Shown here: piece by piece, positions 1 to 4,182 of the stretch
Position numbering within the stretch: position 1 is the first letter of the stretch
Layout: each line of letters starts with the position of its first letter
IMG/VR virus record: IMGVR_UViG_2778261347_000020
Length of the DNA: 4,182 nucleotides
Source of the DNA: a virus
Taxonomy: Duplodnaviria > Heunggongvirae > Uroviricota > Caudoviricetes
Reading direction: 5' to 3' (one strand)
Made by a program: the position numbers and the translations under genes
Notes under the pieces: model-generated
Told to the model about the DNA's origin: nothing
The model's input: the letters and a program-made list of their open reading frames with translations, nothing else
The model's database searches: none

Positions 1-83
1 TCACCTATTGCGGATGGCAAAAACTCGATAAGGCCGTCACCGTTCTGGCGAAAAGCTGATTTTTCCGGCATCAATCCAGATAT

Positions 84-101
84 GGTGATCCCCATATCGG
101 G
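84..101. repeat. Direct repeat copy A (15-bp exact core gatccccatatcggg at 87..101; 17/18 match over 84..101) paired with 853..870
   Basis: Exact 15-mer seen at 87..101 and 856..870 on the same strand; chance of an exact 15-mer recurring in 4 kb is low. Confidence 0.8.
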
Positions 102-139
102 ATAATTACGAAATTTTCGCAGTTTAATAGGTGACCAGA

Positions 140-337
140 ATGACAGAAGCCGAAAATTATGTGCGTGTTGTTGCTGAGGTGATGCGCCGTGATGGTATCC
201 AGCTTAATGATGTGGATATGCGCAACATACGGATCCGCGTTCTTGAAATGCTGGCCTACCGTCGCCGCGTGCAGACGTACAGGGAAAAAGCAAAAATTAC
301 GTACCACTGGAAGAGGCAGGAGCGGTTACGGCGGTAA
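140..337 (+). CDS. Hypothetical small basic protein, 65 aa (MTEAENYVRVVAEVMRRDGIQLND...KRQERLRR); function unknown
   Basis: ATG at 140 preceded by SD-like AGGTGA (129..134) with 5-nt spacer; stop TAA 335..337; first ~45 codons use E. coli-preferred codons (cgt, cgc, ctg, gaa); Arg/Lys-rich C-terminus. The ORF track starts it at GTG 131; I prefer ATG 140 because of the SD spacing. No family recognised. Confidence 0.35.
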   Translation: MTEAENYVRVVAEVMRRDGIQLNDVDMRNIRIRVLEMLAYRRRVQTYREKAKITYHWKRQERLRR

Positions 338-342
338 CTGGT

Positions 343-369
343 TGAACTTAAAGCAAAGCGCAAAATTGC
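343..369. repeat. 27-bp direct repeat copy 1 (tgaacttaaagcaaagcgcaaaattgc)
   Basis: 26/27 identical to 562..588; begins 6 nt after the stop of the 140..337 ORF. Confidence 0.85.
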
Positions 370-561
370 GTTGGCTGGTGGGTGAGTTGCAGATCTGCAA
401 CTCGACCATGAAATTACGGAAACTACCCGTAGTTTGGGTAGTAAGAGTAACACCCAGATTTTGGGGCTTACTCGCGATACCCAAATAAAGGGTATCGGTG
501 GAAGAAATATCGTTTCTCATATGTGAGTACCGAGGGCGGAATTACGCCTTCGGTTACTCGC
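370..561 (+). other. Hairpin-rich 192-bp segment between the 27-bp direct repeats; candidate structured RNA or small cassette (function unknown)
   Basis: Four stem-loops by manual pairing: 384..403 (palindrome), 422..442 (7-bp stem ACTACCC/GGGTAGT, 7-nt loop), 475..497 (8-bp stem CGATACCC/GGGTATCG, 7-nt loop), 529..554 (10-bp stem with one G.U, 6-nt loop). Stems 2 and 3 share the TACCC...GGGTA arms. Strand of any transcript is not established. Confidence 0.3.
384..403. promoter_or_regulatory. 20-bp perfect palindrome gagttgcagatctgcaactc with central GATC; candidate dimeric protein-binding site or 8-bp stem / 4-nt loop hairpin
   Basis: Sequence equals its own reverse complement over 20 bp (checked base by base); centre is a Dam GATC site. 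Confidence 0.5.
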
Positions 562-588
562 TGAACTTAAAGCAAAGCGCAAATTTGC
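562..588. repeat. 27-bp direct repeat copy 2 (tgaacttaaagcaaagcgcaaatttgc), containing a perfect 10-bp palindrome gcaaatttgc (579..588)
   Basis: 26/27 identity to 343..369; single A/T difference makes the internal palindrome perfect in this copy. Confidence 0.85.
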
Positions 589-852
589 ACTCTGGCCTAA
601 CCCGTTGATATTTCCGGCAACCTCAATTTGAGGAGATCGGAAACATCACCCTTCAAATTCTGAATGGTCATAATGACCACGCAGACCATCAAGGCAACCA
701 CAACGAACATCGTTACGGTTGGAGCTTTTACCCCACTGGGGGAAAAGGTACGCACCTGAATCATCATTACCGTGATCAAGGGTATGTAAAGCCCACCAGC
801 CTGATTAACGTTTAACCGGAAAAAAATTCCGGTATGGGGGGAGTGGGTAGGT

Positions 853-870
853 GGGGATCCCCATATCGGG
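853..870. repeat. Direct repeat copy B (15-bp exact core 856..870) paired with 84..101
   Basis: Exact 15-mer gatccccatatcggg; flanks show weaker similarity (ttccgg ... tatgg ... core) suggesting a longer degenerate repeat unit of about 45 bp. Confidence 0.8.
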
Positions 871-932
871 GAACATCCACCAGCTTCATAACGGATGGCC
901 GGAAAATGATAACGGTTAAAGCGTGTTGATCT

Positions 933-989
933 TTGTTCGTGGTTGTTCGATATTGTTCGTGAAACGGTGTAGTTAATGGTGTAGTTAAT
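933..989. promoter_or_regulatory. Iteron-like direct repeats upstream of clpS: TTGTTCG x3 phased at exactly 10 bp (933..939, 943..949, 953..959) and tandem 12-mer GGTGTAGTTAAT x2 (966..977, 978..989)
   Basis: Seen directly in sequence; 10-bp phasing puts the copies on one helix face, typical of regulator binding arrays; embedded in an AT-rich stretch. Binding protein unknown. Confidence 0.35.
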
Positions 990-1052
990 TTCGCTGTTTT
1001 TGACAGAGTTGTTATTTGTAACACAGTGAAAAATAAAGACTAATCAATGAAA

Positions 1053-1061
1053 TGTTATAAA
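1053..1061 (+). promoter_or_regulatory. Candidate extended -10 element (TGtTATAAA) for clpS-clpA transcription
   Basis: TGn + TATAAA about 100 nt upstream of the clpS ATG; no good -35 (acceptable for extended -10 promoters). Purely sequence-based guess. Confidence 0.25.
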
Positions 1062-1162
1062 TGATAGTTATCTATCATGTGGAGTAGATTGGTCAGGCAA
1101 ATAAGCTCTTGTCAGCGGCAGGGCGTTCTGCCGATAACCGTAACCGAAGATGATAACTGACA

Positions 1163-1483
1163 ATGGGTAAAACGAACGACTGGCTGGACTTTGATCAACT
1201 GGCGGAAGAAAAAGTTCGCGACGCGCTAAAACCGCCATCTATGTATAAAGTGATATTAGTCAATGATGATTACACTCCGATGGAGTTTGTTATTGACGTG
1301 TTACAAAAATTCTTTTCTTATGATGTAGAACGTGCAACGCAATTGATGCTCGCTGTTCACTACCAGGGGAAGGCCATTTGCGGAGTCTTTACCGCCGAGG
1401 TTGCAGAAACCAAAGTGGCGATGGTGAACAAGTACGCGAGGGAGAATGAGCATCCATTGCTGTGTACGCTAGAAAAAGCCTGA
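1163..1483 (+). CDS. clpS: ClpS, ATP-dependent Clp protease adaptor protein (N-degron recognition), 106 aa
   Basis: Translation [106 protein letters not shown] matches E. coli ClpS as I recall it; sits 30 bp upstream of clpA as in the canonical operon. Confidence 0.97.
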
Positions 1484-1513
1484 ATGCAGGCATAAAAATT
1501 GGGGGAGGTGCCT

Positions 1514-3790
1514 ATGCTCAATCAAGAACTGGAACTCAGTTTAAATATGGCTTTCGCCAGAGCGCGCGAGCACCGTCATGAGTTTATGACCGTCGAGCAC
1601 TTGTTACTGGCGCTGCTCAGTAACCCATCTGCCCGGGAGGCGCTGGAAGCGTGTTCTGTGGATTTGGTTGCGCTCCGTCAGGAACTGGAAGCCTTTATTG
1701 AACAAACCACACCCGTTCTGCCTGCCAGTGAAGAGGAGCGCGACACACAGCCGACGCTGAGTTTTCAGCGTGTACTGCAACGTGCGGTCTTCCATGTCCA
1801 GTCCTCCGGTCGCAATGAGGTAACCGGTGCAAACGTTCTGGTCGCTATCTTTAGCGAACAGGAGTCGCAGGCGGCATATCTGTTGCGTAAACATGAAGTC
1901 AGCCGTCTCGATGTGGTGAACTTTATCTCTCATGGCACGCGTAAAGACGAGCCGACACAGTCTTCTGATCCTGGCAGCCAGCCAAACAGCGAAGAACAAG
2001 CTGGTGGGGAGGAACGTATGGAGAATTTCACGACGAACCTGAATCAGCTTGCGCGCGTGGGCGGAATCGACCCACTGATTGGTCGTGAGAAGGAGCTGGA
2101 GCGTGCTATTCAGGTTCTCTGCCGTCGCCGTAAAAACAACCCGCTGCTGGTGGGGGAATCTGGTGTCGGTAAAACCGCGATTGCGGAAGGTCTTGCCTGG
2201 CGAATTGTTCAGGGCGATGTGCCGGAAGTGATGGCTGACTGTACGATTTACTCTCTCGATATCGGTTCTCTGTTAGCGGGCACTAAATATCGCGGCGACT
2301 TTGAAAAACGTTTTAAAGCGTTGCTCAAGCAGCTGGAGCAGGACACTAACAGCATCCTGTTTATTGATGAGATCCACACCATTATCGGTGCGGGTGCAGC
2401 GTCTGGTGGCCAGGTCGATGCGGCTAACCTGATCAAACCGTTGCTCTCCAGCGGTAAAATTCGCGTAATTGGTTCGACAACCTATCAGGAGTTCAGCAAC
2501 ATTTTCGAGAAAGACCGTGCTCTGGCGCGTCGCTTCCAGAAAATTGATATTACTGAACCGTCGATCGAAGAAACTGTTCAAATCATCAATGGCCTGAAAC
2601 CGAAGTATGAAGCGCACCACGACGTGCGTTATACCGCAAAAGCGGTGCGTGCAGCGGTAGAGCTGGCGGTGAAATACATTAACGATCGTCATCTGCCGGA
2701 TAAAGCCATTGACGTTATCGACGAAGCGGGCGCTCGCGCACGCCTGATGCCGGTAAGCAAACGCAAGAAAACCGTTAATGTGGCGGATATTGAGTCCGTG
2801 GTGGCCCGTATTGCGCGCATTCCAGAGAAGAGTGTTTCTCAGAGTGACCGCGATACCCTGAAAAACCTCGGCGATCGCCTGAAAATGCTGGTCTTCGGTC
2901 AGGATAAAGCCATTGAGGCGCTGACTGAAGCCATTAAGATGGCGCGTGCAGGTTTAGGTCACGAACATAAACCGGTTGGTTCGTTCCTGTTTGCCGGCCC
3001 TACCGGGGTCGGGAAAACAGAGGTGACGGTACAGCTTTCGAAAGCGTTGGGCATTGAGCTGCTGCGCTTTGATATGTCCGAGTATATGGAACGCCATACC
3101 GTCAGCCGTCTGATTGGTGCGCCTCCGGGATACGTTGGTTTTGATCAGGGAGGTTTGCTGACTGATGCGGTCATCAAGCATCCACATGCGGTGCTGTTGC
3201 TGGACGAAATCGAGAAAGCGCATCCGGACGTGTTCAATATTCTGTTGCAGGTGATGGACAACGGTACGCTGACCGATAACAACGGACGCAAAGCGGACTT
3301 CCGTAACGTGGTGCTGGTGATGACCACCAACGCCGGGGTACGTGAAACTGAGCGTAAATCCATTGGTCTTATCCACCAGGATAACAGCACCGATGCGATG
3401 GAGGAGATCAAGAAGATCTTTACACCGGAATTCCGTAACCGTCTCGACAACATTATCTGGTTTGATCATCTGTCAACCGACGTGATCCATCAGGTGGTGG
3501 ATAAATTCATCGTCGAGTTGCAGGTTCAGCTGGATCAGAAAGGTGTTTCTCTGGAAGTGAGCCAGGAAGCGCGTAACTGGCTGGCCGAGAAAGGTTACGA
3601 CCGGGCAATGGGCGCACGTCCGATGGCGCGTGTCATCCAGGACAACCTGAAAAAACCGCTCGCCAACGAACTGCTGTTTGGTTCGCTGGTGGACGGCGGT
3701 CAGGTCACCGTCGCGCTGGATAAAGAGAAAAATGAGCTGACTTACGGATTCCAGAGTGCACAAAAGCACAAGGCGGAAGCAGCGCATTAA
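1514..3790 (+). CDS. clpA: ClpA, ATP-dependent Clp protease ATP-binding subunit (AAA+ unfoldase, two nucleotide-binding domains), 758 aa
   Basis: ATG at 1514 preceded by SD GGGGGAGG (1501..1508); the ORF track's TTG at 1499 is an upstream in-frame extension, not the likely start. Walker A motifs GESGVGKT (2153..2176, Lys220) and GPTGVGKT (2996..3019, Lys501) are at the positions expected for ClpA D1 and D2. Stop TAA 3788..3790. Confidence 0.98.
2008..2020 (+). promoter_or_regulatory. clpA: Internal SD (GGAGG 2008..2012) plus in-frame ATG (2018..2020, Met169) for the N-terminally truncated ClpA65 isoform
   Basis: Codon 169 of clpA is ATG with a GGAGG 5 nt upstream; internal initiation at Met169 producing a 65-kDa ClpA form is established for E. 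coli clpA. Confidence 0.6.
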
Positions 3791-3815
3791 TCTGATTGTT
3801 AGGTAGGTTGGTCAA

Positions 3816-3852
3816 GTCCGTAATCTCGAAAGAGGTTACGGACTTTTTGTTT
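3816..3852 (+). terminator. Rho-independent terminator of clpA
   Basis: 12-bp stem gtccgtaatctc / gaggttacggac (one G.U) closing a GAAA tetraloop (3828..3831), followed by TTTTTGTTT (3844..3852); 26 nt after the clpA stop. Confidence 0.8.
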
Positions 3853-4001
3853 ATGGGGTGGAGGAGGTTCAGACCCTTTTTTAATGATGATGGTAAGTTG
3901 TTGATAATTAGTGCTGCGGGAAGGTAAGGATAAAAAAGGGTGCTGCAGGAGAATGGGATGGTTTTGCTTTATTAACAACGGGCTAAACGTGTAGTATTTG
4001 A
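3853..4001 (+). promoter_or_regulatory. AT-rich putative CRISPR leader upstream of the first repeat
   Basis: Non-coding, AT-rich, immediately 5' of the first consensus repeat; the degenerate repeat is at the distal end, consistent with this orientation. Promoter elements not confidently identified. Confidence 0.45.
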
Positions 4002-4089
4002 GTTCACTGCCGTACAGGCAGCTTAGAAATCGACGGGGTGCGGTAAAACCTTTGCGAACGCGTTCACTGCCGTACAGACAGATAAAATG
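4002..4089 (+). CRISPR. Type I-F CRISPR mini-array: repeat 1 GTTCACTGCCGTACAGGCAGCTTAGAAA (4002..4029), 32-nt spacer (4030..4061), degenerate terminal repeat GTTCACTGCCGTACAGACAGATAAAATG (4062..4089)
   Basis: Repeat 1 matches the E. coli/Yersinia-subtype I-F 28-nt repeat as I recall it, including the CTGCC-GTACA-GGCAG hairpin bound by Cas6f; spacer length 32 is typical for I-F; second repeat matches the first 16 nt then degenerates. No cas genes in the window. Confidence 0.85.
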
Positions 4090-4091
4090 CG

Positions 4092-4120
4092 AAAAAAAAG
4101 CTCGCACTTTCGTACGAGCT
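4092..4120 (-). terminator. Rho-independent terminator for a minus-strand transcript entering from the right
   Basis: On the minus strand: stem GCTCG..CGAGC with inner 2 bp and a GAAA loop, followed by eight U (complement of A-run 4092..4099). Position fits the terminator of a tRNA gene whose 3' end would lie at about 4133. Confidence 0.6.
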
Positions 4121-4132
4121 CTTCTTTAAATA

Positions 4133-4146
4133 TGGCGGTGAGGGGG
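4133..4146 (-). other. 14-nt stub identical to the 3' end of tRNA-Ser(GGA) (minus strand CCCCCTCACCGCCA); rest of the tRNA absent; candidate att-site core / integration junction
   Basis: TGGCGGTGAGGGGG on + strand is the reverse complement of the acceptor 3' strand, discriminator and CCA of E. coli tRNA-Ser(GGA) as I recall it; the sequence after 4146 has no T-arm (no GTTCGAATC complement). 4134..4152 also folds as a hairpin GGCGGT-gaggggg-ACCGCC. Confidence 0.4.
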
Positions 4147-4182
4147 ACCGCCTGAAATAAATCTGACTTAATCCAGGGGTGT

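Follow-up and report, generated by a model that had tools for sequence, protein, structure and literature searches.

A 9.1-kb satellite island separates cspD from clpS in Escherichia coli and carries a predicted hairpin block near its right end

Gram-negative phage-inducible chromosomal islands (PICIs) have been described as satellites with a four-zone layout and a size of ~10-20 kb (Fillol-Salom 2018; Tommasini 2023). Two of them, EcCIIHE3034 and EcCI18098, have been catalogued at the site "cspD-clpS" with the att core ATGATAGTTAT (Fillol-Salom 2018, ISME J, Table S1), and identical attL and attR sequences for the cspD-clpS site are given in the supplements of a later survey (Tommasini 2023). 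[quoted passage not shown] In this study, we analyzed a stretch of 4,182 bases (hereafter the window), which contains clpS (1163-1483) and clpA (1514-3790) in the same arrangement as in K-12. Positions 1-1060 of the window very probably form the right end of a Gram-negative PICI, 9,118 bp long and inserted between yljB and clpS. The island belongs to a known family of satellites, its attachment site has been catalogued for PICIs, and the kind of event that placed it there has already been described.

Junctions, attachment site and gene content of the island

Alignment with K-12 MG1655 showed 98.5% identity over window positions 1057-4146, and no match was obtained upstream of 1057. The whole window, apart from one base difference, was found in E. 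coli strain 6883 (NZ_CP074998.1; locus L003). The exact block of identity between attL and attR was the 11-bp core ATGATAGTTAT, which flanks the 9,118-bp insert; K-12 positions 4308-4328 are duplicated at both insert ends. The attL copy of the core was located at L003 5943-5953, overlapping the yljB stop codon. Furthermore, the GC content of the island was 0.46 vs 0.52 for clpSA. The attB and the core are the same as those of EcCIIHE3034 and EcCI18098. The tyrosine integrase of the island would have inserted it at this attB, at the end of yljB and 91 bp before clpS. Read from left to right, the window comprises the end of a capsid-homolog gene, a deleted small late gene, a gene-less tail, the attR arm and the 11-bp crossover core. 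The features are listed in Table 1.

Table 1. Features of the window upstream of clpS (window coordinates)
Feature	Position	Strand	Evidence or remark
Major capsid protein gene, 3' end	1..59	+	PGAP annotation in L001 and L003; PF05065; phrog_617/phrog_10
Palindrome CCAGATATGG-N6-CCATATCGGG	76..101		Directly after the capsid stop codon; self-complementary matches
65-aa basic ORF	140..337	+	phrog_1561 match at E=3e-33, profile positions 31-93
Direct repeat, copy 1	332..369	+	89% identical to copy 2; includes hairpin H0 (357-372)
Hairpin cassette (predicted)	378..561	+	H1 378-409, H2 422-442, H3 445-473, H4 475-497, H5 498-522, H6 523-561
Direct repeat, copy 2	551..588	+	Relative L005 has a single repeat copy
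Non-coding mosaic tail	589..884		PerC or Abi accessory genes occupy this position in relatives
attR island-side arm (P arm of attP)	885..1060	+	Conserved in every aligned island at the site
att core ATGATAGTTAT (attR copy)	1061..1071	+	Identical in attL and attR; 91 bp ahead of the clpS ATG
Native chromosomal DNA	1072..1162	+	91 bp before the clpS start codon; 98.5% K-12 identity from 1057 on

The island in strain 6883 encodes a tyrosine integrase of 412 aa with Arm-DNA-bind_3 and Phage_integrase domains, followed on the + strand by a 69-aa AlpA (PF05930 Phage_AlpA, E=1.7e-16). Genes for YlcI-like, Icd-like and DUF4222 proteins were also found, together with a 605-aa primase (D5_N/DUF5906/Pox_D5 domains), a small terminase of the Terminase_2 TerS type (phrog_641, E=5e-44), and a 307-aa HK97-type capsid protein (Pfam PF05065, E=1.3e-6; phrog_617/phrog_10 major head protein). 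No tail, portal, TerL or lysis functions were found among the annotated genes of the 9,118-bp island. The order of int, alpA, the Icd-like and DUF4222 genes, primase, late zone, phrog_1561 gene and tail is shared with EcCIIHE3034, to which int-alpA and the attR arm are 89% and 94% identical, respectively. However, the late zones differ: that of EcCIIHE3034 contains, besides a decoration gene, a capsid gene of the lambda-E type and a 180-aa gene annotated 'terminase small subunit', whereas that of the island contains the Terminase_2 TerS and the short HK97-type capsid protein. In addition, the island lacks the SSB, has a 28-codon deletion in its phrog_1561 gene, and carries a hairpin cassette that is absent from EcCIIHE3034.

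The likeness to EcCICFT073 consists of the four-zone layout and a capsid homolog in the late zone; a terminal phrog_1561 gene was seen in the related locus L008. The combination of a satellite-encoded small terminase with an HK97-fold capsid homolog also resembles SaPI TerS and SaPIbov5 Ccm, and by analogy the TerS and capsid homolog of the island would redirect packaging and capsid size. In the Gram-negative lineage, AlpA takes the place of the SaPI Stl repressor. The TerS and capsid module was detected in 220 of the 5426 complete E. coli genomes, both at cspD-clpS and at one or more other att sites.

Next, the attR arm was inspected for repeated motifs. As observed, KTGTTCG occurs three times with 10-bp spacing (933, 943 and 953), and the motif GGTGTAGTTAAT is doubled at 966 and 978. 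These motifs recur in the same orientation beside int (L003 5964-6047 and 6080/6092), and within 32 kb the doubled GGTGTAGTTAAT was found only at the two island ends. On the upstream side, the doubled motif occupies the interval 77-100 bp from the core centre; on the downstream side, it begins 132 bp from that centre. A similar arrangement, in which two co-oriented copies of a doubled motif flank the core at similar spacing, is present in the attP of helper-embedded PICIs (Tommasini, Mageeney and Williams 2023), although the motif there is TGTGTATTGCA and not GGTGTAGTTAAT. We regard the arm motifs, doubled and tripled, as putative Int and AlpA binding sites. Helper-embedded PICIs reside in prophage genes, in contrast to the island, which occupies a chromosomal intergenic site; three close relatives of the island's tail (L007, L009 and L010), all with the phrog_1561 gene and the hairpin core, are inside the terL or capsid genes of prophages.

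The small late gene, the mosaic tail and the hairpin block

The initial annotation had described a 65-aa basic ORF, and this was recovered as an ATG at 140 running to a stop at 337, with a pI of 10.8 and AGGTGA in front. As judged from an alignment with 16 full-length homologs, this ORF is an in-frame derivative, shortened by 28 codons, of a conserved 93-aa PICI protein (phrog_1561). DNA alignment placed the deletion between short repeats, ACAG(A)AGCCGAAA, and the deleted copy retains its native start codon and Shine-Dalgarno sequence. PGAP called 149-337 a pseudogene in both L001 and L003. In all E. coli PICIs inspected, the phrog_1561 gene closes the late zone. The family comprises 789 homologs, and those with names among the 120 listed are called 'hypothetical' or 'Prophage protein'. 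No Pfam domain was detected in the protein, and a sequence search of the PDB returned no relative. Its AlphaFold model predicted three helices (pLDDT 66), and a Foldseek search of the PDB with this model gave nothing below E=0.2. Furthermore, a scan of species-representative genomes for the protein yielded only Shigella flexneri and one doubtful match.

Downstream of this gene, no gene was annotated by PGAP in the tail (338-884). The long stop-free frames that had been noticed earlier are real, for example one of 148 codons on the minus strand (600-1043); however, the stop-free frames in 183-1043 gave no Pfam match and only one marginal PHROGs match (phrog_32183, E=0.0065, frame 183-485). A scan of 1-1200 for promoters and terminators likewise gave no excess of sites over shuffled sequence. 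Comparison with relatives showed that the tail is mosaic. Blocks 595-695 and 752-826 are common to other PICIs and differ in order, such that block 595-695 precedes the repeat in L008 and EcCIIHE3034. One relative (L005), with a single copy of the repeat and without 370-550, contains a PerC-family gene; another (L006) lacks 559-884; and L009 and L010 have an Abi gene in the tail. The right half of the palindrome behind the capsid gene recurs as a second direct repeat, D2 (83-101 and 852-870, 95% identical), and an O157:H7 relative (L102) has the same palindrome motif at block junctions. These results indicated that 338-884 corresponds to the variable accessory region at the island end, which has no gene in the present copy, and that its blocks have probably been exchanged by recombination at the repeats.

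We then analyzed the hairpin module bracketed by direct repeats. The module had been noted before and was confirmed: the two repeats, 332-369 and 551-588, are 89% identical, and six hairpins are predicted between them. Folding of 325-600 gave a minimum free energy of -113.8 kcal/mol, with z-scores against shuffled sequence of -7.6 for the + strand and -8.5 for the - strand. Across 29 distinct copies, 95.4% of cells were paired, and four pairs had changes on both sides. The core formed by H1-H4 is much more conserved than the surrounding sequence and was found 3' of the phrog_1561 gene in classical, helper-embedded and capsid-forming PICIs. Hairpin H0 occupies the same position in relatives; its loop is A-rich, and its pairing is retained across at least five different stems. 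Part of a 276-bp block containing the element was detected in 852 of the 5426 genomes, and a 25-nt pattern from the hairpin block (23 fixed bases) was found in 85 IMG/VR contigs. With so few species recovered in the scan for the phrog_1561 protein, the sequences are too alike for strong covariation statistics; in this low-diversity sample, the conserved pairing is suggestive. A small ORF within the hairpins (ATG 410, 26 aa) was rejected as coding, as its substitutions were not biased to third codon positions and its length varied among relatives from 13 aa to 66 aa or more, the longest running off the extracted stretch. No Rfam 15 covariance model matched 1-1162 at E ≤ 1, and a literature search for non-coding RNA of PICIs found nothing relevant.

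Based on these observations, we tentatively propose that ~357-561 (H0-H6, ~200 nt) could be an undescribed functional element, either a structured RNA or single-stranded DNA, specific to Escherichia PICIs. It might stabilise or insulate the end of the late transcript, or it might be a cis element required for satellite propagation. As RNA, it would sit at the late transcript's 3' end, as a stabiliser or as an insulator ahead of attP/int and clpS. Such a role, on the + or the - strand, is the leading reading of the element, yet a doubtful one; its basis is the folding energy and a few compensatory changes among close relatives.

The main rival to the RNA reading is that the repeats and hairpins are functionless recombination boundaries, the palindromes being by-products or binding sites for proteins on double-stranded DNA. 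Block order and copy number vary among the relatives, and every join falls at one of two sequences, the 38-bp repeat or the CCMGATATGG-N6-CCATATCGGG palindrome. In addition, a central G-C to A-T change in H1 would be unpairable in a hairpin with a 2-nt loop, which favours symmetry of the duplex DNA. However, conservation of H1-H4 far above its surroundings, the maintained pairing of H0 with its varied stems and A-rich loop, and the extreme folding z-scores argue against mere boundaries. We therefore hold this explanation, too, to be possible and short of probable. The structured element in the tail, which is conserved, is the only part of the island not accounted for in the published descriptions that we consulted.

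Activity, packaging and class of the island

The island might also be a fixed and decaying remnant that has lost excision and packaging, and not an active satellite. The present copy may be partly decayed, because its small late gene is deleted by 28 codons and its tail contains no accessory gene; furthermore, no recognisable cos site was found in the island. However, int, alpA and the primase, terS and capsid genes are all full-length, and the att sites and arm motifs at both ends are intact. The complete 1-1162 stretch was present in 17 of the 5426 complete E. coli genomes. In six listed genomes it was 99.7-100% identical, and these came from human, pig and cattle sources and included O157 and O111:H11 strains, which fits recent spread. 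A remnant without activity is thus an unlikely account of the island.

We also considered whether the hairpin block is the packaging signal (cos or pac) of the island. The block is situated in the late zone near the island end, where cos sites have been reported in other PICIs, and has repeats and palindromes like cosB. However, it follows three different packaging modules, namely, an island-encoded TerS, the 180-aa 'terminase small subunit' gene, and a full HNH-TerS-TerL set, and it showed no DNA similarity to any of the 50,697 phage records. In L008, which is of the EcCICFT073 type, the TerS-like gene has a lambda-type cosN site on either side, and both sites precede the phrog_1561 gene and lie outside the hairpin block. 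This 180-aa 'terminase small subunit' gene, flanked by cosN, is presumably the equivalent of Rpp. With up to 2-3 mismatches allowed, neither the window nor the island contained the lambda-type cosN (GGGCGGCGACCT), in contrast to L008. As both cosN sites of L008 lie elsewhere, the hairpin block was ruled out as a lambda-type cos site, and a packaging function in general is highly unlikely.

With regard to class, the island has a terminal integrase at a PICI att site and a co-oriented alpA downstream of int, and its late zone contains a captured Terminase_2 TerS and an HK97-type capsid protein. The 605-aa D5-type primase is a candidate part of a replication module, and the island's length of 9,118 bp, free of tail and lysis genes, is slightly below the published ~10-20 kb. 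A P4-like satellite or a capsid-forming PICI (cf-PICI), instead of a classical PICI, could be imagined from the P4-alpha-like primase of the D5 type, the Icd-like gene, and the island's own capsid protein and TerS. However, Sid, Psu and Delta were absent from the annotated ORFs and those scanned with Pfam and PHROGs, leaving the alpha-like primase as the sole feature shared with the P4-like set. Portal, protease, connector, TerL and HNH of the cf-PICI set were likewise not found by annotation, Pfam or PHROGs, whereas L011 and L013, true cf-PICIs located at this site or elsewhere, carry HNH, TerS and TerL. The order int-alpA, primase and late zone, together with the att site, matches published classical PICIs, and it is very improbable that the island belongs to either of the other classes.

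Complete temperate prophages contain full structural, lysis and immunity modules and typically measure 30-60 kb. This identity was rejected for the island, which measures 9.1 kb and of which window positions 1-1056 gave no blastn match among the 50,697 phage records.

Fate of cspD and meaning for carriers

The initial annotation had given the K-12 order as macB, cspD on the minus strand, clpS, clpA, serW and infA, and had found no cspD upstream of clpS in the window. Both statements were correct: a tblastn search with K-12 CspD against all 4182 bases gave no match at E ≤ 10, the motifs KWFN and GFGFI are absent from every frame, and the stated order agrees with K-12. The view of 1-1162 as an interval foreign to K-12 and rich in repeats was also upheld, with homology to K-12 beginning only at 1057. 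However, neither of the two explanations then offered survived. The K-12 neighbourhood had not been misstated, and cspD was not replaced in this lineage, since strain 6883 has an intact cspD 8.3 kb upstream of the window start.

This gene is annotated at L003 5498-5722, and its product is 100% identical to K-12 CspD. The starts of cspD and clpS lie 9,440 bp apart in strain 6883 vs 322 bp in K-12, an increase brought about by the insertion. cspD was annotated and intact in every related genome inspected except L001, in which PGAP calls a shorter cold-shock-domain CDS of 174 nt. Loss or replacement of cspD by unrelated DNA can accordingly be dismissed as practically excluded: the gene is undetectable across the 4182-base window, yet a K-12-identical intact copy is present in a strain one base off the window, and other inspected carriers apart from L001 have it intact. 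These results indicated that cspD has been displaced by a 9.1-kb integrative satellite island, neither lost nor replaced, and that the insertion leaves cspD, yljB and clpS intact. The gene is missing from the window because the window begins inside the island, whose insertion point lies between cspD/yljB and clpS. A break in synteny within a short window can thus reflect displacement instead of loss.

The island arm (885-1060) was found at a coverage of at least 80% in 367 of the 5426 complete E. coli genomes, so that ~7% of them carry it at the cspD-clpS site. The insertion splits the 322-bp divergent control region of cspD and clpS, and clpS keeps 91 bp of native upstream DNA. As the island splits this region, regulation of clpSA or cspD could be altered in carriers. 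If functional, the hairpin element would be a cis or RNA component common to three PICI types that current satellite descriptions do not mention.

Occupants of the cspD-clpS site and related islands

We compared the window with Escherichia coli strain 6883 and observed a sole mismatch, at position 2796, where clpA codon 428 is TCC (Ser) in the window and TTC (Phe) in strain 6883. Given this single difference, the window derives from a very close relative of strain 6883 or from a corrected version of its assembly.

The same cspD-clpS site is occupied by other elements. In strain 2012C-4227 (L013, 1-3770), it holds an island with HNH, TerS, and TerL at its tail end, as in capsid-forming PICIs, and in a further locus (L012, 1-3692), it holds a PICI of the EcCICFT073 type. 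Therefore, these occupants indicated that one attachment site is common to different satellite types. In the O157 strain AR-0427 (L001, 11498-11671), PGAP calls cspD at only 174 nt, as a 'cold shock domain-containing protein', and a hypothetical ORF overlaps this call; the short length may reflect either the choice of start site or a true lesion.

The island tail, comprising the phrog_1561 gene and the hairpin core, was also observed in islands located within prophage genes, namely the large-terminase gene in L007 (1-957 and 11375-12505) and capsid genes in L009 (10181-10969) and L010 (4181-4969). Such insertions match the arrangement described in 2023 for helper-embedded PICIs. Furthermore, islands in four IMG/VR loci (L021, L032, L049, and L071) carry the hairpin core twice, ~434 bp apart, the two copies being preceded by differing upstream hairpins.

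The doubled attP arm motif

A doubled 12-bp motif, GGTGTAGTTAAT, was found on both arms around the att core. A different doubled motif has been described as unique to helper-embedded PICIs (Tommasini, Mageeney and Williams 2023). The spacing of the two motifs is similar, suggesting a general attP architecture for the integrase group of this island.

Coordinates of the arm motif and of features downstream of clpA
Feature	Position	Strand	Location	Source
GGTGTAGTTAAT, doubled	window 966-989		one side of att core	
GGTGTAGTTAAT, doubled	strain 6883 (L003) 6080-6103		other side of att core	
CRISPR-DR4 repeat 1	window 4002-4029		clpA-serW interval	Rfam
CRISPR-DR4 repeat 2	window 4062-4089		clpA-serW interval	Rfam
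serW tRNA gene, final 14 nt (3' end)	window 4133-4146	minus		

Repeats and a second island downstream of clpA

The two CRISPR-DR4 repeats, which are separated by a single 32-nt spacer, scored 50 bits (first, above the Rfam gathering score) and 20 bits (second, below it). Because 20-mers of both repeats also occur in K-12, the pair looks like an orphan array remnant belonging to the locus.

Beyond the serW end, the sequence is no longer K-12-like up to position 4182. In strain 6883, a second island lies next to this end, containing a tyrosine integrase, IS1 and IS66 copies, YfjI, and a TOTE-type primase; thus, clpS-clpA is flanked on both sides by integrative elements.

Follow-up and report, generated by a model that had tools for sequence, protein, structure and literature searches.

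A terminal gene of enterobacterial PICIs, present as an N-terminally shortened 65-residue allele at the right end of an Escherichia coli phage satellite

The window, by which we mean the whole stretch of 4,182 nucleotides that was analysed, contains the right end of a phage satellite of the PICI type, about 9 kb in size, in Escherichia coli. Its positions 1–1160 are 100% identical in E. coli O157 strain AR-0427 and in two other genomes, and the identical island is annotated in NZ_CP044148 between cspD/yljB and clpS. The genes given there by RefSeq are those for a tyrosine integrase, a small HTH regulator, an Icd-like protein, a DUF4222 protein, a primase, TerS and a 307-aa capsid-like protein. 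The properties by which PICIs are recognised as elements are all found, namely an integrase, an AlpA-type regulator, a primase/replication gene, att sites of its own and a size within the class of about 9–15 kb, and lysis and tail genes are absent from the island as annotated in NZ_CP044148. Induction by a helper phage and subsequent transfer have been shown experimentally for the relatives EcCICFT073 and EcCIEDL933. When the window and the left junction were compared with the K-12 cspD-clpS spacer by BLAST, homology was seen to restart at 1057, and since 21 bp are common to both junctions, the window comprises the last ~1.05 kb of the island. Downstream of the island follow clpS (1163–1483) and then clpA.

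At the left junction of a strain identical to the window (L001, 9498–9875), the annotation gives cspD as a gene for a ‘cold shock domain-containing protein’ of only 174 nt, as against 225 nt in K-12, together with an overlapping hypothetical ORF. At the other end of the window, the clpA-serW interval contains two type I-F CRISPR repeats, one at 4002–4029 (Rfam CRISPR-DR4, 50 bits) and a degenerate one at 4062–4089 (20 bits), forming an orphan two-repeat array with one spacer. Positions 4136–4182 contain the 3' portion of tRNA-Ser (serW), which is encoded on the minus strand and truncated where the window stops (RefSeq, identical genome). Weak Rfam matches to MicC and to the Thr leader at 4083–4175 are the terminator hairpin beside serW and not those RNAs.

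Within the island portion, the features of which are collected in Table 1, the gene for the 307-aa major-capsid-like protein is followed by a short spacer and the ORF under study. Neither a promoter-like nor a terminator-like site was found between the two. A lambda-type cos site near the ORF was rejected as GGGCGGCGACCT is absent at up to three mismatches from the first 1100 nt of the window. No similarity to phage genomes was found for the non-coding region or for the protein.

Table 1. Features of the island portion of the window (positions are those of the window; strand left empty where none applies).
Feature	Position	Strand	Basis or remark
3' end of the satellite 307-aa major-capsid-like gene	1..59	+	RefSeq NZ_CP044148; PHROG major head protein matches
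26-bp palindrome, copy 1, CCAGATATGGTGATCCCCATATCGGG	76..101		Capsid-ORF spacer; inverted repeat I5, direct repeat D4 with 852-870
Shine-Dalgarno-like AGGTGA	129..134	+	5 nt before ATG; G131 is C in the full-length alleles L005 and L091
65-aa allele of the c1505/PHROG 1561 family	140..337	+	Sequence, PHROG profile, NCBI, dN/dS, AlphaFold2
GCCGAAA microhomology at the 84-nt deletion junction	149..155	+	Alignments with L005, L091, L002/L003
38-nt direct repeat, copy 1	332..369		Repeat family D2; overlaps the stop codon, begins with a degenerate IHF-like motif
Hairpin module, six stem-loops	373..550		Fold z-scores; occurrence counts
38-nt direct repeat, copy 2	551..588		Repeat family D2
Perfect IHF consensus TATCAACGGGTTA	598..610	-	0.19 matches expected per window
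Palindrome, copy 2	845..870		Right arm GGGGATCCCCATATCGGG intact, left arm degenerate
TTGTTCG three times at 10-bp phasing and GGTGTAGTTAAT twice	933..989		Sequence; repeat D11
attR core	1057..1077		21 bp common to both island junctions (BLAST against the K-12 cspD-clpS spacer)

The ORF begins with an ATG at 140–142 and ends with a TAA at 335–337, giving 65 codons. As the window contains 40 ORFs of at least 30 aa, its length alone is not significant. The first-pass annotation had described it as preceded by a correctly spaced Shine-Dalgarno sequence and as ending in a Lys/Arg-rich tail, and both descriptions stand: AGGTGA ends 5 nt ahead of the start codon, and the product carries the tail KAKITYHWKRQERLRR and has a pI of 10.8 with 11 of its 17 Lys/Arg residues within the last 28 positions. 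An in-frame GTG at 131 would lengthen the product to 68 aa; ATG 140 was taken as the start because the family alignments begin at MTEAE.

This family is a known one, contrary to the same annotation, which had left the ORF unrecognised and had proposed HMM and structure searches to place it. Such searches were successful in part, with a profile match in PHROG and no match in Pfam, in the PDB or at the level of fold. The product matches PHROG 1561, a 93-position profile of unannotated function, at E = 3.1e-33, residues 3–65 falling on profile positions 31–93. The same family includes c1505 of EcCICFT073, a protein of 93 aa for which orthologues are given only in PICIs and PICI-like elements and the function column is blank (Fillol-Salom et al., 2018, supplementary table). 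In related islands at the same chromosomal site as that of the window, the corresponding protein of 93 aa reads MTEAE-ILRLIRRVAGISQQADEQTTQPDSVTAE-NYVRVV.... A large protein database held 789 homologue clusters, nearly all of 93 aa and all labelled hypothetical, and the 37 representatives at 50% clustering mark the family as narrow. The exact 65-aa protein is already in NCBI (EKH51924.1), on 12 contigs, a variant differing at one residue is on 46 contigs, and the gene occurs in some form in at least 868 of 5426 complete genomes. Sequence searches of Pfam, NCBIfam, PADLOC and the PDB, with the single protein and with the profile, returned nothing significant, and for four family members the PADLOC anti-phage defence models gave no match at E ≤ 1. 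The ORF is thus a real gene but no new kind of gene, belonging to a family that is already catalogued and uncharacterised.

All 14 invariant columns of the family (L, N, D, I, R, R, L ... Y, W, K, E, R, L, R) are kept in the 65-aa protein. The full 93-aa architecture, consisting of an N-terminal helix, a linker and a two-helix core, is not, residues 6–33 being deleted. The position in the island is that of the family, as no other conserved ORF occurs between 337 and the att core. Compared with c1505 of EcCICFT073 (WP_000133413), the model Gram-negative PICI (Fillol-Salom et al., 2018, 2019), the window protein shows about 90% identity over the common 60 residues, has the same invariant core and tail residues and is likewise encoded by the last gene before attR, but it lacks residues 6–33. 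The surroundings differ, the TerS and 307-aa capsid module lying upstream of the window ORF and rppA with an inverted cos2 site upstream of c1505, and so do the integration sites, which are at cspD/clpS for the window island and next to phoQ for EcCICFT073. The cf-PICI EcCIEDL933 carries a 93-aa member in the same terminal position (WP_000133425), which unlike the window ORF is full length and resides in a capsid-forming PICI. That the ORF is a shortened copy within the c1505/PHROG 1561 family, with the history set out below, we hold to be very probable. A second family, PHROG 7271 (63 aa), matches the conserved core only, its positions 10–63 aligning with residues 38–93 of a full-length protein (L003) at E = 2.8e-8, and therefore core-only relatives exist; to the window protein itself this profile aligns weakly (E = 0.003).

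Selection on the reading frame was analysed with 87 homologous loci, mostly from IMG/VR, of which 86 are complete and one is cut by a contig end. The diversity was drawn from IMG/VR, since a scan of species-representative genomes gave a single locus, in Shigella. In none of the 86 complete copies is the frame disrupted (81 of 93 aa, three of 65 aa and one each of 96 and 97 aa). The dN/dS of the frame is 0.24 (84 gap-free loci; 56 distinct sequences), and among the 56 distinct gap-free sequences the numbers of variable sites at codon positions 1, 2 and 3 are 34, 29 and 61. Four of the five other frames gave dN/dS values of 1.25–1.69, and the fifth, which has its third positions in common with the sense frame, carries stops. 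Constraint is strongest in the core (residues 34–93, dN/dS 0.18) and weaker in the N-terminal part (0.43). The ORF family is therefore a genuine protein-coding frame under purifying selection. The first-pass annotation had allowed that the frame might prove broken in related genomes, or that the minus-strand frame 71..307 might be the conserved one; neither is the case, the antisense frame having a dN/dS of 1.28 against 0.24 for the plus frame.

The family is found only in enterobacterial PICIs, and its gene is the last before attR in at least five types of these, whatever packaging module precedes it. In the window the module consists of TerS and the 307-aa capsid. A second type has a protease-capsid fusion, to which a DUF1441 terminase-like gene may be added, and the third, represented by EcCICFT073, has a capsid gene, a decoration protein gene and, between two inverted lambda-type cosN sites, rppA. 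The fourth is the complete head and terminase module of EcCIEDL933, in which the gene starts 13 nt after terL, suggesting co-transcription with the packaging operon; the gap to an upstream terminase-type gene in other PICIs is 2 to 13 nt. The fifth, an unrelated ProQ/PerC module, precedes the most distant member (43% identical). The inverted cosN pair bracketing rppA, seen for example at 9166 (+) and 9925 (−) of L010, was also observed in about 40 other IMG/VR loci, and the second cosN of such EcCICFT073-type islands is ~75 nt upstream of the c1505-type gene.

AlphaFold2 predicted for the 93-aa protein a helix at residues 3–14, a disordered linker (17–29), a helix at 32–45 and a long helix at 52–84, with a pLDDT of 67. 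The model of the 65-aa allele consists of a helix (3–17), a loop, a helix (24–64) and the basic tail, at a mean pLDDT of 84.7, and the invariant tail Y-x-W-K-x-x-E-R-L-R is retained. Fold searches with the predicted models returned only generic helical hairpins. Several candidate identities were rejected. The protein is not an Rpp (redirecting phage packaging) protein, as neither the single protein nor the profile matched the solved RppA/RppC in the PDB, and EcCICFT073 has rppA (c1503) as a gene of its own, upstream of c1505. An excisionase fold (Xis, Vis/AlpA) is not seen either, the model being an all-helical hairpin and the Pfam families Phage_AlpA and HTH_17 giving no match; lambda Xis showed no similarity. 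BLASTP against a database of four sequences (lambda N, HK022 Nun, gpW and Xis) gave only E > 4. An RNA binder with an arginine-rich motif of the lambda N/Nun type was rejected because no motif similarity was seen and because the hairpin module described below is absent from 35 of 55 loci. CpmB and Ppi of the staphylococcal SaPIs, as well as lambda N and HK022 Nun, are small helical proteins that act through short conserved terminal peptides or arginine-rich helices. Their likeness to the window protein is one of functional analogy only, sequence and fold similarity being absent.

The history of the allele was read from alignments with full-length genes, the reference being L005 and L091, two complete genomes with the same TerS and capsid module, and also L002/L003. 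An in-frame deletion of 84 nt between two GCCGAAA repeats removed residues 6–33. With them went the N-terminal helix and the disordered linker; the start codon survived, as did the conserved core in its entirety. A further deletion of 7 nt took away the ancestral Shine-Dalgarno sequence GTGGAGA, which directly precedes the ATG in the full-length alleles, and a C-to-G substitution at 131, 9 nt upstream of the ATG, created AGGTGA. The ORF had at first been treated as a gene standing on its own; it is instead a deletion allele of a 93-aa protein, and in RefSeq the window copy carries a pseudogene flag, its N-terminus being absent. The short allele is rare, being present in about 8 of the 5426 complete genomes, and of the 11 complete genomes with the TerS and capsid module upstream, eight have the short and three the full-length form. 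Four distinct short alleles were found, with differing C-termini or downstream sequence, all in frame. One strain with the short allele, ERL06-2442 (L092, NZ_CP032801), carries a G-to-T change at the equivalent of window position 284, by which Glu49 becomes a stop and the conserved tail is lost. Even P0168, the homologue furthest removed, has kept the N-terminal helix that the deletion took away, and some family members (P0128, P0153) have an unrelated acidic N-terminus. Given these unrelated N-termini and the core-only relatives in PHROG 7271, the N-terminal segment looks exchangeable. The window copy is accordingly a rare, N-terminally deleted allele of uncertain activity.

Behind the ORF lies a spacer rich in DNA signals. 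The stop codon had been placed directly before a 27-bp direct repeat and a set of hairpins; repeat and hairpins are indeed there, but the repeat is 38 nt long and the stop lies inside its first copy. The two copies, at 332–369 and 551–588, are 89% identical, and the stretch 338–600 has an RNA-fold z-score of −7.9 on the plus and −9.0 on the minus strand. No Rfam family matches the hairpin module. It was found in 20 of the 55 family loci with enough downstream sequence, 38 to 522 nt past the stop, and in 665 of 5426 E. coli genomes, in none of which it is annotated; each of the 22 modules inspected is preceded by a family member. The family gene occurs without the module in EcCICFT073 and EcCIEDL933. 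The module has the look of an element inserted optionally into a mosaic spacer and is not obligatorily tied to the ORF; a structured RNA, an array of DNA palindromes and a single-strand initiation site are all conceivable.

The IHF site at 598–610 opens a non-coding stretch that is common to other PICIs. In EcCICFT073, three perfect IHF sites occur within 170 nt after c1505 (L088, 3653–3818), the first of them overlapping the stop codon, and in the window both 38-nt direct repeats open with degenerate versions of this motif. The palindrome in front of the ORF recurs further downstream, near the att arm, in a degenerate form, and at this second site L006 has a perfect palindrome, CCCGATATGGGGATCCCCATATCGGG. 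Neither copy is followed by a T-run, so that they look like protein-binding sites and not like terminators. The phased repeats at 933–989 are probable integrase arm-type sites, and the pair GGTGTAGT(T/C)AAT recurs near attR of EcCICFT073, which is at a different chromosomal site.

Published experiments on the relatives bear on the function. When the post-ori genes of EcCICFT073 were expressed singly, only c1503 (rppA) blocked lambda. The island is packaged in full-size capsids, and its marked derivative EcCICFT073 c1504-c1507::cat is transferred at ~1e6–1e7 TFU/ml and establishes itself in recipients; by its notation, and by analogy with c1498-c1501::cas9, we read this derivative as a replacement that removes c1505, and the donors also carry pJP2037. 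Since an island so marked is still mobilised, the c1505 family appears dispensable for induction, packaging, transfer and integration in the laboratory, which argues against a role as an excisionase or in packaging specificity. For EcCIEDL933, a mutation in ‘hypothetical gene 1792’ severely reduced cf-PICI transfer. We rejected these data as bearing on the family, on the basis of gene order and of the capsid being gene 1786. By this numbering, gene 1792 is a 60-aa ORF between the HNH gene and terS (L090, 5159–5341), and it lies where an HK97-type cos site is expected.

Taken together, the likely explanation is that the ORF is the terminal gene of a PICI, present here as a deletion allele, and that its family encodes an accessory modulator. 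The gene would be transcribed as the last cistron of the packaging (late) operon of the satellite after induction. Its helical-hairpin product would contact nucleic acid through the Arg/Lys-rich invariant tail Y-x-W-K-K-P-E-R-L-R-R, or dock with it on a conserved partner of the host or the PICI, and would thereby act as an accessory, non-essential modulator of the life cycle and not as a factor of packaging, excision or replication. Nucleic-acid binding by the basic tail is possible. The mechanism as a whole, an accessory modulation by the 65-aa/c1505 protein through this tail, we infer tentatively and consider somewhat unlikely in this particular form.

It is a distinct possibility, although not the reading we favour, that the window copy is a dead remnant, inactivated by the loss of residues 6–33 and of its native ribosome-binding site, the frame being still open because the event is recent. 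This would agree with the RefSeq pseudogene call, with the disappearance of the ancestral ribosome-binding site, with the nonsense codon at residue 49 in the sister strain ERL06-2442 and with the rarity of the short allele (about 8 of 5426 genomes, against at least 868 with the gene). The lost helix is moreover conserved throughout the family, in which the N-terminal part is still under purifying selection (dN/dS 0.43), and the c1505 region is dispensable for laboratory transfer if c1504-c1507::cat is read as above. The nature of the changes speaks for a gene that still functions: the deletion is in frame and spared the start codon, a substitution recreated a Shine-Dalgarno sequence at good spacing, and none of the four distinct short alleles is frameshifted. 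Most complete genomes with the TerS and capsid module (8 of 11) carry the short allele, the core alone is predicted to fold confidently in the 65-aa model, and natural precedents for an altered or missing N-terminus are provided by P0128 and P0153 and by the 63-aa core-only relatives of PHROG 7271. Whether the gene lies on the other strand altogether hardly needs to be considered. The minus-strand ORF 71..307 is of a type that was annotated as c1506 (145 aa) in the 2002 annotation of CFT073, and this antisense frame stays open, over 81–85 codons, in 60 of 60 distinct homologous sequences; yet its dN/dS of 1.28 against 0.24 for the sense frame, with variability highest at its first codon position, marks it as a by-product and not a gene, and current RefSeq annotations leave it out. 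Codon usage on the sense strand commonly leaves antisense frames of this register open, and to a gene at 71..307 we attach next to no credence.

Two further explanations assign the protein a more definite task. As a small, basic protein whose gene always adjoins attR, the later attP of the circularised island, and with IHF consensus sites starting at or just past the stop codon, it might be a recombination-directionality or packaging-specificity factor that acts on the att-proximal IHF-rich DNA and is needed for excision, integration or packaging; the frequent position of the gene directly after terminase-type genes would fit the latter. We regard this as very unlikely, because the island without c1504-c1507 is still packaged, transferred and established, because in published work AlpA and Int account for excision, and because in EcCICFT073 the cos sites and Rpp, upstream of the gene, explain packaging specificity. 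The predicted all-helical fold without a winged-helix or HTH match also stands against it, as does the near constancy of the protein across islands that differ in their att sites and packaging modules. The other explanation, put forward in the first-pass annotation, joins the protein and the repeat-flanked hairpin module in a protein-plus-RNA unit in which the basic tail binds structured RNA. In its favour are the adjacency of ORF and module, the arginine-rich tail, the exceptional structure of the 263-nt stretch (z = −7.9) and the presence of a family member upstream of all 22 modules inspected. The comparison of loci did not sustain it: 35 of the 55 family loci have no module, the offset varies from 38 to 522 nt where there is one, and the experimentally studied EcCICFT073 and EcCIEDL933 have the gene alone. 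Both strands fold, the minus strand even better (z = −9.0), as DNA palindromes would. Neither a promoter nor a terminator frames the module, no Rfam family matches it, and lambda N and HK022 Nun showed no significant similarity to the protein. A unit of this kind is thus highly improbable.

Returning to the likely explanation, that of a terminal PICI gene with an accessory role, the tidy small ORF with its good ribosome-binding site turned out to be real, and yet to be already catalogued and, as a truncated allele, called a pseudogene. Among PICIs that otherwise differ in having unrelated packaging modules, the gene of the 93-residue protein is the one constant at the right end. This constancy extends to the two best-studied E. 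coli islands, the family is under purifying selection, and, by our reading of the notation, its gene is missing from a marked derivative in common use. The short allele amounts to a domain-deletion mutant that nature has already made. On a broader view, which we consider unlikely, the c1505 family would be a universal backbone factor of enterobacterial PICIs, whose tail binds nucleic acid or captures a conserved host protein and so tunes a step that transfer assays in the laboratory would miss, with the N-terminal helix as an exchangeable specificity module and the core alone being sufficient. Were this true, the nucleic acid would be the IHF-rich att-proximal DNA or a structured transcript, the step so tuned would be establishment, maintenance, competition between satellites or host physiology, and the natural 65-aa alleles would show that the core alone suffices.

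Follow-up and report, generated by a model that had tools for sequence, protein, structure and literature searches.

A conserved, hairpin-rich non-coding tail at the right end of a PICI-type satellite next to clpS in Escherichia coli

The stretch of DNA analysed here (the window) is 4,182 nucleotides long and comes from an IMG/VR record (IMGVR_UViG_2778261347_000020) assigned to the Caudoviricetes. The clpS-clpA genes occupy positions 1163-3790 of the window. Positions 1-1160 matched a locus of E. coli O157 AR-0427 (NZ_CP044148) at 100% identity; there, the matching stretch is the right-hand end of an insert of ~9.1 kb that separates yljB from clpS. The island entered at the 3' end of yljB and lies upstream of clpS. 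It carries int (10127-11365 of locus L001), an alpA-like HTH gene, an icd-like gene, a P4-alpha-like primase gene with iterons, terS and a capsid homologue. The iterons (CTGTTCACC) follow the primase gene at L001 15340-15516, and the TerS showed matches to both PF03592 and phrog_641. The att core, ATGATAGTTAT(C/T)TATCA, was found at about 9943-9959 of L001 and at about 1061-1077 of the window, while K-12 has one copy.

PICIs carry virulence and anti-phage genes between enterobacteria. Several of their hallmarks were found in this island: an integrase and att direct repeats that flank the island at a specific site of the chromosome, and, by RefSeq annotation, an alpA-type regulator, a primase-replicase with an iteron origin and a packaging module. 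Lysis and tail genes were absent, and the length of 9.1 kb falls within the range of ~8-15 kb. Based on the RefSeq annotation of the identical locus, the att core and arm repeats, and the iterons after the primase gene, we identify window 1-1077 as the right end of a ~9.1-kb PICI-type satellite, with 338-1056 as its non-coding tail. The gene content and sequence matches place the island among the Gram-negative PICIs of the TerS-encoding kind.

The last late-operon gene of the island matched phrog_1561, a family of unknown function (E 3e-51 against PHROGs). The ORF list and alignment showed that it is 5'-truncated here (68 codons vs 93 in intact copies), and RefSeq lists it as a pseudogene without an N-terminus. 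The 93-aa protein of intact copies matched no Pfam family. Its AF2 model comprised three helices (pLDDT 74) and gave no PDB fold match at E <= 0.001. The hairpin segment that is the subject of this work lies directly 3' of the stop codon of this gene. All features are listed in Table 1.

Table 1. Features of the island end and of related islands (coordinates refer to the window unless a locus is named)
Feature	Position	Strand	Detail
Last late-operon gene of the island, phrog_1561 family	131-337	+	stop codon TAA 335-337
Unit copy 1	332-382	+	box CGGTAACTGGTTGAACTT incl. stop codon; palindrome GCGCAAAATTGCGT at 358-371
Chi site GCTGGTGG, within unit copy 1	374-381	+	
Core with hairpins H1-H4	380-499 (120 bp)	+	conservation profile
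H1	384-403, folded as 380-410	+	-15.4 kcal/mol, z -4.2
H2	422-442, folded as 417-445	+	-11.6 kcal/mol, z -3.2
H3	445-473, folded as 441-476	+	-13.3 kcal/mol, z -3.4
H4	475-497, folded as 472-500	+	-12.9 kcal/mol, z -4.4
H5, weak, A/U-rich	503-517, folded as 499-521	+	-2.0 kcal/mol, z -0.7
H6, G+C-rich	523-561, folded as 522-562	+	-28.5 kcal/mol, z -7.3
Unit copy 2	551-596	+	box-like CGGTTACTCGCTGAACTT + palindrome GCGCAAATTTGCAC at 577-590
Further unit, same family	597-640	+	box CTAACCCGTTGATATT, palindrome CCTCAATTTGAGG at 621-633
Chi site, CCACCAGC on + strand	793-800	-	second Chi at 877-884
Integrase arm-type repeats, TGTTCG x3 + GGTGTAGTTAATGG x2	924-996	+	also beside int, left island end
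attR core	about 1057-1077	+	right island boundary; K-12 homology begins at 1057
cosQ/cosN in sister islands	L004 1663 and 2541; L007 2581 and 3459; L008 2701 and 3450		
cosQ/cosN variant	L124 ~9250-9300		

The segment had first drawn attention in a sequence-only reading, which described 27-bp near-identical direct repeats flanking four stem-loops. The 27-mers at 343-369 and 562-588 indeed differ by a single mismatch (26/27), and we found that the repeat extends to 38 nt (332-369 and 551-588) with 89% identity and a start-to-start distance of 219. The 20-bp perfect palindrome reported there was recovered as GAGTTGCAGATCTGCAACTC at 384-403, nested within an inverted repeat (I5) that spans 379-408. 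The two hairpins with TACCC/GGGTA arms were likewise present, at 422-442 and 475-497. The number of stem-loops had to be corrected, as six lie between the repeats, not four.

Each stem-loop was folded singly as RNA, with z calculated relative to shuffled sequence. Five of the six were far more stable than the shuffles (z -3.2 to -7.3), and H5, which was also found in the majority type of tail, was weak. The inner stem of H6 pairs 530-538 with 545-553. Over the whole region 340-600 the folding energy was -109 kcal/mol (z -8.5) for the + strand and -101 kcal/mol (z -10.5) for the - strand, and 0 of 200 shuffles were as good on either strand. The repeat match and the comparison of the fold with shuffles thus place the repeat, as well as the density of hairpins, far beyond chance. 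The first 250 bp of the tail run in the order stop-overlapping unit, 120-bp core, H5 and H6, and second unit.

Some classes of repeat-bearing element do not fit this architecture. CRISPR arrays, taken as three or more (>=3) near-identical repeats of 23-50 nt with unique short spacers of similar length, had been dismissed from the sequence, and we agree: only two repeat copies are present, 192 bp apart, and the segment gave no CRISPR-DR match. Rfam CRISPR-DR4 matches at 4002-4089 are a separate locus. The earlier dismissal of a retron also holds, with no annotated RT gene in the island and no inverted repeats flanking the segment. We rejected a MITE or insertion sequence on the lack of terminal inverted repeats and on the nature of the 27-38-nt direct repeat, which is of the unit family described below and also occurs without an insert. 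The att site and integrase arms lie at least 470 bp further right, and the module is found with different integrases; this candidate was rejected as well.

The conservation profile defined a 120-bp core within the segment. We found the core in 704 of 5,426 complete E. coli genomes (13%, about one in eight), at 801 places, with a median of one per genome. In a sample of 55 IMG/VR loci, which was selected via the neighbouring gene only, 35 loci carried the core and 20 related islands were without it. In every one of the 35 carriers the core lay on the strand of the gene, and it started 54-58 nt past the stop codon in most loci and 250-430 nt past it in the rest. Pairwise identity was 93.8% for the core vs 88.6% for the neighbouring gene, and the core was more conserved than this adjacent coding gene in 209 of 253 pairs. 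An island of Salmonella enterica carried a near-identical copy with four substitutions (our own count). A scan of one genome per species gave chance matches only and no further carriers, and the metagenome and IMG/VR copies were all 80-100% identical.

The tail was not tied to one island type. Its insertion sites differ (clpS, yejO-narP, mdtJ and prophage late genes), a related island is present as a 10.8-kb circular copy in the record of strain Z1323HEC0475, and the integrase, att site and packaging module that accompany the tail vary between islands. Tandem duplicates of the core, 434 bp apart, were present in loci L052 and L076. The core matched no Rfam family, and among the 12 RefSeq matches listed none (0/12) had an annotated feature or label. 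The keyword-matched passages of four papers (PMC6092414, PMC6739421, PMC10111431, PMC9026076) do not describe the non-coding tail or the core, and mention no non-coding parts of PICIs beyond cos, ori and att.

Both repeats proved to be copies of a unit of ~45 bp, in which a stop-codon-containing box with the consensus (G/C)GTAAC-N3-(G/C)TGA-N2-TT is followed 5-8 nt on by a short palindrome. Related tails contain a variable number of such units, from one to five, and among them the palindrome takes at least 25 different forms. In 58 of 60 distinct box-led units, the 42 nt after the box contained a hairpin of at least 5 bp, and in 41 of the 60 a stem of at least 6 bp began no more than 12 nt from the box, vs 15.5% of shuffles. 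As the hairpins of these 60 distinct units comprise 25 different sequences, it is the pairing of the unit that is kept and not its sequence. On the - strand, unit copy 2 has the form of a hairpin with a T-rich run after it, and the terminator scan recorded a terminator-like site there at 594-573.

The bracketing of the core by two units was rare. Only 23 of the 5,426 complete E. coli genomes matched over at least 80% of 320-620, a stretch that takes in the second repeat, while most relatives had the upstream (left) unit copy alone. The suggestion that repeated recognition sites bracket a cassette was therefore not upheld: the bracket is not conserved as the core is, and both repeats belong to a family that recurs in related tails.

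Comparison with tails that lack the insert indicates how the bracket may have formed. In the common tail type the order is gene, unit, core and H6, and past H6 the common form reads TTACTTATTGTG; in the L168 type the gene is followed by a unit and further units. Loci L168 and L151 carry the unit directly after the gene stop without the core insert, and window 551-614 was 90.6% identical to this post-stop unit. We infer from these alignments that the second copy arose by joining of a common-type tail to an L168-type tail, with the junction probably in the short homology CGGTTACT / CGGTAACT. The repeats would then be paralogous post-stop units and not recognition sites that define a cassette, and the eye-catching bracket would be a by-product of recombination and no functional unit in itself.

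These tails could also be read as the product of a mobile mini-cassette, in which the core and its leading unit are exchanged at the repeated box with the 27-mers as crossover sites. Related tails are indeed mosaics of the same small modules in varying order, the spacing between gene and core takes several values, the core is duplicated in tandem in two loci, unit-only forms exist, and in L002 a stretch of ~290 bp including the core sits between two GCTGGTGGG repeats. We consider such a cassette quite improbable. No recombinase is associated with the segment, terminal inverted repeats are absent, the bracket is rare, copy number follows island number (median one per genome), and the core with its box has so far been seen inside PICI tails only. 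Ordinary homologous or microhomology recombination between islands would explain the mosaic.

We next consider the level at which the segment may act. Several observations speak for RNA. The segment has a fixed position and orientation in the putative 3' UTR, and the unit hairpins vary yet stay paired. In the majority form of the tail (L124 10447-10472), H6 has 11 pairs, 8 of them G-C, is followed by the tail TACTTATTGT and passes the terminator scan on the + strand, where it is the sole such site in L124 9900-10790. In H6 variants, pairing is retained through G-U to G-C changes and register shifts. Against RNA, 20 of the 55 related islands manage without the core, and wobble-type changes leaned to the + strand by a small margin only, ~8 to 5 (own count). 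The H6 of the window, too, was not flagged as a terminator; its T-rich tail is replaced by repeat copy 2 and reads TACTCGCTGAAC.

Covariation added little to either side. In the core, 1 of 48 pairs had changed on both sides, which was not above shuffled controls; the share of paired cells was 96.5% vs 96.3% in shuffles, and the covariation score (0.028) fell below the mean of the shuffles (0.032). The test was low-powered because the known copies are too alike, at 80-100% identity and with four differences in the Salmonella core. Several variants disrupt H2, H3 or H4 without compensation.

The earlier interpretation survives in part. The segment is a discrete, conserved and hairpin-dense non-coding module that could act as RNA. 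A structured RNA gene as such gained no support: Rfam gave no match at E <= 1 in the segment and none at E <= 0.1 across the island, tRNA and tmRNA scans gave nothing, and no promoter-like site was found on either strand of 330-600 or in the equivalent region of L124. The sole promoter-like site in a scan of 1-1200 was on the - strand at 790-763. These results weigh on the idea of a stand-alone gene for a trans-acting sRNA of ~120-220 nt, which would be expressed from its own promoter and would regulate host or helper-phage genes. The discrete conserved core with its four or five stable hairpins, the terminator-like 3' hairpin of most copies and the carriage of the core by 13% of complete E. 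coli genomes would suit such a gene, as would the complementarity of core 395-416 to clpA 3502-3523 at 20 of 22 positions. The clpA match consists of a 12-mer and a 5-mer, lies within the H1 stem and is weaker in the commonest variant (414 C), and by our own estimate ~0.1 such 12-mer matches are expected by chance. Taken with the missing promoter and Rfam family, and with the lack of covariation among near-identical copies, this leaves an sRNA gene improbable.

Substitutions in 380-520 showed a 3-nt periodicity (24/13/8), which is not predicted by a plain non-coding RNA. We therefore considered a cryptic or decayed coding sequence on the - strand, an ORF of 64 codons at 520-329 that begins MRNDISSTDT. 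Its frame was open in 30 of 30 variants, including one with a 9-nt in-frame deletion, and the 24, 13 and 8 substitutions fell at codon positions 3, 1 and 2 respectively, with 20 synonymous (chi-square ~8.9, p ~0.01, own calculation). By eye, no Shine-Dalgarno sequence was seen before the ATG. A middle of ~35 residues was common to the variants while the N- and C-termini shifted frame, and against the most divergent variant the amino-acid identity (~72%) was lower than the nucleotide identity (~80%). Among 5.8 billion proteins the ORF was represented by 16 tiny clusters; their members were E. coli sequences throughout, most of them partial calls where a contig ends. Further, tblastn gave no match in phages, and the 12 RefSeq matches listed had no annotated feature. 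The periodicity and the open frame are unlikely to mark a gene, and a coding origin of the segment as a whole appears very unlikely to us. A + strand ORF of 26 codons at 408-488 was also rejected, with no SD seen by eye and a stop in a divergent variant.

The main rival to an RNA function is a DNA-level array of protein-binding sites that would organise the DNA near the packaging and att end. Its putative sites are the conserved box, for IHF or a similar bending protein, and a set of dyads for dimeric or shape-reading proteins such as Fis, or for a factor of the island or the helper. This set comprises the dyads with A/T centres, the 20-bp palindrome centred on GATC and both TACCC-N7-GGGTA dyads. 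Read on the - strand, 610-598 is TATCAACGGGTTA, which by eye exactly matches what we take to be the IHF consensus, WATCAANNNNTTR; the same exact - strand match was found in L002, L003, L005 and L007. The starts of the two TACCC-N7-GGGTA dyads are 54 bp apart, or about five helical turns, and the core is conserved in primary sequence as well as in pairing. In many of the unit palindromes the centre is 0-2 nt long and the middle A/T-rich, with near-zero-loop forms centred on sequences such as CAAAATTG or CAAATTTG, and such short-centred A/T-rich palindromes resemble a DNA dyad at least as much as an RNA loop. On the other hand, L007 and L009 each carry several quite different dyads behind the same box, a variety at odds with binding by a single sequence-specific dimer. 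Dyad type showed no link to the variant of the neighbouring protein, with no co-variation between the C-terminus of the 93-aa protein and the first palindrome. The invariant orientation relative to the gene and the occurrence of the module with different integrases, att sites and packaging modules also count against the array, which we regard as possible but on balance unlikely.

A location near the right end raised the further option of a packaging site (cos or pac) of the satellite. The segment has dyad symmetry and an IHF-like site, as cos sites do. In the matched passages of PMC6092414, PICI cos sites lie near the right island end, as the segment does, and some PICIs have two. However, the lambda cosN GGGCGGCGACCT was absent from window 1-1100 with up to 3 mismatches allowed, and sister islands with the same tail place cosQ and cosN upstream of the rpp/terS-like gene (Table 1), which is where the real cos of those islands lies. 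The segment also showed no similarity to any of 50,697 phage records. A cos site is contradicted by these results, and a packaging role of any kind is the least credible of the readings considered, at the edge of what we would entertain.

The data leave RNA and DNA undecided, and we favour a structured 3' UTR with a terminator over the DNA array at about even confidence. As judged from sequence and predicted folds, there is roughly an even chance that the segment is such a 3' UTR and works as RNA. The segment would be read as part of the late-operon message, at its untranslated 3' end, where the stable hairpins would shield this message from 3' exonucleases and may also yield a stable processed RNA. 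H6 would then halt transcription. While the island is integrated, this stop would prevent read-through from the late operon into clpS, and when the island is excised and circular it would prevent read-through across attP into int.

A more specific form of RNA control, peculiar to PICIs, is conceivable by analogy and in our view rather doubtful. Either the units would serve as nut-like sites or the core would be processed into a 3'-UTR RNA, and the arginine-rich C-terminus of the 93-aa protein would bind to them; this binding would set the choice between a stop at H6 and read-through. Because read-through would cross attP into int solely in the excised circle, the outcome would be a switch that depends on topology. 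The logic of such a switch would be analogous to lambda sib retroregulation.

Whichever level applies, the segment is a non-coding tail, conserved among mobile elements of a known kind, and its core is an undescribed and probably ordinary cis-acting element. The 120-bp core is newly defined, occurs in 13% of the complete E. coli genomes and in one or more islands of Salmonella, and exceeds the neighbouring gene in conservation. If it is a 3'-UTR or terminator device, the element is of an ordinary kind, yet it would be of use in marking where these islands end on the right. Should it be a regulatory RNA or an array bound by proteins, it would supply a control element so far missing from the PICI life cycle. 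The feature is widespread and unannotated, with no sign so far of a new kind of mechanism.

Compared with known systems, the island shares with EcCICFT073 and with the TerS-encoding IHE3034 island, as these appear in the matched passages of PMC6092414, PMC6739421 and PMC10111431, the order int, alpA, icd-like gene, primase with iterons and packaging module. It is like other Gram-negative PICIs in its size of ~9-11 kb and its att repeats, and differs in having its own TerS without a lambda-type cos. A marker primer for the IHE3034 island in PMC6092414 resembles the reverse complement of 920-960 and differs from it by three substitutions and one indel; in PMC6092414 this related island is described as poorly transferred. 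The same tail was present in islands embedded in prophage late genes (L003 and L005), a type of island known from these papers.

Likeness to other structured elements was partial. Like the P4 CI RNA (seqA/seqC) and the C4 antisense RNA of P1/P7, the segment has direct repeats flanking a structured stretch and sits in a satellite that encodes an Icd-like protein. It differs from them in its place at the island end, far from the icd region, and in its interior, which is not complementary to the repeats (no inverted match between 370-550 and the repeats); with no Rfam match to C4 or IsrK in the island, an immunity RNA of this type was rejected. With a lambda-type cos (cosQ-cosN-cosB and an IHF site) the segment shares the position near the right end, the dyads and the IHF-like site, and it differs in lacking cosN, which in sister islands carrying the same tail lies elsewhere. 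Elements of the IHF-associated RIP/RIB type share an IHF-consensus box, as we presume that consensus to read, beside palindromes.

The units resemble lambda nut sites, which consist of boxA and a boxB hairpin: behind a conserved box, at a set distance, comes a short hairpin with a variable stem and an A-rich loop. The PICI units differ in lying at the end of the operon and not at its start, and their box is unlike what we take to be boxA. At its C-terminus the 93-aa protein reads YRRRSQQRRESAKNTYQWKK, which looks by eye like the arginine-rich motif of N, TRRRERRAEKQAQWK, and we offer this as a tentative lead. In contrast to that resemblance, BLASTP gave no alignment of the protein to lambda N, and it had no Pfam or fold match.

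Close parallels are with structured 3' UTRs, intrinsic terminators and REP/BIME palindromes, which share the placement directly after the last gene of an operon. REP/BIME palindromes, to which the RIP/RIB type belongs, stabilise the mRNA that lies upstream of them. By eye, the segment has no sequence similarity to the presumed REP consensus, and unlike REP/BIME elements it is not dispersed in the chromosome and is confined to PICI tails. From generic terminators the tail differs in that its 120-bp core is conserved in sequence. With structured 3' UTRs and REP/BIME elements it shares a series of stable hairpins without U-tracts, followed by a G+C-rich hairpin that in the majority form has a T-rich tail.

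Substitutions among 30 variants of window positions 380-520, an interval that includes the conserved four-hairpin core (380-499), showed a 3-nt periodicity of 24/13/8 on the minus strand, and a single minus strand frame over this interval was open in all 30 variants. The predicted product of this frame had unstable ends, and no homologues of it were found among 5.8 billion proteins apart from 16 tiny E. coli clusters. The core also carries two copies of the dyad TACCC-N7-GGGTA (see the table); their spacing of 54 bp, about five helical turns, would be compatible with paired operators facing the same side of the helix. In two metagenome contigs, L052 (4578/5012) and L076 (855/1289), the core was present as tandem duplicates with a period of 434 bp.

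Within the core, the stretch at window 395-416 could pair with 3502-3523 inside clpA at 20 of its 22 nucleotides, and this was the longest inverted repeat of the whole window. The complementarity is probably due to chance, since the match is made up of a 12-mer and a 5-mer and the most frequent variant of the core pairs less well.

Coordinates of sequence features in the window and in related loci
Feature	Location	Strand	Position or spacing
19-nt repeat TGG(T/G)GATCCCCATATCGGG	window 83-101 and 852-870		
Chi sites GCTGGTGG	window 374-381, 793-800 and 877-884	+, -, -	
Dyad TACCC-N7-GGGTA, two copies	window 424-440 and 478-494		
Hairpin then T-run	window 3814-3845		after clpA
Two degenerate type I-F CRISPR repeats (GTTCACTGCCGTACAGGCAG...)	window 4002-4029 and 4062-4089		60 bp apart, downstream of clpA
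Second terminator-like hairpin	window, near 4091-4130, within 4083-4175	-	
CTGTTCACC iterons	L001 (locus with the whole island) 15340-15516		directly after primase gene
AAAAGTTACAC repeats	L001 16438-16720		around terS start
Two lambda-type cos sites	L004 1663/2541; L007 2581/3459; L008 2701/3450 (sister islands)	+/- in each	

The density of Chi sites was nine in the 9.1 kb of the island (L001 9939-19077), in both orientations, compared with eight in 28 kb of flanking chromosome. Of the island's sites, three fall within the 720-bp tail, and in most variants one of these makes up the left border of the core. Such an abundance may shield the island's DNA from RecBCD when it is linear or replicating by rolling circle.

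Downstream of clpA, the hairpin with its T-run is probably the clpA terminator. The two degenerate repeats scored 50.1 bits (4002-4029) and 20 bits (4062-4089) against Rfam CRISPR-DR4, and they resemble what is left of an array, with a single spacer. The weak, sub-threshold Rfam matches of the second terminator-like hairpin to MicC and Thr_leader most likely arose by chance.

The 19-nt repeat was part of another recurrent tail unit, also seen in the related tails of L004, L008 and L009. The truncated phrog_1561 ORF, the last late gene of the island, begins about 30 bp downstream of the left copy, and the gene may have lost its 5' part through recombination at this unit. The phrog_1561 protein (93 aa when intact, truncated at window 131-337; alignment A2) has an arginine-rich C-terminus, YRRRSQQRRESAKNTYQWKKPERLRR, which by eye looks similar to the motif with which lambda N binds RNA, a likeness that was not supported by BLASTP, Pfam or fold search.

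The 10,790-bp circular record NZ_CP148328.1, deposited as an E. coli plasmid, had its genes arranged as in an excised circular PICI, one of the same family as the window island. In the three sister islands, the paired cos sites were in opposite orientation on either side of an rpp/terS-like gene, and in the whole island the AAAAGTTACAC repeats may be the TerS recognition site. The CTGTTCACC iterons are similar to the octamer repeats of the P4 origin.

What the first reader, a model, noticed from the sequence alone, without database searches (positions are those of the whole stretch)
384..403. 20-bp perfect palindrome centred on a GATC Dam site
A perfect 20-bp palindrome is rare by chance in 4 kb and is the kind of site bound by dimeric regulators or nucleases. 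The central GATC makes methylation-sensitive binding possible. It sits 15 nt inside the first 27-bp repeat.
Basis: seen in the sequence. Interest (0 to 1): 0.45.

Follow-up and report, generated by a model that had tools for sequence, protein, structure and literature searches.

The report
Satellite palindrome copied from helper-phage gene
The 20-bp palindrome is real and conserved, but not as a Dam site: it belongs to a non-coding block at the end of an E. coli phage satellite, and three hairpins of that block match hairpins embedded in a regulator-type (KilA-N) gene of lambdoid phages, some of which carry such satellites, which suggests the satellite mimics a phage control element.

Summary
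GAGTTGCAGATCTGCAACTC at 384-403 is an exact palindrome, about 0.5% likely by chance in this window. The window is E. coli: the right end of a ~9 kb PICI-type phage satellite inserted upstream of clpS-clpA.

The palindrome opens a ~130-nt non-coding core (371-501) found in 862 of 5426 complete E. coli genomes. It always follows a small gene of unknown function (phrog_1561), in satellites with unrelated packaging genes.

The arms are almost invariant. The central GATC is not: GATC 67, AATT 12, GATT 9 of 88 copies. Dam control is therefore not essential.

The same 18-22-mer, without flank similarity, lies inside the KilA-N-domain gene (between rusA and Q) of Stx/lambdoid phages. In other Proteobacteria it lies inside or about 150 nt upstream of KilA-N genes. 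Two further hairpins of the window (475-497, 530-553) match alternative alleles of the same KilA-N loop. In seven of ten KilA-N genes examined (five of them distant homologues from other phages), the strongest perfect hairpin of the gene sits at that position.

Best reading: the satellite carries copies of phage KilA-N cis-elements, recognised in trans as DNA or RNA. This is inferred, not shown. Terminator, cos/pac, known RNA family, coding and dispersed-repeat readings were tested and not supported.

The parts
384..403 (.). Perfect 20-bp palindrome GAGTTGCAGATCTGCAACTC ('cassette 1'). The arms GAGTTGCA/TGCAACTC are conserved; the central 4 nt vary.
   Evidence: Identical arms occur inside phage KilA-N genes.
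379..408 (.). Extended imperfect palindrome or hairpin (15-nt arms). The outer pairs show G-C to A-T double changes in the HE-PICI lineage.
   Evidence: alignment pair 11-38: GC 18, AU 3.
371..501 (+). Conserved ~130-nt non-coding core of the satellite, holding the palindrome plus three more hairpins and ending in GGTGG.
   Evidence: Found in 862 of 5426 E. coli genomes and 88 IMG/VR copies. No Rfam match.
421..442 (+). Hairpin AACTACCC-GTAGTTT-GGGTAGT. A 9-nt deletion that removes part of one arm occurs in two lineages, and the hairpin is disrupted in the HE-PICI type.
445..473 (+). Hairpin GAGTAA..CCCA-GATTT-TGGG..TTACTC. It contains several G.T pairs and is poorly kept in the HE-PICI type.
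475..497 (.). Hairpin CGATACCC-AAATAAA-GGGTATCG. The same arms occur inside the long-loop (Sal3-type) allele of phage KilA-N genes.
   Evidence: two compensatory pairs; 16 KilA-N loci carry GATACCC-N7-GGGTATC within 120 nt downstream of cassette 2, about 38 nt in L410.
530..553 (.). Imperfect palindrome CCGAGGGCGGAATTACGCCTTCGG ('cassette 2'). It matches the alternative KilA-N loop allele that encodes LFTEGGI(T/P)P...
   Evidence: 22 of 25 identical to L302, hand count; 17 of 17 between L002 and Salmonella phage 118970_sal3.
332..369 (+). First copy of the 38-nt direct repeat. It overlaps the stop codon of the truncated phrog_1561 ORF and contains most of the small hairpin GCGCAAAATTGCGT (358-371).
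   Evidence: D2; covariation of the small hairpin across satellites.
551..588 (+). Second copy of the 38-nt direct repeat. On the minus strand it scores as a weak terminator-like hairpin.
131..337 (+). Truncated phrog_1561 gene (full length 93 aa in other satellites). It is the last gene of the satellite packaging module.
   Evidence: (annotated as a pseudogene at 149-337).
374..381 (+). Exact Chi octamer GCTGGTGG, 2 nt upstream of the palindrome.
   Evidence: Two opposite-strand Chi sites lie at 793-800 and 877-884.
598..610 (-). Exact IHF consensus TATCAACGGGTTA, within a motif repeated in related satellites.
   Evidence: 2 sites in the window against 0.19 expected.
975..991 (+). 17-bp sequence AATGGTGTAGTTAATTT, also present just upstream of the satellite integrase gene. 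It marks the right end (att core or arm site).

Best explanation
The palindrome is one unit of a non-coding block at the 3' end of the packaging operon of a PICI-type phage satellite. Three hairpins of that block are copies of short palindromic cassettes carried in or next to the KilA-N-domain ('Bro network') gene of lambdoid phages, the phage type in which one related satellite is embedded. I propose that the cassettes are cis-acting recognition elements of the phage KilA-N locus, read by a factor acting in trans. The best candidate is the KilA-N protein itself, binding the symmetric DNA site; this follows what I recall (unverified here) of HK022 Roi binding inside its own gene next to an IHF site. 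Alternatively the cassette is read as a plus-strand RNA hairpin. By carrying copies of cassettes from two alternative KilA-N alleles, the satellite could sense or titrate that phage factor, or pair with its mRNA, across several phage types. Shown here: the element exists, is conserved, is shared as a discrete unit with KilA-N genes, and does not need its GATC. Inferred: that it is recognised in trans, who recognises it, and what the satellite gains.
For: (1) Conservation: 862 of 5426 E. coli genomes hold the module. All 88 copies found through a different 16-mer retain the palindrome, with arms invariant in 76.
(2) The same 18-22-mer lies inside the KilA-N CDS of Stx/lambdoid phages, in at least 76 of 80 protein-selected loci.
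(3) In E. coli genomes the 60 hits listed (of 1480 records) fall into only two contexts, satellite non-coding DNA or the KilA-N CDS (one hit is annotated as an antitermination protein).
(4) The flanks are no more alike than chance, so the palindrome is shared as a discrete unit.
(5) The motif is also linked to KilA-N genes in Citrobacter, Shigella and a betaproteobacterium (inside the gene), and in Glaesserella and two IMG/VR phages (about 150 nt upstream). The outermost pair changes symmetrically there (GAG...CTC to AAG...CTT).
(6) Two further hairpins of the window (530-553 and 475-497) match alternative alleles of the same KilA-N loop.
(7) Of seven KilA-N homologues found by protein similarity in other phages, five (R49, Pm34, APSE-2, Heva, Emek) plus P1 kilA have their own 7-11 bp perfect hairpin at the same alignment position. 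It is the top hairpin of the CDS in 7 of the 10 genes examined.
(8) The prophage that hosts the embedded satellite L004 carries the KilA-N gene with the palindrome. EcCICFT073 lacks the palindrome core and the sequenced part of its helper, phage 4, shows no KilA-N gene between rusA and Q.
(9) Satellite loci holding the core encode no Stx-type KilA-N protein, so any such binder must come in trans.
(10) An exact IHF consensus lies nearby.
Against: No binding, transcription or phenotype data exist for any copy. KilA-N homologues with similar DNA-binding domains carry very different palindromes; that fits selection for a hairpin as such better than a conserved protein-DNA code. The commonest phage variant of cassette 2 pairs well only if three G.U pairs are allowed on the sense strand (hand-derived), which favours RNA over duplex DNA. 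HK022 Roi, the analogy, has a Rha-type rather than KilA-N N-terminus and no comparable palindrome in its gene. Co-occurrence of satellite cassettes with matching prophage alleles in the same genome was seen in single cases only. Covariation within the satellite core is weak because the sequences are about 92% identical.
Confidence: 0.4

Rival explanations
1. Plain structural RNA hairpins. The block is the 3' untranslated region of the satellite late operon, and its stem-loops stabilise, process or terminate the transcript. The matches to KilA-N genes reflect horizontal spread of convenient hairpin cassettes, with no trans-acting recognition.
For: The region 340-600 folds far better than shuffles on either strand (z -8.5 and -10.5). 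Three pairs show compensatory changes. Non-Watson-Crick cells are mostly G.T on the plus strand (72 cells against 6 A.C). Small hairpins upstream covary between satellites. Phage cassette 2 needs G.U pairs on the sense strand.
Against: No U-tract follows the hairpin, and the only terminator-like hit is on the minus strand in the repeat. Plus- and minus-strand consensus energies are equal. A structure-only role does not explain why the arm sequence is identical in satellites, enterobacterial phages, Pasteurellaceae and a betaproteobacterium while the flanks differ. There is no Rfam match.
Confidence: 0.25
2. Small selfish palindromic insertions, comparable to in-frame Rickettsia palindromic elements. 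They land in permissive places such as the KilA-N loop and the satellite non-coding tail, and have no function for satellite or phage.
For: The cassettes are discrete 20-26-nt units without flank similarity. They sit in a variable protein loop that tolerates length changes, with a 21-aa longer allele. In one homologue the cassette is shifted by several codons (L150).
Against: In the 60 E. coli hits listed there are only two contexts and a low copy number: 1-10 places per genome, with both strands counted. The 61 other species hits (of 66) show no KilA-N link and their number is about that expected by chance (my own estimate). No target-site duplications or candidate mobilising enzyme were identified. 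A hairpin at the same position in KilA-N genes of five genera argues for a role tied to that gene.
Confidence: 0.12
3. Dam-methylation-sensitive operator. The methylation state of the central GATC controls binding of a regulator.
For: GATC lies at the dyad in 67 of 88 satellite copies. The host is E. coli, which has Dam.
Against: 21 of 88 satellite copies and at least 76 of 80 protein-selected phage copies lack GATC at the centre. In a hairpin the four central bases form the loop, and in a dimer site they form the spacer. GATC density in the satellite tail is unremarkable (7 in 1 kb).
Confidence: 0.04
4. Packaging site (cos or pac) of satellites that lack the lambda-type cosN, with the palindrome as the symmetric cleavage site.
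For: The position is next to the packaging genes. In EcCICFT073 the cos site lies next to the same small gene. Chi sites face inward around 382-792, and an IHF consensus is present.
Against: The core occurs with four unrelated packaging modules (DUF1441, two TerS types, cf-PICI TerS/TerL) and once with RppA plus a lambda-type cosN. The same palindrome lies in the early (nin) region of phages, far from their cos. There is no similarity to lambda cosN.
Confidence: 0.05
5. Protein-coding. The palindrome lies in small ORFs (326-520 minus strand, 64 aa; 189-488 plus strand, 99 aa), and both strands encode ELQICNS, as the KilA-N gene does.
For: The ORFs exist. The peptide ELQICNS is the one encoded in KilA-N.
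Against: The minus-strand ORF has no Pfam hit. A 1-nt deletion in L015 and differing upstream indels break the frames. There is no similarity to KilA-N beyond the seven residues that the palindrome itself forces.
Confidence: 0.02

Closest known systems
Helper cos sites carried by satellites (P4; E. coli PICI EcCICFT073 cos1/cos2 with Rpp)
   Same: A satellite keeps a short copy of a cis-acting sequence of its helper phage, so that helper machinery acts on satellite DNA (PMC6092414, PMC6739421). The position is also similar: the end of the packaging module, next to the phrog_1561 gene.
   Different: The sequence is not cosN. It is independent of the packaging module type. Its phage counterpart lies in an early-region regulator-type gene, not at the genome ends.
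HK022 Roi, a DNA-binding protein that binds a site inside its own gene next to an IHF site (Clerget and Boccard 1996, J Bacteriol 178:4077; recalled from memory, the paper could not be read here)
   Same: Same genomic neighbourhood in lambdoid phages (nin region, upstream of Q). The C-terminal half is related to P1 Ant1/KilA (as I recall from that paper; not tested here). Both involve a cis-site embedded in the coding sequence. An IHF consensus lies near the satellite copy.
   Different: Roi has a Rha-type rather than KilA-N N-terminal domain, and its gene shows no comparable palindrome. Binding of a KilA-N protein to this palindrome is untested.
Antisense-RNA immunity systems controlling ant/kilA-type genes (P1/P7 C4 RNA, P4 CI RNA, IsrK)
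   Same: Short complementary elements regulate Bro-network genes. APSE-2 has C4 and IsrK RNAs next to its KilA-N gene. A palindrome in one RNA is by definition complementary to the same palindrome in another.
   Different: No covariance-model match to C4, IsrK or any Rfam family in the window. No complementarity beyond the cassettes themselves.
In-frame palindromic insertions in genes (Rickettsia palindromic elements; named from my own knowledge)
   Same: Short hairpin-forming DNA is tolerated inside a surface loop of a protein, and the same units also occur in non-coding DNA.
   Different: Very low copy number and restriction to one gene family plus one satellite block in the hits inspected.

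Membership tests
Dam-regulated GATC site (pap-type, IS10-type or P1 pac-type control) | GATC conserved at the functional position in homologues | tested here: not met
   Centre is GATC 67, AATT 12, GATT 9 of 88 satellite copies. It is GATT in at least 76 of 80 protein-selected phage copies.
Intrinsic (Rho-independent) terminator | G+C-rich hairpin followed directly by a U-tract | tested here: not met
   The scan found no terminator at 379-408. The hairpin is followed by GACCATGAAATTAC.
Lambda-type cos site of cos-PICIs | cosN resembling GGGCGGCGACCT | tested here: not met
   No match with up to 3 mismatches in the window. CFT073 has cosN at L005 3298-3316, upstream of the phrog_1561 gene, but lacks the palindrome core.
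Satellite packaging site in general (cos or pac) | Co-variation with the terminase or Rpp type that must recognise it | tested here: not met
   The core is found with DUF1441 (18 loci), TerS of the L004 type (29), cf-PICI TerL, mostly with its TerS (16), RppA (1), or none of these detected (21).
Known RNA families (Rfam 15, including C4 antisense RNA, IsrK, sRNA-Xcc1) | Covariance-model score at or near the gathering threshold | tested here: not met
   No hit in 330-900 better than E = 0.26, and all hits were implausible. sRNA-Xcc1 is found only in the other phage context.
Structured non-coding RNA (new family) | Base pairs supported by compensatory changes, and strand specificity | tested here: inconclusive
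   3 of 32 pairs have double changes and the covariation term is -0.56 kcal/mol. Plus and minus strand energies are -27.7 and -26.8. Sequences are about 92% identical.
Operator of a dimeric DNA-binding protein (KilA-N or Roi-like autoregulatory site) | Dyad symmetry with conserved arms, a free spacer, and symmetric changes | tested here: met
   Arms are conserved while the centre varies. The outermost pair changes on both sides in other taxa.
Operator of a dimeric DNA-binding protein (KilA-N or Roi-like autoregulatory site) | Specific binding by the protein | not testable with these tools
   Needs a gel-shift, footprinting or ChIP experiment.
Dispersed palindromic repeat (REP, BIME or MITE-like) | Many copies in unrelated intergenic contexts | tested here: not met
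   The 60 listed E. coli hits fall in only two contexts. 61 of 66 species hits show no KilA-N link, and their number is about that expected by chance (my own estimate).
Phage satellite of PICI type (host element) | Integrase, AlpA-type regulator, primase and partial packaging genes in about 9 kb, flanked by direct repeats | tested here: met
   Annotation of the identical locus in O157 strain AR-0427. TerS and capsid family hits. 17-bp flanking repeat.
Chi site | Exact GCTGGTGG | tested here: met
   374-381 on the plus strand; 793-800 and 877-884 on the minus strand. Activity not testable.

The most novel reading that the evidence does not exclude
KilA-N genes of phages from several proteobacterial families carry a hairpin or palindrome cassette at one fixed loop position (or just upstream). 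It would act as the gene's own control element. E. coli phage satellites have collected copies of cassettes from alternative KilA-N alleles into a non-coding array. With this array they would detect, titrate or base-pair with the phage regulator or its mRNA. That would be a previously undescribed form of satellite-helper mimicry acting on an early regulatory gene rather than on packaging.
Probability: 0.3. Interest if true: 0.8.

Novelty: new variant of a known kind. Interest (0 to 1): 0.6.

Why it matters
How Gram-negative PICIs sense and interfere with their helper phages is only partly known. The described mechanisms act on packaging (cos, Rpp, TerS, capsids). A conserved cis-element shared between satellites and an early-region gene just upstream of the late-gene antiterminator Q would point to a second layer of cross-talk. 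It gives a short, testable sequence: three cassettes that can be mutated in the satellite and synonymously recoded in the phage. Separately, a fixed-position hairpin inside KilA-N genes from E. coli, Salmonella, Vibrio, an aphid-symbiont phage (APSE-2) and Ralstonia phages, and P1, is an unexplained feature of a very common phage gene family. My literature searches found no description of it.

Tried and rejected
- Lambda-type cos: no cosN in the window. The literature places PICI cos elsewhere, and CFT073 confirms this.
- AgvB-type anti-sRNA: suggested by a CA-rich stretch at 694-712, but AgvB is encoded in lambdoid prophages. The Hfq-CRAC table for O157 Sakai lists no RNA in SpLE2, which I only guessed might be a related satellite and did not map.
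- Rfam at permissive thresholds: nothing credible.
- DNA similarity of 320-900 and 405-600 to GenBank phages: nothing beyond chance.
- Genome-contig scan with a core pattern: 0 hits, so the core was not found in any species-representative genome.
- Captured KilA-N gene fragment: flank identity is at the chance level of about 25%.
- R49-type KilA-N palindrome in satellites: found only in its own gene.
- HK022 roi as a direct homologue: it has a different N-terminal domain and no palindrome. The Roi paper is not held.
- phrog_1561 as Rpp or as a known DNA binder: no PDB or Pfam relative. The Rpp homologue in CFT073 is the 144-aa gene upstream.
- Promoter at the palindrome: none found.
- Strand assignment from wobble pairs and consensus energies: not decisive.
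- Unbiased test of synonymous-site constraint in the KilA-N palindrome: failed, because the 80 loci returned were 90-100% identical (78 of them at least 97%).

Full report
**Where the window comes from**

The window is Escherichia coli. Bases 1-1162 are 100% identical to a locus in E. coli O157 strain AR-0427 and two other strains. In that annotated genome a ~9 kb element lies between cspD/yljB and clpS. It encodes a tyrosine integrase, a small HTH regulator, an Icd-like protein, a primase, a small terminase subunit and a major capsid protein. Family searches confirm the terminase (PF03592, phrog_641) and the capsid protein (PF05065). This is the gene set of a PICI-type phage satellite.

The window starts in the last 59 bases of the capsid gene. 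clpS is at 1163-1483 and clpA at 1514-3790. A 17-bp sequence at 975-991 recurs just upstream of the integrase gene and marks the right end of the element.

**The observation**

384-403 is GAGTTGCAGATCTGCAACTC, identical to its reverse complement.
- No other perfect palindrome in the window has arms longer than 6 nt.
- Arms of 10 nt or more arose in 27 of 5000 Markov shuffles.
- The symmetry continues imperfectly to 379-408.
- The palindrome lies 15 nt downstream of, not inside, the first copy of a direct repeat (332-369 and 551-588, 38 nt at 89% identity).
- The neighbouring ORF 131-337 is a truncated copy of a 93-aa gene, PHROG family 1561, with no known function, no Pfam domain and no solved relative.

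**A conserved non-coding module**

The stretch 325-558 is present in 862 of 5426 complete E. coli genomes, at many chromosomal sites. It was inspected in three other element types:
- a second PICI at clpS;
- a capsid-forming PICI with its own portal, protease and terminase;
- a satellite embedded in the capsid gene of a lambdoid prophage.

In each it directly follows the phrog_1561 gene that ends the packaging module.

A scan of IMG/VR with a 16-mer that does not overlap the palindrome gave 88 scorable copies and 39 distinct core sequences. The conserved core is about 130 nt (371-501). After GGTGG at about 501 the sequences split into at least three unrelated tails.

All 88 copies carry the palindrome. 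The arms are GAGTTGCA/TGCAACTC in 76 and GAATTGCA/TGCAACTC in 12. The four central bases are GATC in 67, AATT in 12 and GATT in 9. The Dam site is therefore common but dispensable.

**What the module is not**

- *Not a lambda-type cos site.* There is no cosN-like sequence. In EcCICFT073, whose cos sites have been tested experimentally (PMC6092414, PMC6739421), cosN lies between the Rpp homologue and phrog_1561, and the palindrome core is absent.
- *Not tied to one packaging system.* The core occurs with DUF1441, two TerS types, the cf-PICI TerS/TerL pair and once with RppA.
- *Not a terminator or promoter* by consensus scans.
- *Not a known RNA family*.
- *Not convincingly coding.* There is no Pfam hit, and frames are broken by indels in homologues.
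- *No DNA-level relative in GenBank phages* over any length.

**The unexpected link**

Scanning IMG/VR for the palindrome itself (AGTTGCARATYTGCAACT) returned more than 90 contigs that lack the satellite core.

In most, the palindrome lies inside a 265-aa gene. The gene sits between rusA and a DUF968 gene followed by the antiterminator Q, in the nin region of lambdoid and Stx phages. It has a KilA-N domain, and the palindrome encodes the peptide ELQICNS.

Of 80 loci found through the protein sequence, at least 76 contain the palindrome with centre GATT. Two of the remaining four also have it at shifted coordinates.

In complete E. coli genomes the motif occurs in 1478 of 5426. In the 60 hits listed there are only two contexts: satellite non-coding DNA (672 genomes by coverage) or a KilA-N CDS, with one hit annotated as an antitermination protein. 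The 24 nt on either side are no more alike between the two contexts than chance. So a discrete unit of about 20 nt is shared, not a captured gene fragment.

The link extends beyond E. coli. Among 66 species-representative hits, five are KilA-N-linked: Citrobacter, Shigella (two) and a betaproteobacterium, where the palindrome is inside the gene, and Glaesserella, where it lies about 150 nt upstream. The other 61 show no KilA-N link, and their number is about that expected by chance (my own estimate). In Glaesserella and in two IMG/VR phages the upstream palindrome sits in front of a sequence that matches the Rfam family sRNA-Xcc1. In the upstream and betaproteobacterial copies the outermost pair has changed on both sides (GAG...CTC to AAG...CTT).

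**Not a single coincidence**

Two other hairpins of the window module have counterparts at the same place in KilA-N genes.
- *Cassette 2.* An allele about 90% identical overall replaces SELQICNSVNIEP by LFTEGGI(T/P)P(L/S)EQNQ. There the DNA reads ACCGAGGGTGGAATTACGCCTCTGG. Window 529-553 reads ACCGAGGGCGGAATTACGCCTTCGG, 22 of 25 identical. The AATTCC variant of other satellites matches the AATTCC variant of a Salmonella phage, 17 of 17.
- *P4 hairpin.* The longer Salmonella-type allele also contains GATACCC-N7-GGGTATC, about 38 nt further on in L410, in 16 loci. These are the arms of window hairpin 475-497. The remaining hits to that 14-base pattern are at about the number expected by chance (my own estimate).

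KilA-N homologues found only by protein similarity also carry a hairpin at this place: E. coli phage R49, Vibrio phage Pm34, APSE-2, Ralstonia phage Heva, Salmonella phage Emek and P1 kilA. Each has a different perfect hairpin of 7-11 bp at the same alignment position. It is the strongest hairpin of the whole CDS in seven of ten genes examined.

Two single cases fit a satellite-phage relation. The prophage that hosts the embedded satellite carries the KilA-N gene with the palindrome. EcCICFT073 lacks the palindrome core, and the sequenced part of its helper, phage 4, shows no KilA-N gene between rusA and Q. Satellite loci with the core do not encode this KilA-N protein themselves.

**DNA site or RNA hairpin?**

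The evidence is split.

For a DNA site bound by a dimer:
- conserved arms, a free 4-bp centre and symmetric changes;
- sequence identity across distant taxa;
- a nearby exact IHF consensus (598-610);
- the precedent, recalled from memory, that HK022 Roi binds within its own gene beside an IHF site.

However, Roi's N-terminal domain differs and its gene has no such palindrome.

For an RNA hairpin:
- the region folds far better than shuffles;
- three pairs show double changes;
- non-Watson-Crick cells are mainly G.T on the plus strand;
- the commonest phage form of cassette 2 is a good hairpin only with three G.U pairs on the sense strand (hand-derived);
- KilA-N homologues keep a hairpin but not its sequence.

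Plus- and minus-strand consensus energies are equal, and the satellite sequences are too similar for strong covariation.

**Conclusion**

I commit to the following reading, at about 0.4. The cassettes are cis-elements of the phage KilA-N locus that are recognised in trans, and the satellite copies mimic them. The molecular form (DNA or RNA) is left open.

The main rival, at about 0.25, is a purely structural 3'-UTR role. Selfish palindromic insertions, a packaging site, Dam control and coding rank lower.

Literature searches found no description of this element or of palindromes in KilA-N genes. The closest established principle is satellites carrying helper cos sites.

Noticed in passing
window 374-381 (+), 793-800 (-), 877-884 (-): Three exact Chi octamers lie within 510 bp, oriented so that RecBCD entering from anywhere between 382 and 792 meets an active Chi in both directions. 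The Chi 2 nt upstream of the palindrome is present in most but not all satellite types. Related satellites are generally Chi-rich around this block.
   Followed up: partly
window 4002-4029 and 4062-4089: One intact and one degenerate type I-F CRISPR repeat (Rfam CRISPR-DR4, 50 bits and 20 bits) lie downstream of clpA. By my recollection this is the known remnant CRISPR locus between clpA and infA in E. coli. No cas genes are in the window.
   Followed up: no
L126 1231-1340, L168 2228-2345, L644 1535 onward: In phages of Pasteurellaceae and of a high-GC proteobacterium, the same palindrome sits 6-14 nt in front of an sRNA-Xcc1 (RF02221) match, which itself lies directly upstream of a KilA-N gene. 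sRNA-Xcc1 may be a leader or regulator of KilA-N genes.
   Followed up: partly
L217, L218, L219, L220, L221, L222 (KilA-N CDS, nt 153-251): KilA-N genes from five genera (E. coli, Salmonella, Vibrio, an aphid-symbiont phage and Ralstonia), plus P1 kilA, each contain a perfect 7-11 bp hairpin at the same codon position. P1 kilA has GAAACTATGCA-GAAT-TGCATAGTTTC, which is not annotated in the detailed P1 record.
   Followed up: partly
L004 / L223 (NZ_AP022222.1 3524248-3585000): A satellite is integrated inside the major capsid gene of a lambdoid prophage (helper-embedded PICI type). It carries a TIR-domain gene and an abortive-infection gene next to the palindrome core.
   Followed up: partly
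L032 (reverse complement) 7850-8420; also L012, L053, L085: Some satellites have two copies of the core 434 bp apart. They are separated by an origin-like stretch: three GCGGGTTAT iterons, an AT-rich region, then three inverted iterons.
   Followed up: no
window 596-616; L005 3700-3830; L004 11990-12010: A motif CTAACCCGTTGATATTTYC, which contains the IHF consensus on the minus strand, recurs up to three times in the tails of related satellites. Each copy is followed by a different short hairpin. The ORF-end sequence TAACTGGTTGATATT of other satellites also fits the IHF consensus.
   Followed up: partly
window 71-103 and 829-871: Related imperfect palindromes built on GATCCCCATATCGGG lie just after the capsid gene and near the right end. 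TGGGGATCCCCA at 852-863 is a perfect 12-mer. Similar sequences occur at the right end of EcCICFT073 and of the cf-PICI.
   Followed up: no
window 963-986: Tandem GGTGTAGTTAAT x2 lies close to the element's right end and is also present in EcCICFT073 next to phoQ. These are probably integrase arm-type sites shared by satellites with different insertion sites.
   Followed up: no
L123 5416-6411; L223 9169-10158: The gene that follows the KilA-N gene in these phages (DUF968 / YdfU family) ends in a Cys/His-rich motif that looks like an HNH nuclease. A nuclease next to a conserved palindrome may be worth testing.
   Followed up: no

What the first reader, a model, noticed from the sequence alone, without database searches (positions are those of the whole stretch)
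3853..4089. Orphan type I-F CRISPR mini-array with leader and degenerate terminal repeat, no cas genes
One consensus I-F repeat, one 32-nt spacer and a decayed terminal repeat lie directly downstream of clpA. The clpA-infA interval is the known I-F CRISPR/cas locus in E. coli, and strains lacking the cas genes retain short arrays there. The relic can still matter if I-F Cas proteins are supplied in trans.
Basis: partly seen in the sequence, partly recalled or inferred. Interest (0 to 1): 0.45.

Follow-up and report, generated by a model that had tools for sequence, protein, structure and literature searches.

The report
Orphan E. coli CRISPR array targeting cas3f
This is the well-known leftover type I-F CRISPR mini-array that most E. 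coli carry after clpA, and its single spacer matches the cas3f gene of the missing system, a published "anti-cas" arrangement, so the finding is real but ordinary.

Summary
Window 4002-4029 is an exact 28-nt type I-F repeat (Rfam CRISPR-DR4, 50 bits). A 32-nt spacer follows at 4030-4061, then a decayed terminal repeat at 4062-4089. A leader at 3846-4001 is about 93% identical to the leader next to cas1f in cas-positive E. coli. The window holds no cas genes, and the identical genome (E. coli 2013C-4538) has none between clpA and infA.

It matches E. coli cas3f exactly (allele of strain EC-JS426) or at 31 of 32 bases (allele of strain AHB12). The match has the correct 5'-CC PAM and covers the Walker A motif (STGCGKTFAN).

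All 7 distinct orphan-array spacers I sampled hit I-F cas genes with 0-4 mismatches. Shuffled spacers and the spacers of cas-positive arrays have at least 11 mismatches.

The spacer is exact in 1589 of 5426 complete E. coli genomes. cas3f is present in only 241.

This is the anti-cas orphan CRISPR4 array described by Touchon & Rocha (2010) and Almendros et al. (2016).

One caveat: a G-to-A change breaks the hairpin of the terminal repeat, so crRNA maturation may be impaired.

Verdict: already known, low interest.

The parts
3814..3845 (+). clpA intrinsic terminator hairpin (14-bp stem followed by a T run). It marks the upstream limit of the CRISPR leader.
   Evidence: Inverted repeat I1; terminator-like site.
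3846..4001 (+). CRISPR leader of the CRISPR4.1 type.
   Evidence: Window 3791-4035 aligns at 93.1% to the region between clpA and the CRISPR array upstream of cas1f in strain AHB12 (hit H29; alignment A1). The last ~60 nt before the repeat are nearly invariant across 6 strains. Blocks shared with the paralogous CRISPR4.2 leader (GACCCTTTTT, TTGAT, AAAAAGGGT, TA[G/T]TATT) are retained. The sigma-70 consensus scan found no promoter.
4002..4029 (+). Intact type I-F repeat. It supplies the Cas6f hairpin and the 8-nt 5' handle CUUAGAAA of the crRNA.
   Evidence: Rfam CRISPR-DR4 50.1 bits; identical to the repeats of cas-positive loci; predicted hairpin of -8.6 kcal/mol with a 5-bp stem and 5-nt loop.
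4030..4061 (+). Single 32-nt spacer directed against cas3f (TCGACGGGGTGCGGTAAAACCTTTGCGAACGC).
   Evidence: 32/32 match to cas3f of EC-JS426 (L011 9001-9032) and 31/32 to cas3f of AHB12 (L002 16905-16936), both preceded by 5'-CC. The protospacer encodes STGCGKTFAN, the Walker A motif. The spacer is exact in 1589 of 5426 E. coli genomes.
4062..4089 (+). Degenerate terminal repeat. It should supply the 3' hairpin of the crRNA, but a G17A change disrupts the stem and the last 8 nt (ATAAAATG) have diverged.
   Evidence: 19/20 identity, then divergence. Predicted fold of only -1.4 kcal/mol, z=0.09. The same terminal repeat tail (ATAAAATG) is found in the K-12-like, O157:H7, B2 O6 and two-spacer arrays.
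4092..4127 (-). serW terminator. It forms the right-hand side of the junction where cas1f to cas6f lie in cas-positive strains.
   Evidence: Terminator-like site on the - strand. It is homologous to the sequence directly downstream of cas6f and upstream of serW in AHB12 (one search compared).

Best explanation
This is the orphan type I-F CRISPR array of E. coli, called CRISPR4.1-2 (Mojica group) or the CRISPR3 'anti-CRISPR' (Touchon & Rocha). This copy is the variant whose only spacer is an anti-cas3f spacer.

Shown here: the array, its leader, its orientation, the absence of cas genes at the locus, and a perfect protospacer with a CC PAM inside cas3f.

Inferred from published work on such arrays: the array is transcribed from its leader. 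If a cognate I-F cas operon enters the cell, the incoming Cas6f cuts the resident transcript into a 60-nt crRNA (8-nt handle, 32-nt spacer, 20-nt 3' hairpin). The Csy complex loads this crRNA and binds the cas3f gene of the incoming DNA next to its CC PAM. It then recruits Cas2/3 to degrade that DNA and primes the uptake of further spacers. The I-F system therefore cannot establish itself.

The same spacer may also be the trace of the autoimmune event that drove the loss of the cas genes. The two readings are compatible.
For: 1. Repeat identity with I-F: Rfam 50.1 bits, and identical to the repeats flanking cas1f-cas6f at the same locus in AHB12.

2. Protospacer match: 32/32 to cas3f in L011 and 31/32 in L002, on the strand that gives the 5'-CC PAM. 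The E. coli I-F PAM is GG on the leader-proximal side, equivalent to CC on the spacer strand (PMC3506596).

3. The one mismatch to the AHB12 allele is a synonymous TGC/TGT change at spacer position 12. The Csy complex does not base-pair every sixth position (bioRxiv 10.1101/453720).

4. All 7 distinct orphan-array spacers sampled (window, K-12-like, O157:H7, B2 O6, ATCC 8739, TUM10828) match cas1f, cas3f or csy3 with 0-4 mismatches. Each has a CC PAM against at least one allele. Shuffled spacers give 11-15 mismatches, and the 41 spacers of two cas-positive loci have at least 11 mismatches to their own operon.

5. Distribution among 5426 complete E. coli genomes: spacer exact in 1589; spacer plus terminal repeat plus terminator in 1550; cas3f in only 241 and never on a plasmid.

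6. The source genome has no cas gene between clpA and infA.

7. Literature: hypothesis in PMC2886076. Experimental interference and priming by native orphan arrays against plasmids carrying the I-F cas genes, and constitutive array expression, are summarised in PMC8616872.
Against: 1. The terminal repeat carries G17A. This turns the C9-G17 pair into a C·A mismatch and drops the predicted hairpin from -8.6 to -1.4 kcal/mol. Cas6f normally binds and stays on this 3' hairpin, so maturation of the only crRNA may be inefficient.

2. The consensus scan found no sigma-70 promoter in the leader.

3. No plasmid or phage record carries this protospacer. The PLSDB hits are mislabelled chromosomes or records of unclear status, and phages gave no match. 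A present-day mobile target is therefore not documented here.

4. I could not read Almendros et al. 2016, so I do not know whether this exact array variant was among those tested.

5. The high prevalence could reflect vertical inheritance alone.
Confidence: 0.85

Rival explanations
1. The array is an inert scar. A self-targeting spacer against cas3f was acquired, autoimmunity selected for deletion of the cas operon, and the mini-array now persists by vertical inheritance and slow decay with no present function.
For: The terminal repeat's hairpin is broken by G17A. The scan found no promoter. No plasmid or phage in the collections carries the target. Some orphan spacers are visibly decaying, such as the 28-nt truncated anti-cas1 spacer in ATCC 8739 with 5 mismatches. 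All orphan arrays sampled share the same terminal repeat tail and junction, which fits one ancient event followed by inheritance. The loss scenario was proposed by Diez-Villasenor et al. 2010, as cited in PMC2886076.
Against: Repeat 1, the spacer and the proximal leader are perfectly conserved in over a thousand genomes, while the rest of the intergenic region diverges by up to ~13%. Orphan arrays contain only anti-cas spacers, and several independent ones. Touchon & Rocha argue that spacers are normally lost quickly unless selected. Native orphan arrays were reported to cause interference and priming.
Confidence: 0.13
2. The array makes a Cas-independent small regulatory RNA, or is an unrelated repeat that resembles CRISPR by chance.
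For: None specific. Weak Rfam hits to MicC and Thr_leader overlap 4083-4175 on the minus strand.
Against: Those hits are far below their gathering scores (34 vs 90 bits, 24 vs 55 bits) and rest on the serW terminator hairpin. The repeat is an exact I-F repeat, and the spacer has a PAM-flanked protospacer in cas3f. The 102-aa minus-strand ORF across the array (3799-4107) has no Pfam match.
Confidence: 0.02

Closest known systems
Orphan anti-cas CRISPR4.1-2 arrays of E. coli (the 'CRISPR3 anti-CRISPR' of Touchon & Rocha 2010; Almendros et al. 2016, Nat Microbiol 1:16081)
   Same: Same locus (between clpA and serW/infA), same 28-nt repeat, same conserved degenerate terminal repeat, no cas-F genes, and a spacer matching an I-F cas gene with the correct PAM. 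This window is a member of that set.
   Different: Nothing essential. This variant carries only the anti-cas3f spacer. K-12-type strains carry only an anti-cas1f spacer (1433 genomes). Strain 2013C-3264 carries both, with anti-cas3f nearest the leader, so the window's array looks like a derivative that lost the older unit.
Complete type I-F CRISPR-Cas locus of E. coli (e.g. UTI89, AHB12, EC-JS426)
   Same: Identical repeats, a homologous leader (~93%), the same chromosomal position, a 32-nt spacer and the CC PAM rule.
   Different: The window lacks cas1f, cas3f, csy1-3 and cas6f (about 8.6 kb). The source genome also lacks the second array (CRISPR4.2) and its leader between serW and infA. The spacers of cas-positive arrays do not match cas genes.
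Single-spacer mini-arrays of phages and other mobile elements (reviewed in PMC8616872)
   Same: [quoted passage not shown]
   Different: This array is chromosomal and vertically inherited, and it targets the cas genes themselves rather than a competing element.

Membership tests
Type I-F CRISPR array (CRISPR4 repeat type; Rfam RF01317 CRISPR-DR4) | A 28-nt repeat matching the I-F consensus | tested here: met
   Repeat 1 scores 50.1 bits against a gathering score of 35. It is identical to 10 of 10 repeats flanking cas1f-cas6f in AHB12.
Type I-F CRISPR array (CRISPR4 repeat type; Rfam RF01317 CRISPR-DR4) | At least two repeats at a regular ~60-nt period with a ~32-nt spacer | tested here: met
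   Start-to-start spacing is 60 nt and the spacer is 32 nt. The second repeat is degenerate: 22 of 28 bases overall and 19 of the first 20.
Type I-F CRISPR array (CRISPR4 repeat type; Rfam RF01317 CRISPR-DR4) | A repeat hairpin (5-bp stem, 5-nt loop) recognised by Cas6f | tested here: inconclusive
   Repeat 1 folds at -8.6 kcal/mol. The terminal repeat folds at only -1.4 kcal/mol because of G17A. Whether Cas6f tolerates this is not testable here.
Type I-F CRISPR array (CRISPR4 repeat type; Rfam RF01317 CRISPR-DR4) | A protospacer flanked by the I-F PAM (5'-CC on the spacer-identical strand) | tested here: met
   CC precedes the protospacer in both cas3f alleles. The PAM definition is in PMC3506596.
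Type I-F CRISPR array (CRISPR4 repeat type; Rfam RF01317 CRISPR-DR4) | A leader homologous to that of arrays next to I-F cas genes | tested here: met
   93.1% identity over window 3791-4035 to the AHB12 CRISPR4.1 leader (hit H29).
[quoted passage not shown] | Adjacent cas1f, cas3f (cas2/3), csy1-3 and cas6f genes | tested here: not met
   There are none in the window, and none between clpA and infA in the identical genome 2013C-4538. The rest of that genome was not scanned.
E. coli orphan anti-cas CRISPR4.1-2 array | Located between clpA and serW/infA, with the conserved degenerate terminal repeat abutting the serW terminator | tested here: met
   The same junction is seen in the K-12-like, O157:H7, B2 O6 and B1 strains.
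E. coli orphan anti-cas CRISPR4.1-2 array | The spacer or spacers match cognate I-F cas genes | tested here: met
   0 or 1 mismatch to cas3f. The shuffled control gives 11-15 mismatches.
E. coli orphan anti-cas CRISPR4.1-2 array | The array is transcribed and elicits interference and priming against DNA carrying the I-F cas genes | not testable with these tools
   Reported for native orphan arrays by Almendros et al. 2016, as summarised in PMC8616872. The original paper is not held, and it is unknown whether this variant was tested.

The most novel reading that the evidence does not exclude
The anti-cas3f spacer may guard against I-F systems from many genera, not only the E. coli allele. Its protospacer is the Walker A coding segment, and it starts at the first base of a codon. 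The wobble sites therefore fall at spacer positions 3, 6, ... 30, and half of them (6, 12, 18, 24, 30) coincide with the crRNA positions that the Csy complex does not base-pair.

In one-genome-per-species data, 48 species carry CC plus codons for STGCGKTFAN, all within Cas3f homologues of 42-96% amino-acid identity. These include Yersinia pestis, Enterobacter, Serratia, Aeromonas and Zoogloea. They have 1-9 raw mismatches but only 0-5 at positions that pair. Nine have at most 2 such mismatches and none in the seed.

The register coincidence has a prior of 1 in 3, so it may be chance. The broken terminal hairpin could make the whole question moot.
Probability: 0.2. Interest if true: 0.4.

Novelty: already known. 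Interest (0 to 1): 0.15.

Why it matters
It matters little as a discovery. The orphan I-F array after clpA, and the fact that its spacers target I-F cas genes, have been published since 2010 and were tested experimentally in 2016. The array is present in a large fraction of E. coli.

It is still a good textbook case of a CRISPR array that works against CRISPR-Cas itself, and it helps explain why only about 4% of complete E. coli genomes carry I-F cas genes.

For annotation, three practical points follow. The array should be labelled as an orphan anti-cas CRISPR4 array. The 102-aa 'hypothetical protein' that some genomes call across it on the opposite strand is spurious. Anyone introducing an E. 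coli-type I-F system into such a strain should expect self-interference.

Tried and rejected
1. The sigma-70 promoter scan of 3700-4182 found nothing. Candidates picked by eye (TTGATA at 3901; TAGTAT at 3992) lack a good partner hexamer, so I make no promoter claim.

2. The Rfam E-value search gave weak MicC and Thr_leader hits on the minus strand at 4083-4175. They are far below their gathering scores and are explained by the serW terminator hairpin.

3. The minus-strand ORF 3799-4107 (102 aa) has no Pfam match and lies across the array. I judge it spurious.

4. I looked for the protospacer on mobile elements. PLSDB gave 7 exact hits. Five are in records of 0.7-4.9 Mb labelled as plasmids, and two are in ~74-kb single-cell records that I did not inspect. 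Phages gave none. No natural mobile carrier of the target was found.

5. ARAGORN finds no tRNA in the window. The 14 nt at 4133-4146 are only the 3' end of serW.

6. Almendros et al. 2016, Sternberg et al. 2012 and Dudley 2025 are not held. The strains tested and the tolerance of Cas6f to stem mismatches therefore rest on a review and on my own recollection.

7. I could not compute genome-by-genome co-occurrence of the spacer and cas3f, because the search tool lists at most 60 records. Three sampled genomes with an exact cas3f protospacer (hits H44, H67, H115) each have only that one copy.

Full report
**What is in the sequence**

The window is E. coli chromosome. It holds the 3' end of macB, then cspD (minus strand), yljB, clpS (1163-1483) and clpA (1514-3790), followed by 392 nt of non-coding DNA.

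The last 392 nt are 100% identical to E. coli strain 2013C-4538, a human stool isolate. Bases 1-356 of that stretch are conserved at 87-100% identity in 4957 of 5426 complete E. coli genomes.

After the clpA stop codon the features are, in order:
- an intrinsic terminator hairpin at 3814-3845;
- a 156-nt leader at 3846-4001;
- a perfect 28-nt repeat at 4002-4029;
- a 32-nt spacer at 4030-4061;
- a second repeat at 4062-4089, which matches 19 of the first 20 bases and then diverges;
- the serW terminator at 4092-4127 on the minus strand.

**Is it a type I-F array, and more than chance?**

Repeat 1 matches Rfam CRISPR-DR4 end to end at 50.1 bits, against a gathering score of 35 (E=5.5e-10). It is identical to all ten repeats of the two arrays that flank the annotated cas1f-cas3f-csy1-csy2-csy3-cas6f operon at the same locus in strain AHB12.

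The leader is homologous to the leader of the array next to cas1f in that strain, at 93.1% over window 3791-4035 (hit H29). It keeps the short blocks that the two paralogous I-F leaders share.

The spacer TCGACGGGGTGCGGTAAAACCTTTGCGAACGC matches cas3f of AHB12 at 31 of 32 positions, and cas3f of EC-JS426 at 32 of 32. In both it lies on the strand that places 5'-CC immediately upstream. That is the E. coli I-F PAM, described as GG on the leader-proximal side of the complementary strand (PMC3506596).

Two hundred shuffled versions of the spacer find nothing better than 11 mismatches in the cas operon.

The protospacer is in frame and encodes S-T-G-C-G-K-T-F-A-N, the Walker A motif of the Cas3f helicase.

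The single difference from the AHB12 allele is a synonymous TGC/TGT change at spacer position 12. The Csy complex does not base-pair every sixth position (bioRxiv 10.1101/453720).

**The pattern is general**

I extracted the arrays from a K-12-like strain, O157:H7, a B2 O6:K2:H1 strain, ATCC 8739, TUM10828 and a two-spacer strain.

All seven distinct orphan-array spacers match cas1f, cas3f or csy3 with 0-4 mismatches, and each has a CC PAM against at least one allele. The 41 spacers of the two cas-positive loci have at least 11 mismatches to their own operon, which is chance level.

All orphan arrays share the same terminal repeat tail (ATAAAATG) joined to the serW terminator.

Strain 2013C-3264 carries the window's anti-cas3f spacer nearest the leader and the K-12 anti-cas1f spacer behind it. 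The window's array therefore looks like a derivative that lost the older unit.

Counts among 5426 complete E. coli genomes:

| Feature | Genomes |
|---|---|
| Window spacer, exact | 1589 |
| Spacer + terminal repeat + terminator (at least 80% coverage) | 1550 |
| K-12 anti-cas1f spacer | 1433 |
| cas3f present (never on a plasmid) | 241 |

In the source genome there is no cas gene anywhere between clpA and infA, and no second array between serW and infA.

**Mechanism**

Shown here: the identity of the array, its orientation, the absence of cas genes, and a PAM-flanked target in cas3f.

Taken from the literature:
- Touchon & Rocha (2010) proposed that these residual arrays act as an 'anti-CRISPR' that blocks invasion by a functional I-F system (PMC2886076).
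- Almendros et al. (2016) reported that native orphan arrays, which are constitutively expressed, cause interference and primed adaptation against plasmids carrying the I-F cas genes (summarised in PMC8616872).

Inferred for this copy: incoming Cas6f would cut the transcript into a 60-nt crRNA. The Csy complex would bind cas3f on the incoming DNA, and Cas2/3 would degrade it.

The alternative or additional history is that the spacer caused autoimmunity and selected for loss of the cas genes (Diez-Villasenor et al. 2010, cited). This is compatible with the present function and cannot be separated from it here.

**Caveats**

- The terminal repeat has G17A, which breaks the C9-G17 pair. The predicted hairpin falls from -8.6 to -1.4 kcal/mol. 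Cas6f normally stays bound to that 3' hairpin, so maturation of the sole crRNA may be inefficient.
- The same A is present in the K-12-like array. O157:H7 instead has two changes that keep G·U pairs, and the B2 strain keeps the intact stem.
- The consensus scan found no promoter.
- No plasmid or phage record carries the protospacer.
- I could not read the 2016 paper to see which arrays were tested.

**An extension that may be new**

A degenerate search for CC plus the codons of STGCGKTFAN found 48 species representatives. All hits lie in Cas3f homologues of 42-96% amino-acid identity.

The protospacer starts at the first base of a codon, so half of the wobble sites coincide with the unpaired sixth positions. 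Raw mismatches number 1-9, but only 0-5 fall at pairing positions. Nine species have at most 2 such mismatches and none in the seed.

This suggests reach beyond E. coli, at least for priming. The register coincidence has a prior of one in three, however, and the idea is untested.

**Verdict**

The feature is a member of a published and experimentally studied class that is present in more than a quarter of complete E. coli genomes. Novelty: already known. Interest: low.

Noticed in passing
window 4133-4182; L001 20343-40392 and L010 9399-49930: serW is not intact after the array. Only its last 14 nt (TGGCGGTGAGGGGG, minus strand) are present at 4133-4146, and foreign DNA starts at 4147. In the identical genome 2013C-4538 this is one end of a ~60.5-kb genomic island bounded by that 14-nt direct repeat, with the intact serW at the far end next to infA. 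The island encodes a tyrosine integrase, a type I restriction-modification system with DarT/DarG embedded, an Ag43-family adhesin, CbtA/YeeU toxin-antitoxin, an antirestriction protein, an 'enterotoxin' and sugar-utilisation genes.
   Followed up: partly
window 3799-4107, minus strand: A 102-aa GTG-start ORF runs antisense across the leader and array and has no Pfam match. Longer versions are annotated as 'hypothetical protein' over the array in some RefSeq genomes, for example WP_077698801.1 in TUM10828. It is almost certainly a spurious gene call.
   Followed up: partly
L009 5913-6180 (E. coli TUM10828): This orphan array has the anti-cas3f spacer duplicated in tandem, followed by two further spacers that match cas1f and cas3f (0-1 mismatch to the better-matching allele, CC PAM). 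Its terminal repeat is more decayed (GTTCACTGTCGAACAGGCAGATAAAATG).
   Followed up: partly
L007 1059-1086 (E. coli ATCC 8739): The anti-cas1f spacer is shortened to 28 nt by a 4-nt deletion, which shows spacer decay within an orphan array. In the same record clpA is annotated as a partial pseudogene.
   Followed up: no
L002 20500-21423 (E. coli AHB12): In this cas-positive strain csy2 is annotated as a pseudogene with an internal stop, so its I-F system may be inactive.
   Followed up: no
L008 1043-1178 (E. coli LB19b): An element annotated 'RtT sRNA' lies between the orphan array's terminal repeat and serW, lengthening the interval by about 350 nt. A BLK16 derivative and GMF054 show the same annotation.
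   Followed up: no
L012-L059 (48 species representatives): The CC PAM plus the Walker A coding segment of cas3f is conserved across Cas3f homologues down to 42% amino-acid identity. Half of the synonymous sites fall at crRNA positions that are not base-paired, which leaves 0-5 effective mismatches to the window's spacer.
   Followed up: partly

Follow-up and report, generated by a model that had tools for sequence, protein, structure and literature searches.

A tRNA-Ser(GGA) 3' fragment downstream of clpA very probably marks one attachment junction of an OI-43-type genomic island in Escherichia coli

Two islands of Escherichia coli O157:H7 EDL933, OI-43 (a tellurite-resistance and adherence island inserted at serW, between clpA and serW/infA) and its duplicate OI-48 (at serX, the site also occupied by SpLE1 of strain Sakai), are flanked by perfect 14-bp repeats, TGGCGGTGAGGGGG, corresponding to the last 14 bp of the respective tRNA genes (PMC3064760). 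Insertion leaves behind an intact tRNA gene and a 'cryptic' one, designated serW and ser'W in the case of OI-43 (PMC3064760). The repeats are identical to those flanking the Shigella SRL PAI, and the P4-family int genes of OI-43/48 are 99% identical at the nucleotide level to that of the SRL PAI (PMC3064760). Complete site-specific excision of OI-43 was found in 1.8e-3 of cells, internal IS-mediated deletions being far commoner than complete excision in O157 (PMC3064760); precise excision of the SRL PAI requires int (PMC7545054). More generally, the combination of a regenerated tDNA and a displaced tDNA fragment is the signature of islands integrated into tRNA genes (PMC4383910).

Here we analysed a stretch of DNA of 4,182 nt (hereafter, the window), which is E. 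coli chromosome. The closest genome, that of strain 6883 (NZ_CP074998.1), differs from the window by one SNP over 4182 bases, at position 2796. The segment 3791-4182 is 100% identical to 13 complete genomes among the matches listed; strains 6883 and 2013C-4538, used to follow the locus to the right, are both 100% identical to the window over this segment. Positions 4092-4182 are almost certainly one att junction of a genomic island that carries a P4-family integrase, is inserted into the 3' end of serW and belongs to the OI-43/OI-48/SpLE1/SRL PAI family. The junction is real, was read correctly in the preliminary description, and is already known, since PMC3064760 describes the same arrangement: the insertion site, the 14-bp repeat and the adjacency of ser'W to a P4-family int on the clpA side are all as in OI-43. 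RefSeq annotation places no feature (pseudo-tRNA or att site) under 4092-4182 in any genome listed. Elsewhere in some RefSeq records, 'RtT sRNA' is annotated beneath partial matches. The features of the window are as follows:

1163-1483, plus strand: clpS (ORF list and annotation of matching genomes)
1514-3790, plus strand: clpA, chromosomal, situated upstream of islands of the OI-43 type (ORF list and annotation of matching genomes)
3814-3845, plus strand: terminator-like hairpin of clpA (terminator scan)
4002-4089, plus strand: orphan type I-F CRISPR4 mini-array, outside the island (Rfam CRISPR-DR4, 50.1 and 20 bits)
4002-4029, 4030-4061 and 4062-4089, plus strand: consensus repeat, 32-nt spacer and degenerate repeat of this array, respectively (Rfam and spacer analysis)
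4092-4127, minus strand: native intrinsic serW terminator, hairpin plus U8 (terminator scan, RNA fold, same sequence directly 3' of K-12 serW)
4128-4132, minus strand: native 5-nt spacer between the serW 3' end and the terminator (identical in K-12)
4133-4146, minus strand: displaced serW 3' fragment, 'ser'W', which is the 14-bp att core and direct repeat TGGCGGTGAGGGGG (match to K-12 serW and far-junction repeat)
4134-4152, no strand assigned: perfect 6-7-6 inverted repeat GGCGGT-GAGGGGG-ACCGCC across the junction (read from the sequence; folds as a hairpin)
4147-4182, plus strand: first 36 bp of the island, its integrase-proximal attP arm (no K-12 homology past 4146; continuous with the int gene in 6883, 2013C-4538 and O157:H7 Z1831)

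The preliminary description had proposed that 14 nt at 4133-4146 are identical to the 3' end of tRNA-Ser(GGA), and both the coordinates and the count are exact. The 14-mer TGGCGGTGAGGGGG occurs once in the window (the chance expectation is 0.01 matches with at most one mismatch) and is the reverse complement of CCCCCTCACCGCCA, the last 14 nt of K-12 serW, which is annotated at 925884-925971. Read in the tRNA sense, the stub comprises 3 nt of the T stem, the 3' strand of the acceptor, the discriminator and CCA. On its clpA side the terminator is the one found in K-12, and the distance between stub and terminator equals that between serW and terminator there. This terminator, likewise put forward earlier as a minus-strand hairpin followed by U8, was the sole minus-strand terminator returned by the scan (4127..4092): a 16-pair stem with a 4-nt loop and then the U run, i.e. 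a predicted intrinsic (Rho-independent) terminator in which a G+C-containing hairpin is directly followed by U residues. On the other side of the stub the similarity breaks off. BLAST homology between the window and K-12 ends at 4146, after which the window continues as ACCGCCTGAAAT... / ACCGCCTGAAATAAATC... and K-12 instead has GGATTCGAACCCCC, the T-arm of serW. The divergence and the missing T-arm had also been noted before; consistent with this, ARAGORN detected no tRNA in the window, and with the T-arm missing past 4146 the complete cloverleaf of a functional tRNA is not there.

To the right of the junction, strains 6883 and 2013C-4538 carry a 1203-bp tyrosine integrase gene on the plus strand of the window. 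Its ATG lies 160 nt after the core and 125 nt beyond the window end, and would fall at approximately window position 4307. The 400-aa product has Arm-DNA-bind_3 (PF13356), Phage_int_M (PF22022) and Phage_integrase (PF00589) domains in Pfam and shares 34% identity with CP4-57 IntA along its whole length, with the catalytic motifs R, H-x-x-R, H and Y aligned (TRSGE, HGFRS, LAH and AAYHR versus TRPAE, HGLRS, LAH and RAYNR in IntA). As judged by its domains and catalytic residues, it is a P4-family tyrosine integrase. The accession, WP_000279869.1, is shared by strain 6883 and the O157:H7 serX island, and over 2400 nt rightward of the junction the serW island of 6883 and the serX island of O157:H7 differ by one mismatch. 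An AlpA-family gene, the family of P4-type regulators and directionality factors, is located about 4.4 kb inside the island. The last 36 bp of the window had been suggested to be the edge of an island or prophage that continues to the right: they are the edge of a genomic island continuing rightward, and not of a prophage. Only these 36 bp are inside the window; judging from the matching genomes, of which 6883 is the closest (1 SNP), the DNA from which the window derives probably carries the whole island.

At the other end, the islands of both strains stop at an intact tRNA-Ser(GGA) adjoining infA (L006 7456-7543 in strain 6883 and L004 38399-38486 in 2013C-4538), to which a second copy of the 14-mer is fused, about 96 kb (6883) or about 60 kb (2013C-4538) to the right of the first. 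The fragment in the window has the same orientation as the intact tRNA and lies 96 kb (6883) or 60 kb (2013C-4538) downstream of it. In both genomes the far junction reads ...GCGCTT(A/G)TAATC-TGGCGGTGAGGGGG-GGATTCGAACC..., and comparison with the window sequence shows that the direct repeat is exactly the 14-mer. Beside the regenerated serW, the island has a hairpin plus T-run terminator of its own (L006 7550-7578 in 6883, L004 ~38493-38521 in 2013C-4538). As this island end carries a replacement terminator, the regenerated serW keeps one while the original stays with the stub: the native terminator is now separated from the regenerated gene by the island. In K-12 and LF82 the order clpA...terminator-serW-infA is contiguous with a normal 88-nt serW, which constitutes the empty site; intact serW is found in K-12 at exactly the position of the stub, and the window is thus not the ancestral arrangement. 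Taken as a whole, the locus presents structural elements of the Islander signature, namely an intact tDNA and a displaced 3' fragment with a tyrosine integrase between them and an empty site in relatives, as well as two markers of the OI-43/OI-48/SpLE1/SRL PAI family, namely the 14-bp repeat TGGCGGTGAGGGGG identical to the published string and the P4-type integrase of the family. The insertion by an integrase into the 3' end of serW that the preliminary description had proposed from the window is supported by the integrase, the second core, the intact serW, the K-12 empty site and the published OI-43 repeat. Its term 'distal junction' holds with regard to the intact tRNA, to which the junction is distal, but not with regard to the integrase gene, to which it is proximal.

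How close is the resemblance to the described islands? The nearest genome, 6883, resembles OI-43 in its ure, ter and iha cargo, and its integrase accession is that of the O157:H7 serX copy. It differs, in a comparison with EDL933 by its published description, in the island size (~96 kb), in carrying aerobactin genes (iuc/iutA) and in the presence of a satellite at yljB (see below). In full, the ~96-kb island of 6883 holds urease (ure), the ter cluster, iha, aerobactin (iuc/iutA), cah and CbtA/YeeU, and the ~60-kb island of 2013C-4538 holds a type I R-M system, DarTG, an enterotoxin, Ag43 and CbtA/YeeU; the ter/ure/iha cargo present in the nearest genome is absent from the latter, which has an identical junction. 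One att/int module with an identical junction thus accompanies very different cargo in 2013C-4538 (L003/L004) and 6883 (L005/L006/L010). The SRL PAI, likened here by the parts of its published description available in PMC3064760 and PMC7545054, has identical 14-bp direct repeats and a near-identical int; as far as these parts describe it, it differs in its cargo (multidrug resistance and fec genes) and in having serX rather than serW as the primary site. Modules of the CP4-57/P4 type (ssrA-intA, leuX-P4) are similar in the domain architecture of the integrase, the 34% identity to IntA, the AlpA-type regulator and the use of the 3' end of a small RNA gene as a target. However, in CP4-57 intA adjoins the regenerated ssrA, whereas in the element at the window edge int adjoins the displaced fragment, and the core is consequently inverted relative to int. 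Location of int at the displaced fragment rather than at the regenerated tRNA is unusual for this integrase family, but is as published for OI-43.

These observations suggest the following course of integration. Recombination of attP with attB, the last 14 bp of serW, would split the gene. The serW body with one 14-bp core would be joined to the far island end, which would supply the new terminator, and the second copy of the core – the one in the window – would stay with the native serW terminator and clpA, and the integrase-proximal island arm would come next. The two 14-bp repeats would then serve as substrates for integrase-mediated excision, probably aided by the AlpA-type directionality factor, and excision would return the K-12-like order clpA-serW-infA. 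For the source of the window, the far end is predicted to read ...CTTATAATC-TGGCGGTGAGGGGG-GGATTCGAACCCCC (intact serW), followed by infA, and the attP junction of the circle is predicted to read ...GCGCTTATAATC TGGCGGTGAGGGGG ACCGCCTGAAATAAATC...

The att sequences themselves contain possible recognition elements of the integrase. The attP reconstructed by joining the island ends, ...TAATC TGGCGGT GAGGGGG ACCGCC TGAAAT..., contains the same 6-7-6 inverted repeat that crosses the junction in the window. Read as tRNA, the central heptanucleotide (CCCCCTC) combines the final 3 nt of the T stem with the initial 4 nt of the acceptor 3' strand; this T/acceptor 'junction' is a known class of tDNA crossover sites (PMC4383910). 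We infer that strand exchange may take place within the 7-bp GAGGGGG overlap, with the hexamers GGCGGT and ACCGCC acting as core-type integrase half-sites. As the other half-site of attB, GGATTC, is unlike ACCGCC, the core-site role of the hexamers stays conjectural, and the 6-7-6 model applies to attP and to the window junction only. Further out, four copies of ATGGCATAC in the same orientation are found at -76, -64, +133 and +145 relative to the core. They form two tandem pairs, with copies 12 nt apart and one pair per attP arm: one pair lies 64-76 nt left of the far core (L006, reverse complement) and the other 133-153 nt right of 4133, outside the window. In the other loci compared this motif is seldom found, and we regard the four copies as candidate arm-type integrase binding sites.

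The alternative that survives best is that the junction is a fossil, i.e. that the island is fixed and immobile in this lineage and the stub is a scar with no current role in recombination. The islands of 6883 and 2013C-4538 do hold many IS elements and pseudogenes, and the excess of internal IS-mediated deletions over complete excision in O157 (PMC3064760) also speaks for it. Both 14-bp repeats are nevertheless perfect, the integrase ORF is intact and shares its accession with the O157:H7 serX island, an AlpA-type gene is present, and complete excision has been measured for OI-43 itself (~1.8e-3; PMC3064760). Loss of mobility is therefore unlikely in our estimation.

We also considered that the stub hairpin and the terminator together could be a small RNA gene on the minus strand. 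The minus-strand RNA 4085-4182 (98 nt) folds at -34 kcal/mol (z = -6.6 versus shuffles) into two stable hairpins, and positions 4083-4175 (minus strand) give a weak MicC-like Rfam match (RF00121; 34.3 bits, E = 0.0023). However, this score falls well short of the gathering threshold of 90 bits; the alignment is carried by the terminator hairpin alone; no promoter-like site was found in 3700-4182; and both hairpins are accounted for by the serW terminator and the att inverted repeat. We hold a small RNA gene to be highly improbable. At a permissive threshold, the MicC, Thr-leader and other Rfam matches in 3700-4182 were all driven by the terminator and far below their thresholds, with only the CRISPR repeat scoring above. 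A putative local use of the same elements – the serW terminator and att hairpin, placed next to the promoter region of the integrase, insulating the CRISPR4 array and clpA from minus-strand transcription coming out of the island, or the stub being expressed as a tRNA-3'-end-like RNA – would be conceivable, and we give it little credence.

The prevalence of the junction was estimated with two queries against 5426 complete E. coli genomes. A 71-nt junction query was covered to at least 80% in 1263 of them; this count mixes serW and serX because the serX terminator is paralogous, being identical from 4106 with 2 mismatches back to ~4090 (window 4090-4146 versus L007 2479-2535, the O157:H7 serX flank). 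With ~4090-4182 nearly identical at serX, it is the CRISPR4/clpA flank and not the stub that assigns a copy to serW, and a 128-nt query reaching into the CRISPR remnant, covered to at least 80% in 191 of the 5426 genomes, accordingly gives the serW-specific count. A further ~3,870 genomes match the 71-nt query only up to 4146, and wherever such a match is listed it falls on an annotated tRNA-Ser, as is also the case in K-12. All junction genomes listed break at exactly the same base, and so do the two that were read base by base, 6883 (serW) and O157:H7 Z1831 (serX).

The uniform breakpoint bears on the view that the 14-mer is there by chance, or that serW was truncated by a deletion or an IS rearrangement, with no integrase att site involved. 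Seen from within the window, where no tRNA is detected and the arrangement is incomplete, such an origin could be entertained, but the expected number of chance matches is 0.01 even if one mismatch is tolerated, the 14-mer is found in its native surroundings, there is no IS end at 4147, and at the far end the identical repeat is fused to an intact serW, an integrase lying between the two copies; together with the same breakpoint at both serW and serX in the genomes compared, this makes an accidental origin scarcely credible. Weaker still, and to our minds practically inconceivable, is the ancestral arrangement, in which the tRNA had been misidentified and 4133 is the start of an intact tRNA-Ser that extends past the window end: nothing beyond the first 14 nt speaks for it, the 50 nt from 4133 to the window end contain no T-arm, the serW found at this place in K-12 and LF82 is a normal one of 88 nt, and strain 6883 runs on into the integrase gene and not into a tRNA.

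An att junction of an OI-43-type island thus being the preferred reading of 4092-4182, we turn to its native neighbours. In a short-word BLAST on the I-F locus of E. coli LF82, the spacer of the CRISPR4 mini-array (4030-4061) agreed with cas3f at 31 of 32 positions, the match directly following a CC PAM; in K-12 the spacer allele instead has 26 contiguous nt in common with cas1f. By these matches the array resembles orphan arrays already published as anti-cas (Almendros et al. 2016, as far as summarised in PMC8616872). Megablast with the 32-nt spacer found it in 1589 of the 5426 complete genomes, at 1645 places; those listed are chromosomal and mostly unannotated, as expected of an array, and of the 56 extra places 3 are on plasmids.

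At the opposite end of the window, a PICI-like satellite of ~9 kb located at the yljB stop codon (L005 17084-25294, strain 6883) contributes its right end, positions 1-1060. The satellite encodes an integrase, AlpA, an Icd-like protein, a D5-type primase, a small terminase and a major capsid protein, and is flanked by 17-bp direct repeats, ATGATAGTTAT(C/T)TATCA, the window copy being at 1061-1077. Window positions 1-1100 were covered to at least 80% in only 17 of the 5426 complete genomes, and searching the literature for PICIs at cspD/yljB turned up no paper naming the attachment site. With the yljB satellite on one side and the serW island on the other, clpS-clpA is bracketed by two integrase-borne elements.

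The junction makes no open question testable, and its value is mainly one of annotation: a stretch that carries no annotation gives, to the base, the edge of an excisable virulence/resistance island. The 14-mer with its flanks types the occupancy of serW and serX, and the clpA/CRISPR4 flank separates the two sites.
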